Shown here: positions 1 to 35,663 of the stretch, in pieces | Layout of the letters: each line of letters begins with the position of its first letter | How positions within the stretch are numbered: position 1 is the first letter of the stretch | UHGV virus genome: UHGV-0076931 | Source: a virus | Length of the DNA stretch: 35,663 nt | Reading direction: 5' to 3' (one strand) | Notes under the pieces: generated by a model | What the model saw: the letters and a program-made list of their open reading frames with translations, nothing else | The model's database searches: none | Told to the model about the DNA's origin: nothing | Translations under genes and position numbers: made by a program

Positions 1-6686: not shown

Positions 6687-9480
6687 TATCCGGGTCGCTT
6701 TCAGCGCCGTTGACAGGCTGACCCGACCTGCCGAAAACGCCCGCCGCCTGATGGGGCAGTTTGGTGACTCCATCCAGCGAACGCAGGGGGCGATCAAAAA
6801 TCTCGAGCGTCAGGCGCGTTCATTTGAGCGCGCCCGCGACGCTGTCAGTAAAGCGGATGCGGGTATCGTGAAAGCGCGACGCCAGCTTAACGCCCTTAAT
6901 CAGTTACAACGCACGGGTACAGTGCTCAGCGAAAAACAACAAAAGCTGATGCAGCAGTTAAGCACCCGGCTTGAACGCCTGAATGAATCGCGCACACGGG
7001 AAATTCAGAAAATGCGGGAGCTTGGCGGAGAGCTGAAACGCCACGGCATTTCCCTGACAGGCAGCGATAACACCATCCAGCAGGCCATCAGACGCACCGA
7101 ACAGTACAACAACCAGCTTGAACGCGAACGGCAGGCGCTTGCGCGTGTAACGCGGGCGCGTGAGCGGTATTCGCGCGCGCAGGAAACCGCGGGAAAACTG
7201 AAAACAGGTGGTGCGCTGGCAATTGGTGCGGCAGCGGCTGGCGGCTATGCTACCGGGCGTTTTTTGCAGCCTGCGATCGGGTTCGGGAAAGAGATGTCCC
7301 GCGTTCAGGCACTGACGCGAATCGACCAGAACAGCCCGCAGTTTAAGGCGCTGCGTGAGCAGGCGTTAAAACTTGGCTCTGAAACGCAGTTCACCGCAGG
7401 CGATGCCGCCAGTGGGCAGGCATTTCTTGCAATGGCTGGCTTCACACCGCAGGCCATTCAGGCTGCGCTTCCCGGAGTGCTGAGCATGGCAACGGCTGGC
7501 GGTATGGATCTCGGCGAGACGGCTGATATTGGCTCAAATATCCTGACGCAGTTCGGCCTTTCTGCTGACCAGATGGACCGGGTCGGTGACACACTCACCG
7601 CAGCGTTTACCCGTACCAACACTGACCTTCGCGCACTGGGCGAAACCATGAAATATGCAGGTCCGGTGGCGGGCAAGCTGGGAATATCGCTGGAGCAGGC
7701 CGCAGCGATGGCGGGCGTGCTGGCGAATATGGGTATCAGGGGAAGTGATGCCGGGACGGCAATGCGTGCCAGCCTGGCTCGTCTGGCATCACCGCCAAAG
7801 GCGGCAGCAGAGGCGCTGAAAGAGCTGGGCGTGTCTGTCTCGGATGCCGGGGGCAAAATGCGCCCGATGGAGGATGTGCTGGCCGACCTTTATAAAGCCA
7901 CCCGCAAATACGGGGAAGTTGACCGGGTATCGTTCTTTAAGGACATTGCCGGAGAAGAGGCTTTCACATCGTTTATGGCGCTCGTTGATGCAGCGGGTGA
8001 CGGTTCCTTACCCAAACTGAGAAAAGAACTTGAAGGCGCGCGCGGTGAGGCTGAACGCACAGCAAAGGTTATGGCCAACAACCTTGACGGCGATCTGAAA
8101 TCACTCGGCAGTGCATGGGAAGGGTTGCGCATCCGCATTGCAGATCTGATTGACGGTCCGCTGCGTTCTGTCACGCAGTGGCTCACGCGAGTGGTCTCAA
8201 AGGTGACGGCGCTGGCGCAGGCCCATCCCGCACTGACGCGCCAGCTACTGATAGCAGGCGGTGCGTTGCTGGCAATGACTGCAACGGTTGGCTCGTTGTC
8301 GCTGGCTATTGGTGTGCTTGCTGGCCCGCTGGCAAAACTGCGTCTTGGTTTTTCTCTCCTGGCCGGATCAATGAATGTCGTCAGGGTGCTGCCAGCACTA
8401 TGGGGAATGGTAACAGGTTCCATCTCGTTGCTGGGTGGCGCTATCGGGGCGCTGTTCAGTCCGGTTGGTCTTATCGTGGCTGCGCTTGCCGGAGCTGCCG
8501 TTCTTATCTGGAAATACTGGGAACCCATCAAGGCGTTTTATGCCGGGGTGTTCAGCGGGATTATGGAACGGCTGGCTCCGTTGCGCGAAACCTTTGAACG
8601 GTTTGGTCCTGTTTTTGATGTCGTGCGCGATGGGATTATTCAGCTCTTTAACTGGTTTAAATCGCTGCTGTCACCGATGGAGTCCAGCAAGGAAACGCTG
8701 GATAAATGTACCAGTGCTGGCGAGATATTCGGTAACGTTCTTGGTGGCGCGCTACAGCTTGTTCTGACGCCTGCAAAAATGCTGCTGGATACGCTGGCGT
8801 GGATACTTGAAAAACTCGGTGTGCTTCCGGATGAAGCGGAAAGGGCGCGCAAGAAAATCGAAGACGCACAGCGTGCGGCCATTCTTCAGGACAAGGTTGC
8901 CTTGCTTCAGGGGGACCTGGCGAAAATCAATCCGCCGAAGCCTGTGGAAAATGGCAATGGCACCGGAGGTGATAACCCCAAAGACAATAAACCGCTCACA
9001 GACAGCAATACCGGTACGCTGCGCAGACTCAGCAAAATTGCTGATAACACTGGTAAGCTGGTTGAGGAGACGAAAAAACGCATTGGCCCCGGCGATATTG
9101 TCTTTAAAAACCTGCCCCGAGCACTTGCTGTTCGTGGGGAGTGGCAGGAGCGGAAGATTGCGCAGGTCAGTAAGCCTGCCCCCGCAATTAATATCACACC
9201 CGTGGTCCCGGCTCCGCTGCCTCCGGCGCTGGTCCCTGTTGTTGCGGCCAGCTCCCGCCCGGTGGCGGAGGCTATACGATCTCCAGTGGCATCAGTTCCT
9301 GTAACTTCCCGTAACCGCGAGCCTGTTGCCTCCGGATTTGGTGGTGAAATTCATGTTCATCTGCATAACGTTGTTACGCAGAATCCCCGCGAACTGGCGA
9401 AACTGGTCGGTGAAATGGTCAGGGCAGAAATGGAACGGCGCGCCCGTGCCGGGCGTGGCAGTTTTTACGATAAAGATTGA
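6637..9480 (+). CDS. T: Tail tape measure protein
   Basis: 947 aa, coiled-coil N-terminal part, Ala/Gly-rich hydrophobic middle; position after E/E'; exact start uncertain (GTG 6637 or ATG 6664/6673). Confidence 0.9.
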   Translation: MSGRHFAAGMQTMKTLDIRVAFSAVDRLTRPAENARRLMGQFGDSIQRTQGAIKNLERQARSFERARDAVSKADAGIVKARRQLNALNQLQRTGTVLSEKQQKLMQQLSTRLERLNESRTREIQKMRELGGELKRHGISLTGSDNTIQQAIRRTEQYNNQLERERQALARVTRARERYSRAQETAGKLKTGGALAIGAAAAGGYATGRFLQPAIGFGKEMSRVQALTRIDQNSPQFKALREQALKLGSETQFTAGDAASGQAFLAMAGFTPQAIQAALPGVLSMATAGGMDLGETADIGSNILTQFGLSADQMDRVGDTLTAAFTRTNTDLRALGETMKYAGPVAGKLGISLEQAAAMAGVLANMGIRGSDAGTAMRASLARLASPPKAAAEALKELGVSVSDAGGKMRPMEDVLADLYKATRKYGEVDRVSFFKDIAGEEAFTSFMALVDAAGDGSLPKLRKELEGARGEAERTAKVMANNLDGDLKSLGSAWEGLRIRIADLIDGPLRSVTQWLTRVVSKVTALAQAHPALTRQLLIAGGALLAMTATVGSLSLAIGVLAGPLAKLRLGFSLLAGSMNVVRVLPALWGMVTGSISLLGGAIGALFSPVGLIVAALAGAAVLIWKYWEPIKAFYAGVFSGIMERLAPLRETFERFGPVFDVVRDGIIQLFNWFKSLLSPMESSKETLDKCTSAGEIFGNVLGGALQLVLTPAKMLLDTLAWILEKLGVLPDEAERARKKIEDAQRAAILQDKVALLQGDLAKINPPKPVENGNGTGGDNPKDNKPLTDSNTGTLRRLSKIADNTGKLVEETKKRIGPGDIVFKNLPRALAVRGEWQERKIAQVSKPAPAINITPVVPAPLPPALVPVVAASSRPVAEAIRSPVASVPVTSRNREPVASGFGGEIHVHLHNVVTQNPRELAKLVGEMVRAEMERRARAGRGSFYDKD

Positions 9481-9486
9481 GGAGTC

Positions 9487-9981
9487 ATGGCCATGATGAT
9501 GATCTACGGCATGTTTGTTTTTGAGCTGCGCACGCTGCCGCATCAGCAGTTACAGCAAAACAAAAGCTGGCGGCATGTGAAAAATGAACGCGTTAACCGT
9601 TCAGCAAGCTGGCAGTATATCGGTGCAGGTGATGATCGCATCGTTCTTTCTGGTGTGCTTTATCCTGAAATTACAGGTGGCGAAGTGTCGCTGTCGCTGC
9701 TGACCACGCAGGCGTATACAGGACGACCCTGGCCTTTGATTGATGGCGTCGGGCAGATTTACGGTATGTATGTCCTGACCGGAACGAATACGACCCGTTC
9801 CGAGTTTGATCGCTACGGTAAGGCGAAAAAGATAGAATTTTCACTGACCCTTGAACGCTGTGATGAGGATTTGCGGGAGCGCCTGCAATCCTCATCGTTC
9901 AGCGATATGCTGTCCGGCTTCAAAGATAAGGTGACATCATCCCTTAACAGCGCGGCAAGTTCAGTAAAAGGGTTGTTCTGA
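9487..9981 (+). CDS. U: Tail protein U
   Basis: 164 aa directly after T; size and position match P2 gpU. Confidence 0.8.
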   Translation: MAMMMIYGMFVFELRTLPHQQLQQNKSWRHVKNERVNRSASWQYIGAGDDRIVLSGVLYPEITGGEVSLSLLTTQAYTGRPWPLIDGVGQIYGMYVLTGTNTTRSEFDRYGKAKKIEFSLTLERCDEDLRERLQSSSFSDMLSGFKDKVTSSLNSAASSVKGLF

Positions 9982-9993
9982 TTTAACACAAAA

Positions 9994-10020
9994 ACCGCTA
10001 ATGGTCAGATTAGCGGTTTT
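9994..10020. terminator. Bidirectional intrinsic terminator between convergent U and H
   Basis: Stem accgctaat / attagcggt with 6-nt loop, flanked by an A-run upstream and T-run downstream. Confidence 0.7.
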
Positions 10021-10171
10021 CTTTTTCCTTAGTCTTCTCAATTGTTTCTTCAGTCTGTATATCGCCTACAGGGTGATAACGATAAATCGTCGATATACTG
10101 ATACCGTAAATTATTGCCAGTTGTTTTCTGTCATGACCGTTTTTAATAAGCCTTGCTATTTGAATGTTCAC
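10010..10171 (-). pseudogene. Remnant of a serine DNA invertase (Hin/Gin/Cin/Pin-type), C-terminal HTH only
   Basis: Hand translation ...IARLIKNGHDRKQLAIIYGISISTIYRYHPV... resembles the C-terminal HTH of Hin-family invertases; no room upstream for a catalytic domain (H stop at 10217). Confidence 0.5.
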
Positions 10172-10216
10172 CCAAGGAATGCCTCCCTTAAGAAAGGGGG
10201 CAACCTTACCTACAAA

Positions 10217-12814
10217 TCAGTATTTATAATAACGTCCAGGCAGCACAGGAGAGTTAACATTCCAGAACCCCTGCGGATCGCATGCCAGTATCATCCAGGC
10301 TGTATTACAGGAGGACGGCCACGGTGGCATATCATCATTATCGGGGTAGTCACACGAATCAATATAACCGTAGCGTGTGCGCAGTGGTGCCAGCCTCGCC
10401 AGAATATCCATCGCGGTGGTATCATCTCCCAGTCTGCGGGCCAGCAATGCCACGCCTGCACTGCCCTCCACCCAGACTCCACGCTGTTTATTCGGGTAGC
10501 CATATTCCGGATGATAAGGCGTGTACCCTGTCGCATCGTGCGTGGCGTACCAGAGTCTGCCCAGGTAAGTAAAACACCGCCGGGCTTTTTCCATATCTAT
10601 ATTGGCCACAAACAGCCCTCCCCAGCTCGCGCAGTCCAGCGGTGAGGCCTTGTCCACCCCGGTAGTCCGCATCCCGGCATAAAATCGTCCTTCGTCCTCC
10701 ACCCACAGTTTTTCCATAATGGCATCCGCCAGGGCTTTCGCTTTTTCAGCATAGCCGGTGAAGCCCAACCGTCCCATCAGATCAAACAAAAACCACAGGT
10801 CGAACTGATGTTCTGACGTGCACCAGTCTGCGTCAAAATCCGGATAAAACACACCATTCAGATACTGTCCGCTACCGGATGTATACAAACCAGAGCGAAC
10901 ATCACTGCCATCTGTGACCCTGAACATTTCAATCCATTCTGCGCACTGCATCAGTTTATCCCGGGCAACAACGGCCATTTCACCGTCCGGATATTTCAGC
11001 AGATAATACGCCAGCGCATACGCCACCCACGCTGCGTTTCCCGTCCGGTAATACTGCGATGATGTTTGTGCTGACATACGGTTCACAAAAAAAGGCACGC
11101 TTCCCTCACTGCCTCCGCTGCCCACAATCGCACACAACCCGCGAACAAAACGCTCAACCTGACTGTGCCCCTGCGCCATCAGGGCAATGGCCGACACAGC
11201 CTGGTCGTAAGTGTACGTACGGTCTTTCATCACCCTTACCGTTTCGTCTCCGGCATCCGATGGCACCCGGTAAGAGCGGATACACAGCGGGTCTTCCCAG
11301 ACAGTTACCAGACCGTTATTTGATGTACGATACAGTTTAAAAGACTTGGCCCCCGGCCAGCTTCTGGCGAAACTGAACGTGCCGTCACTCTCTAATACTA
11401 CAGAGGAAAACTGATATTCCAGAGTTGTGCTGGCACACAGCGCAATGGTGTAGCTCTGCGGATCACCGATACTGCACTGACCTGTGACCGGACCGGTATA
11501 GTCCGTTGTCAGCTCTTCATTTACCGTCAGCGTAACGGATTTGTTGTACACATCAGGGGCATTCAGCGATAAAAGTTCCGCTGTGCAGGTTTCCGCCAGT
11601 GTGTAAAAATTTTCCACCCGGCTGTTGCGTTCGCAGGTTGTGATCTGCGAGTGAAATTTATCAATTATTTCCGTTAATCGAAGGTAATCTAGAACATCCT
11701 CAGCACTGGTCTTACTAATAATTTCACGTCCAACACTTGTTAATGCAGTTAATGCGGCACGATTTGCCCCTGTAAAATAAGGGAGTTTATCTGCTGATGT
11801 AGCAAGCTCCGCCAGCGCCGTCAGGGTGGCATCCTTCGGTTGCTTACCCGCAAGCGCGTCAATCACGGTGGTTGCAAAATTAGGGTCATTGCCCAGCGCC
11901 GCAGCCAGTTCGTTCAGCGTGTTCAGTGCATCAGGTGACGAATCTACAAGTGCGGCAATCGCGGCCATAACGAAAGCCGTGCTTGCGATCTGGGCATTAT
12001 TAGTCCCCTGTGGCGCTGTTGGTGTTGTTGGCGTTCCGGTCAGTGCCGGGCTGTTTAATGGTGCTTTCTTGTTCGTTTCATCCATTACCACCTTGACAGC
12101 TTTTGGTGTCGCTGCCAGCGTTTCAGACGTGCTGTTCGTGGCGCTACTGAGCTGAACAATCCCTTTTTGTGTAGTGGTGGCGTTCTGGGCGGTATATTTC
12201 CCGTTAGCCAGGTCATATGCAGCCTTAACCGCTTTCGGTGTTGCGGCCAGTGTTTCTGATTCACTGTTAATTGCACTGCTTAACTGAGTAAAACCTTTTA
12301 CGGTCAGCGAGGCGTCCGGGTGACGTCGTGACTGTTCGTGCTCTGATATTTTATCATCCACATATTTGCGGGTTGCCAGAACCACAGACGGGTCGATTTT
12401 CAGCGTGATGGCTTCGGTGTTCGTGACAACCAGAATCATTCGGATAGTCTGGGTGCGTCCACTGCCTTCCTGCAACTGCGGTTTGTACGTTTCCGGGCAG
12501 TTTGCCACCGCAATGAGTACACCTTCATCATCATAAAGACCAATCTCACGGATCCAGAATCCTCCCTCGTTTTCAGGGATGATTTGCTCCGCAATAATCT
12601 GGCTCTGATTGTTAGGGTCAACACTCAGAAGATTCAGCGGTGCAATGCGTTTCTGGTTAATCAGTTTTGTTTGTGCAGGGTCTGGTGTTGGTAACACACC
12701 ATTTGCATCACCAACGGCCATTTGCGTCAGATTCAGCTTACTGCCGAGCATCGTCGCGTTAGCCAGTCGTGCCGCGCCCTGATTAGTCAGAATGGCGTAG
12801 TATTTCACTGTCAT
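10217..12814 (-). CDS. H: Tail fibre protein H, chimeric: P2 gpH-type N-terminus plus distinct C-terminal domain
   Basis: N-terminal ~370 aa match P2 gpH including the duplicated LSSA(I/T)NS(E/T)SETLAATPKAVK repeats; remaining ~490 aa unrelated, rich in W/Y/D/E. Confidence 0.9.
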   Translation of the reverse strand: MTVKYYAILTNQGAARLANATMLGSKLNLTQMAVGDANGVLPTPDPAQTKLINQKRIAPLNLLSVDPNNQSQIIAEQIIPENEGGFWIREIGLYDDEGVLIAVANCPETYKPQLQEGSGRTQTIRMILVVTNTEAITLKIDPSVVLATRKYVDDKISEHEQSRRHPDASLTVKGFTQLSSAINSESETLAATPKAVKAAYDLANGKYTAQNATTTQKGIVQLSSATNSTSETLAATPKAVKVVMDETNKKAPLNSPALTGTPTTPTAPQGTNNAQIASTAFVMAAIAALVDSSPDALNTLNELAAALGNDPNFATTVIDALAGKQPKDATLTALAELATSADKLPYFTGANRAALTALTSVGREIISKTSAEDVLDYLRLTEIIDKFHSQITTCERNSRVENFYTLAETCTAELLSLNAPDVYNKSVTLTVNEELTTDYTGPVTGQCSIGDPQSYTIALCASTTLEYQFSSVVLESDGTFSFARSWPGAKSFKLYRTSNNGLVTVWEDPLCIRSYRVPSDAGDETVRVMKDRTYTYDQAVSAIALMAQGHSQVERFVRGLCAIVGSGGSEGSVPFFVNRMSAQTSSQYYRTGNAAWVAYALAYYLLKYPDGEMAVVARDKLMQCAEWIEMFRVTDGSDVRSGLYTSGSGQYLNGVFYPDFDADWCTSEHQFDLWFLFDLMGRLGFTGYAEKAKALADAIMEKLWVEDEGRFYAGMRTTGVDKASPLDCASWGGLFVANIDMEKARRCFTYLGRLWYATHDATGYTPYHPEYGYPNKQRGVWVEGSAGVALLARRLGDDTTAMDILARLAPLRTRYGYIDSCDYPDNDDMPPWPSSCNTAWMILACDPQGFWNVNSPVLPGRYYKY

Positions 12815-13419
12815 GCGTTTACTCTCAGATTATCAATTAAATGAATGGCCGGGGCAGGGAAATAATCCCCTTCGGCAATAATGGACTCCGGGGTGTAGGG
12901 ATAAACCGTCAGGGCATCGCCGTGATAGCATCCCGTACCAACGAAAATCTTTCCGTTCACACTCAGGCTGATCGCCAGCCCCGTCAGATGGCGACTTACT
13001 GGTTTTGCATCCGCAATAAGGCGCTCAAGTTCCTGATACATTTCATCGGTGATGCCCTGATCAAGTACTCCGACAACAATGCGAAATGTTCCTGGCTCCT
13101 CGTTGAGTTGCCACCACTCCTTTACTTCAATCAGGTAGCCGAGAGGCTCCACGGCTCTTCGCAGTGCGCTGATGGTCCCTTTGTGTCGGTGTATCAGCCA
13201 TGCATCACGAATAACCTGTCGCTTTGTCTCTTCCGGCCAGTTGCGATCCCAGCGGTCAACGGAAAATGCCCAGGCGAGATAAGGCAGCAGATGCACCGGG
13301 CAGGTATCCGGCGACCACAGCGTGTTGAGGTCTACCGGAATGTCTGTAATGCGTGTTCCGACGGCTTCGGCACAACGCATGAAACTGCTGGCTGATGGCG
13401 GTAACAGTGAATTACTCAT
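12811..13419 (-). CDS. I: Baseplate / tail fibre-associated protein I
   Basis: Position between J and H; start set at ATG 13419 with GGTGGG SD (ORF extends to 13452). Confidence 0.75.
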   Translation of the reverse strand: MSNSLLPPSASSFMRCAEAVGTRITDIPVDLNTLWSPDTCPVHLLPYLAWAFSVDRWDRNWPEETKRQVIRDAWLIHRHKGTISALRRAVEPLGYLIEVKEWWQLNEEPGTFRIVVGVLDQGITDEMYQELERLIADAKPVSRHLTGLAISLSVNGKIFVGTGCYHGDALTVYPYTPESIIAEGDYFPAPAIHLIDNLRVNA

Positions 13420-14308
13420 TGCGCCCACCTTCGCTGATGGTAAATGACTCACAGCGCGCCGCCTGTATGTCGCTGATGGCCATATTCTGTGTGGGTTCGA
13501 TTATCTCTACGCGTTGCACGCCGTGCACATGAAGTGCGGCAGCAATGGCGGACAACGCCACGTCCTGACCGATAAGCCCCTGTTCAGCCAGCCACTTCCT
13601 GAATGACGATTCCGCCGCGGCCAGAATAGGTTCGGATTCCGGACCGGGGTAAAAGTACAGTTTTGCATTCAGCCGCCATGTCACGATTCTGGCGCTCTGT
13701 ACGGTCAGGCGGTCGGCCACCGGGCGGGTATCCTCTGCATTCAGAACGGCGCGAACGGTATTAAGCAACGCCTCCGTTGCTGTGCCGTCGCCCTCAGTGG
13801 ACAGGATGGAAACCGTCACACAGGCCGGAGAAGGGCTGATGGCCCGCGCATCACGCACCAGACCGCTGGCGCTGCGTGCAAAATACTCGTATGCACCTGA
13901 CGGGCCAGCAACACTCAGGCCGTCGTACGCCCGCTGCGCCCGCAGTCTCAGCGAGGTGTCGCTCTCCATCACCGCGTCGGTGGTATCCGTTGCCGGAGTG
14001 ATAACCAGGCGCTTTGTGTTCATATTGCCCGCGAGGTTGTCCAGGTTTGTCCCTGAACCGTGGCTTAACATGCAGGCGCGTGCGCCCTCGTTAACCCGCT
14101 GGCGTAACAGCATTTCACGAAACGACATGGTTTGAGCGATAACGTTAAGGGGTTCCGATTCCAGCTCCAGCGCGGCGGAGACGGCTTCACGCTGTTCGGC
14201 AGGATAGGACGCAATCATCATGGCTTTTGTGTCAGCCAGAATTACCTCAAAGTCAGGCTCCGCGATGATGGCGGGTTCCGGTAACTGGGAAAGGTCAACG
14301 GCGGGCAT
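13412..14308 (-). CDS. J: Baseplate assembly protein J
   Basis: 298 aa; position and size match P2 gpJ. Confidence 0.88.
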   Translation of the reverse strand: MPAVDLSQLPEPAIIAEPDFEVILADTKAMMIASYPAEQREAVSAALELESEPLNVIAQTMSFREMLLRQRVNEGARACMLSHGSGTNLDNLAGNMNTKRLVITPATDTTDAVMESDTSLRLRAQRAYDGLSVAGPSGAYEYFARSASGLVRDARAISPSPACVTVSILSTEGDGTATEALLNTVRAVLNAEDTRPVADRLTVQSARIVTWRLNAKLYFYPGPESEPILAAAESSFRKWLAEQGLIGQDVALSAIAAALHVHGVQRVEIIEPTQNMAISDIQAARCESFTISEGGRNE

Positions 14309-14311
14309 GAT

Positions 14312-14662
14312 TTACTCCCTCAGCGTGATGGTTAATTCAACATTCTGCATGGTCTGCATGACAGTGCCCGACAACGTCACCCCGGCGCGGCCTCCCGCTT
14401 TCCAGACAACGTCGATGGCGTCCAGGGCAATGCGGGGTTCCCATCGTGTCAGCGCAATCACGGCAGCACTCATGCATTGAAGACGCGTGGTGTTATTCAT
14501 GGGTTCGTCAATTAAATCGGGCACAAGGCTGCCATATTCCCGTCGCATAACCCGGCTTGCCAGCGGGGTGGTCAGGATGTCCCTGACTGACTGTTTCAGG
14601 TGCTCCATATCGTTCAGGTTTCCCGTTCCGTCCGGGTTCATTCCTGTGTAGCGGGTTGTCAC
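14312..14662 (-). CDS. W: Baseplate wedge protein W
   Basis: 116 aa; size and position match P2 gpW. Confidence 0.85.
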   Translation of the reverse strand: MTTRYTGMNPDGTGNLNDMEHLKQSVRDILTTPLASRVMRREYGSLVPDLIDEPMNNTTRLQCMSAAVIALTRWEPRIALDAIDVVWKAGGRAGVTLSGTVMQTMQNVELTITLRE

Positions 14663-15240
14663 TGCGGGCCTCCTGTCGAATCGCTGCCACCTTTAACGCC
14701 ACCGTGTTTATGCGTATGCACTGTGATGCCGTTTGAGGTGAAATCGCCGCCGCTGTGCGTGATATTGCCGCTCATTTTTCCCCCTTTTGTGACGTCAAGC
14801 GTCGCTGTTCTCAGAAGGTCTGTGCATTCCACGACAGGCGTGTCCAGTGTCACGCTGACGGATGCCTGCAGGGTGGCCGTTTTCATGCCGCTGGCGCTCA
14901 GTGCGCCTGCGTCCGCGTCGTAGCGGAACACCGCGCCGTCCGGCGCGCTGATCACGATTTCTTTCAGGCTTTTGCCGGGTGCCGGACTGGCATCACTCCA
15001 CAGGCTGCCAATTATCATGGCGGTTTCCGGGTTGCCGCCAATGCAGGCAATTACCACCTGTTCGCCTGGTGATGGCGGCAGCCACACATTGAAGGCTCCC
15101 GCGCGCGTGGTGTTCCAGCGCAACCAGCCTGTTTCCAGTTCGCCGCTGCGAACGCGCACGCGCCAGGACTTCTCATCAACTTCAGAGATGATCCCGGTGC
15201 GGATGATATTGCTCAGCAGTCGCATGAGTTCTGCGCTCAC
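14659..15240 (-). CDS. V: Baseplate spike protein V
   Basis: 193 aa; position before W, 4-nt overlap with S. Confidence 0.85.
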   Translation of the reverse strand: MSAELMRLLSNIIRTGIISEVDEKSWRVRVRSGELETGWLRWNTTRAGAFNVWLPPSPGEQVVIACIGGNPETAMIIGSLWSDASPAPGKSLKEIVISAPDGAVFRYDADAGALSASGMKTATLQASVSVTLDTPVVECTDLLRTATLDVTKGGKMSGNITHSGGDFTSNGITVHTHKHGGVKGGSDSTGGPQ

Positions 15241-15881
15241 CGTACAGCCTCCGCAATCCGGCCCAGCACCGTGTTATAAATCAGGCGCTCATCTGCCTGG
15301 CTGATACCCAGCAGCTCACGTACCGGGTAATCGGTGAAAATGCCCGGCGCAACCTGATCGCGCTCACCGAACTGATGAACGCGTGCAATACGTGCGGCCA
15401 CGCCGCTGTAACCCACCGTCACACCGGAAGCATCTGCACGGGCTTTCAGGTAGCGGGCGGTGCGCAGTTTTACGAACATGGGGATGCGCCTGGTGCTGTC
15501 CTGGTTGATGCGCCGGGTGCGTATTTCCAGAAAACGGTCGATGTCATCCCGGTAAAACGTGCGGATATTGTTTTTATCCTCATCCCACCCGGTAATGGTT
15601 CGCCCGTATTTCCCCGTGTCGTGATGCCAGTTTTTCAGCGTGCGTGCTTCGTTATTCCAGATAAAGCGAATGCGTTCCTGTATCCGGGTTACGCGGCGTC
15701 TGCGTGGTGTCCATGCGGTCCCGTCCGGCGCTTTCTGTGACCGGATGCGCGCCTGCTGGGCGCGACGTAAATCCTGTGCCAGCTTTCTGGCGATGTTATT
15801 GATGGCCTGCTGATTCAGGCTGTCGCGGATAGCCTCAAAGGTTTCATCCACGCGGATGAATGCCTTATCCATCGCTTTCAC
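15237..15881 (-). CDS. S: Tail completion / virion morphogenesis protein S
   Basis: Position between R and V; longer than P2 gpS so the start may be internal. Confidence 0.75.
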   Translation of the reverse strand: MKAMDKAFIRVDETFEAIRDSLNQQAINNIARKLAQDLRRAQQARIRSQKAPDGTAWTPRRRRVTRIQERIRFIWNNEARTLKNWHHDTGKYGRTITGWDEDKNNIRTFYRDDIDRFLEIRTRRINQDSTRRIPMFVKLRTARYLKARADASGVTVGYSGVAARIARVHQFGERDQVAPGIFTDYPVRELLGISQADERLIYNTVLGRIAEAVR

Positions 15882-16332
15882 CCCACGTCACATCCTGGAA
15901 TACATGCGACCAGTCGCCTTCGGAAGAGGGCAGACGGGGTTTTGGCTCCGGCAGGTGTTCTGCCTGCGGTGTGCCCTGACTGCTGCGCGTGATGCGAACG
16001 CGTTCCCGCAGGGGGAGCGTAAACAGGAGATCGGCGCTGTCATCGTCATTGATAACGGCGGAAAATTTGATGTCCTGATTACGCTCCGGATTGAGCAACA
16101 ACTGTGGCTGATTTTCGGATAACCACGCCAGCAGCGGCAGCGTGAGGTCGTCCAGCTCTCCGGCGTAATCCATGACAAACATCACCATCTGATAGCGGTA
16201 AACAAACGAGGGCGTTTCTCCGGTCGTTTCAATGTTGCCGCTCTCCACGAAAATGGTGAATTTTTCCGGGTTAGCCTGACACCATCGGCATGAACGGGTC
16301 ATGGCTTCACGCAGGGAATCAGTTTTCAGCAT
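15865..16332 (-). CDS. R: Tail completion protein R
   Basis: 155 aa, same size and position as P2 gpR. Confidence 0.8.
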   Translation of the reverse strand: MLKTDSLREAMTRSCRWCQANPEKFTIFVESGNIETTGETPSFVYRYQMVMFVMDYAGELDDLTLPLLAWLSENQPQLLLNPERNQDIKFSAVINDDDSADLLFTLPLRERVRITRSSQGTPQAEHLPEPKPRLPSSEGDWSHVFQDVTWGESDG

Positions 16333-16609
16333 GGGTGTTATCCTCGTTGTTCAGTCGTTGCAGCCTGCGCTGTTCCAGTAATTCAATGGCCCGTTTATCC
16401 GCGTTACAGGTTTCAAGTGCATCCAGAAGGCGGTCGCCCCATATACCGAGATTTCCCCATGTGGGAGTATCAGGGAAGGGGGGAGGCATTACCGGTATGG
16501 TCAGCGTCTGCGGTATAAGCCGGACTGACGGCGCTGGCCGTGGCGCGTTCTGCGTGCCTGCGCAACCTGTCAGTAAAATGAGCGTCAGGCAAAGCGTGGG
16601 CGCATTCAT
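16319..16609 (-). CDS. lysC: o-spanin (LysC/Rz1-like outer-membrane lipoprotein)
   Basis: Signal peptide with lipobox LLTGC; Pro-rich; starts inside the i-spanin gene in another frame. Confidence 0.7.
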   Translation of the reverse strand: MNAPTLCLTLILLTGCAGTQNAPRPAPSVRLIPQTLTIPVMPPPFPDTPTWGNLGIWGDRLLDALETCNADKRAIELLEQRRLQRLNNEDNTHAEN

Positions 16610-16877
16610 CTTTTGCAATATCGTTGCGTAGCTGTTCACGTCTGGCCTCTCCGTCCTGATTTCGCTGTTGATTTTCCACGCGGAGTTGCGCCAGCACCTG
16701 CTGCATATCCTGTACCCCGGTGCTGATGATATTCAGGGTGTCGGCGGTACTTTTCAGGGTGCTGGCCTGTGCTTCGTTTCTGGCGTTCTCCCGGCCAAGC
16801 GACCATGACAGACGCATGGATGTTCCCCATGCGGCAATCAGAAAGAAAGCGACACCCAGCGTGGGCCAGAGCTTCAT
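16470..16877 (-). CDS. lysB: i-spanin (LysB/Rz-like)
   Basis: N-terminal TM helix MKLWPTLGVAFFLIAAWG followed by a coiled-coil region; start overlaps the endolysin stop. Confidence 0.7.
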   Translation of the reverse strand: MKLWPTLGVAFFLIAAWGTSMRLSWSLGRENARNEAQASTLKSTADTLNIISTGVQDMQQVLAQLRVENQQRNQDGEARREQLRNDIAKDECAHALPDAHFTDRLRRHAERATASAVSPAYTADADHTGNASPLP

Positions 16878-17266
16878 GCCGGATAGGCTCCGTGTGGTAA
16901 CTGAAAATGCGGTCCGTCTTTCAGGGTCTTCCAGTCGCCGCCCCATTCCACCGGAATATTCAGTTCCCGGCTGGCCTGTCTGAATGCTGCTGCGATTTTT
17001 TCGTACAGCGGCCATTCCCATGACACCTGGCTGCCGATATAAGCCACAACATCCACGGCATGTCCCGTAAGGTGGCGGCTGTTCATGGTCTGGCTCTTAC
17101 CTGTGGCCACAAGTTGCTTCTGGCGGTAACGGCTGCGCAACCCTTCGGTGATACCAAAATCCACTTCCGAAATTTCCAGTGCCCGTCGGGTCACTTTCAC
17201 CAGATCAGGATTTACGCCCTGCAAATTCTTTTCGCTCCGGTTGCTGAATTTAAATGTGTTGCTCAT
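16874..17266 (-). CDS. Endolysin, peptidase M15-type
   Basis: 130 aa; position between holin and spanins; HxxxxxxD...H arrangement (HLTGHAVD ... HFQLPH) typical of M15 zinc peptidases. Confidence 0.8.
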   Translation of the reverse strand: MSNTFKFSNRSEKNLQGVNPDLVKVTRRALEISEVDFGITEGLRSRYRQKQLVATGKSQTMNSRHLTGHAVDVVAYIGSQVSWEWPLYEKIAAAFRQASRELNIPVEWGGDWKTLKDGPHFQLPHGAYPA

Positions 17267-17586
17267 TCGTCCTTCTCCTTTACCCTGCGATTAAAGGCCG
17301 CAATAACCTTGTCGCGTGCTTTCTCTGCACCCATAAAACCGATTGATGCGCCGATAAACGTCACGGCATCTTCAGGAAACCCGAAGAAGCGCAACGACCC
17401 GGCCACGGCCATGGCAAGAACGCCGCACGCCAGCGATCCCGTTACGGTCTGAACCAGTGTTCGTCCGTCATAAAGACTCATCAGCGCGGAAATGCTGACC
17501 GCCGCGCCTACTGCATACACCGTTGGCAGGTGGTCAAAGAGCCACGCAATAACCTGCTCTGTGATCCCTGTTTGAATGGTGCTCAC
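17263..17586 (-). CDS. Holin (three predicted TM segments)
   Basis: GTG start 2 nt after the X stop with GGGGGGAA SD; hydrophobic segments and charged C-terminus; the track ORF (to 17805) overlaps X and is probably over-extended. Confidence 0.6.
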   Translation of the reverse strand: MSTIQTGITEQVIAWLFDHLPTVYAVGAAVSISALMSLYDGRTLVQTVTGSLACGVLAMAVAGSLRFFGFPEDAVTFIGASIGFMGAEKARDKVIAAFNRRVKEKDE

Positions 17587-17588
17587 TG

Positions 17589-17789
17589 CTATTCCCCCCA
17601 CAACTGAATCATTTCTCGTTTCTTCTTCTCCGGCTCCGGCATCTCCACTTCCTGCCCGGCGTCCAGAAATACCTGCTGACAGAGCCCGGGGTTGGCATCC
17701 AGCACCTTTTCGGTGACGCCCTGCGTCGTGCCGTAGTACCGGAAACAGAGCGAATCCACGGTGTCGCCTTCCAGTGCCTTCACTTTCAT
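17589..17789 (-). CDS. X: Tail protein X
   Basis: MKVKALEGDTVDSLCFRYYG... resembles P2 gpX; start ATG overlaps the L stop (TGATG). Confidence 0.8.
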   Translation of the reverse strand: MKVKALEGDTVDSLCFRYYGTTQGVTEKVLDANPGLCQQVFLDAGQEVEMPEPEKKKREMIQLWGE

Positions 17790-18307
17790 CAGCACAACTC
17801 CGCAAAGATTCGCGGGCGGCACAGAATGTCAGAGATGGCCCAGCTCACATCGCGCCACAAATCCGATGTCTGTATATCCAGTGCGTCCGCCCGGCGGTCG
17901 CCCTTGTCCGTTGTGTCCGCATCGCGGTAACGCTCCAGAATCAGGGCGCGTGTGGCGGTATAAACAGCATTGCGCCAGTGCCAGAGATTGACGCTTTCTC
18001 CGTTAATTACGGGTGCCGGAACATCGGCCAGCGTCTGATGAAAGTGATTCCGAGGGCGCGCCGCCTGCTGTTCCTGCTGCCATGCTTCCAGCTCGCGGGT
18101 AACGTGAGCCACCGCCCCGGTGGCGGTATGCAGCAGGCGGGAGGTGGTCACACGGCCCGGCAGTCGTATCGCCAGACGCAGCTCACGCAGCACAATATCC
18201 GGCCAGAATGCGCCCGCTGAAATACGGGTATCACCATCATCGGTATCGGTGATGTCGTCCTCTGCGGGTCCGGGGTTGGTTCTGGCAACCATACTCATGG
18301 GGTTCAC
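17789..18307 (-). CDS. L: Head completion / stabilisation protein L
   Basis: 172 aa; size and position match P2 gpL. Confidence 0.85.
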   Translation of the reverse strand: MNPMSMVARTNPGPAEDDITDTDDGDTRISAGAFWPDIVLRELRLAIRLPGRVTTSRLLHTATGAVAHVTRELEAWQQEQQAARPRNHFHQTLADVPAPVINGESVNLWHWRNAVYTATRALILERYRDADTTDKGDRRADALDIQTSDLWRDVSWAISDILCRPRIFAELC

Positions 18308-18400
18308 TCCTGAAAAAAATCGGGCGGTGGGTGCGCGGTGTAAACGGTCACGGAGTCAAACCGGAACACCGCGTACGCCGCCCGCTGACGGGGTCAGTCG

Positions 18401-19201
18401 TTAACCGCGCTTCGCCTTCTGCGTCGCGGTGGTTTTTCGTGTTGCAGGCTTCCGCGTTGTCTTTTTACTTTTGCTGCTTTCGTCCTGCGCCTGCTGTGCG
18501 CTGGCGTCTTCTGGTGCGGCTGCGGAATCGGCTTTTTTCAGGGCGCGGGAAAGGGTTGCAATCTCGCGTTTCACACCTGCGTTCGGGTTCAGGTGCATTG
18601 CTTCGCGCAGCAGCTTCAGTGACAGGGCCATGCTGTCCGCATCGCTCAGGCCACGGCGGGCAAAGGCGCACGCCTTGCATAATTTGGCGCGCACTTCGTC
18701 CGGCATGTCCTGGTTGGCGACAATTTCCCAAAGTGTGTCCAGTGGTTCGATAAAGGCGGACAAATCCGCGTCGGCATCCGTCCCGGCCTGCGTCAGTACC
18801 GGATTGCAGATTTCTTCGGTCAGCACTGTGGCAGCAGTACGGCCAAAGTTATCCGGCATGATGAGGTTATGACGGACCACATACGCGCCGATACGCAGCG
18901 CAAGCGGAAGATCGCCGCAGTCAATCGCCCACACCATCAGCGTGGCAATCACTTCATCCTGCTGCCCGCCGTCAGCCTCCAGTGTTCCCTCAATCCAGCC
19001 GGAAAAGTCCGGCAACAACTCTTTTTTGATGGCGGCTTTGGCGCTTCTGGCCTGTACGCCCTTAAGCCGGGCCTGTACCAGACGCAGACGATACAGCACC
19101 TCTTCATGCGCGGTACGCGCGGCGTGGTCCACGCCTTCATTCGCCCGGCCTGCGCGCTGTGCCATCACGTTCTGCCAGTGTTGTTGTGCAGGAGTAATCA
19201 T
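18401..19201 (-). CDS. M: Terminase small (endonuclease) subunit M
   Basis: 266 aa; position between N and L. Confidence 0.85.
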   Translation of the reverse strand: MITPAQQHWQNVMAQRAGRANEGVDHAARTAHEEVLYRLRLVQARLKGVQARSAKAAIKKELLPDFSGWIEGTLEADGGQQDEVIATLMVWAIDCGDLPLALRIGAYVVRHNLIMPDNFGRTAATVLTEEICNPVLTQAGTDADADLSAFIEPLDTLWEIVANQDMPDEVRAKLCKACAFARRGLSDADSMALSLKLLREAMHLNPNAGVKREIATLSRALKKADSAAAPEDASAQQAQDESSKSKKTTRKPATRKTTATQKAKRG

Positions 19202-19246
19202 TTTTTCTCTCCGTTACAGGCGGGCATGATGCCCGCCGTGGGTTGA

Positions 19247-20299
19247 TTAGCTGTCGGCGAACTTCAGGCCAGTGACCATCGCGCACTTGCCATAGTCTTC
19301 AACGACATAAGCGTCATTGATGGACTGGTAGGTGGCGATGCGGTTGTATTCCGGCTCGTCTTTCATCAGGCGACGCATTGAACCTTTCTGCCAGTAAATC
19401 GACAGGTTGTTGAACGAGGTGATCAGCATCGTTGCATCCGGGAAGAACGGCGCAAGGAACACGCCCAGCCCGCCAATGGTGCGCGATGACAGGATGAGCT
19501 GCCCGGCGAGTAATTCCGCATTGGGATTCTGGCCGCTGATGCTGTTCAGCACGGGCAGACGCAGCGAGTTAAACAGGTTGCGCCCCATAATCACCACGAG
19601 GTCGTCAGCTTCCTTGTGCCATTCATCCAGCAGGGATGAGCGCGCGTCCTGTACCAGTGCATCAGCGTTCGCATACTTACCCGCGTGCGCCACGGTGTTG
19701 TCCATGTTGCGGGAGGTCAGCGTCACGTCATTCATTACGCGCTCGCTGGCATCGGTTCTGATGTGCTCCAGCCATCCCACGTTAACGTCCTGAAGCAGTT
19801 TGTTAGTGCTGAAGTTGGACTCATCTGCGTGAGACGTGCCGTTGAAACCGATCATGATTCGGTCAAGTGCCACCTGCCGGGCAATCTGTGCGCTGATGCG
19901 GGACTGAAAATCAGGGTGTGCCGCCCAGGCATCAAGCTGCGGATATGAAATAAACGTGTCGTAGTTCACCTGTTCGCACTGGTATTTGCGGTTTTTCAGA
20001 TCAACCACGTTATTCGGGTTACGGCGTTTTGTGCCGTCATAACTGGTATTCGTGCGTGCAATTGGCCCGGTGGTGTCCGGGAGGATTTTTTCGCCTTTCT
20101 GGTCGGTCACGCCGATCACGTTAATTCTTTTTGTAAATTCGGTGCTTTCCTTTGAGGCGTTTTCAAAACGCTGCTGCACCGAGGGTTCTACGGTAAATCG
20201 CGATACCAGTGCGGAAACCGGGATATTATTAAGCGACGCCTGCTGCGCCATATAGCAACCCAGCTTGTTGCGGGTAATATCTGACATCACCAGATTCAT
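19247..20299 (-). CDS. N: Major capsid protein N
   Basis: 350 aa; size and position match P2 gpN. Confidence 0.9.
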   Translation of the reverse strand: MNLVMSDITRNKLGCYMAQQASLNNIPVSALVSRFTVEPSVQQRFENASKESTEFTKRINVIGVTDQKGEKILPDTTGPIARTNTSYDGTKRRNPNNVVDLKNRKYQCEQVNYDTFISYPQLDAWAAHPDFQSRISAQIARQVALDRIMIGFNGTSHADESNFSTNKLLQDVNVGWLEHIRTDASERVMNDVTLTSRNMDNTVAHAGKYANADALVQDARSSLLDEWHKEADDLVVIMGRNLFNSLRLPVLNSISGQNPNAELLAGQLILSSRTIGGLGVFLAPFFPDATMLITSFNNLSIYWQKGSMRRLMKDEPEYNRIATYQSINDAYVVEDYGKCAMVTGLKFADS

Positions 20300-20322
20300 A
20301 AAAAATTTGCTCCTTTGTCTTA

Positions 20323-21159
20323 TCAGAAGTCAGCCAGCTGGTCGGAGGCTGCGCCCGTTGCGGTGAACCGGTTCTGCGGATCGCCGTCCTGCGTGCGCAG
20401 TTTTTCCTTCAGTGCTGTCAGCTCTGTGGTCAGTGACGTAATTTTCTGGCGGTCCTGCTGATGGCGGGTTTCCAGCACATTAAAACGGTCGATAATGTCG
20501 GCCTGTGACGTTGCGACGCCTTCCACCGCTTCCTGAATACGGGAAAAACTGGCGTCATCCGCTTTGCGGCCACGGCCAATAATTCCCATTACGCGGTTAA
20601 ACCACTGGGTGCCTTCTTCCTGGCGTTGTTCTGCCATTTCGATGATTTCAGACTCGATGGCTTCGGAAATGAGCGGTGCTTCACCCTGGACACTGTTGAA
20701 CGTCATCACCGCCTGACGTTGCTGTGCCGTGAATTTCAGGCGCTCAGTGCCCAGGCTTGCCGGGGTGTCGGTCATCGCCAGCCCGACCAGATAGGCGCGC
20801 CCGTTAACGGAGAACTGCGGGTGCAGTTCGATACTGGAATAGATTTTCTTGCCGTCAGCGACAAGCTGCTTCATGCGCTCGGTCGGTTCGATTTCTGCAT
20901 ACAGCGCAGTACGTCCGGCCAGCGGACCTTCCGTAATGTCTTCCGTGCTCAGTGCGGTGACATCGCCCATTGCGCAAAAGTCGCTTGATGGATATGGCGA
21001 GAGAATGTGCTCAACGTTCACGCGGGCAGCGTAAACATCCGGGTTGAAGTTCTCGGCGGCTTCACGCAGATGCACCGGACTGATTTCACGGCCATCAACA
21101 GTTGATCCGGAGACAGCCACGCGAAACTTTTTGCGGGATGTCTTTTTTTCATTAGCCAT
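20323..21159 (-). CDS. O: Capsid scaffolding protein O
   Basis: Alignment to P2 gpO begins at MANEKK; start set at ATG 21159 with GAGGGG SD (ORF extends to 21192). Confidence 0.85.
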   Translation of the reverse strand: MANEKKTSRKKFRVAVSGSTVDGREISPVHLREAAENFNPDVYAARVNVEHILSPYPSSDFCAMGDVTALSTEDITEGPLAGRTALYAEIEPTERMKQLVADGKKIYSSIELHPQFSVNGRAYLVGLAMTDTPASLGTERLKFTAQQRQAVMTFNSVQGEAPLISEAIESEIIEMAEQRQEEGTQWFNRVMGIIGRGRKADDASFSRIQEAVEGVATSQADIIDRFNVLETRHQQDRQKITSLTTELTALKEKLRTQDGDPQNRFTATGAASDQLADF

Positions 21160-21227
21160 AGTTTTTGCCCCTCTGACTGGTTCTTCAGTCATGATGGCAA
21201 AGCGTAACAGGCTGATACAAAGGGCTT

Positions 21228-21251
21228 TTGTTGTAAGAAAACGGCCAGAAC
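21228..21251. promoter_or_regulatory. Candidate late-promoter activator site between divergent O and P
   Basis: ttgttgt-N12-agaac, the same spaced motif as at 4305-4328; roughly central in the 154-bp O-P interval. Confidence 0.4.
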
Positions 21252-21313
21252 AGGGGGTTAAGGAGAACGGTTTCGCGCGCGGGTAATCTTCCTGTAATTA
21301 CTCAGGGGGAGCA

Positions 21314-23065
21314 ATGATTCAGGACGCTTTTGTGCGCCAGCGTGCGCGACAACTTTACTGGCAGGGTTATCCGCCCGCAGAAATATCACGTCTGATGGGA
21401 ATAAACCCGAACACGATTTATGCGTGGAAAAAACGCGACCAGTGGGATGAAACGCCACCCGTGCAGCGTGTCACGCAGTCCATCGATGCGCGTCTCATCC
21501 AGCTTACTGAAAAACAGAATAAAACAGGCGGTGACTTCAAGGAAATAGACCTGCTGACCCGGCAGCTTAAAAAGCTGCATGATGGCCAGCCGGATGTGAC
21601 GGCCACAGGAAAGAAAGGCCGGGCGAAAAAACTCAAAAATCATTTCACGCCGGAACAGATTGCCGCACTGCGGGAAAAAATCATCAGCAGGCTGGAGTGG
21701 CATCAGCGGGGCTGGTTTGACTCCCTGACCCTTTGCAGGGAAGCCGGGATACGTAACAGGATGATCCTGAAATCCCGACAGATTGGGGCGACCTGGTATT
21801 TTGCACAGGAAGCACTGCTGATGGCGCTGCGTGACGATGTGGTGCAACCTTACCAGCGTAACCAGATTTTTTTGTCTGCGTCGCGTCGTCAGGCGTTCCA
21901 GTTTAAAAGCATTATTCAGAAGGCCGCGGCTGAAGTTGATGTGGAGCTGAAAGGGGGCGATAAAATCATCCTCTCCAACGGCGCAGAGCTGCATTTTCTC
22001 GGCACTTCTGCTGCGTCGGCGCAGTCCTATACGGGCAATTTTTATTTTGATGAATTTTTCTGGGTCAGTCGCTTTGCTGAACTGCGCAAGGTGGCTGGCG
22101 CTATGGCAACCCTCAGCGGACTGCGGCGCACCTACTTCTCCACGCCATCCACCGAAACGCACGAGGCATACGCCTACTGGAACGGCGACCGCTGGAACGA
22201 GAAAAAGGCCACGCATAAACGCCAGCGTTTTTCTGTGGACTGGAAAACGCTGCATAACGGGCTTATCTGCCCTGACCGGACGTGGCGGCAAATTGTCACG
22301 CTGGAAGATGTGGTTAATCACGGCTGGAAACACACCGATATCGACGAAATTCGTGATGAAAACACCGAAGACGAGTTCCTCAATCTCTATATGTGTGAGT
22401 TTGTCCGCGAAGGGGAATCGGCATTTAACCTGAATATCCTGATTGGCTGCGGTGTTGACGGATACGACGACTGGAAAGACTGGAAACCTTTTGCTCCCCG
22501 CCCGATGGGGAATCGTCCGGTATGGATTGGGTATGACGCAAACGGCAGCAGTGGCAACGGCGATAGCGGCGCTGTGTCCGTGGTGGTTCCTCCGTCTGTT
22601 CCTGGTGGCCGTTTTCGAACGGTGGAGACGCGACGCGTTCAGGGGCTGGAGTTTGAAGAACAGGCCAGAGTCATTGAAGAGTTCACGTGTCGCTACAACG
22701 TGGAACACATCGGCATTGATGTGACGGGCGGGAACGGGGAGGCTGTTTATCAGATAGTGAAACGGTTTTTCCCTGCCGCCATTCCGTACACCTTCACGCT
22801 GTCATCAAAACGGTCGCTGGTACTGAAAATGCTGCAAATAATGCGTGCCGGGCGGTGGGAATACGATCGCGCCGAACGCGAGCTGGTCGCGGCCTTTAAC
22901 GCCGTGCGTAAGGTGAAAACACCGGGCGGCTTTATCACTTACGAAACGGACCGTGCGAGGGGGATCAGCCACGGCGACCTTGCGTGGGCAACCATGCTTG
23001 CTGTCATTAACGAACCAATTGGCGGCGAAGGAGAAAACGAGCGTTTCACGGTTATGGAGTTCTGA
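21314..23065 (+). CDS. P: Terminase large (ATPase) subunit P
   Basis: 583 aa; GGGGGAG SD; size and position match P2 gpP. Confidence 0.9.
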   Translation: MIQDAFVRQRARQLYWQGYPPAEISRLMGINPNTIYAWKKRDQWDETPPVQRVTQSIDARLIQLTEKQNKTGGDFKEIDLLTRQLKKLHDGQPDVTATGKKGRAKKLKNHFTPEQIAALREKIISRLEWHQRGWFDSLTLCREAGIRNRMILKSRQIGATWYFAQEALLMALRDDVVQPYQRNQIFLSASRRQAFQFKSIIQKAAAEVDVELKGGDKIILSNGAELHFLGTSAASAQSYTGNFYFDEFFWVSRFAELRKVAGAMATLSGLRRTYFSTPSTETHEAYAYWNGDRWNEKKATHKRQRFSVDWKTLHNGLICPDRTWRQIVTLEDVVNHGWKHTDIDEIRDENTEDEFLNLYMCEFVREGESAFNLNILIGCGVDGYDDWKDWKPFAPRPMGNRPVWIGYDANGSSGNGDSGAVSVVVPPSVPGGRFRTVETRRVQGLEFEEQARVIEEFTCRYNVEHIGIDVTGGNGEAVYQIVKRFFPAAIPYTFTLSSKRSLVLKMLQIMRAGRWEYDRAERELVAAFNAVRKVKTPGGFITYETDRARGISHGDLAWATMLAVINEPIGGEGENERFTVMEF

Positions 23066-24111
23066 TGAGCAGAAAAAATAAAAAAGTGCGCATGAGTTCA
23101 CGCATTGATCTCGCTGATGCGCTCAGGAAAGAATCGTCGCTCAGTGCATTCACATTTGATGGTCCTTATCGCCTGACCGGGCATGATCTGCTGGATAATA
23201 TGTACTGTGCTGATAACGGGCGGTGGTATGAAACCCCGGTGGACTGGTACGGTCTGGCAAGAGCTGCCCGGCAAACGTCCTGGCATCAGTCTGCGCTTTA
23301 CTTTAAGCGCAATGTATTGCTCGGTTGCTATATTCCGCACCCGCTGCTTTCCCGGCAGGATTTCTCGGCGCTGGCGCTGGACTGGTTTATGTTCGGTAAC
23401 GCATTCCTTGAGCTTCGAAACAATATGCTCGGCGAACCGCTTAAATTACGGCACGCTCTGGCGAAATACATGCGACGCGGAAGCGATCTTGAATCATGGT
23501 GGTATGTGCAGGATGGCAAGGACGCGTTCCAGTTTCGCCCTGGCAAAGTGTGCCACCTGATGAATCCGGATATTAACCAGGAAATCTACGGCATGCCGGA
23601 ATATCTTGGCGCATTACTCTCGGCCAGCCTGTCTCATTCGGCGGACATGTTCAGAAAACTGTATTACGACAACGGATCCCACGCCGGGTGCATCATCTAC
23701 ATCGGTGCAGCGCAGGTAAACCGTGAAAGCATGGACTCCCTGAAAGAAACGCTACAGGGTGCACGTGGTGGTGGTGCGTTTAAAAACGTGCTCATTCATG
23801 CGCCCAACGGGGGCAAAGAAGGTGTGCAAATTTTGCCGTTCCAGCAGATCACCGCAAAGGATGAGTTCATGAATGTTAAGTCGGCATCCCGTGATGATGT
23901 GCTGGCTGCGCACCGCGTTCCGCCGCAACTGATGGGGGCGATGCCGGGCGAAAAAAGTGCGTTTGGTGATGTGGAGAAGGCCGCGCGGGTTTACGCAATT
24001 AACGAGCTGATGCCTGTCATGGAGGCCATGAAGCACATCAATGACTGGCTTGGCGAAGAGGTGATCCGTTTTAATTCTTATGCTCTTCTTGATGAAAAAA
24101 CAGCCCCGTGA
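23065..24111 (+). CDS. Q: Portal protein Q
   Basis: 348 aa; start overlaps the P stop (ATGA); size and position match P2 gpQ. Confidence 0.9.
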   Translation: MSRKNKKVRMSSRIDLADALRKESSLSAFTFDGPYRLTGHDLLDNMYCADNGRWYETPVDWYGLARAARQTSWHQSALYFKRNVLLGCYIPHPLLSRQDFSALALDWFMFGNAFLELRNNMLGEPLKLRHALAKYMRRGSDLESWWYVQDGKDAFQFRPGKVCHLMNPDINQEIYGMPEYLGALLSASLSHSADMFRKLYYDNGSHAGCIIYIGAAQVNRESMDSLKETLQGARGGGAFKNVLIHAPNGGKEGVQILPFQQITAKDEFMNVKSASRDDVLAAHRVPPQLMGAMPGEKSAFGDVEKAARVYAINELMPVMEAMKHINDWLGEEVIRFNSYALLDEKTAP

Positions 24112-24127
24112 TGGGGCTGTCCTTTTT
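24101..24127. terminator. Bidirectional intrinsic terminator between convergent Q and the 174-aa gene
   Basis: Stem cagcccc / ggggctg with 5-nt loop, flanked by aaaaaa upstream and ttttt downstream; includes the Q stop codon. Confidence 0.7.
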
Positions 24128-24650
24128 ACCAGAGTTGAACCATTTTCTGGGTGCCGTCAGGCTTGAGATTATCAATTTCAGAGAGAACGTAATATTGAAT
24201 GGCTTCACAAACGGTGGTGTATGGTGAATTACCTTCTTTAAGTGGCACGATATTATTATTAACGCGAACCTGTATTTCATCGTTATACATTGCGATCGAA
24301 AGAGGAGTATGCACGAACGCGACTTCGCCAGGTGTGTCGTCAACCACTGTCTCAATGCTGAAAATCAGTTTTCGCTCATCATTGCCGCCCCTTGCTTTGG
24401 GGGTAGCGGCAGGAATCTGAGATAAAGGCATTCTGCGAAACCCTTCAGTTGTTTCCAGTCCGCATGAAACGTAATGCTGGCGATTACCGTCGCTATCCGT
24501 CCATGTCTGTGATGGCAGCTCCAGAGAGATTTCATAAGCATCAACAATTCCCTGGGCAAGGTGTACAAGCGGGGTCAGATCTTCATTGCGGCGAAAACTT
24601 TCCTTTACCTGCTCTCGTTTTTCTCGTAACTGCTTGTAATTAATGACCAT
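24126..24650 (-). CDS. Hypothetical protein (174 aa), accessory gene next to portal
   Basis: Lower GC than flanking phage genes; start placed at ATG 24650 with GGAGG SD (ORF extends to 24689); no recognisable motifs. Confidence 0.6.
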   Translation of the reverse strand: MVINYKQLREKREQVKESFRRNEDLTPLVHLAQGIVDAYEISLELPSQTWTDSDGNRQHYVSCGLETTEGFRRMPLSQIPAATPKARGGNDERKLIFSIETVVDDTPGEVAFVHTPLSIAMYNDEIQVRVNNNIVPLKEGNSPYTTVCEAIQYYVLSEIDNLKPDGTQKMVQLW

Positions 24651-25149
24651 AAAACAGCCTCCATTGATTTCTTTGCTCGTATTTTGCACTTATGAAGTGT
24701 GGTCGGCAAGGTGCCGCATCACTGACGCGCTTCGCTTGTCTGCTGCTTCGCCGAGGCATAAAAAATTTATGCCCCGACTCTCCAGCTCCTGTATCAATCA
24801 GATAATTTCACGACGTCTTCCGACTTATCGCTATCATCGACAGTCAGGCTCTTACGCAATCCCGCCGCGCTGACTGCATGTTCTCGCCGCCTCAGTGCGA
24901 TTTTAATGGCCTTACCTTTCATCCCATCAAATCAGAACCCCTTACGTCTTTTTCACGTTCAGTGTGAGCGATACAGCCATTCTGTTGTGTCGCTGCGACA
25001 TCGTTCAGGGAATGCTATTTACCCCCTGAAACGCGGGCTGTTCCCCCGTCACCTGCGCGCAGAAAAAGCGCGTTTTTTTGTGCACGCACGGATCCTTGAC
25101 GGATCCAACCGCCATGCGGGCCGGAAGGGTAAAAAGTCGTTCAAAAAAA

Positions 25150-25176
25150 TTGTGCAAATTTGTGCACTATTGTGCA
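25150..25176. repeat. Three direct TTGTGCA repeats at exact 10-bp phasing
   Basis: ttgtgca at 25150, 25160 and 25170, immediately beside the terminator hairpin at 25187-25207. Confidence 0.5.
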
Positions 25177-25186
25177 TTGAAATAAA

Positions 25187-25207
25187 CGCCCTGAAAGAGG
25201 GCGTTTT
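25187..25207 (-). terminator. Intrinsic terminator ending the minus-strand accessory operon
   Basis: Stem cgccct / agggcg with loop gaaag; T-rich flank on both strands. Confidence 0.6.
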
Positions 25208-25216
25208 GGCTCATTT

Positions 25217-25477
25217 CTATAGCTTTGATGCAGGTTGGGCTAGATGTAATGGTTGGACATACCAGCCTTTTGATAACCAACTCTCTGCAACCTCTTTACT
25301 CCTTGTTATTGCTGGTATTCCGATGCCGTTATTTACATGCATCCATGCTACTGGCTCTGCTTCCAGCGATGCCAGAGCAATTTCATAAGCACGGCGTTCA
25401 ATATTGTCTCTCACGTCTAGGCTGCCTATGCGCTCTTTGATTTCTTTAATCATTTCTTTGTCGGTTAAAGTGGTCAT
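25217..25477 (-). CDS. Hypothetical protein (86 aa)
   Basis: ORF in tight operon arrangement; no recognisable motifs. Confidence 0.5.
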   Translation of the reverse strand: MTTLTDKEMIKEIKERIGSLDVRDNIERRAYEIALASLEAEPVAWMHVNNGIGIPAITRSKEVAESWLSKGWYVQPLHLAQPASKL

Positions 25478-25487
25478 GGGTCAGTTC

Positions 25488-25613
25488 TCAACCAATAGTT
25501 ATGTGAATGAAAGAAAGCAGCCAAAGAATGGACTCAATAACTGCCCAACCAATAACGGCGCAAATGACACCGAAAACAACGAAAAAACCAGTACCAGGCA
25601 AATTATTGAACAT
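25488..25613 (-). CDS. Small hydrophobic membrane peptide (41 aa)
   Basis: Hand translation MFNNLPGTGFFVVFGVICAVIGWAVIESILWLLSFIHITIG; AAGGAG SD; ATG 2 nt after the upstream stop; not in the ORF track. Confidence 0.4.
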   Translation of the reverse strand: MFNNLPGTGFFVVFGVICAVIGWAVIESILWLLSFIHITIG

Positions 25614-25615
25614 CC

Positions 25616-25930
25616 TCACTCTCCTTTGATGCCAGTGTTTACAACCTGACAAGCCTCTTTGAGCACCCAGTCAATAGCATCTTTCCATGCTCCGGTTTCG
25701 GCTGGCGGATTCTCACGCTTTACCAGTTCATAGAAACGTACTGCTCTAACCAGTCCATCTGACGGTTTTGCCTGTAGTGCAGCCTGAGCTATGCGGTATG
25801 CCTGGAGTATACGGGCGTCGTTGATATCCATTCCGAACGGAATTTCTGATGATTGTGATTCTGCATCTTCAAGCCTGGCAATTTCTTTACGTAAAAAGTA
25901 TTTCAACTCTTGTTTTTGTTTTCTGTTCAT
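25616..25930 (-). CDS. Hypothetical protein (104 aa)
   Basis: ORF with 4-nt overlap to the upstream gene; no recognisable motifs. Confidence 0.55.
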
Positions 25931-26259
25931 GCGTTTTTTTCCTTTTTGTCTGTCACTTCTTTCCTGATAATTTCATTGCACAAATCCACGCACTCATTGC
26001 AGATGTAAACAGACGGTCCGGCAATCACCTTTGTGACTTCGTACTGGGATTTATTGCAGAAACTGCAATAAACCGTCTTCTCGCCTGAAGTCCATGTTTT
26101 GCTGGTTTCGCCAGACATCAGTTGTTTGAGGTCTTTTTCACGACGAAGAACTATCTGGCCACATTCAGCTATTTTTTGGATGTTGACATTTTCTTCTTTC
26201 GCCAGCGCTTCCATCCGCTCAATCAGTCGCTGCGCTTTTTCTCTGTCAATGTGTTGCAT
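25927..26259 (-). CDS. Small protein with ClpX-type C4 zinc-finger domain (110 aa)
   Basis: C-terminal half [34 protein letters not shown] closely resembles the N-terminal zinc-binding domain of ClpX; no AAA+ domain; AAGGGGGA SD. Confidence 0.7.
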
Positions 26260-26322
26260 TGTGTCCCCCTTGTTTATGCTCCCGGGTTAAAGTCATCAGG
26301 GCGGATGCGCCCTGATGTTGTG

Positions 26323-26634
26323 TTATTCGGGAAATAACGCCCGGATATTTCCGGCCATCTGACTGGTTATCTGTGCGGTTGATACTGGCTGTGACGCGGG
26401 GCGTTCTGTCCTGGTTTGTGGCACTGATAACGCCTCATCATCAGCCCATGCAGCCAGTCGGTAAGCCTCTGCCGGATTCATTTTCAGTAGTGCCAGCCCG
26501 GCCAGAAAAGCCACGCGTTGGCCGCTTTTGCGGGCTTCTGGTGTAAGGCTGTCCAGCCAGGCGCATGCTTCGCCTTCGTTCTTGACGGCGGCGGGCTTCA
26601 GATAGAAACTTATCCGTCTGGTTGGTGTTGTCAT
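26323..26634 (-). CDS. parR: ParR-like partition adaptor / repressor
   Basis: Start at ATG 26634 with AAGGAG SD, 4 nt after the parM stop; RISFYLKP...LAGLALL...NIRALFPE pattern as I recall it from R1 ParR. Confidence 0.65.
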   Translation of the reverse strand: MTTPTRRISFYLKPAAVKNEGEACAWLDSLTPEARKSGQRVAFLAGLALLKMNPAEAYRLAAWADDEALSVPQTRTERPASQPVSTAQITSQMAGNIRALFPE

Positions 26635-26638
26635 TGGT

Positions 26639-27598
26639 TTACTCCTTGTCCATTGCGTACAGCCCATTAACCAGAGCAAACTGTGGCACCCCGTCCGCGA
26701 TGAAAGTCGCATTAACTCCGCAGGCTTCGCGGATAGCGGGTGCCACAATCTCCGCCCCTCCACCGACAACCATCGCCCGCCCGTAACCCGAAAAACCCGC
26801 CAGCGCGCGGATCACGCGTTGTTTCAGTGTTTCTTCCTTTTCACGAATAACAGCCATCAGGCTGTCGTAATGCGCGTCATTGTGGATGTGCTGGCGCAGC
26901 CAGGCTTCATCATGGCGATGTTCGATAATGGTATTGGCGATATGGTGACTGGTGCGCATACCGTTAGTGGCCATCACCGACAGTACGGCATCGGCCATCA
27001 GGGAAACGCCTACGTGTGGATCGCAAAACACCTGGCTGATACCTGCCAGTTGCCCCTGAACCTTTGCCACATCCAGCGTGGTTCCGCCCAAATCCACAAT
27101 CAGCAGGGATTCAAACGGACTCATGTCAGCCAGTGCTTTAAAGCCAGCCGGAATGGATTCAGGCATAACCCGCACGTTACGGATAGTGAATGCTTCGCCG
27201 TTCTGGTACTCCACCGGGCGCATAACGTTCGCTTTTTTGCGGTTGATGTTGGCCATGTCCGGCTGTGCGTTTGTGTCGAAATACTCGCTCAGTGGCAGGG
27301 TGACAACCACATCCACCTCCTGTGGCGTGATGCCTGATTTGACCAGCGCGTGATGAATGGCAATTACATTCACATCGCTGTACTGGTATTGCGTGTCGGT
27401 CGTCTGGACAAAGCGATCGCTGACCGGATCAAAACCATAGCGCACGCCATCAAGCATGTAGTTTGCGGGCTGCGTGCCACCGAACGGCGCAGACCATTCC
27501 GACTTGAAGCTGTTCGGGCTGATGGCGTTGCGGCGTTCTCCGTTCTCAGTCCATGCCAGCTTGATGTTGGTGGAGCCGTCATCGATACAAATTTTCAT
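26639..27598 (-). CDS. parM: ParM (StbA) actin-like plasmid segregation ATPase
   Basis: Collinear match to R1 ParM blocks: IDDGSTNIKL, ISPNSFK, YSDVNVIAIHHAL, VMPESIPAGF, DLGGTTLD, GGGAE, LVNGLY. Confidence 0.88.
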   Translation of the reverse strand: MKICIDDGSTNIKLAWTENGERRNAISPNSFKSEWSAPFGGTQPANYMLDGVRYGFDPVSDRFVQTTDTQYQYSDVNVIAIHHALVKSGITPQEVDVVVTLPLSEYFDTNAQPDMANINRKKANVMRPVEYQNGEAFTIRNVRVMPESIPAGFKALADMSPFESLLIVDLGGTTLDVAKVQGQLAGISQVFCDPHVGVSLMADAVLSVMATNGMRTSHHIANTIIEHRHDEAWLRQHIHNDAHYDSLMAVIREKEETLKQRVIRALAGFSGYGRAMVVGGGAEIVAPAIREACGVNATFIADGVPQFALVNGLYAMDKE

Positions 27599-27628
27599 GT
27601 CGCTTTTCCTTATGTTGATTAATTAATC

Positions 27629-27738
27629 GTTTACGGGATTCTGAAATCCCGTTTTTGCCTGTTTTATGCGCGCTTCATATATCGCGGCGCGTTTTTTGCT
27701 CATTTACGGGATTTGTGAATCCCGTTTCTGTCTGTTTT
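27629..27738. repeat. parC-like site: two copies of a ~36-bp element each containing palindrome ACGGGATT-N4-AATCCCGT
   Basis: Copies at 27629-27665 and 27701-27738, directly upstream of parM; the second lies in the 3' end of the A reading frame. Confidence 0.5.
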
Positions 27739-30497
27739 TTGTTTCCACTGGTCAGGCCACCCCGCAGCAGGTCTGCTTTGCGGCGGGCGCGTTCAGTGGT
27801 TTCACTGATTCTCTGTGCGTGCTCTGCGTCGCGGATGGCGCGCAGCATGTCAGAAAGCACGGTAACGGGTGTTTTCATGGTGTTCTGGTCTTGCTGAAGT
27901 GTGGATGCCAGGCGTGCGGCGGCTTCGGGGTCTGATGCCCCCAGCTGTTCCAGATAGCTGGCGACCGGGTTATGGCGGATCTCCGTGCTGCTTACGCCGT
28001 GGTTACGGCTCAGGCGCTGCCAGAGCTGCGTGATCCGGCTGTCCGGGCGGGTATCCGGTTTGCGTACAATTTCAAATCCCTGCGGTGCAATGATGCTGCC
28101 GTCAACGTACAGACTGCCGCCCCGTAACAGGTGCTGCATCTGCTGTTCACCAATATGCAGGCCGAGAGATTCAGCAGACTCCCGCCATTCTTTAGCGAGT
28201 AATTCGTGGTTATCAGGCAAAGGCCGCAGCTGTTTGCGGCTCTGTGTCCAGCTCTGCATTTCATCACTGCTGTTTTTTGCCTGTTTGTCACGAAGCGAAC
28301 GCATCAGCGCCCGGCGTTCGTGCCGTTTCAGTGAGCGCATCCATTCGTTCACTTCAACGCCGTCAGGGAGCTGCGGCCACGGTGCTGGCCGTTCTTCCGG
28401 CTGTTCTGTCCCGTTGTTGTCCGTTTCCTGTACACGGGGACAGTTATTGCCACGAGTCCAAGGGGCGGCAGGGCCGCCCTGAAGGTCAAAACCATTTTCG
28501 TGGGCGTTGTCTTCTGGTTCTGGTTTACGTCTTACCAATTTCCAGTTATCCGGATGCGTGCACACACGGGAGGATTCCCCGATGAGTGGTGACCAGATCC
28601 CGTAAATCTGTACGCTCTGTTCGCCGTAATCGTTCAGCTCATCTGCGAGGTCGTAGGCGGTGCGAATCAGGTAGTCCTTGCGTGGAACAAGCACGCCACC
28701 CTGTTTTTCAATGTAGGTGGCAAAACACCCGGCATCGGCGGCAGCGAGTACCGCATCCATTGCATCATCTTTCAGCCGTTGCGGGCCTTCCGGATTGCGT
28801 GCCATCTGGCTGGCAAGGCGGCGCAGTTCACGCCACACCTGACGGGAGGGGATGCCAAAGAACTGGAACTGACGGACCCGGTGAAGGCGCGCCCAGCCGA
28901 TGGCGCGCTCCACGCTCTCGGCCATTGATTTTCCGGTTTCGTGGTCAACGCGTGGCTTGCCCGTTTTCGGGTCGATGCCATCCACGGCGCGGCTGTCCAG
29001 GTTCTTTCCGATGTAGGTGGCGATGTAGCTGGTTGGTGTGCCTTTTGAGCCGTCGACATACTCCGCCTTAAAACGCGGAGTTATGTCATCGCCCAGCTCG
29101 TGGCGGTCCTCCTGAATGGCAATATCGCAGACGTGGGACACGATGGTTTCAATCTCGTCCGGATGTGCAAAGACCATCATATGCCAGTGCACAGTGCCGT
29201 CATGGTGAGGCTCCACCGTGCGGATGCCATACCAGCGCAGGCCGTCGCGGTTCAGTTTTTTGCGGACCGCCGCAAAAAACGTGTTAACCAGGTAATCGCT
29301 GGAGTCGCGCATGGTGGCCCCGTTCCATTTGGGGTTCGGATGACCGTTCTCCGTTGTTGCGTGGTATTTTGACGGGCAGGTGACGGTCAGAAACACCGCT
29401 CTGTCGCCACGGGCTTCGGCCAGAAGTTCCAGTCCCTTCATGGTGGCCATCATTTCTGCCTTACGGTGAACCGGGTTACTTACTCCCGCGTAATACACCG
29501 TCTCGAGATCAATCGTGAACCCGTCTTCATTTTCCAGCATGAAACTTTTCAGGAAATCGCGTGTTTTCTCGCGCTGTGCGCGAAACTCGCTTAACGCGTC
29601 CTGGCTCAGATAGGGCGATGTTTTTCTGGAAACCAGACAGGCGGCGCGGAGTTGTTCTTCTCTCCACTCGCAACGTAACAGCCACAGTTTGCGTTTCCAC
29701 CATTCCGCACAGGTCAGGCGAAGGATTGCGCCCGGCAGCAGCTCCGTGTCCGGTTCGTTCCTCCGGTCTTTATCTGTTGTCAGTGCGTCATAATGTGGAG
29801 GCATGATGTGCAGGTGTAACGCCATGCGGGCCAGCATCTGATACGCCTTCAGCGTTACATCCATGGTCAGTTCGCCATCGGTCGCGCCAAAGCCATCGCA
29901 GAGTTTTTCGAAGGTGCTGCTGAACATCGCCGCCGTCATGGTGGCCAGCGTCTGTATCTGGTGTTTGTTGAGCTGCGGCAGGTAAAGCAAATCGTCCAGG
30001 CGTTCGCGTCCGGCAAGGGAGCGATAACCCGGTGTCAGCCAGCGTCCGTCAGTGCGATCCAGACGTTCGAATATTTTGCGTAGGGTTCCGCGTGCATAGC
30101 GTTCCGCCTGCCAGCTCTTTTTGCCTTTCCGGCGATCGGCTTCCTGTTTTTTGCGCAGGAAGGAGAGGTGGCGAATAAGCGGATCGCGCAGATAGGACGG
30201 CAGCAGGCGCAGCGAGGCCATGGCTTCATCCACCGCGTCGCGTGCCTGTTTTCTGGCGTCTCCTGCCAGTGTGATGGTTTTGTCCTGTTTTTCCTGTGCG
30301 TCCAGGCTTTTATTAATCAGGTTGCCCAGCGGCGTGGCGGAGAACGCCGCATCAGCCATTTCCTGGCGGCGCTCGTTCTCTACCCGGTAGGCATCCAGCC
30401 AGGAGGAAAGCGCGGATCCAGGAGCGGGGATCCCCGTTCCTTCACGCCCCACTGCGTGGCGCGGTTGTTGCCAGTCCCTGATGTACTCTGCCGTCAT
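27675..30497 (-). CDS. A: Replication initiation endonuclease A (rolling-circle, HUH type)
   Basis: 940 aa; HUH motif in HWHMMVF and paired tyrosines in YIATYIGK as in P2 gpA; longer than P2 A at the C-terminus. Confidence 0.9.
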   Translation of the reverse strand: MTAEYIRDWQQPRHAVGREGTGIPAPGSALSSWLDAYRVENERRQEMADAAFSATPLGNLINKSLDAQEKQDKTITLAGDARKQARDAVDEAMASLRLLPSYLRDPLIRHLSFLRKKQEADRRKGKKSWQAERYARGTLRKIFERLDRTDGRWLTPGYRSLAGRERLDDLLYLPQLNKHQIQTLATMTAAMFSSTFEKLCDGFGATDGELTMDVTLKAYQMLARMALHLHIMPPHYDALTTDKDRRNEPDTELLPGAILRLTCAEWWKRKLWLLRCEWREEQLRAACLVSRKTSPYLSQDALSEFRAQREKTRDFLKSFMLENEDGFTIDLETVYYAGVSNPVHRKAEMMATMKGLELLAEARGDRAVFLTVTCPSKYHATTENGHPNPKWNGATMRDSSDYLVNTFFAAVRKKLNRDGLRWYGIRTVEPHHDGTVHWHMMVFAHPDEIETIVSHVCDIAIQEDRHELGDDITPRFKAEYVDGSKGTPTSYIATYIGKNLDSRAVDGIDPKTGKPRVDHETGKSMAESVERAIGWARLHRVRQFQFFGIPSRQVWRELRRLASQMARNPEGPQRLKDDAMDAVLAAADAGCFATYIEKQGGVLVPRKDYLIRTAYDLADELNDYGEQSVQIYGIWSPLIGESSRVCTHPDNWKLVRRKPEPEDNAHENGFDLQGGPAAPWTRGNNCPRVQETDNNGTEQPEERPAPWPQLPDGVEVNEWMRSLKRHERRALMRSLRDKQAKNSSDEMQSWTQSRKQLRPLPDNHELLAKEWRESAESLGLHIGEQQMQHLLRGGSLYVDGSIIAPQGFEIVRKPDTRPDSRITQLWQRLSRNHGVSSTEIRHNPVASYLEQLGASDPEAAARLASTLQQDQNTMKTPVTVLSDMLRAIRDAEHAQRISETTERARRKADLLRGGLTSGNKKQTETGFTNPVNEQKTRRDI

Positions 30498-30503
30498 AGT
30501 GAT

Positions 30504-30869
30504 TTACTTCGTCATGCCATTCAGGGTGTCACGGCAGACTGTAGCCAGCCGCTGAATTTCCAGCACGGTGTCTTCTGTGTCGGCATGGCGATGTGTGATG
30601 CGGATGCTGTCGGCAATCACATCGACGATTGCAGAGGATGGGCGCTGGTAAATGCCAATAACGGACGGGGTGCCACCTTCAATGCGGTAAAGCCTGTAAT
30701 TTCCCTCGTGGCTGTCAAGCATGTAGCGACCATCAATAACAATCTTTCCGTCAGCGAGCTGCGGTACAGGCAGGGATTTCAAGTACATGTCATAACGATC
30801 ACGCACGCGAGCGGCAAGATCACGTTCTGTGTTGAGCAGGTATTCAAGAAAGTCGTTGGCGAGAATCAT
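30504..30869 (-). CDS. Hypothetical early protein (121 aa) immediately upstream of A
   Basis: ORF in operon position; no recognisable motifs. Confidence 0.55.
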   Translation of the reverse strand: MILANDFLEYLLNTERDLAARVRDRYDMYLKSLPVPQLADGKIVIDGRYMLDSHEGNYRLYRIEGGTPSVIGIYQRPSSAIVDVIADSIRITHRHADTEDTVLEIQRLATVCRDTLNGMTK

Positions 30870-30941
30870 TGCGGCAATCCTCTTGTTACAGATGTGCGAA
30901 GGCCTCCCGCCGCAAGGTGCAGGAAAGGCCCGGAACAGGAG

Positions 30942-31172
30942 TTAATGGAGTTTGTTTTGCTGCTGGATGAGCTGTTGAAGCTCGTGCAGATCATCCGCCA
31001 GATAGCTGAAAACAGAGGCGGAATAAATGTTTGATAGTGCGTGGCTGCGCTCATGCAGCATATTGATGTGCATGATTTGCGCGACGCGTGATGCGCGGGA
31101 AAGTCTGCGGTTGATTTCAGTCTGGATGTGACGACGCTCCGCGATAGCGCGGTGTGGTTTGCGGTTTGCCAT
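30942..31172 (-). CDS. Hypothetical early protein (76 aa)
   Basis: ORF; basic N-terminus; the 205-aa ORF in another frame over the same region is rejected. Confidence 0.45.
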   Translation of the reverse strand: MANRKPHRAIAERRHIQTEINRRLSRASRVAQIMHINMLHERSHALSNIYSASVFSYLADDLHELQQLIQQQNKLH

Positions 31173-31350
31173 GGTGTGGCCCCTTGTGTAGTAAGTTGTG
31201 AAAACTCACCATCCAGAGCTGCGAAACTGTGGGTGGCGAGACGTACGAGGTTCGCAGTACCGGCTACACAAGAACCCGGCCCGACCGAAGTCGGCCCCGT
31301 ACGCCCCGCCATAATTCTGACGCGAAAAAAACGTGGCAATACAGTACGCA

Positions 31351-31372
31351 CAAAAAAACCGCTGGCGCGGTT
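31351..31372 (-). terminator. Intrinsic terminator inside the early operon
   Basis: Stem aaccgc / gcggtt with loop tggc; run of seven T on the minus strand (caaaaaaa on +). Confidence 0.55.
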
Positions 31373-31494
31373 GTGCGCTTGTGTAGTCAGCAGGCTGCGA
31401 AACCCGGCACCCGTTTTGTGAGGTGCAGCGGAAATGTAACCTGACTGATTGCGGCATGGCAAGCGGTTTTTTTGTGTGTGCATGTTCTGGTTTC

Positions 31495-31794
31495 TTAGTG
31501 GTTCAGAAAAAAATCAAAAACCTTGTCAATGCGTTGCAGCAGCTCTTGCTGTATTGCTTCCGGCGTTTCCGGTTCGCCTGGCGCCTCCAACGTCGCGCAG
31601 AAATCCTCGATTTCATGACGGAGCGTCAGGCGAATGGCGAGAGGTGTGGTTCTGGCGTGCTCCAGCTCATCCAGCAGCGCCAGCACAGCAGACGGCGAGA
31701 GCATTGCGCGAAACGCCAGTAATTTTTGAGGCGTTGCCATTCGTTGCAGGTCAGTCGCCAGTTCGCGTAATTCCTGGTGGTTGATGGCGCTCAT
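31495..31794 (-). CDS. Hypothetical early protein (99 aa)
   Basis: ORF with 4-nt overlap to the upstream gene; no recognisable motifs. Confidence 0.55.
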   Translation of the reverse strand: MSAINHQELRELATDLQRMATPQKLLAFRAMLSPSAVLALLDELEHARTTPLAIRLTLRHEIEDFCATLEAPGEPETPEAIQQELLQRIDKVFDFFLNH

Positions 31795-32036
31795 GCTCTG
31801 GCTTCCTTTAGTAGCTGGTTAAACATGTTGGTAAGTGGATTGCCGCACCCGAACGGCATCGGGTTTATCTGGTAAGAAAAGCGACCGCCTGTTTTGCGCT
31901 CTTTTCTTATGACTGAACCGCTGCGCCAGAGTCGGCGTAACTCCGCATTAATGGCTGTGGTTGGGGTATTCAGTGCTGCGGCGATTTCTCCACCGCTACA
32001 CCCCGGATTGGCGGCGATATAGTCCAGAATGGTCAT
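31791..32036 (-). CDS. Hypothetical early protein (81 aa), possible winged-helix DNA binding
   Basis: ORF; the GGEIAAALNTPTTAINAELRRL stretch resembles an HTH recognition helix. Confidence 0.5.
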   Translation of the reverse strand: MTILDYIAANPGCSGGEIAAALNTPTTAINAELRRLWRSGSVIRKERKTGGRFSYQINPMPFGCGNPLTNMFNQLLKEARA

Positions 32037-32236
32037 CTGCGTGACTCCTGTACCTGTCGGATAAGGTTCACCCGCACCACATTCGTGGCGCAGAAGTAAG
32101 TGCCGTCAGTGAGATAGATGTGATGTGCATCCTTTTCTGAACGGTGTTTGTCGATTGTGGTAATCAGGCGTTCGTCGACTTCGTATTCACGCCCTCTGGA
32201 GGTAAAACGAACGACAGGAAAATGCTTAATTGCCAT
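32033..32236 (-). CDS. Hypothetical early protein (67 aa)
   Basis: ORF with 4-nt overlap to the downstream gene. Confidence 0.5.
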   Translation of the reverse strand: MAIKHFPVVRFTSRGREYEVDERLITTIDKHRSEKDAHHIYLTDGTYFCATNVVRVNLIRQVQESRR

Positions 32237-32321
32237 TACGCCTCCTTGGCGTGTGCGAATACCTCCGCGAATGCGGATTGTTTTACATTTTCTTATTTAA
32301 TCTGTGGTTTTATTTGCTCTG

Positions 32322-32435
32322 TTATTCGCCAGTGAAAAAGCGTTCAATCTTTTTTATTGAATGAATAATTCGCATAATCCCAATAGCGCAGGCCACCGAA
32401 ATAATCAGAACAAGCCATGAGATAAATATACTCAT
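32322..32435 (-). CDS. Small hydrophobic membrane peptide (37 aa)
   Basis: Hand translation MSIFISWLVLIISVACAIGIMRIIHSIKKIERFFTGE; start overlaps the upstream stop (ATGA); GGGGAA SD; not in the ORF track. Confidence 0.35.
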   Translation of the reverse strand: MSIFISWLVLIISVACAIGIMRIIHSIKKIERFFTGE

Positions 32436-32677
32436 GCGATATTCCCCAGCTTATACGGTTCAATATGTTCCCCGCACTCTGCGGCACAGATCAGCTCGGA
32501 AAGTTCGTTAAGTGCATCCAGATCATCAGCGTAAAAAGCCACGTCATACAGACTTCGGATTGCTCTGGTCAATGAGTCACGGGCCGCACGTTCAGCATGA
32601 GCGCCTGATGCACTTAAGCGAAAATAAAAACGCTCAAGTGCTTTGTTAATGAGAGTTTTATATTCTTTGCCCATCAC
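32432..32677 (-). CDS. Hypothetical early protein (81 aa)
   Basis: ORF; no recognisable motifs. Confidence 0.5.
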   Translation of the reverse strand: MMGKEYKTLINKALERFYFRLSASGAHAERAARDSLTRAIRSLYDVAFYADDLDALNELSELICAAECGEHIEPYKLGNIA

Positions 32678-32685
32678 AACGCCCT

Positions 32686-32973
32686 TTAATCTGCTTTCTG
32701 TATTTCAGCTTCTGAATCCATACAAATAATTTCGATATAGGGTTCATCGCCATTAACCTGGCGTGCCTTTTCAGCTTCGCTAATGATTTCTCGTACGGTC
32801 TGGTACGGAAGTTCCACAAGCAGTCGCGTGCCGTTCAGATAAACGTAAGTGGCTTCGTCGGCTCCGTTTTTACCCGCCGGAGTTACTCCGTCAATAGCGG
32901 ATGCACGTAATAACAGTTCACCGCGAAAATCAATAAAACGGATAAATACACCTTGTGCATGGTCTTTGGTCAT
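32686..32973 (-). CDS. Hypothetical early protein (96 aa)
   Basis: Start set at ATG 32973 (MTKDHAQ...) with AGGTG SD to avoid overlap with the upstream gene. Confidence 0.5.
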   Translation of the reverse strand: MTKDHAQGVFIRFIDFRGELLLRASAIDGVTPAGKNGADEATYVYLNGTRLLVELPYQTVREIISEAEKARQVNGDEPYIEIICMDSEAEIQKAD

Positions 32974-32983
32974 AAAGCACCTG

Positions 32984-33325
32984 TTATAAATCAGCCTGTT
33001 TAATAAAACTTTGCCCGCGAAGCAGACGATCAACCGTGCGAAGTGCTTCGTATAATGTGAAATCCTGCCCGAACTGATTGTCGCCACTGCTTAGAGCAAA
33101 AATGCGGTTTCCGGTAAACGGATTGCGTGGGCATTTGTGGATCACGATTCCAGCTTTCTCAATCAGCCAGGCATGCTCGCCGATTTGTTTTACTGGGTAG
33201 CCATCCGGCGTTGCGTGTGTATCACTCAGGCTGTAGCGGATGTTGCTGCGTGATGCACTGGTAGCAAAACGGTTAGCGTGGCGTTCTGCACCATTGCGAA
33301 AGCGTGAATTACGTTGCTGTTTCAT
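32984..33325 (-). CDS. Hypothetical early protein (113 aa)
   Basis: ORF preceded by a 250-bp AT-rich region carrying two palindromes. Confidence 0.5.
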   Translation of the reverse strand: MKQQRNSRFRNGAERHANRFATSASRSNIRYSLSDTHATPDGYPVKQIGEHAWLIEKAGIVIHKCPRNPFTGNRIFALSSGDNQFGQDFTLYEALRTVDRLLRGQSFIKQADL

Positions 33326-33577
33326 GTTAAAGACTCTGTACAGATTTAATTATTCCGGCATAGAGGCCGAACTCAAAATATTTGCGATTAAATCGCATCG
33401 CATTGTTTTCACGTTTTGCGGACTGCTGGTTCATTTTCGTTTGCCTCCGCACATGAGAATTGCGCCGCTTAAGAGGTAACCGAAGTTAATTGATAGTATT
33501 ACAATTAACATAAGGTCCAATTTGTCCATGCCACACATAATTACCCTCATTGCAGTAGTTGTGGGTTGTCAGGTTTC

Positions 33578-33784
33578 TCACCCGATAAACCAGATAACAA
33601 ACGCTATAAACATCGCCCCAATAGCTGCCGGGAAAAGTCCTTTGGTATAAGCGGCGATATATTCAATGCTGAGTTCAATAAAGCGTTCTTCATGTCCCGT
33701 TAACTTGCGAAACAAATAGATCTCTATTACGCCTATCTCAATAAAAACAAGGGTCAGAATGGCGCTGATGATATGGCTGGTCAT
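33578..33784 (-). CDS. Small membrane protein (68 aa)
   Basis: Two hydrophobic segments; directly downstream of cox. Confidence 0.5.
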   Translation of the reverse strand: MTSHIISAILTLVFIEIGVIEIYLFRKLTGHEERFIELSIEYIAAYTKGLFPAAIGAMFIAFVIWFIG

Positions 33785-33790
33785 TTATGA

Positions 33791-34078
33791 CTAAAGTCCC
33801 AGCCACAACAACCATGCGTCGCGGCGTTCTTTCGGTTGCTCAAAAAACGCTTTGCGCATGCCTTCGTTAAATGCTGGCAGATATACCCAGTTTTCTGATG
33901 CACGCGTCTTTACTGAACCTGGTTTCACAAAGTCAATTGTCGGTAGCTTTGCTGCGTCAATCATGGTTCTGACTGTGGATTCCTTGCGGCCGATCATCTT
34001 GGCGAATAGTTGATATGGCACCGCTTCAAGTGGATATGGTGCTACCTGAATGAACCCCCCAAGCTCTGATTCGCTCAT
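33791..34078 (-). CDS. cox: Cox-like excisionase / lysogeny repressor
   Basis: 95 aa; PYQLFAKMIG...MIDAAKLPTIDF...WVYLPAFNEG...WLLWLGL matches P2 Cox as recalled; AGGGAG SD; divergent from C. Confidence 0.8.
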   Translation of the reverse strand: MSESELGGFIQVAPYPLEAVPYQLFAKMIGRKESTVRTMIDAAKLPTIDFVKPGSVKTRASENWVYLPAFNEGMRKAFFEQPKERRDAWLLWLGL

Positions 34079-34103
34079 TGTGGTAATCTCCCTAATTCGT
34101 TCG

Positions 34104-34130
34104 AATGGCTCAAAATGGCTTATATCGGCT
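34104..34130. promoter_or_regulatory. Candidate operator: three (T)GGCT repeats at 10-bp phasing between cox and C
   Basis: aatGGCTcaaaatGGCTtatatcGGCTtat, 25-55 bp upstream of the cox ATG. Confidence 0.4.
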
Positions 34131-34152
34131 TATTTGAGTGTTTTTATGTTTG

Positions 34153-34198
34153 TGCCCGATGTGGCATGTTGCGATGGAGGATATGCCCGATATGGCAT
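34153..34198. promoter_or_regulatory. Candidate operator: 15-bp direct repeat TGCCCGAT(G/A)TGGCAT, two copies
   Basis: Copies at 34153-34167 and 34184-34198 (14/15 identical); the second overlaps the C start codon. Confidence 0.4.

Positions 34199-35663: not shown

Follow-up and report, generated by a model that had tools for sequence, protein, structure and literature searches.

The window, that is the whole stretch of 35,663 nucleotides analysed here, is an E. coli prophage related to P2; it is complete and belongs to the P88 type (genus Xuanwuvirus, Peduoviridae). Its genes FI-FII-E-T-U are convergent with V-W-J-I-H, and a P2 GpA replication protein and a tyrosine integrase are present as well. 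Sheath, tube, E, tape measure and GpU are encoded on the plus strand and H, I, J, W and V on the minus strand; Pfam matches were obtained for GpU, Tail_P2_I, GPD, GPA and integrase. Positions 6001-10162 share 94.8-96.3% DNA identity with phages 503458 and P88, and the prophage of E. coli ECL27977 is 100% identical to the window over the stretches compared. At the locus under study a hairpin terminator, common to the convergent U and H/invertase transcription units, is followed by the remnant of a DNA invertase gene, a short junction and the tail-fibre gene H (865 aa; 10217-12814, minus strand). Coordinates of the features are provided in Table 1.

Table 1. Features at the locus of the invertase remnant and tail-fibre gene H (positions in the window).
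Feature	Position	Strand	Evidence
Bidirectional hairpin terminator	9991..10020	.	Terminator scan; kept in relatives with intact invertase
Invertase pseudogene remnant	10010..10162	-	HTH_7 and Hin 1hcr matches; DNA homology to intact invertases
Orphan junction DNA, H stop to remnant	10163..10216	-	Matches sibling records only
Acquired C-terminal spike module (~aa 391-865 of H)	10217..11643	-	DNA identity to tailspike genes; AF2; Foldseek
37-nt linker RLTEIIDKFHSQ	11644..11680	-	Matches neither backbone H nor tailspike donors
Degenerate hix/cix-like crossover site TTCTAGATTACC-TT-CGATTAACGGAA	11669..11694	-	Comparison with the site in L007 (E2348/69 prophage)
H constant N-terminal part (P2-type collar and fibre repeats)	11681..12814	-	Pfam Phage_tail_fib, Phage_fiber_2
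Mobile module: dead invertase, junction DNA, spike and residual site, plus ~240 nt from the end of the H constant part	~10016..11920	-	Identity to L012 (P1-like contig) versus backbone

A profile search with the 68-aa translation 3' of the H stop (10010-10216) yields the Pfam family HTH_7 (PF02796, the resolvase-type helix-turn-helix domain) with E=4.8e-9 and a score of 36.6 bits, against a curated cut-off of 23.8 bits; the Pfam families matched by this translation are all HTH families. It also matches the DNA-binding domain of Hin (PDB 1hcr, E=7e-10) and Gin (PDB 3uj3, E=1.5e-4). At the DNA level, positions 10000-10162 are 84-91% identical to the 3' end of intact invertase genes of 195-199 aa that are located just after gene U. 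The similarity to invertases is far above chance level, and the original prediction that only the C-terminal HTH of a Hin/Gin-type invertase is left is thereby borne out. In a serine invertase of the Hin/Cin family with 199 aa, the remnant corresponds to residues 150-199 and the TAA stop; its peptide, QIARLIKNGHDRKQLAIIYGISISTIYRYHPVGDIQTEETIEKTKEKENR, covers HTH helices 1-3 and the C-terminal tail only.

The homology breaks off exactly at 10162 (codon 150 of 199), after ...GCCTTGCTATTTG on the plus strand. The predicted range of 10010-10216 is therefore invertase-derived up to 10162, but consists of junction DNA from 10163 onwards. Likewise, the open reading frame of 53 codons from a GTG is indeed present (10010..10171, minus strand), but only 50 codons and the stop derive from the invertase: the GTG and the residues 'VNI' are contributed by the junction DNA. 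As also predicted, the frame runs into the U/H terminator, its TAA stop (10010-10012) being situated inside the hairpin, just as in the relatives with an intact gene.

In the window the frame is open from the GTG up to the TGA stop of H (10217-10219) and the ORF is in frame with H, as had been noted, but this relation does not hold in all copies. The run of C that separates the H stop from the GTG counts 5 nt in the window, 6 in STEC388, B1172 and the P1-like contig L012 (described below) and 7 in E275a. Because the length of the homopolymer run varies among sibling copies, the frame relation between the ORF and H is accidental, and read-through or fusion of H into the stub was rejected as it would shift with the run length. 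The difference in run length among near-identical copies may be due to slipped-strand variation or to sequencing error.

The junction DNA further contains a hairpin (10181-10201), a run of five G on the plus strand (10196-10200), the fortuitous GTG (10169-10171) and, 10 nt 5' of this GTG, a Shine-Dalgarno-like AGGGAGG that falls within the hairpin stem according to the predicted fold. Searching 5,426 complete E. coli genomes with 10163-10216 gave no match beyond eight sibling prophage records. A donor of this 54-nt 3' flank of H was not found in complete E. coli genomes, IMG/VR, GTDB representatives or PLSDB, where the sequence is seen in sibling prophages only.

The resolvase/invertase catalytic domain with its nucleophilic serine (residues ~1-135) is absent from the window; upstream of the remnant there is orphan DNA and then the H gene. 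Also missing is the minor-groove arm (GRPR / GGRRPK): the residues before QIARLI are GGRRPKLTKEQHE in the relatives against an unrelated, junction-encoded GGIPWVNI in the window. In total the 5' 447 nt of the invertase gene are gone. The Fis-dependent recombinational enhancer of the Hin/Gin/Cin family sits in the 5' part of the invertase gene, so no enhancer is possible at its usual place. In the RefSeq record of the ECL27977 prophage the identical stretch (corresponding to 10010-10162) is already listed by PGAP as a pseudogene ('helix-turn-helix domain-containing protein; incomplete; missing N-terminus').

Intact invertases are found in the same place in phage P88, phage 503458, the E2348/69 prophage (L007) and the F163 prophage (L008), all of which also carry the invertible block, as expected from the original prediction. 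Here U is followed by a convergent gene for a 195-199-aa 'DNA invertase/recombinase', then by opposite-strand fibre tips and assembly genes, a chaperone and H (U-> <-invertase [alternative fibre tips and chaperones] <-H). In the window the stub lies directly after H, and opposite-strand alternative fibre C-termini and assembly genes are absent. The convergent layout is ancestral: it is the normal one in P88-like phages and is shared by the relatives with intact invertases. The predicted link between the stub and a breakpoint of an inverted tail block is therefore wrong and has to be abandoned. In the F163 prophage (2057-5531) five extra short 'phage tail protein' segments are located between the invertase and H, an array that looks more like a shufflon-like (Min-type) region with several invertible segments than like a single one.

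In the E2348/69 locus inverted repeats of 215-239 nt are present with crossover sites at their outer ends. One site is upstream of the invertase gene (TTCCCCCAAACC-AA-CGTTTTCGTTTT) and the other inside H (TTCTTGATTACC-TT-GGTTTGGGGGAA, coding for DYLGL); both share the 12-2-12 layout of the hix/gix/cix consensus. At the corresponding position in H the window has a degenerate site that codes for DYLRL instead. Outer half and core still match at 13 of 14 bases, whereas the inner half has decayed to 7 of 12. The outer half-site plus core (11681-11694) is the sole half-site match in the window, with 0.03 expected by chance. No full 26-bp crossover site was found in the window, neither at up to 3 mismatches nor with the degenerate consensus. 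Of the residual hix/gix-like sites suggested beforehand, one half-site with core can thus be recovered, but no complete one.

This residual site is also where the backbone ends. Between 11681 and 16000 the window is 97.7% identical to the E2348/69 and F163 prophages, and the homology stops at the central TT of the crossover site. The 1518 bp of 10163-11680 stand where the E2348/69 locus has 2513 bp (3488-6000).

Most of the replacing sequence is a spike. Positions 10217-11643 share 91-95% DNA identity with the C-terminal two-thirds of 636/673-aa 'tail fiber/spike domain' genes in other E. coli prophages, and the module is found on at least four types of N-terminal anchor (TSP1/Gp66-type spike, lambdoid side-fibre, P2 collar and P1-type S protein). 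Its sequence has no match in Pfam or PDB. The AlphaFold (AF2) model (pLDDT 74, pTM 0.80) predicts a beta-sandwich followed by an (alpha/alpha)6 barrel, for which Foldseek lists GH78 rhamnosidase at the top (E 4e-6 and weaker, ~1e-5 to 1e-6), together with other six-hairpin enzymes such as GH100 invertases and the AGE family, with a probability of 1.0 at a TM of only ~0.4-0.5. On the basis of this model the module is likely a polysaccharide-degrading glycosidase/depolymerase spike. A tail-fibre assembly (chaperone) gene is absent 3' of H.

Two further observations concern the spike. Protein P0064 (667 aa, from one assembled contig) is a variant of H with an in-frame internal deletion (...AALGNDP joined to LCIRSY...), which takes out the crossover motif together with linker and beta-sandwich and leaves the barrel in place. 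In L004 and L005 (3884-4000) tailspike genes with the spike module are located at prophage ends beside a truncated YkgJ-family gene (in L004 near potB); the 900-aa neighbour upstream of these tailspikes carries the name 'sulfur carrier protein ThiS', probably in error.

Between the crossover core and the spike lies the 37-nt linker. It resembles the starts of canonical variable tips, namely GLGETIDKA (P1-like S protein) and GLVEFIDNA (Salmonella fibre), and by this resemblance may be read as the stump of an ancestral fibre tip. Concerning its origin, tblastn of phage genomes returned distant spike matches only, all beginning after the linker, and distant blastn in E. coli gave only a weak extension, in P1-like S genes.

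Given that the backbone homology stops exactly at the central TT dinucleotide, it might be argued that the invertase itself created the junction in H, by recombining the H crossover site with a quasi-site beside a foreign spike gene, and that a deletion truncated the invertase gene later. The sequence past the TT is still half-site-like (7 of 12 positions), and Iida and co-workers reportedly documented Cin recombination at quasi-sites. However, variable tips normally start just past the crossover site, so that a break of homology is expected there anyway, and the 12 residues past the site look like the ordinary tip starts named above, which places the true spike fusion ~37 nt further in. Moreover, wild-type invertases work within one molecule and depend on the enhancer, and the junction at 10162/10163 has no site-like sequence. 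We therefore regard an invertase-made junction as quite improbable.

The same scar is present outside the P2-like phages. Several E. coli assemblies encode 818-aa 'tail fiber' proteins that are 97% identical over the whole query, linker included. One of these genes is situated on an 89.6-kb contig (L012) together with genes for P1 Gp16, P1 tail fibre R, LydB and DarA, which identify this contig as a P1-like phage-plasmid; directly after it the gene caller placed a 44-aa HTH_7 ORF. The junction reads ...TGATTTGTAGGTAAG(G/A)TTG-Cn-TTTCTTAAGGGAGGCATTCCTTGGGTGAACATT and, past the boundary, CAAATAGCAAGG... in both the window and L012. Overall, eight of the 20,395 complete E. coli records contain the junction, in each case on the chromosome. 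Two IMG/VR contigs (L011 and L017) of the same phage have it as well, whereas it is absent from PLSDB.

Comparison of the two elements delimits a unit of exchange. The window is 96.6% identical to L012 from 12067 to 10066; beyond 10066 each element has its own type of invertase tail, which puts a recombination crossover inside the stub. At the other end, sliding-window identity over 11681-11920 is 98-100% to L012 but 82-97% to the E2348/69 locus, and above 11921 the window is 97-100% identical to the latter. Gene U (9356-9955) shows 95-100% identity to P88-type phages per 60-nt block, against ~89% for 10016-10162. Since divergence from the backbone relatives is higher in the module than in the sequence on either side, a unit of ~1.9 kb seems to have moved via homologous recombination.

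A probable origin of the fusion is indicated by the outer segments of the module. The HTH segment is ~90% identical to P88-type invertases versus ~81% to P1-type cin, and the H constant segment in the module is ~90% identical to the P88/P2 type versus ~78-82% to the P1 type. As both are closer to the P88/P2 type, the fusion of spike and dead invertase most likely arose in a P2/P88-type phage, as far as can be read from sequence identity. The reverse order, in which the fusion was born in a P1-like phage-plasmid and subsequently imported into a P88-like prophage, would agree with the module being foreign to the backbone of the window at both ends, and with the several E. coli assemblies that have 818-aa S-type proteins carrying it. 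Nonetheless, the P88/P2-type character of both segments goes against it, as does the lack of any finished P1-like plasmid with the junction in PLSDB or the complete E. coli genomes, and we consider this order unlikely.

Downstream of cin, P1-like plasmids have a stretch of ~95-170 nt that resembles the 5' end of cin and is possibly a partial duplicate (L009, 2163-2331 versus 2951-3045; L010, 490-658 versus 1278-1372; L012, 10907-11074). The apparent inverted copy of an invertase 5' end downstream in L012 is general to P1-like backbones (also in L009 and L010).

Overall, it is very likely that the remnant is the stub of a dead invertase, left when an invertible fibre segment was replaced with a fixed spike. 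In P88-like phages H ends in an invertible segment of alternative C-terminal tips and chaperones, flipped by a Hin/Cin-family invertase whose gene is the last of the unit, with its stop codon within the terminator shared with convergent U. The replacement would have removed the inner crossover half in H, the tips, the chaperones, the second site, the enhancer-bearing 5' end and invertase codons 1-149. What was inserted instead would be one chaperone-independent spike domain with a glycosidase-like fold, together with 54 nt of its 3' flank. The fusion presumably formed once, in a phage with a P88-type invertase, after which the ~1.9-kb module may have spread by homologous recombination via the H constant region and the invertase 3' end/terminator. 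The single event for both junctions and the phage lineage of origin are what we infer from these comparisons.

As the stub has no catalytic domain, no arm and no pair of sites, recombination is not possible and the fibre specificity is fixed. The prediction had also held that the ancestor lost its invertible segment when the current C-terminus of H was acquired. Compared with the relatives the block has indeed been replaced, but the loss probably did not take place in the prophage's own lineage, because the identical junction is present in the P1-like contig and the module is more diverged than its flanks. One might go further and see portable homology arms in the stub and in the end of the H constant part, which is conserved; by these a spike cassette of fixed specificity would hop between unrelated backbones (P2-like prophages and P1-like phage-plasmids) and overwrite switchable segments. 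Under this reading foreign DNA might even have been captured by the invertase, with the H-side junction at the crossover core as its fossil. We put this forward tentatively and think it rather doubtful.

An independent case of decay is seen in Escherichia phage PhiR44_2 (P88-like, PV340564.1), which likewise has no invertase and carries a 3' stub beside the U terminator. It differs in its breakpoint, which left ~18 codons, and in having an ordinary fibre tip and chaperone and no spike. In this phage (L016, 5083-5170) the remnant ...PIGDIQAEETTRQIQEKENR*, ending at its stop, is joined directly to the fibre-chaperone region. Being independent, it implies that the switch was lost more than once in P88-like phages. 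It also points to retention of the shared terminator and not of the peptide: the stub in the window would have been kept since its deletion would take the terminator along, and not for a function of the peptide.

The isolated DNA-binding domain of Hin is folded and binds DNA in crystal structures (1hcr family), which raises the question whether a small HTH protein has been domesticated in the form of the 53-codon ORF. Starting from the junction GTG and binding hix/cix-like sites, such a protein could for example interfere with invertases of co-resident P1- or P2-like phages or regulate nearby genes. The ORF is open in every copy seen, including the P1-like contig with its called 44-aa HTH_7 ORF, and AGGGAGG precedes the GTG by 10 nt. 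This motif is however buried in the hairpin stem, and no promoter-like site was found in 9800-10400. GRPR-type arms are required for site binding in Hin biochemistry, and the stub is without one (GGRRPK in the relatives). Furthermore, the conserved glycine of the HTH turn (GIG) is a serine in the stub (GIS), and the L012 copy has a radical Leu-to-Gln change in helix 2, both of which may be taken as signs of relaxed constraint. PGAP calls the stub a pseudogene, and the 18 codons retained in PhiR44_2 suggest that the terminator is kept rather than the peptide. Over 32 codons the stub differs from P88-type invertases by 5-6 synonymous and 2-3 non-synonymous changes; its ORF sequence is identical in all prophage copies, so that neither decay nor selection has had time enough to become visible. 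A functional peptide is, in our opinion, very improbable, and we retain the reading as a non-functional stub.

With regard to known systems, the remnant is the HTH_7 domain of the Hin/Gin/Cin/Pin/Min invertase family (Mu G segment, P1 C segment, p15B Min, P88-like phages), in the same position and orientation as the intact genes of P88, 503458 and E2348/69, and the crossover site in H encodes the DYLGL motif in the relatives. In contrast to a working switch of this family, the gene is a pseudogene: neither catalytic domain nor enhancer region is left, and the second site is missing along with alternative tips and chaperones. Also related are the degenerate cin loci of the P1-like pSvP1, pTZ20_1P and pJIE250-3, where a truncated cin and lost C-segments were described (PMC6906374). 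These share with the window a truncated invertase, the loss of the switchable segment and a fixed host range. The truncation there is IS-mediated or leaves the N-terminal catalytic part, whereas in the window the C-terminal HTH is left, the deletion is tied to the gain of a spike and the scar is common to two phage families.

It is textbook knowledge that fibre modules are transferred horizontally between phages of the P1, P2, Mu and lambda types. The occurrence of the (alpha/alpha)6 module on podovirus-type tailspikes and on lambdoid, P2-collar and P1-type S anchors fits such modular exchange of tailspikes and receptor-binding proteins. In principle there is no difference, and the window adds one more instance, with boundaries that can be mapped. 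It concerns a known kind of decay and exchange that is well resolved here, and no new mechanism. A phase-variable host-range switch appears to have been traded for a single, putatively enzymatic receptor-binding spike, with both junctions mapped to the base, and the cassette including its scar seems to have been exchanged between a P2-like prophage and a P1-like phage-plasmid. For annotation, this means that the 'HTH domain-containing protein' pseudogene can be named an invertase remnant; for host-range prediction, the specificity of such prophages would be fixed and probably directed at polysaccharides.

Elsewhere in the window, a full-length ParM/StbA actin-like plasmid-segregation protein (26639-27598, minus strand; E=1.8e-82) is encoded beside the GpA gene, inside an integrated P2-like prophage. 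Beyond GpD, the cargo-like genes at 50-841 and 1896-2966 (both minus strand) code for an N6/N4 DNA methylase and a 356-aa PIN_12-domain protein, which may form a defence or anti-defence module.

Follow-up and report, generated by a model that had tools for sequence, protein, structure and literature searches.

What does a small gene without recognisable motifs do beside the packaging genes of a P2-family prophage? The question is raised by ORF174, a 174-aa open reading frame at positions 24126..24650 (minus strand) of the window, that is, of the whole 35,663-nt stretch of UHGV virus genome UHGV-0076931 analysed here. A preliminary description had placed this gene in the slot where P2 carries old/tin, a known P2 accessory hotspot, with no obvious room left for cos next to Q, and had proposed it as a candidate defence or anti-defence gene. 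Such a role is suggested by the position of the gene.

From its sequence, the window is classified as a P88-like (genus Xuanwuvirus, Peduoviridae) P2-family prophage of E. coli, oriented opposite to the standard P2 map. The related phages P88, 520873, PhiR44_2, vB_EcoM-569R5 and 705R2 are 91-95% identical to the region. ORF174 is convergent with the portal gene Q (23065-24111, plus strand; Pfam Phage_portal, with portal annotation in related phages), which follows the terminase gene P (21314-23065, plus strand; a 583-aa ORF with terminase annotated at the equivalent position in related phages). On the other side lies the replication gene A (27675-30497, minus strand), a 940-aa ORF annotated as a replication endonuclease in related phages. 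Elsewhere in the window the gene order is unlike that of P2: the gpD homologue (3139-4380, minus strand) lies on the strand opposite to, and divergent from, the FI-FII-E-T-U tail operon (4406-9981, plus strand), and this operon is inverted relative to the O-to-H late genes.

The ORF174 gene, its expression signals and its cassette

ORF174 begins with an ATG at 24650 and ends with a stop codon at 24126-24128. Every homologue in the alignment begins with MVINY or MTVNY, which argues that the 174-aa ATG start is the right one, and not a 187-aa GTG start. Comparison with the PhiR44_2 allele gave a dN/dS of 0.078, indicating purifying selection; in comparisons with the Salmonella and Trabulsiella alleles and with the second E. 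coli allele, pN is 0.25-0.36 and synonymous substitution has reached saturation. The lower GC reported in the preliminary description was confirmed, with a GC of 0.455 and a GC3 of 0.434 for ORF174, versus 0.523 and 0.585 for Q and a GC of 0.541 for P. ORF174 is a genuine, conserved, self-contained protein-coding accessory gene, or moron. The chance that it is a non-functional or mis-called ORF is vanishingly small: the lack of an annotated function and the many spurious ORFs overlapping the region would favour that reading, but its dN/dS is low, its length and motifs are kept in alleles at 46-63% identity, a profile search gave 89 representatives at 50% identity, and AlphaFold2 (AF2) returns a confident fold. 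The spurious-ORF reading is excluded.

A Shine-Dalgarno sequence, GGAGG, can be read at 24658..24662 (minus strand), 7 nt before the ATG, and its GGAG is kept in all four of the divergent alleles aligned. Further upstream, TTGCCG and CAAAAT separated by a 17-nt spacer (24681..24709, minus strand) may form a sigma-70 promoter of weak consensus. This candidate agrees with the consensus at 8 of 12 positions, which is below the threshold of the consensus scanner, so it was not called. The Salmonella allele (63% identical) carries TTGTCT-17-CAAAAT upstream at the same spacing, in flanks that have otherwise diverged. No Ogr-type TGT-N12-ACA late-promoter element was read in the sequence upstream of ORF174. 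At the other end of the gene, a gap of 14 bp separates its stop codon from that of Q (24109-24111), and the bidirectional intrinsic terminator that the two genes had been said to share is indeed found there (24100..24120, both strands), overlapping the Q stop codon. Its hairpin has a fold energy of -16.9 kcal/mol (z -4.5) on the plus strand and of -20.6 kcal/mol (z -6.6), followed by U6, on the minus strand, which is that of ORF174; a U-tract lies 3' of the hairpin on both strands. The Salmonella allele and the second E. coli allele have comparable hairpins where the ORF meets Q.

The gene belongs to a cassette of 639 bp (24075..24713, both strands), delimited by BLAST boundaries and by the Q tails, that is absent from P88 and phage 520873, in which 26 bp stand in its place. 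The cassette comprises a new Q 3' end, the terminator, ORF174 and 63 bp of upstream sequence. Its left boundary lies inside Q, the last 12 codons of which are replaced and differ in nucleotides and partly in protein (NSYALLDEKTAP in the window versus NPYALLDTQPTS in P88 and 520873); the new tail resembles the Salmonella type NTYALLEEK. Its right boundary directly adjoins what is left of a P88-type Q stop (CATCACTGA, about 24717-24725). In the alignment with P88 and 520873, this relic and a P88-type hairpin together span 24717..24776, the hairpin itself (GGGGCATAAA/TTTATGCCCC) lying at 24752-24776 with a fold energy of -14.1 kcal/mol. No target-site duplication or transposon-like repeats were found flanking the cassette. 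The two boundaries, one inside Q and the other after the Q-stop relic, thus indicate that ORF174 moved together with the Q 3' end, the terminator and the 63 bp upstream, by recombination in the Q 3' end and in the cos-proximal spacer.

The cos site and the cos-Q interval

The view that no obvious room is left for cos next to Q does not hold. Upstream of ORF174 lie 566 bp of non-coding DNA (24651-25216), which contain a cos-like block. A candidate cohesive-end 19-mer, GGTGACGGGGGAACAGCCC, is located at 25035..25053 (minus strand), 384 nt upstream of the ORF174 ATG, and is identical at 13 of 19 positions to the P2 cohesive end GGCGAGGCGGGGAAAGCAC. It is part of a conserved block of ~170 bp (25008..25175, minus strand) composed of three TTGTGCA repeats, a GC hairpin that precedes the 19-mer, the 19-mer itself and ~45 nt beyond. 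The repeats, at 25150-25176, have a 10-bp period and stand ~100 nt upstream of the 19-mer. The P2 cohesive end lies 167 nt past the Q stop, with old and tin on the other (gene-A) side, and three TGCAT repeats stand ~105 nt before cos, which is the layout observed in the window (3x TGCAY).

The identical 19-mer is found in P88, 520873, PhiR44_2 and Salmonella P2-like prophages, which have a portal of only 73% identity. Scanning IMG/VR for exact matches recovered it in at least 120 contigs, and 119 loci were read. The portal gene is convergent with the 19-mer at every locus with a detectable portal (~108 of the 119; 68-99% identical to the Q of the window), and the distance from the 19-mer to the portal end is 190-330 nt when the interval is empty (~95 IMG/VR loci). 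Among 40 ORF174 loci that include the 19-mer, 37 have it 383-385 nt from the ATG; the distance is 342 nt in two Salmonella-type loci and 461 nt in a single locus whose match is truncated. In an alignment of 28 distinct divergent loci, the conservation footprint starts abruptly at -122 from the 19-mer and fades after +45. None of the deposited records begins at GGTGACGGGGGAACAGCCC, and a literature search found no paper containing the 19-mer sequence. Repeats, hairpin, 19-mer and footprint together point to a cos at about 25008-25175, a placement that would hold for Xuanwuvirus-type phages. It puts ORF174 on the Q side of this putative site, and old/tin of P2 are on the A side.

Within 24794-25388 of the window, a 160-aa ORF at 24906-25388 overlaps the conserved cos block, as do small CDSs annotated as hypothetical proteins in PhiR44_2 and P88 (3795-4215 of locus L001 and 3181-3472 of locus L002); all of these are probably spurious gene calls. 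An Rfam scan of 23900-25700 gave a sub-threshold gyrA match as its sole result, which was taken as chance (21.5 bits, below the gathering score of 45). A terminator-like hairpin at 25184..25206 (minus strand; -13.4 kcal/mol, z -3.8, followed by UUUAUUU) closes the early/accessory operon before cos.

Beyond this hairpin, the segment 25217-27598 extends from cos towards gene A. It encodes a partition module, ParM (26639-27598) and ParR (26323-26769), recognised by Pfam (StbA / Plasmid_stab_B), a ClpX-type zinc-finger protein (25927-26259, domain match) and two small Ead/Ea22-like ORFs (25616-25930 and 25217-25477). It is this segment that truly corresponds to the old/tin slot of P2. The assignment of ORF174 to that slot is correct in so far as this accessory, horizontally exchanged gene lies within gpA-gpQ, and wrong as to the side, old/tin being situated between A and cos and ORF174 between cos and Q. 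GC is low at 25200-26250 within the segment. Plasmid-like maintenance is not evident despite the presence of ParM/ParR, because all 403 E. coli copies of the linked ORF174 are chromosomal.

The gpA-gpQ interval is an experimentally supported P2 defence hotspot (Rousset et al. 2022, PMC9122126), and Table S5 of that study lists the ORF174 protein, WP_000236495, 167 times as "hypothetical" in gpA-gpQ arrangements (PMC9122126). A search of literature and supplements by accession and phrog id found WP_000236495/WP_001407222 in that arrangement table only, and the literature search found no paper testing ORF174.

The two sides of cos differ in their variability. The 2 kb on the gene-A side fall into 22 sequence clusters among 35 ORF174-bearing loci (IMG/VR L018-L058), so that ORF174 is independent of the neighbouring cargo. 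In EC958, the gene-A-side cargo consists of a 280-aa hypothetical protein and, encoded on the opposite strand, a DUF4760 protein. The TGCAC repeats of cos mark a sharp limit to the variation on this side. The cos-Q interval contains either nothing or a representative of one single family, phrog_5091, to which ORF174 belongs (~108 phage contigs and ~1,100 E. coli genomes with the locus, spans being read in a sample). A joined-flank query recovered the locus in 1,097 of 5,426 complete E. coli genomes. In a spread sample of 60 rows, spans were 747 bp (empty) or 1361 bp (filled), except for one divergent locus of 1320 bp and three partial matches. In IMG/VR, 11 loci have a 926-nt interval that holds ORF174 and about 95 are empty, including two with a frameshifted Q. 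The hypervariable hotspot thus lies on the gene-A side of cos only, and the cos-Q interval cannot be regarded as a general hotspot; the hotspot invoked in the preliminary description is real for gpA-gpQ as a whole and does not extend to the interval in which ORF174 resides.

The cos-Q interval has received the family more than once. One IMG/VR locus (L092, interval of 895 nt) carries at 11332-11835 (minus strand) a 167-aa, very divergent family member, detected with the family profile (hmmsearch, 6e-25). Its insertion point lies across the P88-type hairpin, 80 bp from that of the window; the orientation is the same, and this hairpin serves as its shared terminator. Another E. coli P2-like prophage (L014) carries a 56%-identical allele at the same junction as the window. 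The interval thus received two divergent family members by independent insertions, 80 bp apart and in the same orientation.

The phrog_5091 family and its predicted structure

ORF174 is present in PhiR44_2, 569R5 and 705R2 and absent from P88, 520873 and others, all of them otherwise near-identical phages. It occurs in 397 of the 5,426 complete E. coli genomes (~7%), always in the chromosome, and its carriers include ST131 EC958, O111, O26 and ETEC strains. Across 50,697 phage records it was found in four P88-like phages only, and in temperate elements only. Two tblastn searches of isolated phages with distant members matched only the same four P88-like phages; of the IMG/VR scans for distant members, one gave a single locus and another nothing. 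Close relatives are confined to E. coli, Salmonella and Trabulsiella. A chromosomal copy in Salmonella enterica strain s1 (CP191473.1) is 97% identical, and the same allele is therefore present in both E. coli and Salmonella.

More distant members occupy other positions. In Trabulsiella guamensis, a 46%-identical homologue immediately follows gpA and precedes the toxin-antitoxin genes HicB, Phd and Fic (8001-10674 of locus L006). The cos-like 19-mer GGCGACGGGGGGACAGCGC comes only after the HicB/Phd/Fic genes, and the homologue there is therefore on the old/tin side of cos. Distant members lie between the LysC/Rz and terminase genes in an Edwardsiella lambdoid prophage, between a methyltransferase and HNH-TerS-TerL in Lelliottia prophages, and between the antiterminator Q and the holin in two metagenomic lambdoid contigs. 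These are classic moron slots at the late-operon edges of temperate phages. The comparison across related prophages that the preliminary description had called for thus yielded presence/absence variation, spans of 747 versus 1361 bp and distant members in moron slots, and it establishes phrog_5091 as a family of temperate-phage morons in Enterobacterales.

We performed homology searches with the single protein and with a profile of 48 sequences. ORF174 matches phrog_5091 (PHROGs v4, no functional annotation) with an E-value of 6.8e-67, residues 1-168 aligning with positions 1-164 of the 164-position profile, and the same family is matched by 48 of 48 aligned relatives. Pfam, NCBIfam, PADLOC and PDB sequence searches revealed no annotated relative, and no Pfam family was assigned to any of the 48 aligned relatives; the statement that ORF174 has no recognisable motifs agrees with the lack of matches in Pfam, NCBIfam and PADLOC. 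In PADLOC v2, including the PDC, HEC and PD- candidates, ORF174 matched 0 families and the 48 relatives gave only two single-member matches, with E-values of about 0.005-0.009. Matches to designed helical repeats in the PDB (E down to 2.6e-7) were rejected as sums of weak repeats with individual E-values of ~2. A profile search of 1.84 billion representatives returned 89 proteins of ~155-175 aa, all single-domain. There are no fusion proteins in the family, the longer matches being mis-called starts or repeat noise.

Conserved positions of the family are Y39, S42, L43, L45, W50, Y60, V61, F97, T101 and K152, with a frequent TVxDD motif; no catalytic signature can be recognised among them. Family members are mildly acidic, with a median pI of about 5.1 and a net charge of about -5.5, and lack transmembrane segments; no signal peptide, transmembrane segment, toxin motif or enzyme motif was found in ORF174. 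AlphaFold2 gave a pLDDT of 81.7 with 11 sequences and of 90.4 (pTM 0.80) with 48, with the same topology of two N-terminal helices, an antiparallel sheet and a C-terminal helix. Foldseek searches of the PDB and BFVD with the model gave no match at E < 0.05. The remote homology and structure prediction recommended at the outset thus led to phrog_5091 only, together with a confident model that has no significant structural match. The protein is predicted to be a compact, mildly acidic, cytoplasmic alpha+beta domain.

Proposed function and alternatives

Which role may such a protein play? We tentatively favour, at somewhat less than an even chance, that ORF174 is a lysogen-expressed, non-enzymatic, protein-binding moron for competition between phages. 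The gene would be transcribed towards Q in the lysogen from its own weak sigma-70 promoter, and the transcript would end at the terminator common to the late P-Q operon. Its product would be a non-catalytic binder of another protein, one that most likely belongs to a competing phage or satellite, and the result would be exclusion of, or competition with, other phages. Several observations are consistent with this role: full-length conservation with a dN/dS of 0.078, presence/absence variation, low GC and GC3, an own terminator and a conserved promoter-like element, independence of the neighbouring cargo, and restriction to temperate elements. The moron slots of distant members, the two independent cos-Q insertions, the AF2 scores (pLDDT 90.4, pTM 0.80) and the experimentally supported gpA-gpQ defence hotspot (PMC9122126) point in the same direction. 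Against it, there is no homology to PADLOC models, Tin, Tai or Ati, the candidate promoter is weak (8/12) and was not called by the scanner, and the lambdoid relatives are co-oriented with the late operon, which suggests lytic-phase rather than lysogenic expression. Furthermore, the cos-Q interval is not hypervariable, so the argument from hotspot to defence is weaker here than on the gene-A side.

The proposed role is reminiscent of known systems. P2 Tin is a single protein without known enzymatic domain that blocks a competitor. Like ORF174, with its candidate promoter, old/tin are accessory, self-transcribed genes in the cos-proximal gpA-gpQ region of a P2-family phage. However, Tin and ORF174 have no profile similarity (hhalign probability 0.3%), and P2 Old is an OLD-family nuclease of about 580 aa with ABC-ATPase and Toprim domains, neither of which was found in the 174-aa ORF174 protein by Pfam or PADLOC. 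The Tai/Ati proteins of phi80 and PICIs are, like ORF174, small uncharacterised proteins of temperate phages that fall outside DefenseFinder and PADLOC and are placed just upstream of the packaging module; Tai, for tail-assembly inhibition, acts by protein binding (PMC11364771). TaiEcA (phi80 orf63) and AtiEcA (orf64) each gave an hhalign probability of 0.1% with ORF174, and ORF174 differs from the Tai/Ati system in being a single gene without partner. The resemblance to Tin and Tai would thus be one of proposed role and of placement only, not of ancestry. With classical morons such as lambda bor, located between Rz and cos, ORF174 shares the promoter-gene-terminator layout (its promoter being a candidate), the deviating GC, the presence/absence among close relatives and the cos-adjacent module junction. 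Its presence or absence in near-identical phages, its deviating GC and its own terminator are the marks of a moron. Bor differs in being a lipoprotein with a serum-resistance phenotype, ORF174 being predicted to be cytoplasmic and without known phenotype.

It is less likely that ORF174 is an anti-defence protein, that is, a small inhibitor that neutralises an immune protein of the host by binding to it. In that case it could be made late in infection, and its targets might include sensors of late proteins such as portal or terminase; it might also travel into the next host. The distant homologues lie in, and are co-oriented with, late operons, either first after the antiterminator Q or just before the terminase genes, and ORF174 itself adjoins the portal and terminase genes; the small size and acidity of the protein would also suit such an inhibitor, and DarA, Acr and immunity-like proteins appear as weak structural neighbours. 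The scores of these neighbours are in the noise range, however, and the sequence showed no similarity to any known anti-defence family. In addition, the gene is absent from virulent phages, with only four isolated phages carrying it, and its orientation in P2-like phages is convergent with the late operon, with no Ogr-type element upstream.

A narrower version of the favoured competition role is decidedly unlikely as stated: phrog_5091 would be a new single-gene, non-enzymatic anti-phage/anti-satellite family beside the packaging site, and its members would bind the terminase, portal or capsid of a competitor, be it another phage or a P4-like satellite. Binding to such packaging or morphogenesis proteins of competitors would explain why the family is the sole cargo of the cos-Q interval and was captured there at least twice.

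Lysogenic conversion is an improbable alternative. ORF174 would then act on host physiology (stress, colonisation or virulence), with no relation to phage conflict. The moron architecture would fit, as would the frequency of the gene in the clinical lineages ST131 EC958, O111, O26 and ETEC, and the classic morons of equivalent lambdoid slots, bor and stx, act on the host or the environment. Yet the protein has none of the export, membrane, toxin or enzyme features sought, and its distribution tracks phage lineage, not pathotype.

Quite improbable, finally, is a packaging or satellite factor that modulates terminase-cos recognition or protects the helper from P4-like satellites or cos-PICIs. 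Such a role would explain the recurrence of the family next to cos and packaging genes: phrog_5091 is the sole family in the cos-Q interval, with two independent insertions, and other members adjoin cos/terminase in lambdoid and HK97-like prophages and occur on the gene-A side of cos in Trabulsiella. The cos region is moreover common to P4 and P2 (PMC9122126). Some members, however, lie between the antiterminator Q and the holin, away from cos, and ORF174 is without a DNA-binding motif. Most phages with the same cos are without ORF174, and the gene is therefore dispensable for packaging. Recombination-prone module junctions near cos could explain the placement without invoking function.

The interest of ORF174 lies in its position inside a locus that has yielded many new defence systems, while the gene is invisible to PADLOC. 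The confident model without significant PDB/BFVD neighbour and the family-specific cos-adjacent slot make it a well-defined candidate for phage or satellite challenge; if no phenotype were observed, ORF174 would be one more orphan moron.

Past gpD, two genes in the leftmost part of the window (50-841 and 1896-2966, minus strand) encode a type II-like N6/N4 DNA methyltransferase (PADLOC MTase_II, 3.7e-64) and a 356-aa PIN_12-domain protein. Located near the prophage end, they may represent further accessory or defence-related cargo.

Follow-up and report, generated by a model that had tools for sequence, protein, structure and literature searches.

A putative P2-family cos site of diverged sequence downstream of the portal gene of a P88-like prophage

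The DNA analysed here, a stretch of 35,663 nucleotides (UHGV virus genome UHGV-0076931; hereafter the window), is a P88-like prophage of E. coli (genus Xuanwuvirus, Peduoviridae) belonging to the P2 family. Between two minus-strand open reading frames of 187 a.a. (24126–24689) and 86 a.a. (25217–25477) lies a non-coding stretch for which a preliminary description had offered three readings: a divergent cos, a small RNA, or a regulatory region. We find that nucleotides 25017–25176 of this stretch are very probably the cos (DNA-packaging) site of the prophage, having the layout seen in P2, 186, P4 and phiCTX phages in a diverged sequence. The first of the three readings is the one supported, as the phased repeats noted earlier belong to a P2-layout cos module in which the P2 cohesive end, too, has a counterpart of diverged sequence. 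The element is of a known kind, the P2-family cos, which had previously gone unannotated. The assignment rests on transitive homology together with layout, because the direct similarity to the P2 cohesive end amounts to 13 of 19 positions and a P2/P4/186 core profile gave no significant match at the locus.

The genomic setting is that of a P2-family packaging region, the module being flanked by the 3′ end of the portal gene on one side and by the replication and cargo region on the other, in a genome carrying P2-type terminase genes. The genes concerned are as follows.

18401–19201, minus strand: small terminase subunit of the P2 gpM family (PF05944, E 1.7e-36; 37% identity to P2 gpM)
21314–23065, plus strand: large terminase subunit (PF06056, PF03237 and PF17289; 44% identity to P2 gpP)
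23065–24111, plus strand: portal gene, a P2 gpQ homologue (47% identity to P2 gpQ)
24126–24689, minus strand: accessory gene insert between the portal gene and cos (174–187 a.a., phrog_5091, function unknown)
26323–26634: StbB/ParR-like gene
26639–27598: ParM
27675–30497: gpA replication protein

The large terminase subunit carries a gpP-type helix-turn-helix (HTH) domain at its N-terminus (residues 6–63). The packaging site had been expected near the Q gene, and this holds well beyond the window, the predicted module being located downstream of the gpQ homologue and on the same strand in all 106 of the related loci. Matches to the non-coding region occur in 1141 of 5426 complete E. coli genomes, and the lysogen E. 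coli ECL27977 carries it at 100% identity. The 187-a.a. gene insert is absent from P88 itself, and the distance from the portal gene to the boxes is ~436 nt without the insert and ~1041 nt with it. Measured from the portal stop codon to cos, the spacing is ~330 bp in the type (~920 bp here with the inserted gene), compared to ~170 bp in P2. The parts of the predicted module, in window order, are listed below.

25017–25034, minus strand: GCG-TTTCAGGGGGTAAAT, the conserved portal-side flank of the predicted cosN, within a 44-nt run identical between phages and satellites
25035–25053, minus strand: predicted cosN cohesive-end 19-mer, 5′-GGTGACGGGGGAACAGCCC-3′, counterpart of P2 GGCGAGGCGGGGAAAGCAC
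25054–25060: TGCGCGC heptamer adjoining the predicted cosN, with a partner, GCGGGCT, at 25033–25039
25055–25079, plus strand: GC hairpin GCGCGC-AGAAAAA-GCGCGT followed by T7, terminator-like, counterpart of the GC hairpin beside the P2 cos
25078–25084, plus strand: fourth TTGTGCA box, counterpart of TGCATTAAAAC, which bounds the 55-bp cos core of P2 on its outer side
25085–25142: spacer of ~65 bp between the fourth box and boxes 1–3, its sequence varying between lineages
25143–25149, plus strand: invariant A7 tract adjoining the boxes, inverted relative to the T7 at 25073–25079
25150–25176, plus strand: three TTGTGCA boxes, a proposed terminase-loading (cosB-like) array at the outer edge of the conserved module

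Three TTGTGCA repeats at an exact 10-bp phasing had been described from the sequence, and they are present at 25150–25156, 25160–25166 and 25170–25176; the triple phased pattern arose in none of 100 shuffles. A fourth copy in the same orientation, at 25078–25084, had been missed. The window holds eight copies of TTGTGCA in total, four of which fall within 99 bp. The spacer separating the fourth box from the other three contains a direct repeat, ACGGATCC, at 25088–25095 and 25099–25106, and a dyad, CCGC-CAT-GCGG, at 25109–25119, and an equivalent spacer dyad is found in 186, P4, phiCTX and a type resembling Klebsiella phage 3LV2017 (Klebsiella type). Homology among P88-like phages extends from ~24717 to exactly 25176, the final base of the third box, and to the right of this point the sequences are wholly different from phage to phage. 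This hypervariable cargo corresponds to the cos-proximal defence hotspot reported for P2-like phages (PMC9122126).

For comparison, the circular junctions of P2, P4 and 186 phages were rebuilt from their annotated ends and that of phiCTX was added. Read from the right to the left genome end, the four share a common order: three phased TGCA-type boxes, a spacer of 60–67 bp (often with a dyad), a fourth TGCA box with an A-run, a GC hairpin, the cohesive end, and a GCGCGC heptamer. The reverse complement of 25017–25176 reads TGCACAA-tag-TGCACAA-att-TGCACAA, T7, a 65-bp spacer, TGCACAAAAAAAC, CGCGC-TTTTTCT-GCGCG, CA and GGTGACGGGGGAACAGCCC, and the P2, P4, 186, phiCTX, Klebsiella-type and window sequences are collinear. 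The segment of P2 from TGCATTAAAAC to TGCGCGC spans exactly 55 bp, and a conserved 55-bp cos region of the P2 family is cited, from Ziermann & Calendar (1990), in PMC3931495 and PMC9594776. The window contains every part of this core, from the TGCA box and its A-run through the GC hairpin to the GCGCGC heptamer of the cut site. From P2, P4, 186 and phiCTX we also derived a placement for the outer array, namely three phased TGCA-type boxes on the portal-distal side, ~100–125 bp from the cut, and the window carries three such boxes there. A phased triplet of TGCA-type boxes occupies the same relative place in P2, P4, 186, phiCTX and the Klebsiella type, which suggests, at the level of sequence, that phased TGCA boxes may be a general part of P2-family packaging signals.

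The window and the cos sites of P2, 186 and P4 are alike in position (between the end of the portal gene and an early or cargo region), in terminase families, in the order of elements (down to a G-rich 19-mer and GCGCGC-type heptamers at the cut sites), and in being common to phages and satellites. They differ in that the 19-mer of the window is only 13/19 identical to P2, in that its boxes are TTGTGCA at a strict 10/10-bp spacing whereas theirs are TGCAT at 12–13/10 bp, and in that its heptamers lie 14 bp apart rather than 19, such that the overhang length may differ. With phiCTX (21-nt cohesive end AGGCGTGGCGGGGGGACGACT, annotated cosL and cosR) and the Klebsiella 3LV2017 type, the window has in common GTGCA with an A-run, ~18 nt, a G-rich cohesive sequence and GCGCGC, and with the latter also the TTGTGCA-type box array. 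Unlike the window, phiCTX has ctx and attP-related repeats beside its cos and boxes of the GCAGRR type, and its cohesive sequence is P2-like whereas that of the window has diverged.

The preliminary description had seen no P2- or 186-like cos by eye, and fairly so. The P2/186/P4 cohesive end, a G-rich sequence of the GGCGWGGCGGGG type, is given as a 19-nt 5′ overhang, GGCG(A/T)GGCGGGGAAAGCA(C/T), by Ziermann & Calendar (1990) as cited in PMC3931495 and PMC9594776. Its best ungapped match in the region, the 19-mer at 25035–25053 on the minus strand, agrees at 13/19 positions, a score attained 12 times in the window by chance and on its own not above chance. The link is made instead by intermediates. 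Scanning IMG/VR with the box pattern returned ~115 related loci from several lineages, one of which, resembling Klebsiella phage 3LV2017, joins TTGTGCA-type boxes with GGCGAGGCGGGGGAGCAAG-CGCGCGC, and GGCGAGGCGGGGGAGCAAG has its first 12 nt in common with the P2 cohesive end. The P2/P4/186 core profile placed its top match, at full length, on this site in five of five Klebsiella-type loci (E 0.0014–0.028), and the end of a Klebsiella-type contig matched the annotated cosR of phiCTX at 85.5% over 55 nt (E 2e-8). In turn, a core profile built from the Klebsiella type found a single match in the window, at 25085–25029 on the minus strand (E 8.3e-8), with the next best at E 0.62. By this chain of sequence comparisons, the window is homologous to the P2 and phiCTX cos sites via Klebsiella-type intermediates, direct similarity to P2 being weak. 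Our literature search for published cos mapping in P88-like phages, Xuanwuvirus or LR595891 yielded nothing usable.

Within the module, nucleotides 25035–25054 are invariant across 69 unique P88-type sequences, and the 19-mer is also kept in the phiT5282H-type and other lineages with differing flanks. It lies 31 nt from the fourth box, compared to 29 nt in P2, and is oriented as in the P2 cos. On the minus strand, the context GCGCGCA^G (GCGCGCA^GGTGAC) is identical to that of the bottom-strand nick in P2, while on the plus strand GCGGGCT^G (25033–25040) is similar to GCGGGCG^G, the context of the top-strand nick in P2. The two symmetric heptamers are separated by 14 bp, compared to 19 in P2, and therefore the overhang could be anywhere from 14 to 22 nt. 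We consider the 19-mer at 25035–25053 to be the overhang with slightly better than even confidence. A placement of cosN at 25061–25079, between the GCGCGCA heptamer and the fourth box, was rejected; the Klebsiella intermediates show that the heptamer is a hairpin arm beside the 19-mer.

The ends of assembled contigs and deposited records bear on where the DNA is cut. In the Klebsiella type, the end of a 34,834-bp contig (IMGVR_UViG_3300014695_000007) falls exactly after the predicted cohesive end GGCGAGGCGGGGGAGCAAG. A metagenome scan with the 19-mer of the window recovered 103 related loci, including two genome-length contigs (32,523 and 31,753 bp) which finish 3 and 22 nt beyond the 19-mer, at window-equivalent positions 25032 (L221) and 25013 (L237). 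These ends, both of the P88/phiT type, are exactly 19 nt apart, and no contig or record end fell exactly at 25035 or 25053 among the P88/phiT-type loci scanned. With the Klebsiella-type contig, PPYF01370356.1 and ERZ1643251 NODE_1134 make up the three contigs informative on ends. A linear record, NC_049391.1 (P88_4B11), is opened at the window-equivalent junction 25131/25132, in the spacer and ~80 bp from the 19-mer. Its sibling records either start exactly at the P2 cos or have virion-contig ends with Nextera adapter remnants, and therefore the record ends of this project reflect virion DNA, though not to the base. On the evidence of these ends, we place the genome ends inside the module, within which the nick positions are predictions.

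Several other ends were set aside or uninformative. The apparent truncations of L112 and L257 are boundaries of database storage chunks, and L118 stops at an edge between conserved and variable sequence; none was accepted as a genome end. The IMG/VR scans with the box pattern and with a left-flank pattern gave no informative contig ends, and a scan of IMG/VR for contigs beginning with the Klebsiella-type cohesive end found none, hence no terminal repeat was shown. A portal-protein search of contigs returned only chromosomal contigs without informative ends at cos; these break ~1.28 kb past the portal stop codon, beyond cos, at ~25390 inside the 86-a.a. ORF.

The same ends allow a reading in which the module is a cos but is cut elsewhere, with the overhang either at 25013–25031 (TTTCAGGGGGTAAATAGCA, minus strand; overlapping the portal-side flank at 25017–25034) and the 19-mer serving as a recognition element, or in the spacer at ~25110–25131. 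The 19-nt separation between the ends of L237 and L221 is what would be expected for the filled-in and recessed ends of a 19-nt overhang, and the first 15 nt of the 25013–25031 candidate lie within the 44-nt run that is identical between phages and satellites. Contigs assembled from mixed linear and circular DNA can, however, overrun a physical end by a few bases, and 25013–25031 varies between lineages and has no symmetric flanks, whereas P2-family cohesive ends are strongly conserved. Moreover, in the Klebsiella type it is the block homologous to 25035–25053 that corresponds to the cohesive ends of P2 and phiCTX, and the 34,834-bp contig stops precisely at this block. For the spacer, the opening of NC_049391.1 adjoins a G-rich CCGCCATGCGGGCCGGAAGGGTA, loosely like an inverted P2 cos, but conservation within the module is lowest in the spacer, where phage and satellite sequences are also unlike each other, and 186, P4 and phiCTX carry a dyad in the equivalent spacer, yet their cosN is known to lie elsewhere. 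We regard a cut at either of these places as rather unlikely, at perhaps one chance in a few, and retain the 19-mer as the predicted cosN.

P2 and P4 share only cos. A similar relationship delimits the module here. Nine loci carried the boxes and the 19-mer but lacked a portal gene. One, L155, was rejected as a satellite, being a chance match in GC-rich DNA, and two (L217 and L272) are of a different type and were set aside, leaving six loci. These are of two element types, for which L163 and L230 stand as representatives. Both lie on contigs of ~12.9 kb (elements of ~12 kb) encoding a P4-type integrase, an 889-a.a. toprim primase, a 236–240-a.a. coiled-coil ORF and a 418–449-a.a. ORF, the last of which is, by Pfam, a homologue of the P2-family major capsid protein in L230. 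L230 also encodes an Ogr/Delta zinc-finger protein, and both elements lack portal and terminase genes. When the window was aligned pairwise with L163, homology began at the first box and gave out ~40 nt after the 19-mer begins, with none outside these limits. Within it lies the 44-nt run GCGCGCA-GGTGACGGGGGAACAGCCC-GCG-TTTCAGGGGGTAAAT, identical in phage and satellite (25017–25060 in the window); the boxes are likewise identical, while the mid-spacer and the hairpin loop differ. As with P4 and P2, elements of the L163/L230 type, predicted satellites by their gene content, and the phages have only 25017–25176 in common, and therefore the functional module is delimited to 25017–25176.

Phased direct repeats are typical of operators and centromeres, and the TTGTGCA array could in principle be a transcriptional operator or promoter element, or the parC of a ParM/ParR system, rather than a packaging signal. 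The ParM and StbB/ParR-like genes lie 1.1–2.4 kb from the boxes, and in P2 the equivalent boxes are near the start of the old-tin transcript. Against this, the boxes are fixed relative to cosN in P2, P4, 186 and phiCTX, all of which lack ParMR there, and they are kept in satellites with different neighbouring genes. In the window, variable cargo lies between the boxes and parMR, with the boxes 1.1 kb beyond parR, and parM has AATCCCGTAAA repeats of its own directly upstream, which is where the iterated ParR-binding repeats of a parC would lie. The parC form of the idea was ruled out on these grounds (the upstream repeats of parM, the intervening cargo, and phages and satellites with boxes but without ParMR). 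For an operator or promoter, the region contains no sigma-70-like promoter, and the genes of the right flank converge on the boxes and finish at a terminator. We consider a regulatory or partitioning role for the array improbable, and favour, by analogy, the reading that the TTGTGCA boxes are probably terminase-binding sites.

The remainder of the non-coding stretch contains three further features, as listed below.

24752–24776: AT-rich hairpin with 11-bp arms, directly after the portal stop codon in relatives without the 187-a.a. insert
24794–24922, minus strand: 42-a.a. ORF, annotated in several phage records, not protein-coding
25184–25207: intrinsic terminator, bidirectional, closing the minus-strand cargo genes at their 3′ end

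An AT-rich 8-bp inverted repeat had been described at 24743–24762. The repeat does exist, but lies ~10 bp away from that position, with its arms at 24755–24762 (GGCATAAA) and 24766–24773 (TTTATGCC), and can be extended to 24752–24762 and 24766–24776 (dG −10.7, z −4.1). This hairpin is probably the counterpart of the P2 tQ hairpin, though it is without a U-tract. The short GC hairpin with a T-run was also correctly seen; it occupies 25055–25073 with the T7 extending to 25079, has a six-pair stem, and gave a fold z-score of −1.1. Its stem is lost in the phiT5282H-type and other lineages, which keep the T-run and the box. The terminator placed earlier near 25187–25207 was found at 25184–25206 and is stable on both strands (dG −14.3 and −13.4 kcal/mol, z ~ −4). 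The cargo genes to the right of the boxes point toward the boxes and finish at this terminator. It occurs only in relatives carrying the same cargo and is part of the variable cargo module, not of cos.

Were the region to encode a small RNA, or a small protein, that ends at one of the terminator-like hairpins, some of these features would be accounted for, among them the hairpin with T7 at 25055–25079 on the plus strand, the stable conserved hairpin at 24752–24776, and the 42-a.a. ORF annotated in several phage records. The ORF lacks a coding signature because, among 69 unique relatives, it shows frameshifts in six and a stop in two, and its variable sites fall at codon positions 1, 2 and 3 in the numbers 25, 19 and 16, with no third-position bias. 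Its start codon in these relatives is mostly GTG or TTG, it had zero matches in Pfam or PHROGs, and PGAP annotates nothing in the region in most E. coli genomes. The earlier statement that 24690–25216 holds no credible ORF agrees with these results. For an RNA, Rfam 15 was scanned over the whole window at the gathering threshold and over 24000–25600 by E-value. No family reached the gathering score within 24000–25600, the sole weak match being gyrA RNA (E 0.026; 21.5 bits, with the cut-off at 45); elsewhere in the window, at 31229–31426, matches to the C4 and isrK families were recorded. A promoter scan found no sigma-70-like site in 24690–25216, hence none upstream of the hairpin, the 25055–25073 hairpin is lost in relatives which keep its surroundings, and 24810–25010 is the least constrained part of the region across the 69 unique P88-type sequences. 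The small-RNA option of the preliminary description is not upheld, there being no Rfam family, no promoter-like site, and no coding signal in the annotated ORF, and we judge a small RNA or protein here highly improbable. The part from 24690 to 25016, which is not common to phages and satellites, is outside cos; apart from the hairpin near the portal gene it is loosely constrained, non-coding spacer.

By analogy with known cos systems, terminase (the small subunit, the N-terminal HTH of the large subunit, or both) would load on the boxes at 25150–25176 and on the fourth box at 25078–25084. Together with the ~65-bp spacer, the A7 and T7 tracts may then allow the DNA to bend, placing the complex over cosN, where the large subunit would make staggered nicks in or beside the 19-mer at 25035–25053, flanked by GCGCGCA and GCGGGCT, to yield 5′ cohesive ends. 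This arrangement resembles, in outline, the cos of phage lambda (cosQ-cosN-cosB, with gpNu1 R sites and an IHF bend), where a nicking site is accompanied on one side by phased sites for the recognition subunit of terminase with bendable DNA in between. It is unlike lambda in that sequence and protein homology are absent, the lambda overhang is 12 nt and, according to the classical literature, monomeric circles serve as the packaging substrate in the P2 family.

More tentatively, and as a speculation that we would put at well below even, the array, spacer and fourth box may form an uncharacterised, family-wide terminase-loading (cosB-like) module of Peduoviridae. The box sequence (TTGTGCA here, TGCAT in P2) and the diverged cosN, whose overhang may be shorter or shifted, would then mark a group with a packaging specificity of its own, which a dedicated lineage of ~12-kb satellites, carrying a P2-family capsid gene and the same cos, would exploit.

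The current understanding of cos packaging is unchanged by this finding. What it adds concerns P88-like phages themselves, whose cos was unannotated in every record examined despite its presence in 1141 of 5426 complete E. coli genomes. The ~160-bp module can be used to orient and delimit P88-like genomes, and it marks the edge of the defence and cargo hotspot, which begins right after the third box. It also aids the recognition of satellites parasitising P88-like phages, and could serve in the design of cosmids or transducing particles for this group.

Between the portal gene and the predicted packaging module (cos), the window carries an inserted gene:

24100-24716, including its hairpin: inserted gene of 174-187 a.a (phrog_5091), between the portal gene and cos

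The terminator-like hairpin belonging to this insert (24100-24120) overlaps the portal stop codon, and the final portal codons of the related P88 phage are replaced by the insert. The gene is present in ~20 of the 106 related loci, where the portal lies ~1010-1042 nt from the TTGTGCA box array, compared to ~436 nt where the gene is missing.

The predicted cohesive-end sequence (cosN, a 19-mer) and the fourth TTGTGCA box lie between the arms of a 10-nt inverted repeat (25015-25024, CTATTTACCC, and 25127-25136, GGGTAAAAAG). These arms coincide with the end of a related contig (L237, at the equivalent of 25013) and the boundary of the linear record NC_049391.1 (25131|25132), and the repeat may be a coincidence. 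Another public record, NC_049386.1 (RefSeq; Peduovirus P22H1, locus L132/L133), is affected at bases 1-31 and at its last 22 bases; it opens with GTCGGCAGCGTCAGATGTGTATAAGAGACAG and closes with CTGTCTCTTATACACATCTGAC, which are Nextera adapter remnants retained in the deposited genome, with the true phage sequence beginning inside the P2-type cohesive end, at its base 10.

To the right of cos, an 86-a.a ORF region (25238-25477) shares 83% DNA identity with unannotated stretches in many Stx2-converting lambdoid phages, and two Logan contigs break within the ORF (~25390). Taken together, this match and these breaks suggest a module that phage families exchange and that recurs within host genomes. 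Further features follow in this direction:

25927-26259 (-): 110-a.a protein bearing a C4 zinc finger of the ClpX type (PF06689, E 6.8e-18)
26323-27598 (-): ParM (StbA_N/ParM_N) and StbB/ParR-like pair
31229-31316 (-): C4 antisense RNA (Rfam, 83.2 bits, exceeding the gathering score)
31352-31426 (-): isrK Hfq-binding RNA (Rfam, 64.1 bits, exceeding the gathering score)

The zinc-finger protein sits in the early/cargo region, with cos on one side and parR on the other. The partition pair is found here within an integrating P2-family prophage; immediately upstream of parM, overlapping the end of the gpA gene, lie AATCCCGTAAA repeats (27599-27720, one in inverted arrangement), which are candidate parC sites. 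The C4 and isrK matches stand side by side and suggest an RNA-based immunity module of the P1/P7/P4 type in this P2-family prophage.

The box array and the 19-mer of the phages are also present in ~12-kb integrative elements at six loci (L163, the entire contig SKEX01000933.1, 12,919 bp; L230, contig OFEI01000080.1, 12,891 bp; L131; L171; L191; and L199). These encode a P4-type integrase, a toprim primase of 889 a.a, a coiled-coil ORF of 236-240 a.a and an Ogr/Delta zinc-finger protein, along with a major capsid homologue of the P2 family that is 418-449 a.a long and has an N-terminal extension; portal and terminase genes are absent. The elements look like satellites of P88/phiT5282H-type helpers, equipped with a capsid-protein homologue of their own.

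Follow-up and report, generated by a model that had tools for sequence, protein, structure and literature searches.

Four small genes in the gpA–portal slot of a P88-like prophage: a probable string of recombinant accessory genes led by a ClpX-type zinc domain protein

When small phage genes overlap or nearly touch and are closed by a terminator, are they the parts of one system, or separate genes that have come to lie side by side? The question is raised by four ORFs that follow parM and parR in the DNA analysed here, a 35,663-nucleotide viral stretch (UHGV virus genome UHGV-0076931, hereafter the window) that represents a P88-like (Xuanwuvirus, P2-family) prophage. An earlier note, made from the sequence alone, had read the four ORFs as a co-translated module and had left open whether they work together with ParM/ParR.

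The locus and its genes

The array lies on the minus strand behind the partition genes parM (26639-27598, minus strand; PF06406, PF21523) and parR (26323-26634, minus strand; PF10784). It consists of g1 (25927-26259, 110 aa; RefSeq WP_001163782, ‘ClpX C4-type zinc finger protein’), g2 (25616-25930, 104 aa, an all-helical mosaic protein), g3 (25488-25613 from its ATG, a hydrophobic peptide of 41 aa), and g4 (25217-25477, 86 aa). The tight coupling described in the earlier note was confirmed, coordinates included: the last 4 nt of g1 are also the first of g2 (ATGA; AAAGGA lies upstream), the stop of g2 is separated from the ATG of g3 by 2 nt, with the g3 RBS (AAGGAG) sitting within the final codons of g2, and g4 starts 10 nt past the g3 stop. 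An in-frame TTG farther upstream provides an alternative start for g3, which would extend it to 54 aa.

All four small ORFs are confirmed as real genes. RefSeq annotation of an identical genome includes g1, g2, and g4 but not g3, which is omitted by PGAP, and pooled pN/pS values are 0.17 for the zinc domain of g1, indicating purifying selection, 0.38 for g2, and 0.09 for g4. Plus-strand ORFs of 160, 71, 81, and 79 aa that overlap the array were considered and found to be unsupported, as RefSeq lists only minus-strand CDSs in the identical genome. The G+C content is 55–58% in gpA and parMR versus 39–45% in g1–g4. A search for the P2 cos sequence, allowing up to three mismatches, gave no match.

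The array ends, as the earlier note had it, at an intrinsic terminator. A terminator-like hairpin (25179-25205 on the minus strand, with the stem at 25185-25205), identified by RNA folding and by reading the sequence, has an 8-bp G+C-rich stem that begins 12 nt past the g4 stop and is followed by UAUUUCAAU. Its fold in a 66-nt context has an energy of −20.6 kcal/mol (z = −4.4); none of 200 shuffled sequences was as stable. The U-tract is partial, and this imperfection explains why a strict consensus terminator scan did not pick up the hairpin, which is terminator-like on the plus strand too. A second minus-strand hairpin (26294-26317), with a 10-bp G+C-rich stem, no U-tract, and a fold z-score of −3.2, is located past the parR stop and ahead of the g1 RBS, where it marks the left boundary, itself conserved, of the variable slot. 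In every P88-like locus carrying g1, the gene starts 63 bp past parR behind this conserved hairpin and RBS; loci whose first cargo gene is ead/Ea22-like likewise retain the stem together with the AACATAAACAAGG(A/G)G downstream of it, while at parR loci with other cargo, the sequences part directly after the parR stop. A scan of the sequence upstream of g1 revealed no sigma-70 consensus promoter, and the four genes, which share the orientation of the replication operon, appear to lack a convincing promoter of their own. Transcription would probably reach them by read-through from parMR or the early replication operon, crossing the U-tract-less hairpin, and would be halted by the terminator past g4.

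Distribution of the four genes and origin of the array

The array occupies the interval between gpA, the replication endonuclease gene (27675-30497; PF05840), and the portal gene (23065-24111), identified from homologous genes with a portal annotation in P88 and E. coli. The earlier note was right to equate this position with the tin/old (gpA–gpQ) hotspot of P2. According to Rousset et al. 2022 (PMC9122126), the gpA–gpQ interval is an experimentally validated, variable defence hotspot of P2-like phages, about one quarter of which have a partition system in it. The arrangement seen in g1–g4 is of a type already catalogued in that study and experimentally uncharacterised there: an entry in Table S5A, ‘StbA + Plasmid_stab_B + zf-C4_ClpX + hypothetical x3’, contains WP_001163782 itself. 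As a four-gene system, the array is of minor importance, one more among 1,650 arrangements already counted in a known hotspot.

Co-occurrence was assessed in 5,426 complete E. coli genomes and in 41 IMG/VR contigs carrying g1. The exact four-gene array is present in just two of the E. coli strains; g1 was found in 112 of the genomes and the g3 segment in 34, located in lambdoid early-left regions, a nin region, and plasmids of roughly 90 kb. The 41 viral loci comprise at least ten layouts, with g2 in 23, g4 in 11, and g3 in none. The component genes are thus not co-conserved. This is the outcome that the earlier note, in proposing a comparison of gene neighbourhoods, had itself named as contradicting a co-translated functional module, and that claim is not supported. 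Independent distribution does not prove the absence of cooperation where the genes meet. In particular, g1 and g2 may be a functional pair, since in 27 of the 41 loci the gene after g1 encodes a protein that bears the g2 leader, and the ATGA overlap is conserved.

Two stretches of similarity suggest how the array was assembled. A lambdoid prophage (L147) matches window positions 25342-25761 at 93.6% over 420 bp, covering the leader of g4, all of g3, and the C-terminal module of g2; outside this segment, the array aligns with UTI89-type P88 prophages at 95–98%. A lambdoid segment made up of the g2 C-terminal module, g3, and the g4 leader would have recombined into a UTI89-type P88 array via the two flanking homologies, and g3 was probably imported from a lambdoid prophage by this route. 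We consider it probable that four independent small accessory (moron-type) genes were strung together here by recombination and fill the variable gpA–portal slot of a P88-like prophage, with no dedicated four-component system. The region resembles the hotspot cargo described in PMC9122126 in position and extreme variability, and the layout in the window, with g3 included, is a rare recombinant among such cargo. The tight spacing here is a product of compact, junction-conserving recombination of phage accessory genes and does not demonstrate a shared function; close gene packing by itself poorly predicts functional modules in phage accessory regions.

Lambdoid relatives of g2, g3, and g4, and alternative readings of the array

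Homology assigns g2 and g4, as products of domain shuffling, to the pool of lambdoid early-region ead/Ea22/DUF551 proteins. In g2 (phrog_26213, phrog_660), a leader specific to this context (residues 1–56) precedes a 46-aa C-terminal module common to many lambdoid prophage proteins, and alignment finds this module near-invariant behind many N-terminal modules, including the leader of g4. Some proteins sharing the C-terminal module bear the Ead_Ea22 domain PF13935 (P0191, P0195, P0224-226); neither g2 nor g4 matched PF13935 at E <= 0.1, and neither scored on PF04448. The g4 protein (phrog_5117, phrog_660, phrog_60) corresponds to the N-terminal ~82 residues, i.e., the leader and middle module, of DUF551-type lambdoid early proteins of 149–150 aa, and the DUF551 domain (PF04448) is absent from it. 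Homologues that bear PF04448 (P0273-P0276) align with 95% of g4 at 82–88% identity, and tblastn matches of g4 are annotated as Ea22, EaA, or DUF551 in Stx and lambdoid phages. A valS identity for g4 was rejected, as the NCBIfam matches behind it are spurious; such matches explain the ‘valyl-tRNA synthetase’ mis-annotations of g4 homologues.

The likeness to the ead/Ea22-like, Ea22, EaA, and DUF551 proteins of Stx and lambdoid phages extends to whole modules shared at 60–95% identity and to the general build, namely a leader, a linker (…ALASLEAEPVAW…), and a swappable C-terminal module. The references for the λ Ea22 family of the exo-xis/early-left region are PF13935, PF04448, PMC7093339, and PMC10834534. 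PDB sequence searches with g2 and g4 returned no similarity to the C-terminal domain of λ Ea22 or to any other chain, leaving a likeness to that domain unsupported, and the pro-lysogenic phenotype reported for λ Ea22 (PMC7093339, PMC10834534) cannot be transferred to g2 or g4. An AlphaFold2 model of g2 has four helices (pLDDT 65), and a Foldseek search with it against the PDB gave nothing better than E = 1. The hotspot of P88-like prophages is thereby occupied by lambdoid early-region genes, recombined at shared leader and C-terminal modules, which connects the accessory genes available to P2-like phages with those of lambdoid phages.

Its hydrophobicity (GRAVY 1.65) and its homologues mark g3 as a phage membrane peptide of 41 aa with a wide distribution. 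Using tblastn, we found full-length homologues with 51–85% amino acid identity in unrelated phages (Avunavirus, Klebsiella, Cronobacter, and jumbo phages), some of them annotated as separate CDSs of 41–42 aa, one as ‘transmembrane domain-containing’. A small, hydrophobic peptide of this kind could belong to a toxic-peptide/partner cassette (toxin–antitoxin or abortive infection) that consists of g3 and g4 (or g2), has moved as a unit, and provides the core function of the locus. A gene with a g4-type leader follows g3 at the same distance of 10 nt both in the window and in the three other E. coli contexts examined, and this adjacency could reflect a functional linkage instead of a recombination footprint. 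However, the shared leader is homology of the kind that mediates recombination, so the adjacency is expected without any function. Furthermore, g3 homologues elsewhere, in virulent and jumbo phages among others, have unrelated neighbours, such as a dATP/dGTP pyrophosphohydrolase, glutaredoxin and tRNAs, or other small ORFs. The hydrophobicity of g3 would suit a type I toxin; by our own reading of the sequence, g3 has no charged tail typical of such toxins, and an Rfam search of the region gave no family match. We regard such a cassette as unlikely.

Quite improbable, too, is that g1–g4 jointly form a new multi-gene system of anti-phage defence or exclusion, expressed by the prophage against competing phages. 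The appeal of this reading lies in the experimentally validated defence hotspot (PMC9122126), in the compact, operon-like layout closed by a terminator, and in g3 as a potential effector. Defence genes such as old, tin, retrons, and DprA-PRTase make up the validated systems of the gpA–gpQ hotspot; unlike them, g1–g4 have no match among defence models and look like accessory genes of the lambdoid early region. Of the PADLOC-DB v2 models, none matched g1, g3, g4, or orf187, and g2 hit PDC-M28C alone (E = 0.02, 11.8 bits), which is not a meaningful match. Likewise, Pfam and NCBIfam searches of g1–g4 found no enzymatic or sensor domains. The lack of co-conservation and of an own consensus promoter, as well as the orientation of the replication operon, also speak against a defence system, and Rousset et al. 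(PMC9122126) describe genes with non-defence functions in the same hotspot. Finally, homologues of g2, g3, and g4 are found chiefly in the early lytic regions of lambdoid phages, and those of g2 and g3 in virulent phages too (tblastn), which makes host take-over or counter-defence a better fit than prophage immunity.

The partition module itself has the features of a type II system, namely an actin-like ParM, a ParR adaptor, and upstream repeats. Two 42-nt direct repeats (27627-27668 and 27700-27741), each with an 8+8 palindrome, lie upstream of parM and could be parC. The type II ParMR family definition does not extend to g1–g4.

ParMR was found in 1,307 of the 5,426 E. coli genomes and g1 in 112, which places g1 at ~9% of ParMR loci; at ParMR loci that lack g1, the cargo is one ead/Ea22-like gene, an IS3 element, or a membrane gene on the opposite strand, or there is no annotated gene. 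Conversely, g1 homologues with 36–54% identity occupy the same gpA–portal slot in diverged P2-like prophages without ParM/ParR. On these counts and ParM-less contexts, a fixed g1–parMR unit was rejected, and the suggestion that the array forms one system with ParM/ParR is not supported. Small genes upstream of the g1 homologues in other P2-like phages were examined as candidate ParR-like genes and rejected, with no Pfam match and no BLAST similarity. ClpXP is a regulator of plasmid and phage maintenance proteins. A role of g1, with or without the downstream genes, as a ParMR accessory, for instance controlling ParR/ParM stability via ClpXP so that parM through g4 would be one maintenance system, could draw on this regulation and on the constant placement of g1 behind parR, where the genes are probably co-transcribed, but is the least credible reading, given the rarity of g1 at ParMR loci, a similar proportion in the covered portion of Table S5A of PMC9122126 (43 mentions of zf-C4_ClpX versus 489 of StbA), the ParM-less homologues, and the identical hairpin and RBS ahead of an unrelated ead/Ea22-like gene in other loci.

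A free ClpX-type zinc domain

Within the array read as recombinant accessory cargo, the one notable part is g1, a natural free copy of the adaptor-docking domain of ClpX. It is, as the earlier note stated, the only one of the four with a recognisable domain: Pfam places zf-C4_ClpX (PF06689) on g1 alone, with E = 6.8e-18 and 64.7 bits against a cut-off of 27, over profile positions 2–38 of 39. The protein (phrog_6797) is built from a two-helix hairpin (residues 6–48), a disordered linker (51–60), and a C-terminal ClpX-type C4 zinc domain (ZBD, ~62–102). The ZBD is ~78% identical to that of E. coli ClpX and matches the ClpX ZBD structures 1OVX and 2DS5 at E = 7e-20 (6.9e-20 for 1OVX; related entries are 2DS5-2DS8). 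The zinc ligands C65, C68, C87, and C90 align with C14, C17, C36, and C39 of ClpX; in alignment A1, C87 and C90 are invariant, and C65 and C68 are conserved in at least 90% of sequences. Similarly, the ClpX pocket residues F16 and I46 are conserved as F67 and I97 (alignment against PMC7804408).

Three features set g1 apart from ClpX. It has no AAA+ ATPase, its ZBD is C-terminal instead of N-terminal, and the ZBD is preceded by a family-specific helical hairpin. NCBIfam gave only partial ClpX matches, among them TIGR00382, which scored 51 bits against a cut-off of 370.75 and covered the N-terminal 50 profile positions only. AlphaFold2 predicts the hairpin at pLDDT 85–97, and the sole Foldseek match of the g1 model in the PDB is ClpX (E = 0.01); with pLDDT values of 71 for the whole g1 model and 65 for g2, no fold is inferred from either. 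A deep search of 1.84 billion representative proteins with the N-terminal 58 aa retrieved 11 proteins, mostly fragments or members of the same family, plus one chance coiled-coil match. The hairpin thus had no relatives outside its own family in that search, and none of the 11 proteins carried a fusion partner hinting at a target.

The g1 family is restricted to Escherichia and Salmonella P2-like prophages. With a G+C content of 43%, g1 is unlikely to be a recent capture from E. coli clpX. Scanning genome contigs for g1 was swamped by genuine clpX because the patterns derive from the ZBD, and one seemingly full-length match (L009) proved to be an ordinary tig-clpP-clpX-lon locus.

In ClpX, the ZBD is needed for the turnover of λ O and RssB/sigma-S, is dispensable for ssrA substrates, and binds RssB in isolation (PMC7804408, PMC7226468); its F16/I46 pocket has been implicated in docking λ O, trigger factor, SspB, and RssB (PMC7804408). 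From sequence identity and this published biochemistry, we infer that g1 would be a decoy or modulator of adaptor and substrate docking to ClpXP. Dimers of the free ZBD, or dimers that it forms with host ClpX, would compete for the docking surface that normally takes SspB, RssB, and N-domain-dependent substrates such as λ O, and some ClpXP clients would be shielded or re-routed during phage gene expression. A bolder form of the idea, possible though on balance doubtful, is that g1 founds a class of phage ClpX N-domain mimics, in which a hairpin-tethered free ZBD titrates SspB/RssB or N-domain-dependent substrates, or forms mixed dimers, and re-programs ClpXP substrate choice in induction or lysogeny. 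If so, g1 could shield a replication or regulatory protein of the phage, or it could prevent toxin–antitoxin or abortive-infection responses that are triggered by a protease. Interference with ClpXP would represent a new phage route to manipulating a central host protease and provide a ready-made tool for dissecting N-domain-dependent proteolysis. By analogy with the anti-sigma factor CsfB, whose ZBD-like zinc fold serves solely for dimerisation (PMC5890618), the zinc fold of g1 might instead only dimerise, with no contact to ClpXP.

Our literature search found no description of a stand-alone phage ZBD protein. Other ZBD families of small phage proteins exist in PHROGs (phrog_12435, phrog_5259), IMG/VR holds stand-alone proteins with an N-terminal ZBD (L131, 153 aa; L137, 86 aa), and full-length phage ClpX is encoded on IMG/VR contigs of roughly 23–87 kb. 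Unlike in g1, the ZBD in these other phage proteins is N-terminal and is joined to other tails or to a complete ATPase.

The gpA-to-portal interval and its genes

The region is 95–97% identical to Escherichia phage P88 and related phages (Xuanwuvirus; Peduoviridae, the P2 family). The minus strand encodes the gpA replication endonuclease (27675–30497, PF05840), ParM (26639–27598), and ParR (26323–26634), followed by g1 (25927–26259, 110 aa), g2 (25616–25930, 104 aa), g3 (25488–25613, 41 aa counted from the ATG), g4 (25217–25477, 86 aa), and, past a non-coding stretch of ~500 bp (24690–25186), a 187-aa ORF (24126–24689) that adjoins the portal gene; portal (23065–24111) and large terminase (21314–23065) are on the plus strand. 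The cargo sits between gpA and the portal, and its position is that of the P2 tin/old hotspot, as the earlier note proposed. Rousset et al. (2022; PMC9122126) defined the gpA-to-portal (gpQ) interval of P2-like phages as a hotspot, occupied in P2 itself by old and tin, counted 1,650 arrangements in 18,150 hotspot loci, and found a putative partition system in the hotspot of about a quarter of P2-like phages; their listing includes the very g1 protein encoded in the window. Such arrangements have been catalogued before, and a closely similar one is in a published supplementary table.

Coordinates and junctions re-read from the sequence bear out the tight packing of the four ORFs. The g1 and g2 reading frames overlap in ATGA; 2 nt lie between the g2 stop and the start of g3, whose ribosome-binding site, AAGGAG, is made of g2's final codons; and 10 nt separate the g3 stop from the g4 start. 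A terminator does close the array: an 8-bp G+C-rich hairpin (25185–25205; fold −20.6 kcal/mol, z = −4.4) begins 12 nt past g4 and is followed by UAUUUCAAU, a U-tract whose imperfection explains why a consensus terminator scan did not list it. A recognizable domain is likewise confined to the first ORF, where zf-C4_ClpX (E = 6.8e-18), the ClpX-type zinc-binding domain (ZBD), is the sole Pfam domain among the four. RefSeq, for a genome identical over this stretch, annotates g1, g2, and g4 and lacks g3. Across alleles, the g1 zinc domain has a pooled pN/pS of 0.17, g2 one of 0.38, and g4 one of 0.09.

The 187-aa ORF (174 aa in RefSeq; phrog_5091) has no Pfam domain and belongs to the variable cargo too, since only some P88-like loci have it (e.g., L002, L095, L113, and L116); in another locus, L143, an unclustered 167-aa ORF (F358) takes the corresponding position beside the portal gene. 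The non-coding stretch (24690–25186) is probably the cos region. The P2 cos sequence had no match at ≤3 mismatches; by eye, 13 of 19 bases at ~25031–25049 agree with the reverse complement of the P2 cos ends. The stretch is conserved at 92–94% in many P88-like phages, whatever the cargo, and contains a plus-strand terminator-like hairpin (25055–25073).

Assortment and origin of the cargo genes

The four genes had been taken for a co-translated functional module, which their distribution does not support. Among 5,426 complete E. coli genomes, the parMR segment is found in 1,307 (740 at ≥80% coverage), g1 in 112, the g3 segment in 34, and the intact four-gene stretch in just 2 sheep isolates (4 records). 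In 41 IMG/VR contigs picked by homology to g1, parMR lies upstream of g1 in all but two incomplete ones, g2 follows g1 in 23, and the g2 leader with another C-terminus follows it in 4; 11 of the contigs contain g4, and none contains g3. Clustering of the ORFs between g1 and the portal gave at least ten layouts, among them g1–g2 alone (P88 type); g1, g2, an XF1762-family gene, an 87-aa gene, and g4 (UTI89); g1, g2, a 64-aa gene, DUF4014, an 87-aa gene, and g4; g1, g2, a 95-aa gene, and g4; g1 with 174-aa and 147-aa genes; and g1 with 118-aa and 87-aa genes. Gene neighborhoods show g2, g3, and g4 to be separable from g1 and from each other. The region amounts to a rare but otherwise unremarkable mosaic of accessory genes, set in a hotspot already known.

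By their sequences, g2 and g4 belong, in shuffled form, to the accessory gene pool of lambdoid early regions, since they share modules with lambdoid early proteins. Neither has a Pfam match; both match PHROGs of unknown function, with phrog_660 common to the two, and they have a short leader/linker motif in common. In tblastn and protein searches, the first 44 residues of g4 are 81–93% identical to Stx/lambdoid early-left genes annotated EaA, Ea22, or DUF551, and the whole of g4 corresponds to the N-terminal ~82 residues of 149–150 aa DUF551 proteins, minus the DUF551 domain. The last 46 residues of g2 form a near-invariant module found behind many N-terminal modules, g4's leader among them, and some proteins sharing it carry PF13935 (Ead_Ea22), although g2 and g4 are not formal members of either PF13935 or PF04448. 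PDB sequence searches found no similarity of g2 or g4 to the solved λ Ea22 C-terminal domain, and the pro-lysogenic phenotype of λ Ea22 (PMC7093339) is therefore not transferable to them. The AlphaFold2 model of g2 is all-helical (pLDDT 65), and a fold search with it was uninformative. Database relatives of g4 are misnamed ‘valyl-tRNA synthetase’ and those of g2 ‘ycgB’.

On the evidence of its homologues, g3, a 41-aa peptide with a GRAVY of 1.65, is a real gene family, though unannotated in RefSeq. Full-length homologues were found by tblastn in Avunavirus Av-05 (85% identity) and in Klebsiella, Cronobacter, Serratia, and Edwardsiella phages (51–68%); some are annotated as their own 41–42 aa CDSs, and one is named a transmembrane protein. 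Homologues in other phages have unrelated neighbors, which argues against a fixed g3 partner. The E. coli g3 segment occurs in three kinds of context: the lambdoid early-left region, the lambdoid nin region, and ~90-kb plasmids. In the nin-region locus L147, g3 lies between a gene ending in the g2 C-terminal module and one starting with the g4 leader, and 25342–25761 of the window matches this locus at 93.6% over 420 bp; the rest of the array (25150–25488 and 25615–26330) matches UTI89-type P88 prophages at 95–98%. The simplest history would be a homologous swap, in which a lambdoid prophage recombined with a UTI89-type array and replaced its middle with g3.

PGAP omits g3 in every E. coli record examined (L004, L145, L146, and L147), where a gap of 138 bp always stands in its place; several phage genomes were submitted with a homologue annotated. 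In the virulent phage Av-05 (L153) and its relatives, homologues of g3 (1801–1926) and of the g2 C-terminal region (3058–3444) lie ~1.2 kb apart in a small early-gene block, in reversed order relative to the window; their proximity does not imply linkage.

A reading of g1–g4 as prophage-expressed immunity fits less well than one as early lytic accessory genes, which their types and orientation favor; the four genes have no PADLOC matches and no enzymatic domains, and the region has no Rfam families.

ParMR and the edge of the slot

Whether the cargo and ParMR form one system, a question the earlier note raised, can be addressed through loci that have one without the other. ParMR loci without g1 have just one ead/Ea22-like gene, of 196 aa, in L148, a truncated gene of that kind in L149, an IS3 element in O157:H7 (L150), no annotated cargo in L151, or a membrane gene on the opposite strand in Citrobacter phage Shae_phiSM (L003). 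Conversely, diverged P2-like prophages of Salmonella and E. coli have g1 homologues (36–54% identity) in the same gpA-to-portal slot, with neither ParM nor ParR among the intervening genes. Therefore, g1 is separable from parMR, and a single system is unsupported.

The G+C content drops from 55–58% in gpA, parM, and parR to 39–45% in g1–g4, and loci with unrelated cargo diverge directly past the parR stop codon. Loci starting with g1 or an ead/Ea22-like gene have in common a AACATAAACAAGG(A/G)G ribosome-binding region and a strong, 10-bp hairpin between parR and the first cargo gene (26294–26317 in the window), which may act in attenuation, or in mRNA processing or stabilization, at the slot edge. 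Because this hairpin lacks a minus-strand U-tract and no consensus sigma-70 promoter was found upstream of g1, the cargo would be transcribed by read-through out of parMR or the early operon. In loci that open with an ead/Ea22-like gene, the hairpin keeps its stem and has a different loop.

Just upstream of parM are two 42-nt direct repeats (27627–27668 and 27700–27741; 81% identical, 73 bp apart), the second within the gpA 3′ end, each containing the 8+8 palindrome ACGGGATT-N4-AATCCCGT. They resemble a minimal ParR-binding centromere (parC) and promoter region.

A free-standing ClpX zinc domain in g1

The part of the region that deserves an experiment is g1. Its residues 62–102 match the E. 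coli ClpX ZBD (E = 7e-20, ~78% identity; PDB 1OVX, 2DS5), keeping all four cysteines. In ClpX, mutagenesis places F16 and I46 in a hydrophobic pocket of the ZBD dimer that overlaps the λ O site and also serves trigger factor, SspB, and RssB (PMC7804408); in our alignment, F67 and I97 of g1 are their conserved equivalents. ClpX lacking the ZBD fails on λ O and RssB-delivered sigma-S, yet degrades ssrA-tagged substrates, and the isolated ZBD binds RssB (PMC7804408, PMC7226468). Given the ZBD similarity, the conserved pocket, and these published roles, the likeliest function, proposed tentatively, is that g1 would compete for, or re-route, N-domain-dependent ClpXP traffic. Alternatively, the zinc fold may be a mere dimerization module, by analogy with the anti-sigma factor CsfB. 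No description of a stand-alone phage ZBD protein turned up in the literature searches.

AlphaFold2 predicts an N-terminal two-helix hairpin in g1 (residues 6–48, pLDDT 85–97), a disordered linker, and the zinc domain at lower confidence, as expected of a zinc-free monomer. A search of 1.84 billion representative proteins gave no relatives of the hairpin outside the g1 family, and full-length g1 homologues occur only in Escherichia and Salmonella prophages. Across 15 g1 alleles, the first 50 codons (26110–26259) are nearly without synonymous diversity (pS 0.0085, versus 0.07 in the zinc-domain codons and 0.11 in the linker), which suggests either a recent sweep or that the parR-proximal edge serves as an anchor for recombination.

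Complete ClpX proteins (424–429 aa) are encoded in IMG/VR phage contigs of ~23–87 kb (L132, L133, L135, L136, L138, and L139) and contigs L131 and L137 encode an N-terminal ZBD as a stand-alone protein of 153 aa and 86 aa, respectively, so ClpX parts come in several forms among phages. In databases, g1 relatives are misnamed ‘carboxylate--amine ligase’. L129, a distant P2-like contig, has divergent genes for a Fic/Doc-like toxin and a Phd-like antitoxin (4825–5630 and 5730–5927) just upstream of a g1 homologue, beside a remnant that resembles ParR (36% identity) and has no intact ORF. Since Phd of P1 is a known ClpXP substrate, this neighborhood, a single case, is suggestive.

Follow-up and report, generated by a model that had tools for sequence, protein, structure and literature searches.

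Introduction

The ClpXP protease governs the turnover of lambda O and MuA, the levels of RpoS, components of the SOS response, FtsZ, and several antitoxins, and much of its selectivity passes through the small zinc-binding domain (ZBD) at the N-terminus of ClpX. Phage proteins that interfere with host proteolysis include T4 PinA and T7 gp4.5, which act on Lon, and lambda RexB, which protects lambda O. The ClpX ZBD is a dimer and forms a common dock for lambda O, trigger factor, SspB, and RssB via a hydrophobic region that comprises F16 and I46 (PMC7804408). The N-domain is required for the recognition of FtsZ and MuA but not of ssrA tags (PMC5415555), and it also recognizes a cryptic degron of the MqsA antitoxin, for which an SspB tail peptide competes (PMC8808172). 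Among modulators of other Clp proteases, gp53 of phage SPO1 modulates ClpCP (PMC6873191), and mycobacterial ClpC2, a partial homologue of ClpC1, is reported to bind cyclomarin A, an antibiotic targeting ClpC1, and to protect against it (PMC10030653).

In P2-like phages, the interval between gpA and gpQ is a hotspot of variable and often anti-phage cargo, and Rousset et al. found that approximately one quarter of these phages hold a partition system there; their Table S5A includes the arrangement 'StbA + Plasmid_stab_B + zf-C4_ClpX + hypothetical…', in which the protein WP_001163782 is found and for which no test was reported (PMC9122126). No functional study of a standalone phage ZBD was found in full-text literature searches. 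A paper on motility TraDIS was considered as a lead and discarded, as it concerned host clpX and an unrelated phage esterase. The domain name (given by the RefSeq pipeline) and the hotspot arrangement (PMC9122126) were already known, and what is new is that a known recognition domain, cut off from its parent machine and joined to an orphan hairpin, circulates in accessory regions of phages.

Genomic context of the ZBD gene

The stretch of DNA analysed here (the window, 35,663 nucleotides of UHGV-0076931) is a P88-like prophage (Xuanwuvirus, Peduoviridae, P2-like) of E. coli, and the region examined is 98% identical to P88 and PhiR44_2. An ORF with an ATG start and a product of 110 aa was read directly from the sequence on the minus strand at exactly 25927..26259. 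We refer to it as the ZBD gene; it is complete, as indicated by the ORF call and by matches to PF06689, PHROG 6797, and P88 gp19. The product is the equivalent of P88 gp19 (96% amino acid identity) and of RefSeq WP_001163782, 'ClpX C4-type zinc finger protein', and is 100% identical to its counterpart in PhiR44_2; CP024223 carries the gene at 100% nucleotide identity. The match to PHROG 6797, a phage protein family of unknown function, is full length (residues 1-106 versus profile positions 5-107 of 107, E 2.1e-58). A Shine-Dalgarno-like element, AAGGGGGA (26264..26271, minus strand, read directly from the sequence), precedes the start codon, with its GGGGGA run lying 4 nt 5' of the ATG. The ORF is a real, conserved, and mobile phage accessory gene. 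Older database records list this protein under the wrong name 'carboxylate--amine ligase'.

The minus strand carries, in order, gpA (replication endonuclease, 27675-30497), parM (26639-27598), parR (26323..26634), a spacer of 63 nt, the ZBD gene, and small genes of the Ead/Ea22 type, after which the portal gene follows on the opposite strand. The parR gene, a StbB-like partition gene recognized by the Pfam Plasmid_stab_B family and by the P88 annotation, lies directly 5' of the ZBD gene and is also present in related phages that lack the ZBD gene. In the spacer between the parR stop codon and the ZBD gene, a perfect DNA hairpin with a 10-bp stem (26294..26317) was observed, a candidate cassette boundary or attenuator, which is treated here as context of the ZBD gene. 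Palindromic repeats are present 5' of parM. On the 3' side, the stop codon of the ZBD gene overlaps the start codon of the next gene (ATGA), which encodes a 104-aa protein with an Ead/Ea22-type C-terminus (25616..25930, minus strand; PHROG 26213/660) and is not conserved beside ZBD genes in other contexts. A promoter of its own was not found for the ZBD gene in a consensus scan. Related Xuanwuviruses have gpA-parM-parR in common and different cargo after parR, and the ZBD gene is variable cargo of the gpA-portal hotspot downstream of parM-parR.

A ClpX-type ZBD without the AAA+ motor

The initial annotation had placed a near-canonical ClpX C4 zinc finger in the C-terminal half of this protein and had suggested a profile search for the ClpX zinc-finger family. 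In that search, PF06689 (zf-C4_ClpX) matched residues 64-99 with a score of 64.7 bits, well above its curated gathering cut-off of 27 bits, and with an E value of 6.8e-18 over positions 2-38 of the 39 in the profile, so that the domain assignment holds; its location needs correction, since the finger occupies only approximately the C-terminal 40% of the chain. The complete domain corresponds to residues 62-102 (25954..26076, minus strand), as delimited by PF06689, the ClpX alignment, and superposition on 2DS5, and is followed by a charged C-terminal tail (residues 103-110, together with the stop codon at 25927..25953, minus strand, read directly from the sequence) that varies among homologues.

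In comparison with residues 11-51 of E. coli K-12 ClpX, 31 of the 41 residues are identical (76%). The zinc-ligand cysteines C65, C68, C87, and C90 align with C14, C17, C36, and C39 of ClpX in the identical CxxC-x18-CxxC spacing and are invariant in all 12 family members; besides these four ligands, the ClpX residues F16, Y34, I46, and I47 are retained. A phmmer search of PDB sequences with the ZBD protein returned only ClpX chains, the best of which were entries for the isolated ZBD (1OVX and 2DS5-2DS8). An AlphaFold2 model of the single chain, predicted with nine family members as input (mean pLDDT 79), has a C-terminal helix after the ZBD, and its ZBD matched the crystal structures 2DS5, 2DS6, and 2DS8 in Foldseek with target-normalised TM-scores of 0.88-0.91 and rmsd values of 0.7-0.8 Å, which predicts a treble-clef fold for the phage domain.

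The second part of the earlier reading, namely that no AAA+ module accompanies the zinc finger, is well founded. Walker A/B, pore loops, and the IGF loop are absent, and the NCBIfam ClpX equivalogs TIGR00382 and NF003745 match at model positions 3-54 only, with scores of 51 and 49.5 bits, respectively, where 371 and 359 would be required. Considering these sub-cut-off scores and the length of 110 aa, the protein is a ZBD without the motor and not a ClpX.

Residues at the surface were examined by setting the 12 family members against the N-termini of 49 bona fide ClpX proteins. The P88-type members, including the protein of the window, retain every residue that is invariant in the ClpX ZBD, and at positions 13 and 48, which are variable in ClpX, they have the E. 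coli residues Y and R, with H and E being commoner in other bacteria. The clade of D6/SSU5-type members departs at the ClpX-invariant positions P31, S32, D41, and L42 and has F in place of Y34. The pocket for MqsA and SspB, mapped on ClpX (PMC8808172), consists of L12, L13, H23, K27, I29, and A30 in Met-inclusive numbering, corresponding here to T62, V63, Y73, K77, I79, and A80; among these six positions, two are changed (L12 to T62 and H23 to Y73), and K27, I29, and A30 are unchanged.

An orphan N-terminal hairpin

Residues 1-48 (26116..26259, minus strand) form a separate domain, defined by the AlphaFold2 model, phmmer, and dN/dS, that is predicted to be a helical hairpin with helices at residues 6-23 and 27-48 (pLDDT 81-91 across residues 11-40). 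It is connected to the ZBD by a flexible linker of 13 residues (49-61; 26077..26115, minus strand), which has pLDDT values below 50 at residues 52-59, indicating disorder. The initial annotation had overlooked this hairpin, which is conserved, family-specific, and under constraint equal to that of the ZBD.

When residues 1-58 alone were searched with phmmer against 1.84 billion representative proteins, 11 matches were obtained, and those retrieved were members of the hairpin+ZBD family or truncated or frameshifted copies thereof. One of the 11, a 1212-aa protein (P0124) matched over six segments, seems to be a spurious coiled-coil hit, and apart from it the phmmer search found the hairpin in no architecture other than that of its own family. 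Similarly, a hairpin profile yielded nothing significant against PDB sequences (the top match was the L27 domain of LIN-7, E 0.37), Foldseek against PDB and BFVD matched the ZBD portion alone and left the hairpin without a match, and a single-sequence scan with the N-domain over one genome per species gave no match. The hairpin thus appears to be specific to one family and fused to the ZBD, which speaks for a dedicated two-domain family and not for a stray fragment. Its conserved charged positions are E17, E22/E23, R39/R40, and D43. Two other interpretations of this region were rejected: that it is an Ead/Ea22-type module common to the neighboring genes (hhalign probability below 1%), and that L38-R39-R40, although conserved, represents an internal SspB-like 'LRVV/LKxh' tail motif (a charged residue occupies the fourth position, and the model places this stretch in a helix).

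Distribution in phages and phage-plasmids

Members of the family are restricted to Escherichia, Shigella, and Salmonella, where they are found in P2-like prophages and in P1/D6- or SSU5-like phage-plasmids. Divergent members with 43-50% identity occupy the same gpA-portal slot in P2-like prophages of Salmonella and E. coli (L011-L014), in which parMR is missing, and members with approximately 50% identity reside in accessory arrays of the ead/Ea22/EaA type in phage D6 (P1-like) and SSU5-like phage-plasmids, apart from partition genes. The hairpin domain was detected on 94 plasmids of 84-114 kb, all from Escherichia, Shigella, or Salmonella and 92 of them non-mobilizable, and in 33 IMG/VR contigs, in each of which it is fused to the ZBD. 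Carriers include prophages of ST131 and ETEC as well as phage-plasmids that carry CTX-M. Across these contexts, the ZBD gene is followed by one of three unrelated genes and preceded by various others; a two-gene system with a fixed neighbor was ruled out by these differing flanks, and there is hence no constant partner gene.

Bare ZBDs of 65-73 aa were also found in the replication/nin regions of temperate phages of Pseudomonas, Klebsiella, and Pantoea, examples being gp081 of Pseudomonas phage PP9W2 and unannotated ORFs in Klebsiella ST846-OXA48phi9.2 and Pantoea PdC23 (PHROG 12435). These are likely to be independent captures, and their presence in unrelated temperate phages suggests that the theme reaches beyond the hairpin+ZBD family.

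Age of the capture and selection

The ZBD-coding stretch has 67% nucleotide identity to K-12 clpX; of the 31 residues that are identical, only 12 are encoded by the same codon, and Nei-Gojobori dS is saturated. In a sensitive blastn search of 5426 complete E. coli genomes, the ZBD gene was detected in 178 (approximately 3%) and never matched chromosomal clpX. A recent pick-up from host clpX was ruled out by these observations; the saturated synonymous sites and the lack of a chromosomal clpX match imply an old capture that has been maintained.

Since then, the linker has evolved differently from the two domains. The ZBD has dN/dS values of approximately 0.15-0.25 across the family, and the hairpin has values of approximately 0.15-0.2 in the comparison of D6-type and L014 alleles, where dS is measurable. 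In the linker, dN is close to dS, consistent with neutral drift, and its length differs among homologues. Judging from these substitution rates, hairpin and ZBD are both functionally constrained by purifying selection. Mosaic alleles exist as well, one of which (L014) has a hairpin of the D6 type and a ZBD of the P88 type.

Possible functions of the ZBD protein

The reading that we tentatively prefer is that a free ClpX-type ZBD, joined to a probably self-associating hairpin, may selectively compete in trans for ligands of the ClpX N-domain. The idea of a decoy comes from the initial annotation, in which a free copy was thought to compete for ClpX partners and to modulate host ClpXP proteolysis, and is narrowed here to the N-domain-dependent branch. 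'ClpXP proteolysis' in general is too broad a target, as a free ZBD would affect N-domain-dependent substrates and not those of the ssrA type recognized by the pore.

The proposed mechanism starts from the presence of an intact ClpX-type ZBD and the absence of the motor. Based on its sequence conservation, this ZBD would bind zinc, dimerise, and display a hydrophobic docking surface like that of host ClpX. Considering that the gene is co-directional with gpA-parM-parR and that no separate promoter was detected, it is probably expressed from the early/partition transcript of the phage. The product might then compete for docking ligands with the ClpX hexamer, which has three ZBD dimers; these ligands include degrons of the N-domain type (lambda-O-type, MuA, FtsZ, UmuD', and MqsA) and adaptor tails (SspB, RssB, UmuD, and trigger factor). 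Because a soluble protein with a ClpX docking surface is expected to titrate ligands away from ClpX, N-domain-dependent ClpX and ClpXP activities could be selectively damped or re-routed, and the degradation of pore-recognised (ssrA-like) substrates would be spared. The hairpin may raise avidity by forming oligomers with more than one ZBD dimer or may add a second specific contact; self-association is its most likely role, since a two-helix unit is unlikely to be stable alone. The most likely beneficiary would be the phage itself, with either one of its own proteins being stabilised or a ClpXP-triggered host response being blunted. However, since this interval is known as a hotspot of anti-phage functions (PMC9122126), the lysogen could be the one to profit instead.

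Several observations speak for such a decoy. The hydrophobic patch of F16 and I46 is kept in P88-type members, and the ZBD has been under purifying selection long after its capture. Furthermore, the gene forms a module of its own with no constant neighbor among the early accessory genes of three phage lineages, and a single gene in an early accessory position without a constant partner fits a self-contained accessory function, as do the bare ZBDs of unrelated temperate phages. Precedents for the logic of a decoy are mycobacterial ClpC2 (PMC10030653) and SPO1 gp53 (PMC6873191). Other observations speak against it. Affinities of the ZBD for ligand peptides are micromolar, and ligand affinity of an isolated ZBD may be too weak unless expression or avidity is high. 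Due to the changes of L12 to T and H23 to Y in the MqsA/SspB pocket, ligand specificity may differ from that of host ClpX, and the changes of the D6/SSU5-type clade at ClpX-invariant positions argue against strict mimicry in that clade. In addition, a pure decoy has no obvious need for the conserved N-terminal domain.

The conservation of that domain is used by a second explanation, namely that the protein is a hijacking adaptor, whose ZBD docks on ClpX (e.g., through mixed N-domain dimers) while the hairpin delivers a host or rival-phage protein or re-targets ClpX. The hairpin is as constrained as the ZBD, its conserved charged positions look like a binding surface, and the ZBD is a dimerisation domain in ClpX (PMC5415555, PMC8808172). 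The adaptor-like phage protein gp53, which acts on ClpCP, provides a precedent (PMC6873191). However, an exchange of free ZBDs into assembled N-domain dimers of ClpX is a supposition, and the D6-type changes at L42 and D41, which lie on the domain-packing helix, could equally mean that mixed dimers are avoided. As a candidate cargo is likewise missing and the ZBD gene is not accompanied by a partner gene, we consider an adaptor of this kind rather unlikely.

Alternatively, the protein might act in the lysogen as a prophage exclusion factor that interferes with the ClpX N-domain and thereby shields host and prophage against incoming or transposable phages dependent on N-domain functions of ClpX, an example being the remodelling of Mu-type transpososomes. 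This appears unlikely to us. It is true that the gpA-gpQ location is an anti-phage hotspot in which the zf-C4_ClpX arrangement has been tabulated (PMC9122126) and that related Xuanwuviruses have other cargo at the same spot, but partition genes, toxins, and other cargo without a defence role are also housed in this hotspot, and the copies on phage-plasmids reside in ea/ead-type early accessory arrays and not in defence islands. No match to defence models of PADLOC-DB v2 at an E value of 0.01 or better was obtained for the ZBD protein and its five neighbors. As for expression in the prophage state, the palindromic repeats 5' of parM could represent a ParR-regulated promoter active in the prophage, whereas the ZBD gene is co-directional with the early lytic operon and a promoter of its own was not detected.

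A function without relation to ClpX, in which the zinc domain has been re-used in, for instance, a phage regulator as a small treble-clef module that binds nucleic acids or proteins, seems improbable. Treble-clef zinc fingers are versatile, PF06689 is also fused to other domains elsewhere (e.g., in a 136-aa actinobacterial family with a ZBD and an HTH-like region), and the D6-type clade differs at ClpX-invariant surface residues. The ZBD protein, however, has neither a basic patch nor an HTH, and in the P88 type all ClpX-invariant positions are kept. That 76% ZBD identity has persisted despite saturated synonymous sites is hard to explain by re-use unless the ClpX-like surface itself has been selected. 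Finally, membership in the ParM/ParR partition module, for which the position directly 3' of parM-parR, with shared orientation, in both the window and P88 might speak, is very improbable and is contradicted by the co-occurrence data: L011-L014 have a ZBD gene but no parMR, the D6- and SSU5-like copies lie apart from partition genes, and many phages with the same parMR have no ZBD gene (e.g., 520873, Chuche, P884B11, and Shae_phiSM).

Implications and comparison with known systems

If the preferred reading of a decoy were true, the ZBD protein would be a natural trans-dominant tool that splits N-domain-dependent from pore-dependent functions of ClpX, and copying the protease's own recognition domain would join the known ways in which phages retune proteolysis. 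Since the gene is present in approximately 3% of complete E. coli genomes, it would matter for common clinical lineages if the protein influenced stress responses, the stability of antitoxins, or superinfection. If the decoy reading were false, the protein would be one more small accessory ORF with an already correct domain name. A wider and more speculative view, which we consider quite unlikely, is that the repeated capture of the ClpX docking domain in unrelated temperate phages reflects a general and hitherto unrecognised counter-strategy, in which soluble competitors blind the N-domain branch of ClpXP. In that case, N-domain-targeted antitoxins such as MqsA would be stabilised and abortive infection by toxin-antitoxin systems defused, phage replication initiators would be protected, and the enterobacterial two-domain protein might be an avidity-enhanced version of the same device.

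Compared with the ZBD of host ClpX, the phage domain has the same C4 treble-clef architecture, 31 of 41 residues, the zinc ligands, and the F16/I46 patch in common, with a predicted rmsd of 0.7 Å. It differs in that it is encoded by phages or phage-plasmids, lacks the AAA+ ring, lies at the C-terminal and not the N-terminal end of its protein, is preceded by the orphan helical hairpin, and has T and Y in place of L12 and H23. With SPO1 gp53, PinA, gp4.5, and RexB it shares the character of a small early or accessory phage protein that retunes (in the case of the ZBD protein, possibly) host ATP-dependent proteolysis. To our knowledge, none of these four proteins copies the recognition domain of the protease itself, as they act by direct binding or adaptor mimicry.

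ClpC2 resembles the phage protein in that a gene of its own encodes a partial version of a Clp unfoldase and in the decoy logic proposed here, but it is derived from another Clp ATPase, has another domain fold, and is encoded by a chromosomal bacterial gene; its protective effect was demonstrated experimentally, whereas we infer the role of the phage ZBD (PMC10030653). The bare phage ZBDs of 65-73 aa have no N-terminal hairpin, and their identity within the ZBD is only 40-50%; what they have in common with the protein described here is a standalone ClpX-type C4 domain encoded in an early/replication region of a phage genome.

Recombination and spread of the ZBD gene

The gene at 25927-26259, which encodes the hairpin plus ClpX-type zinc-binding domain (ZBD), belongs to a family whose alleles are mosaic (loci L014, 5001-5333, a P2-like prophage, and L045 and L050, approximately 4001-4333). 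A P88-type ZBD lies behind a D6/SSU5-type hairpin, with dS of 0.3-0.37 for the ZBD whereas that of the hairpin is saturated. The slot after parR in P88-like prophages also holds D6-type alleles. Taken together, these sequence patterns indicate recombination inside the ZBD gene as well as exchange between prophages and phage-plasmids. In two IMG/VR contigs (L029 and L047), the frame shifts just past the fourth zinc-ligand cysteine (…FICDEC) and reads into the downstream 176-aa gene, giving a 273-282-aa fusion that lacks the C-terminal helix of the ZBD; these fusions are probably frameshift or assembly variants.

Resistance-bearing phage-plasmids carry the family as well. On the SSU5-like phage-plasmid pIso00225_02 (L005), the ZBD homologue (4823-5146) and an ISEcp1-blaCTX-M-15 insertion (1-1679) are separated by about 3 kb, and thus the family moves on elements of this kind. 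GenBank and older RefSeq records often misname its members 'carboxylate--amine ligase', including P88 gp19 (L002, 10195-10527), D6 orf93 (L003, 4977-5300) and many nr entries, and the newer RefSeq name is 'ClpX C4-type zinc finger protein'.

Standalone ZBDs outside the family

Bare ClpX-type ZBD ORFs of 65-73 aa were detected in the replication/nin regions of three unrelated temperate phages, namely Pseudomonas PP9W2, Klebsiella ST846-OXA48phi9.2 and Pantoea PdC23 (loci L008 2995-3192, L009 3001-3222 and L010 2474-2674), two of which leave the ORF unannotated. In the Klebsiella phage, 15 nt separate the end of this ORF from an O-like replication gene. A further standalone use of the domain is represented by a separate 136-aa family (retrieved proteins P0049, P0098, P0112 and P0119), probably of actinobacterial origin, in which the ClpX-type ZBD is N-terminal and an HTH-like segment (…GVSWARIGEALGMTRQSAWERF) is C-terminal.

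Genomic context and candidate control elements

Another uncharacterised cargo gene of the gpA-portal hotspot is the 187-aa ORF adjoining the portal gene (24126-24689, minus strand; PHROG 5091, function unknown), which had no match in Pfam, NCBIfam or PADLOC and no annotated counterpart in the matching interval of phage P88. The spacer that separates the parR stop codon from the ZBD gene contains a perfect hairpin with a 10-bp stem, CATCAGGGCG-GATG-CGCCCTGATG (26294-26317), near which, within or just 3' of parR, identity to relatives lacking the ZBD gene stops. This hairpin may function in attenuation or represent the junction of a cassette.

A 42-nt repeat occurs twice (27627-27668 and 27700-27741; 81% identical and 73 nt apart). 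One copy lies in the spacer that separates gpA from parM and the second within the 3' end of gpA, and both contain the perfect palindrome ACGGGATT-N4-AATCCCGT. The pair is a candidate parC-like ParR operator/centromere; if it does act in this way, the region may also provide a promoter from which parM-parR and the ZBD gene are expressed in the prophage.

Two RNA elements on the minus strand matched Rfam at gathering level, namely a C4 antisense RNA (31229-31316, 83 bits) and the Hfq-binding sRNA isrK (31352-31426, 64 bits), which are located upstream of, or overlap, a 205-aa ORF (30866-31483). These matches would represent an immI-like antisense control element of the P1/P7 type within a P2-like prophage.

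Follow-up and report, generated by a model that had tools for sequence, protein, structure and literature searches.

ParMRC, the prokaryotic 'mitotic spindle' of the textbooks, is regarded as a plasmid device; the present case is a close relative of the R1 system in a phage that integrates into the chromosome of its host. The window, which is the whole stretch of 35,663 nucleotides analysed here, is an E. coli prophage of the P2 family and resembles phage P88 (Xuanwuvirus). Its P2 capsid protein, portal and Cox, together with Phage_GPA and a tyrosine integrase, confirm the integrase-carrying P2-like setting that the initial annotation had read from the sequence; a repressor is also encoded. 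ParM and partition protein annotations are already present in GenBank, RefSeq and PHROGs, and it is at this level of gene annotation that the cassette is known. Literature searches combining ParM with P88, Xuanwuvirus, P2-like, Peduoviridae and prophage returned only spurious hits to names in reference lists (Parma, Parmeggiani, Parmar) or papers on plasmids without a connection to it, and yielded no experimental work on this lineage and no study of the role of the cassette in an integrating phage. The paper on P88 makes no mention of a ParMR module (PMC5285337).

The actin-like ATPase and its adaptor

The parM gene (26639..27598, minus strand) encodes a 319-aa actin-like ATPase of the R1 ParM/StbA family and is preceded on the same strand by a ribosome-binding site, AAGGA, at 27607-27611. 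The protein matches the Pfam families PF06406 (StbA_N, E 1.8e-82) and PF21523 (ParM C-terminal domain, E 1.2e-67) and aligns end to end with R1 ParM (PDB 1mwk; residues 2-316, ~50% identity, E 4.8e-92). The resemblance to R1 ParM had been claimed block by block, and the alignment bears this out, as the motifs DDGSTNIK, MPESIPAG, DLGGTTLD and GGGAE are all found in it and E147 and D169 correspond to R1 E148 and D170. Its phosphate-1, connect-1, phosphate-2 and adenosine motifs, all present, identify the protein as an actin-fold ATPase of a type II system, and the nucleotide-binding motifs are invariant among 21 aligned homologues. parM is under strong purifying selection, with a median dN/dS of 0.054 across 69 alleles and an open reading frame that is intact in 82 of 83 related loci. 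The module is clearly derived from plasmid ParMR clades and could be imagined to be a decaying relic of phage-plasmid recombination with no present function; however, the low dN/dS and the intact reading frames argue against decay and make this explanation highly improbable.

parM is followed by parR (26323..26634, minus strand), which encodes a 103-aa adaptor composed of a predicted N-terminal DNA-binding domain, a variable linker and a C-terminal NIRALFPE tail. The ATG at 26634 is preferred as the start over a TTG at 26769 and has a GGAG 7 nt 5' of it. ParR matches PF10784 (Plasmid_stab_B, E 6.9e-24) and is 33% identical to R1 ParR over 61 aa by BLASTP (E 2e-8), in agreement with the earlier suggestion that a ParR-like protein follows parM, and these two matches place it in the family; a ribbon-helix-helix fold of its N-terminal domain is putative. 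An AF2 monomer model built from a 19-sequence alignment is of low confidence (pLDDT 55), with helices within residues 20-52 (two) and 86-100 and no confident N-terminal strand, and a PDB sequence search with ParR gave no match. The RRISFYLKP strand (R6-P14) is invariant, as are N96, I97, F101 and P102 (alignments A2 and A3), and the C-terminal NIxxxFP motif (N-I/A-x-x-L/F-F-P) is fixed across alleles and genera while the linker drifts. This pattern is reflected in pN/pS values of 0.14 for the N-terminal domain, 0.57 for the linker and 0.04 for the C-terminal 11 aa. The K/R-x-N-A/I-x-x-L pattern of the tail aligns with KKNAMKLIN at the C-terminus of R1 ParR, the end that binds ParM, and the tail is thus, as judged from its sequence, the predicted ParM-binding peptide of the phage adaptor.

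Paired palindromes upstream of parM

Two direct repeats of 42 nt which are 81% identical and lie 73 bp apart, start to start, are found 5' of parM, and each contains the element ACGGGATT-N4-AATCCCGT, a perfect 8-N4-8 palindrome. Two copies of about 36 bp had been described here; the number stands and the length is corrected to 42 nt. The proximal repeat (27627..27668, minus strand) carries the palindrome ACGGGATTtcagAATCCCGT at 27633-27652, the centre of which lies 44.5 nt 5' of the parM ATG, and is a putative ParR site and parC-like half. The distal repeat (27700..27741, minus strand), a second putative ParR site, carries ACGGGATTcacaAATCCCGT at 27706-27725 and falls within the last 18 codons of gene A (stop at 27675-27677), an overlap that had been missed. 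The spacer between the repeats (27653..27699, minus strand) contains the gene A stop and a variable GC-rich dyad, and no promoter was found in it in the promoter scan. The 8-N4-8 palindrome has just these two matches in the window even when three mismatches are allowed, against an expectation of 0.08, and two matches are reached in only one of 100 shuffles.

Among 51 upstream variants the GGGA/TCCC core is near-invariant, the sole change being a C to T substitution of the last C of the proximal TCCC in 24%. In phages of three genera exactly two copies of GGG-N10-CCC are found, at -125/-52, -131/-59 and -128/-55 from the parM ATG and hence with a spacing of 72-73 bp, the offset in the Plesiomonas and Hafnia phages matching that of the window; shuffling gives P(>=2) of 0.0004-0.003 per region. 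The pair is found in none of 76 other ParM loci when 230 nt 5' of ParM are searched, these being plasmid or ICE loci with the exception of three that belong to phages of the Serratia/Enterobacter clade. The phage palindromes have right half-sites (AAATCCC, or GAAACCCAAAAAC in Hafnia) that resemble the AAACCCA-type iterons of R1. A further motif, TTAATCAA (27615..27622, minus strand), is located between the proximal site and the ribosome-binding site of parM and occupies the same place in the window and in the Plesiomonas (L083) and Hafnia (L084) loci. The locus has two conserved and positionally fixed palindromic repeats 5' of parM, with only two units and no promoter found. The repeats that had been noted next to this R1-family ParM/ParR pair are thus real and look cognate, and are a putative centromere or operator.

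If the cassette were a relic, the palindromes would be RNA hairpins or terminators, and their score on the plus strand is indeed terminator-like. The plus strand, however, is antisense to all genes within 3.5 kb, and because the terminator score is confined to this antisense strand the palindromes were rejected as terminators; the sense-strand hairpins have no U-tract. The sites of Plesiomonas and Hafnia retain just the terminal GGG...CCC and have lost the inner stem, and the changes in the arms among E. coli variants are not compensatory, which is the pattern of a protein site and not that of an RNA stem. A search of Rfam (E<=1, positions 26100-27900) gave no match. The repeats were also considered as the origin for gene A and rejected in this role, since in Hafnia a 167-aa ORF parts gene A from the sites while the distance between the sites and parM is kept. 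Two recombinants in the C-terminal part of gpA point the same way, as their similarity resumes just 5' of the distal repeat, which shows that the repeat unit travels with parM and not with gpA.

A different reading is that the cassette is mainly an autoregulatory or conflict module. ParR-bound palindromes would then act as an operator, or as a roadblock where the early operon ends; in the conflict variant ParR and ParM of the prophage would interfere with competing plasmids or phages by incompatibility or exclusion, and the phage DNA would not be served directly. In R1 the promoter lies inside parC and is repressed by ParR as well. This precedent, the presence of just two sites, an operator-like count, and the high diversity of ParR alleles next to a ParM which stays at 98-99% identity favour such a module. 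A pure repressor, however, would need neither a ParM under strong purifying selection nor a constrained ParM-binding tail on ParR. The diversity of ParR likewise does not extend to its DNA-reading strand or to the site cores, which do not diversify with the ParR alleles and thus give no sign of specificity switching. Mainly autoregulation or conflict is for these reasons an unlikely account of the cassette. In E. coli no co-variation was found between ParR allele families and site variants, the same cores occurring with both families, and this absent association agrees with the invariance of the RRISFYLKP strand.

A backbone pair of an integrating phage lineage

The parMR pair is present in all 14 phage records that have a P88-type gene A. 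An R1-type ParM is found among 50,697 phage records only in these 14 P88-like phages and in the plasmid-prophage D6, and so is not a usual feature of P2 sensu stricto. To this extent the statement that such modules are typical of plasmids and not of P2 phages holds, but the cassette is no oddity of a single phage. It is found in 1308 of 5426 complete E. coli genomes (~24%) and is chromosomal in 1454 of 1456 places; a near-identical genome adjoins pdxB in the chromosome. In more distant P2-like prophages, from Plesiomonas, Hafnia, Serratia and Enterobacter, a ParM of 53-62% identity lies downstream of gene A, with one or two small ORFs in between in Hafnia and Enterobacter, and in each case is followed by a PF10784 protein. 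Such synteny across genera at this level of divergence again speaks against a relic. The phage-linked ParMs form two clades, each with 60/60 bootstrap support. parMR is therefore a fixed backbone pair of a whole lineage of P2-like phages and no stray insertion, so that a close relative of the R1 system is a strongly selected part of integrating P2-like phages.

On its 5' side parM neighbours gene A, which encodes the 940-aa replication endonuclease (27675..30497, minus strand; PF05840, E 5e-130). No minus-strand terminator is predicted between gene A and parM (27598-27760), and a promoter and terminator scan of 25800-28200 found no sigma-70 promoter between the two genes. Since the cassette follows immediately on gene A in the same orientation and neither a terminator nor a promoter could be detected in between, it is most likely made together with the replication proteins, although these scans are crude and leave room for a ParR-repressed promoter of its own and hence for expression in lysogens. 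On the other side a GC-rich hairpin with a 10-bp stem (26294..26317) lies just past the parR stop and marks the border between the conserved A-parM-parR backbone and variable cargo which reaches to the portal gene; similarity to P88-like phages and plasmid records begins at 26297-26330 of the window (query positions 98-131). The cassette thus adjoins a cargo hotspot where P2-like phages hold accessory genes, a position that would suit an autoregulatory or conflict module, but it sits on the conserved side of the border and, unlike cargo, is fixed in the lineage. A PADLOC search with ParM, ParR and five neighbouring cargo proteins returned zero matches to defence models. With the pair in 14 of 14 P88-type phages, breakpoints 3' of parR and a negative PADLOC result, parMR was rejected as P2-family hotspot cargo or anti-phage defence.

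The plasmid character of the module also invites the explanation that it stabilises an unintegrated, plasmid-like form of the phage as in D6, P1 and N15. Such a form might exist prior to integration, in hosts that offer no free attachment site, or in a carrier state. Plasmid-prophages carry plasmid partition cassettes on a phage genome as the window does (StbA-type in D6, ParAB-type in P1, P7 and N15), and the ParM of D6 is 47.5% identical to that of the window. These phages are however kept as plasmids with plasmid replicons, whereas P88-like phages integrate, with a tyrosine integrase and with attL and attR, and in complete E. coli genomes have their cassette on the chromosome almost without exception. 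The phage is without a plasmid-type replicon. The sole replication gene found in it is the P2-type gene A, whose rolling-circle replication belongs to an early operon that is repressed, and an episome that does not replicate cannot be kept by segregation. Classification as a plasmid prophage, an autonomous replicon, was rejected on these grounds together with the presence of integrase, Cox and repressor. Matches in PLSDB are of three kinds: a single circular record of phage size, a single linear contig full of IS elements, and large replicons into which a copy has integrated. The first of these, complete and circular at 34,461 bp, was deposited as a plasmid and comprises an entire P88-like genome. 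It would favour an episome, but is 99.9% identical to the integrated prophage of another strain over the 13.6 kb compared, and the Shigella 'plasmid' match is the linear contig, which is ridden with IS1. P88 itself is described as an integrated, mitomycin-inducible prophage with attL and attR (PMC5285337). The stable episomal stage that the initial annotation had offered as one explanation accordingly finds little support, and plasmid-prophage maintenance by the cassette is unlikely.

Proposed role and comparison with known systems

On balance the cassette is probably a functional R1-family type II (ParMRC) DNA-segregation cassette, fixed in the replication block of P2-like phages, which moves circular phage genomes. 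It is proposed that the two GGG-N10-CCC palindromes, located where gene A and parM meet, are occupied by ParR dimers; the palindromes would lie on the same face of the DNA, since 73 bp correspond to seven helical turns. The conserved C-terminal tail of ParR would then capture the ends of ATP-ParM filaments, and the growing filaments would move or separate DNA molecules that bear the sites. Made after infection or induction, the cassette would act on extrachromosomal circular phage genomes by positioning or dispersing them, and may also secure copies for both daughter cells. P2 replication gives rise to monomeric circles, which are the packaging substrate. A more specific proposal, which is put forward tentatively, is that integrating rolling-circle P2-like phages use a minimal two-site ParMRC actin spindle on these monomeric circles during the replicative or establishment phase. 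The selective advantage is conjectural, since there is no obvious gain in separating copies in a cell that is about to lyse.

Like R1/NR1 ParMRC (parA/stbAB), the phage locus has the order repeats, parM, parR (compared with the R1-type locus L115), a ParM that is related over its full length with all nucleotide-binding motifs, and a ParR that shares its Pfam family and N-terminal domain with R1 ParR and has a K-x-N-A/I-x-x-L tail that aligns with it. The phage repeats also hold an A-A/T-CCC core as the R1 iterons do. Unlike R1, in which ten direct 11-bp iterons flank the promoter, the phage has two inverted-repeat sites separated by 73 bp, no recognisable promoter and a distal site that overlaps the preceding gene; the phage ParR (103 aa against 117 aa) is without the middle segment of R1 ParR, and the cassette is carried by an integrating phage with rolling-circle replication, whereas R1 is a low-copy theta plasmid. 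With four half-sites against the ten iterons of R1 parC, the two-palindrome element may have little strength as a centromere or may serve chiefly as an operator.

The best functional analogy is AlpAC of CGP3, an integrated prophage of Corynebacterium glutamicum, which consists of an actin-like ATPase (AlpC), a DNA-binding adaptor (AlpA) and the site alpS, and whose early genes act on excised circular phage DNA (PMC4446434, PMC5539076). As in the phage ParMR an ATPase and its adaptor are encoded by an integrated prophage, and the AlpAC adaptor binds repeats 5' of the operon. AlpC and AlpA lie outside the R1 ParM and PF10784 families, so that the comparison is functional only and implies no close sequence kinship. 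AlpAC further differs in its site alpS, made up of 24 short TTAAnnG repeats, in its Gram-positive host and unrelated phage, and in a gene order that starts with the adaptor. By analogy with AlpAC, and from the position of the genes, the 'repurposed actin-like system' that had been suggested as the other explanation appears to fit better than a stable episomal stage.

If the proposed role is correct, a type II partition system would for the first time be seen to serve the development of an integrating phage of Gram-negative bacteria, and the paired palindromes would be a natural 'minimal centromere' for ParR. Should replicating phage circles be its target, the handling of genomes with help from a cytoskeleton would reach beyond CGP3 and jumbo phages to a common enterobacterial temperate phage. 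The two-palindrome site would offer a compact natural substrate for finding the smallest number of ParR dimers from which a ParM filament can be seeded, and knock-outs are feasible, as P88 is inducible and scarless mutagenesis of the prophage has been published (PMC5285337). For genome annotation, a chromosomal 'plasmid segregation protein ParM' usually marks this P88-like prophage and not an integrated plasmid.

The parMR cassette and its carrier

The parM gene (26639-27598, minus strand) encodes a 319 amino acid protein with the Pfam StbA_N domain (E 1.8e-82) and the ParM C-terminal domain (E 1.2e-67), which matches R1 ParM (PDB 1mwk) end to end (E 4.8e-92) and in this alignment has all actin-fold nucleotide-binding motifs intact. 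The ATG of parR (26323-26634, minus strand; 103 amino acids) lies 4 bases past the parM stop codon, and its product matches PF10784 (Plasmid_stab_B, E 6.9e-24) and shares 33% identity across its N-terminal 61 residues (E 2e-8) with R1 ParR as read from the R1-type locus L115. The initial annotation of an R1-like ParM followed by a ParR-like protein is thus borne out. A longer parR reading frame with a TTG start is unnecessary. The AF2 monomer of ParR has two helices within residues 20-52, disorder at 62-85 and a C-terminal helix at 86-100, with a pLDDT of only 55 at which a ribbon-helix-helix fold remains putative. Upstream lies the replication gene A (27675-30497, minus strand; PF05840, E 5e-130), which encodes 940 amino acids compared to 785-907 in related ParM-carrying prophages.

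The window as a whole is an E. coli prophage of the P2 family, P88-like and placed in the genus Xuanwuvirus. The integrase-carrying, P2-like setting proposed for the module is confirmed by the integrase, Cox, HTH repressor, P2 capsid protein and portal all found in the window. The cassette region is 97-99% identical to phages P88, PhiR44_2, P884B11, Shae_phiSM and others, and a prophage integrated beside pdxB in an ovine E. coli is 99.9% identical to the window. Phage P88 came from an integrated prophage with attL and attR that was induced with mitomycin C (PMC5285337). ParM or partition protein labels are already present in the GenBank/RefSeq records of P88 and its relatives and in PHROGs 691 and 2515, so the presence of the genes is not new; among open-access papers and bioRxiv no paper was found on the parMR genes, on the paired sites or on how they are conserved across the lineage. 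The cassette is unsurprising in mechanism; it is also very widespread, almost certainly functional and experimentally tractable.

Paired palindromic sites upstream of parM

A 42-nt unit precedes parM in two direct copies, a proximal one (27627-27668) and a distal one (27700-27741) located inside the last 18 codons of gene A, which are 81% identical, 73 bp apart and each contain a perfect ACGGGATT-N4-AATCCCGT palindrome. Both elements and their centres had been recognised initially, with a length of about 36 bp that is here corrected. With 3 mismatches allowed, these two are the only matches to the palindrome in the whole window (0.08 expected). The C-terminal tail of gene A is translated through the distal site, the same bases serving as coding sequence and putative ParR site.

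Both palindromes are retained in the window, Salmonella and E. albertii. Among 51 upstream variants the GGGA/TCCC cores are nearly invariant, the exception being the proximal TCCC, which reads TCCT in 24%, and the loops and spacer are variable. In Plesiomonas and Hafnia the DNA around the sites is unalignable, yet exactly two GGG-N10-CCC elements are present, at -131/-59 and -128/-55 from the parM ATG compared to -125/-52 in the window, so that the spacing of 72-73 bp (seven helical turns) and the offset to parM are kept across all three. Shuffling gives a probability of 0.0004-0.003 per region for two or more such elements, and no such pair precedes parM within 230 nt in the other 76 ParM loci analysed, of which three are phage loci of the Serratia and Enterobacter clade and the remainder plasmid or ICE loci. 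As Plesiomonas and Hafnia retain just the outer GGG/CCC and the arms vary in E. coli without compensatory changes, a putative protein-binding site is favoured over an RNA stem; the region has no match in Rfam. A TTAATCAA motif about 17-24 nt before the parM start (window 27615-27622; Plesiomonas locus L083 ~5975-5982; Hafnia locus L084 ~5977-5984) is common to E. coli, Plesiomonas and Hafnia phages despite unalignable flanks, and is a poor fit to a -10 element or the IHF consensus.

In the R1-type parC of L115, 11-bp iterons of the AAACCCA type flank a promoter on both sides, and the phage half-sites (AAATCCC; GAAACCCAAAAAC in Hafnia) resemble inverted pairs of these. Judged from sequence, the element in the phage looks like a parC cut down in size, with two half-sites on either side of a core instead of five iterons. 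The cassette is a close member of the R1 ParMRC family in an unusual carrier, with a putative minimal palindromic centromere. A different cis element, composed of inverted arms of 14-19 nt (GGGAACGAAATAGAAAAAT / ATTTTTCTATTTC...) and the perfect palindrome GCCGTTTAAACGGC about 40 nt ahead of parM, occurs within 230 nt before parM in the Serratia (L086, L090) and Enterobacter (L167) phages, whose ParR begins with NRKISFYL rather than TRRISFYL. Over deep divergence, cis element and adaptor therefore change together. In E. coli the site variants show no association with ParR allele families, which fits the invariance of the N-terminal strand of ParR.

Descent and selection

The cassette is part of the phage backbone. 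P88-type gene A, counted at a length coverage of 80% or more, and parM occur in exactly the same 14 phage records, and the only other R1-type ParM among 50,697 phage records is that of the plasmid-prophage D6 (47.5% identity). ParM homologues of 53-62% identity, followed by a PF10784 protein, lie downstream of gene A and before the cargo/portal region in P2-like prophages of Plesiomonas, Hafnia, Serratia and Enterobacter ludwigii, with 1-2 small ORFs interposed in Hafnia and Enterobacter. Gene A is absent from every locus with lower ParM identity; of the two inspected for context, one is a conjugative element and the other an integrated plasmid. Neighbour-joining separates the phage-linked ParMs into two clades (Escherichia, Salmonella, Plesiomonas and Hafnia; Serratia and Enterobacter), each with 60/60 bootstrap support, which unite in 37/60 replicates and are nested among plasmid ParMs including R1. 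This topology implies that parM was captured from plasmids once or twice long ago and has since been inherited vertically with the phage over a long period.

An intact 319-codon parM is present in 82 of 83 P88-like loci, the other being truncated to 182 amino acids, and its median dN/dS is 0.054 at a dS of about 0.08 (69 distinct alleles). ParR is much more polymorphic, with E. coli alleles of 42-96% identity beside 98-99% identical ParM. The variation resides mostly in the linker (pN/pS 0.57, compared to 0.14 for residues 1-62 and 0.04 for the last 11 residues), and the N-terminal RRISFYLKP and C-terminal N-I-x-x-x-F-P are invariant. Across genera the C-terminal K/R-x-N-A/I-x-x-L-F-P aligns to the R1 ParR end KKNAMKLIN, a peptide that docks into ParM (ParM-ParR peptide structure 4A62). 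The two adaptor ends on which ParMRC function depends are thus both conserved. A relic without function conflicts with the evidence on selection and synteny. A role as operator only or in inter-element conflict is possible; it would leave unexplained why ParM and the ParM-binding tail are so strongly constrained, and PADLOC returned no match. The replication gene block carries at its 3' end a complete, selected unit of ParM, ParR and paired sites, which is almost certainly a bona fide, functional ParMR with its cognate site.

The parR gene is mosaic (loci L003-L089): the first ~18 and last ~8 codons are shared by many E. coli phages, and the stretch between them differs by up to ~50% next to 98-99% identical parM. 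The breakpoint near window position 26580 (codon ~18) recurs in Megablast matches spanning query positions 381-1601 only. In Escherichia phage 503458 (CP025874.1 / NC_049341.1) parM is matched in four pieces, annotated as several 'partition protein' fragments; either the gene has become a pseudogene by frameshift or the record has a sequencing error. Genome records assigned to Gram-positive taxa, namely Vagococcus sp. (L089), uncultured Clostridiales (L114), Streptomyces morookaense (L116), Lachnospiraceae MAG (L135) and Micromonospora sp. (L166), contain E. coli-type sequences, either a 97% P88-like region or R1-type or other enterobacterial-type ParM on short contigs, and most likely reflect assembly contamination.

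Proposed action on replicating phage DNA, and the adjoining cargo region

P2-type replication produces monomeric double-stranded circles, which would be plasmid-like substrates that a ParMRC can handle. ParR may bind the palindromes and couple them to ParM filaments, and the cassette is probably transcribed together with gene A; a crude scan of the gene A-parM interval gave no minus-strand terminator and no sigma-70 promoter. Such co-transcription would imply that the cassette acts at the stage when the phage genome replicates outside the chromosome. In function, its nearest precedent is AlpAC from the integrated prophage CGP3, an early actin-like protein and an adaptor binding upstream repeats, both of which are required for circular phage DNA to reach its full level (PMC4446434). 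A specific role on the replicating genome has about even chances, and the reading as a whole, a ParMRC unit acting on replicating extrachromosomal phage DNA, is somewhat favoured.

The initial annotation also considered an episomal stage. A whole P88-like genome including the integrase has been deposited as a circular 34,461 bp plasmid of E. coli Z1323PEC0009 (NZ_CP148288.1), but over the 13.6 kb that were compared it is 99.9% identical to a prophage in the Z1323HEC0067 chromosome (NZ_CP148378.1) and could be an excised replicative form caught by assembly. A Shigella 'plasmid' match is a linear contig riddled with IS1. Of 5426 complete E. coli genomes 1308 carry the cassette, at 1454 chromosomal places versus 2 on plasmids, and the phage is without a plasmid replicon; an episomal stage is therefore poorly supported.

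P88-like genomes diverge at 26297-26330 (query offsets 98-131), right behind the parR stop codon, which places the start of the cargo region after parR. The break coincides with a GC-rich hairpin (26294-26317) with a perfect 10-bp stem, CATCAGGGCG-N4-CGCCCTGATG, which may be a recombination boundary or a terminator flanking a cargo hotspot. The first cargo gene (25927-26259, minus strand) encodes a 110 amino acid protein with a ClpX-type C4 zinc finger (PF06689, E 6.8e-18) as its C-terminal part and no AAA+ module; on the basis of this domain, the protein could imitate the ClpX N-domain or compete with it in adaptor or substrate docking. The next two cargo proteins, of 104 (25616-25930, minus strand) and 86 (25217-25477, minus strand) amino acids, have no matches in Pfam or PADLOC; both match phrog_660 from their N-termini and look like paralogues. 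An ORF at 24126-24689 encodes 187 amino acids assigned to phrog_5091.

What the first reader, a model, noticed from the sequence alone, without database searches (positions are those of the whole stretch)
31173..31494. Structured 320-bp gap inside the early operon with repeated motif pairs around an intrinsic terminator
Between the 99-aa and 76-aa genes the motif pair CTTGTGTAG...GCTGCGAAAC occurs twice in direct orientation (31183/31218 and 31378/31394) and once inverted (GGTTCGCAG...CTACACAAG, 31249-31272), with a terminator at 31351-31372 between them. Mutually exclusive pairings are possible, consistent with an attenuator controlling read-through into gene A, a replication-related site, or a small RNA.
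Basis: seen in the sequence. Interest (0 to 1): 0.55.

Follow-up and report, generated by a model that had tools for sequence, protein, structure and literature searches.

The report
P4-type antisense RNA immunity cassette
The "structured gap" is a known kind of phage RNA switch, a small antisense RNA (C4/CI) with a decoy RNA (IsrK/seqA) and matching target sites on the ribosome-binding site of an anti-repressor-like gene; it is unannotated in this P2-family prophage but ordinary in kind.

Summary
The 9-mer occurs three times in the window, all in the gap, against 0.21 expected.

All features read on the minus strand, and two Rfam families match above their curated thresholds. One is an IsrK-like sRNA (31426..31352, 64 bits) carrying sites a1/b1 and ending in the noted terminator. 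The other is a C4 antisense RNA (31316..31229, 83 bits) carrying the complementary a'/b'. Sites a2/b2 follow, and b2 overlaps the Shine-Dalgarno sequence of the 76-aa gene, a homologue of the satellite phage P4 epsilon "derepression" protein.

The P4 immunity region (seqA – CI RNA – seqC – kil/epsilon) gives the same hits in the same order. Across about 165 related loci the scaffold is conserved. The recognition sites fall into about 25 combinations, and a'/a1/a2 and b'/b1/b2 always change together.

The window is a P88-like (P2-family) E. coli prophage. The cassette sits directly upstream of the epsilon-like gene, an ORF and replication gene A.

Verdict: a new, unannotated member of a known system. 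Interest is modest.

The parts
31459..31479 (-). Upstream arm of inverted repeat I1 (ACACACAAAAAAACCGCUUGC). Its A-tract lies at about -47..-41 of the IsrK promoter. It is complementary (19 of 21) to the 3' half and U-tract of the IsrK terminator (31366..31346). The left edge of the conserved cassette falls here.
   Evidence: I1; the MFE fold of 31500..31340 uses this helix instead of the terminator hairpin, z = -4.7; homology to relatives with different upstream genes starts at 31476-31484; the duplex is kept at -15 to -24 kcal/mol in 14 arm combinations. Its function was not established.
31433..31462 (-). Promoter-like site P_isrK (TTGCCA-18 nt-TACATT), the predicted counterpart of P4 PLE. 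It places the transcription start at about 31426.
   Evidence: The hexamers are invariant in 38 variants. They are kept as TTGCAC/TTGCAA/TTGCCT plus TATATT/TATAGT in the divergent loci L087, L088 and P4, while the spacer differs. This is a consensus match only; no transcript data exist.
31352..31426 (-). IsrK-like sRNA, homologous to the P4 seqA region. It has hairpin 1, hairpin 2 carrying a1, a single-stranded linker carrying b1, and an intrinsic terminator.
   Evidence: Rfam RF01394: 64.1 bits against a gathering score of 50, full length 1-77. P4 8692..8615 gives 60.8 bits.
31394..31403 (-). a1 site (GUUUCGCAGC; core UUCGCAG 31401..31395), in the top of IsrK hairpin 2. It is complementary to C4 a'.
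   Evidence: 4 of 8 pairs show changes on both sides, and 92% of cells are paired.
31378..31386 (-). b1 site (CUACACAAG), in the IsrK linker. It is complementary to the C4 b' loop.
   Evidence: 6 of 9 pairs are compensatory, and 100% of cells are paired.
31350..31372 (-). IsrK intrinsic terminator (AACCGC-GCCA-GCGGUU plus U7).
   Evidence: The helix is invariant in 38 variants (helix 3).
31229..31316 (-). C4 antisense RNA, homologous to the P4 CI RNA. A 17-bp closing stem encloses two hairpins. The predicted mature RNA spans about 31311..31230, and a CCCA (NCCA-like) tail follows the stem.
   Evidence: Rfam RF01695: 83.2 bits against a gathering score of 45, full length 1-87. The fold is -47.7 kcal/mol, z = -4.5. 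The helices are 100% paired in 38 variants, with 4 compensatory pairs. P4 8507..8420 gives 74.9 bits.
31264..31272 (-). b' (CUUGUGUAG), the loop of C4 hairpin 2. It is one of the two specificity determinants.
31249..31258 (-). a' (ACUGCGAACC; core CUGCGAA 31257..31251), a single-stranded segment 3' of hairpin 2 in C4. It is the second specificity determinant.
31218..31227 (-). a2 target site (GUUUCGCAGC), immediately 3' of C4. Together with b2 it corresponds to P4 seqC.
   Evidence: always 21 nt after the C4 core.
31180..31191 (-). b2 target site (CUACACAAG, 31191..31183), overlapping the Shine-Dalgarno sequence AAGGGG (31185..31180). The SD lies 7 nt before the AUG at 31172.
   Evidence: Sequence; 5 of 9 pairs are compensatory. 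P4 has the same layout, with UUCACAGG-AGG and 7 nt before the AUG of the 65-codon ORF.
30942..31172 (-). 76-aa epsilon-like 'derepression' protein gene, the first gene under C4 control.
   Evidence: Pfam PF25738: 32.5 bits against a cut-off of 27. It is 29% identical to P4 epsilon, E = 4e-9. P4 epsilon itself scores 170 bits against PF25738. The mRNA is C-rich and G-poor.
27675..30869 (-). Downstream genes of the same transcription unit: a 121-aa ORF (30869..30504, phrog_3237, function unknown) and replication gene A (30497..27675).
   Evidence: The order epsilon-like gene, ORF, gpA is also found in the divergent locus L088.

Best explanation
The gap encodes an IsrK–C4 RNA regulatory cassette of the P4/P1 type, read on the minus strand and embedded in the early operon of a P88-like (P2-family) prophage. 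A promoter-like site, predicted to be the counterpart of P4 PLE, starts transcription at about 31426. Most transcripts would stop at the intrinsic terminator (31372..31350) and yield the ~75-nt IsrK-like RNA, which displays sites a1 and b1. Read-through transcripts, or transcripts arriving from the upstream early promoter, contain the ~80-nt C4 RNA. By analogy with P1 C4 and P4 CI RNA, this RNA is cut out by RNase P and 3' trimming. Free C4 presents b' in a hairpin loop and a' in an adjacent single strand. It pairs with a2 and b2 just downstream, and b2 covers the Shine-Dalgarno sequence of the 76-aa epsilon-like gene. Translation of that gene is therefore blocked. The untranslated, C-rich mRNA is then probably open to Rho, which would also lower expression of the 121-aa ORF and replication gene A. 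IsrK carries the same sites and competes for C4, in cis or in trans, so the IsrK:C4 balance sets whether the epsilon-like protein is made. The a/b sequences act as a two-part specificity code that differs between related phages. What is shown here: the family matches, the homology and shared gene order with P4, the complementarity with covariation, and the overlap with the SD. What is inferred from P1, P4 and Gifsy-1 work: the processing, the translation block, the Rho polarity, the decoy role of IsrK, and the anti-repressor activity of the 76-aa protein.
For: 1. Rfam C4 scores 83.2 bits and isrK 64.1 bits. Both are full length and above the gathering scores.
2. The P4 immunity region gives the same two hits in the same order and with similar spacing. 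It has a1/b1 at 8667/8651, b'/a' at 8463/8448 and a2/b2 at 8415/8384, with b2 on the SD of the first ORF, followed by epsilon.
3. The 76-aa protein is an epsilon homologue.
4. Covariation in 38 distinct variants:
   - C4:a1b1 has 96.3% of cells paired and 10 of 17 pairs with changes on both sides.
   - C4:a2b2 has 94.3% paired and 9 of 17.
   - The slid controls give 28-59% paired, and 0 of 500 shuffles reach the observed score.
5. Across about 165 loci there are about 25 a'/b' combinations. Each has matching a1/b1 at -105/-89 and a2/b2 at +21/+56.
6. Cognate duplex energies are -22 to -30 kcal/mol, against -6 to -20 for non-cognate pairs.
7. The C4 scaffold helices are 100% paired.
8. The promoter hexamers are conserved in divergent loci while the spacer is not.
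9. [quoted passage not shown] In Gifsy-1, IsrK, STnc1160 and the AnrP anti-repressor are described in PMC4825925, where IsrK supplied in trans switches on translation and induces the prophage.
Against: There are no expression, processing or end-mapping data for this phage, so everything downstream of base-pairing is by analogy. The two best-studied relatives differ in mechanism: a translation block plus polarity in P1, and premature termination in P4. I cannot tell which dominates here. The role of IsrK is itself unsettled in the literature: it is required for lysogeny in P4-like elements but activates induction in Gifsy-1. The c4-a1b1 model (RF03163) scores only 20.9 bits against a gathering score of 46.7. 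The 121-aa ORF has no similarity to P4 orf151, so the shared gene order with P4 is partial. RNAcofold gave no useful support, because loop-to-strand pairing cannot be represented by it.
Confidence: 0.85

Rival explanations
1. The region is a purely cis-acting transcription attenuator. Alternative hairpins within one nascent transcript would decide termination at 31372..31350, and so read-through into gene A, without any trans-acting RNA.
For: The long transcript can fold so that a1/b1 pair with b'/a' in cis (MFE of 31426..31150). A 21-nt upstream arm (I1) can replace the terminator hairpin in transcripts that start upstream, and this complementarity is kept in divergent loci.
Against: The terminator lies between a1/b1 and C4, so the a/b pairings form only after the termination decision. 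The third copy (a2/b2) sits on a ribosome-binding site, not on a terminator. The C4 scaffold is a conserved stand-alone fold with an RNase-P-type NCCA tail and matches a family known to act in trans. The I1 arms hardly vary in the sample, so there is no covariation evidence, and I1 is absent from P4.
Confidence: 0.05
2. The repeats act at the DNA level. They would be three copies, one inverted, of a bipartite protein-binding site, such as iterons or an operator for a replication or regulatory protein.
For: Direct and inverted copies of a DNA site would also change together between relatives, so covariation alone does not exclude this reading. The region also lies just upstream of the replication gene.
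Against: Some variants keep pairing only through G-U wobble (UG/GU cells; the L082/L074 type). Wobble preserves an RNA duplex but not an identical DNA site. The inverted copy sits exactly in the loop and single strand of a strongly predicted, covarying RNA fold that matches RF01695 at 83 bits. One copy overlaps an SD at the same spacing as in P4. In P2-type phages the origin lies inside gene A (established knowledge).
Confidence: 0.03
3. The gap is protein-coding. It would encode an 'Ash family' protein (minus-strand ORF 31483..30866, 205 aa) or one of the plus-strand ORFs that some GenBank records annotate here.
For: Pfam PF10554 Phage_ASH matches residues 16-109 of the 205-aa ORF at 26.5 bits against a cut-off of 26. 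P88 and related records annotate hypothetical, 'Ash-like' or 'transcriptional regulator' CDS over the region.
Against: Relatives carry frame-breaking indels inside the ORF: +17 nt in L073, +2 in L025, and +1/+2 in L063 and L081. Substitutions cluster in the complementary motifs and are compensatory at the RNA level rather than showing a codon pattern. The ORF overlaps the well-supported 76-aa gene in another frame. The P4 'cI' CDS that seeds the Pfam match is the locus now known to encode the CI RNA (literature).
Confidence: 0.02

Closest known systems
Satellite phage P4 immunity region (PLE – seqA – CI RNA/seqB – seqC – kil/eta – epsilon – ... – alpha)
   Same: Both give the same two Rfam hits in the same order. 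Both have a promoter directly in front of the IsrK/seqA element, and an intrinsic terminator between seqA and the antisense RNA. In both, a bipartite a/b complementarity appears in three places, and b2 overlaps the SD of the first translated gene with 7-nt spacing. In both, an epsilon-family gene follows and then the replication gene. The specificity loops also diversify combinatorially in both lineages.
   Different: The host element here is a full P2-family phage with its own Cox and repressor switch, not a satellite. The cassette is internal to the early operon, so it also receives transcription from upstream. The epsilon-like gene follows the target site directly, with no kil/eta ORF in between, and is only 29% identical to P4 epsilon. 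The replication gene is gpA, not the alpha primase. The 121-aa ORF is unrelated to orf151. The spacer between the terminator and the antisense RNA is 35 nt here against about 105 nt in P4. The I1 inverted repeat is not present in P4. The a/b types of the two lineages do not overlap in the sample.
Phage P1/P7 immI operon (c4 – icd – ant)
   Same: C4 is the founding member of RF01695. Both have a1/b1 upstream and a2/b2 downstream of the antisense RNA on the same transcript, and b2 masks the RBS of the first small gene. The regulated product is an anti-repressor-type function. Differences in a'/b' define heteroimmunity (P1 versus P7). These points are established knowledge (Citron & Schuster 1990; Heinrich et al. 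1995).
   Different: The downstream proteins are unrelated: an epsilon-like protein here, against Icd and Ant in P1. P1 has no IsrK-type terminated sRNA match reported here. The genomic context also differs (a plasmid prophage in P1).
Salmonella Gifsy-1 isrK – orf45/STnc1160 – anrP locus (PMC4825925)
   Same: IsrK is a terminated sRNA whose read-through transcript carries a complementary, processed RNA (STnc1160) and an anti-repressor gene. IsrK pairs with the downstream region both in cis and in trans. Similar DNA is found in many lambdoid and Stx phages next to ant/rha genes.
   Different: That locus is in a lambdoid prophage, and the regulated gene is a Rha/Ant-type anti-repressor. The authors model the C4-like segment as a translated orf45. 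Here the target RBS belongs directly to the epsilon-like gene.

Membership tests
Rfam RF01695 C4 antisense RNA (clan CL00128) | Covariance-model score at or above the curated gathering score, over the full model | tested here: met
   83.2 bits against 45, model positions 1-87 of 87, E = 4e-15
Rfam RF01695 C4 antisense RNA (clan CL00128) | Fold with a long closing stem enclosing two hairpins, supported by comparative data | tested here: met
   MFE -47.7 kcal/mol, z = -4.5. The three C4 helices are 100% paired in 38 variants, with 4 pairs showing compensatory changes.
Rfam RF01695 C4 antisense RNA (clan CL00128) | Loop b' and single-stranded a' complementary to a1/b1 upstream and a2/b2 downstream on the same strand | tested here: met
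   Covariation gives 10 of 17 and 9 of 17 compensatory pairs. Spacing is fixed in about 165 loci.
Rfam RF01695 C4 antisense RNA (clan CL00128) | Downstream target overlaps the ribosome-binding site of the first regulated gene | tested here: met
   b2 at 31191..31183 overlaps the SD AAGGGG at 31185..31180, with the AUG at 31172. P4 has the same layout.
Rfam RF01695 C4 antisense RNA (clan CL00128) | Expressed and matured (RNase P) as a stable ~77-80-nt RNA that represses in trans | not testable with these tools
   The only sequence hint is a CCCA (NCCA-like) tail after the closing stem, at 31233..31230.
Rfam RF01394 isrK / P4 seqA element | Covariance-model score at or above the gathering score | tested here: met
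   64.1 bits against 50, model positions 1-77 of 77. P4 seqA region: 60.8 bits.
Rfam RF01394 isrK / P4 seqA element | Own promoter at the 5' end and a rho-independent terminator at the 3' end | tested here: inconclusive
   The terminator is found and invariant. The promoter is a 9-of-12 consensus match whose hexamers are conserved in divergent loci. No transcription start site data exist.
Rfam RF01394 isrK / P4 seqA element | Hfq binding and activity as an sRNA | not testable with these tools
   -
Rfam RF03163 c4-a1b1 | Covariance-model score at or above the gathering score | tested here: not met
   20.9 bits against 46.7. The same nucleotides are covered by the isrK match. P4 itself scores 44.1, also just below the threshold.
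P4-type RNA immunity (control of elongation of the replication operon) | Order: promoter – seqA – terminator – antisense RNA – seqC – epsilon-family gene – replication gene | tested here: met
   The replication gene is gpA here rather than alpha.
P4-type RNA immunity (control of elongation of the replication operon) | CI-dependent premature (Rho-dependent) termination that prevents replication-gene expression and confers superinfection immunity | not testable with these tools
   The only indication is the C-rich, G-poor composition of the 76-aa gene mRNA (C/G 1.4-2.0).
Pfam PF25738 Derepression protein (P4 epsilon) family – the 76-aa gene | Profile score above the curated cut-off, and pairwise similarity to P4 epsilon | tested here: met
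   32.5 bits against 27. 29% identity over 66 aa, E = 4e-9. Binding to a repressor was not tested.
Classical terminator/antiterminator attenuator | An antiterminator helix that competes with the terminator and is supported by covariation | tested here: inconclusive
   The I1 helix replaces the terminator in the MFE fold of upstream-initiated RNA and is kept in 14 arm combinations. However, the arms are nearly invariant, the helix pairs with the 3' half and the U-tract (kinetically unfavourable), and the A-tract can be read as a UP element.

The most novel reading that the evidence does not exclude
P2-family (helper-type) phages of the P88 group may carry, inside their early operon, the same RNA-immunity-plus-epsilon cassette as their satellite P4. 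On this reading it would act as a second layer of immunity or induction control, independent of the repressor. Its two-site RNA 'barcode' has diversified into 25 or more combinations (6 a-types by 14 or more b-types), none of them shared with about 11 combinations in P4-like satellites. That would point to cassette exchange between helper and satellite lineages and to selection for non-cross-reacting types. In addition, the conserved I1 helix flanking IsrK might make the IsrK terminator promoter-selective: transcripts from the internal promoter would stop, while transcripts from the early promoter would read through or be cut by RNase III.
Probability: 0.3. Interest if true: 0.55.

Novelty: new member of a known kind. 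Interest (0 to 1): 0.3.

Why it matters
The finding explains an apparently non-coding 320-bp gap present in about 23% of complete E. coli genomes (1253 of 5426). In the one RefSeq locus and one phage record whose feature tables were read, the gap is left empty or carries a dubious CDS, and other phage records list only CDS names over it.

It shows that P88-like prophages, which are inducible with mitomycin C (PMC5285337), have an RNA layer controlling an epsilon-like putative anti-repressor and probably the replication gene. This is relevant to predicting immunity groups, prophage induction and helper–satellite interactions.

It also flags an annotation problem. Pfam Phage_ASH appears to model the translated C4/CI RNA locus, and it has been used as the 'epsilon' marker for detecting satellites.

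Tried and rejected
- **RNAcofold of C4 with its targets or with IsrK.** This was uninformative, because loop-to-strand (pseudoknot-type) pairing cannot be represented. I replaced it with segment duplex energies.
- **Second promoter-like site (31339..31311, TTGCCA-17-AATTAT).** Rejected as a C4 promoter. Its -35 hexamer is TCGCCA in about half of the variants. A start about 7 nt downstream would also remove the 5' strand of the C4 closing stem.
- **LexA box near the cassette.** By eye, only a half-site-like TACTGTAT is present, and it varies in relatives. I did not pursue it.
- **Scan of genome contigs with an epsilon-like alignment.** The first alignment was too divergent to search with. The second returned only 4 loci. 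P0127 found nothing in viral contigs.
- **Do co-resident cassettes in one genome differ in type?** In 7 genomes with two contigs, 5 differ and 2 are identical. The identical pairs are on short contigs or at contig ends (L021/L022, L036/L037), so they may be split copies of one prophage. The sample is too small and not significant.
- **121-aa ORF against P4 orf151.** No similarity. NCBIfam and PHROGs give no function.
- **Cross-reactivity with P4-like satellites.** No shared a' or b' cores were found.
- **DNA-level iteron reading and the 'Ash' coding reading.** Both were considered and rejected; the reasons are given under the rival explanations.

Full report
**Context**

The window is a P2-family prophage of the P88 group (Xuanwuvirus, Peduoviridae). 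The region 30400-32100 is 99.7% identical to Xuanwuvirus P884B11 and 95% identical to Escherichia phage P88. The 661 bp around the gap occur in 1253 of 5426 complete E. coli genomes.

The early operon runs on the minus strand. Its order is Cox (34078..33791), several small genes, a 99-aa gene (31794..31495), the gap, a 76-aa gene (31172..30942), a 121-aa ORF (30869..30504) and replication gene A (30497..27675). A repressor-like HTH gene and an integrase lie on the plus strand. In the feature tables I read, one RefSeq genome and P88, the gap is either empty or carries a dubious CDS. Other phage records likewise list only CDS names over it, and no RNA feature appears in any of them.

**The observation**

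- CTTGTGTAG occurs three times in the 35.6-kb window, all in the gap: twice direct and once inverted. The expectation is 0.21, and 0 of 100 shuffles reach 3.
- GCTGCGAAAC occurs twice, and its complement once.
- The terminator (stem 31372..31357 plus T7) is real but belongs to the minus strand.

**What it is**

A scan of the whole window against Rfam gives exactly two matches at gathering threshold, both on the minus strand and both inside the gap.
- C4 antisense RNA (RF01695): 31316..31229, 83.2 bits against a gathering score of 45.
- isrK (RF01394): 31426..31352, 64.1 bits against 50.

A permissive scan adds only a sub-threshold c4-a1b1 hit over the isrK 5' half (20.9 bits against 46.7) and one very weak match to an unrelated family (13.8 bits, E = 3.2), probably chance.

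Read 5' to 3' on the minus strand, the layout is as follows.
- An A-tract.
- A promoter-like site, TTGCCA-18-TACATT (31462..31433), that puts the start at about 31426, which is the first base of the isrK match.
- IsrK hairpin 1.
- IsrK hairpin 2 with a1 (GUUUCGCAGC) in its top.
- A single-stranded linker with b1 (CUACACAAG).
- The intrinsic terminator.
- A 35-nt spacer.
- C4, with a 17-bp closing stem enclosing hairpin 1 and hairpin 2. The hairpin 2 loop is b' (CUUGUGUAG), and it is followed by single-stranded a' (CUGCGAA).
- A CCCA tail.
- a2 (GUUUCGCAGC), a small hairpin, and then b2 (CUACACAAG) overlapping the Shine-Dalgarno sequence AAGGGG, 7 nt before the AUG of the 76-aa gene.

**Homology with P4**

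The 76-aa protein belongs to Pfam PF25738 'Derepression'. This is the family of the satellite phage P4 epsilon protein, which itself scores 170 bits. The two proteins are 29% identical (E = 4e-9).

I scanned the P4 genome (NC_001609) in the same way. Its immunity region gives C4 at 8507..8420 (74.9 bits, the CI RNA) and isrK at 8692..8615 (60.8 bits, the seqA region with its terminator).

Reading the P4 sequence shows the following.
- a1/b1 (GUGAGAA / UUCACAGG) lie in the IsrK-like element.
- b'/a' lie in the CI RNA.
- a2/b2 lie downstream, with b2 running into the SD AGGAGG, 7 nt before the AUG of a 65-codon ORF. That ORF overlaps the start of epsilon.

The cassette in the window is therefore a homologue of the P4 immunity region, with the epsilon-like gene placed directly behind the target site. 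[quoted passage not shown]

The Gifsy-1 version has been dissected experimentally (PMC4825925). There, IsrK is a terminated sRNA. Read-through yields a processed RNA (STnc1160) and an anti-repressor mRNA. IsrK supplied in trans turns on translation and induces the prophage.

A distant DNA search finds the same cassette next to ant/rha genes in many Stx and lambdoid phages. The two papers on P88-type phages that I could read do not mention it.

**Comparative evidence for the pairings**

I collected about 165 related loci through the epsilon-like protein. The cassette is 86-100% identical overall, yet the differences are concentrated in the six motif positions.

On an alignment of 38 distinct variants (A1):
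- The C4:a1b1 pairing has 96.3% of cells paired, and 10 of 17 pairs show changes on both sides.
- The C4:a2b2 pairing has 94.3% paired, and 9 of 17 pairs show such changes.
- Sliding the partner by 1-3 columns drops pairing to 28-59%, and 0 of 500 shuffles reach the observed covariation score.
- The scaffold barely changes: the three C4 helices are 100% paired, with four compensatory pairs.

A motif scan of all loci finds about 25 combinations, built from 6 a-types and at least 14 b-types that assort freely. In every case a1/b1 lie at -105/-89 and a2/b2 at +21/+56 relative to the C4 core, and they match their own C4.

Summed duplex energies are -22 to -30 kcal/mol for cognate sets and -6 to -20 for non-cognate sets.

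More divergent epsilon-like genes (43-46% identity; Trabulsiella L087 and viral contig L088) also have isrK and C4 upstream. L088 has gpA downstream.

P4-like satellites show the same combinatorial diversification, with about 11 combinations, but none is shared with the P88-like set. This is the pattern expected of immunity-specificity determinants. It is known for P1 versus P7 and for P4 versus phiR73 (my own knowledge of that literature).

**Mechanism, and what is inferred**

Shown here: the two RNA family matches, the fold, the three-way complementarity with covariation, the masking of the SD by b2, conserved promoter hexamers, and a conserved terminator.

Inferred from P1, P4 and Gifsy-1:
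- C4 is excised from read-through or upstream-initiated transcripts (by RNase P in P1 and P4).
- It pairs with a2/b2 and blocks translation of the epsilon-like gene.
- The untranslated mRNA, which is C-rich and G-poor (C/G 1.4-2.0), is then open to Rho, lowering expression of the 121-aa ORF and gene A.
- IsrK competes for C4.
- The 76-aa protein acts as an anti-repressor, by analogy with P4 epsilon, which inactivates the P2 repressor (PMC8628076 and references therein).

I put 0.85 on the identity and the antisense-on-RBS logic, and roughly 0.5-0.6 on the polarity onto gene A.

**Rivals**

- A purely cis attenuator does not fit. The terminator precedes C4, and the third site sits on an RBS.
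- A DNA-level repeated binding site would also covary. However, it does not explain the G-U wobble variants, the position of the inverted copy exactly in the loop and single strand of a strong covarying fold, or the SD overlap shared with P4.
- A protein-coding reading is contradicted by frame-breaking indels in relatives. This reading rests on the 205-aa minus-strand ORF, which hits Pfam Phage_ASH at 26.5 bits.

**Side observations**

1. *Pfam Phage_ASH.* PF10554 matches the conceptual translation of the RNA locus, both here and in the old P4 'cI' CDS (59.7 bits). The true epsilon is PF25738. A major survey of P4-like satellites used PF10554 as its epsilon marker.
2. *The I1 inverted repeat.*
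   - A 21-nt sequence at the left edge of the cassette (31479..31459) is 19 of 21 complementary to the terminator's 3' half plus U-tract.
   - RNA started upstream is predicted to form this helix instead of the terminator (z = -4.7).
   - The complementarity persists at -15 to -24 kcal/mol in 14 arm combinations, including divergent loci.
   - It is absent in P4.
   - It could be a promoter-selective antiterminator, an RNase III stalk that releases IsrK from the early transcript, or simply a UP-element A-tract facing a U-tract. I could not decide between these.
3. *A variant C4.* One relative (L073) has a C4 with a duplicated hairpin 2 that carries two different b' loops.

**Verdict**

This is a new, unannotated member of the C4/IsrK (P4 CI/seqA) family in a P2-family phage. 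The extent of combinatorial specificity diversification and the shared cassette between helper-type phages and their satellite are the only moderately interesting points. Interest 0.3.

Noticed in passing
window 30866-31483 (-); L083 (P4) 8168-8584 (-): Pfam PF10554 'Phage_ASH' matches the conceptual translation of the isrK–C4–a2b2 RNA locus: 26.5 bits here, and 59.7 bits on the obsolete P4 'cI' CDS. The real P4 epsilon is PF25738 (170 bits). PF10554 was used as the 'epsilon' marker in a large survey of P4-like satellites (PMC8628076). It therefore probably tracks the CI/C4 RNA gene, and it can also hit helper-type prophages.
   Followed up: partly
window 31459-31479 and 31346-31366 (-): This is the 21-nt inverted repeat I1 (19 of 21 complementary) bracketing the IsrK promoter and sRNA. 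The upstream arm marks the left boundary of the conserved cassette. It is predicted to replace the terminator hairpin in transcripts arriving from upstream (z = -4.7). The complementarity is kept in 14 arm combinations and is absent in P4. It may be an antiterminator, an RNase III stalk, or a UP-element coincidence.
   Followed up: partly
L073 (IMGVR_UViG_2582580934_000004), about 17-nt insertion in C4 hairpin 2: This C4 variant has hairpin 2 duplicated. It carries two different b' loops (CUUUGCUCU and CUUGUGUAG) but only one a' type. It could be a dual-specificity antisense RNA or a recombination or assembly artefact.
   Followed up: no
L169-L248 (P4-like satellites) against L003-L168 (P88-like): P4-like satellites also show combinatorial a'/b' types (about 3 a-types by 5-6 b-types, about 11 combinations). 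None is shared with the roughly 25 combinations in P88-like phages.
   Followed up: partly
L086 (NZ_JBQPOM010000071.1, 'Vagococcus sp. WN89Y'): A contig labelled as a Gram-positive Vagococcus carries the enterobacterial cassette: an epsilon-like protein 88% identical to the window's, with isrK and C4 upstream. This is probably contamination or a mislabelled assembly.
   Followed up: no
L002 (phage P88) 3641-4982 against window about 31476-31495: In P88 and several relatives, extra genes sit between the Ead/Ea22-like gene and the cassette; in P88 these are annotated lipoprotein/serine protease and membrane protein. Homology to the window resumes exactly at 31476-31484. The cassette's left edge therefore looks like a recombination junction or moron insertion point.
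   Followed up: no
window 31311-31339 (-): There is a second sigma-70-like match (TTGCCA-17-AATTAT) just upstream of C4. Its -10 (AUUAU) is part of the conserved C4 5' flank in the Rfam model, but its -35 varies in relatives. It is more likely a processing or leader element than a promoter.
   Followed up: partly
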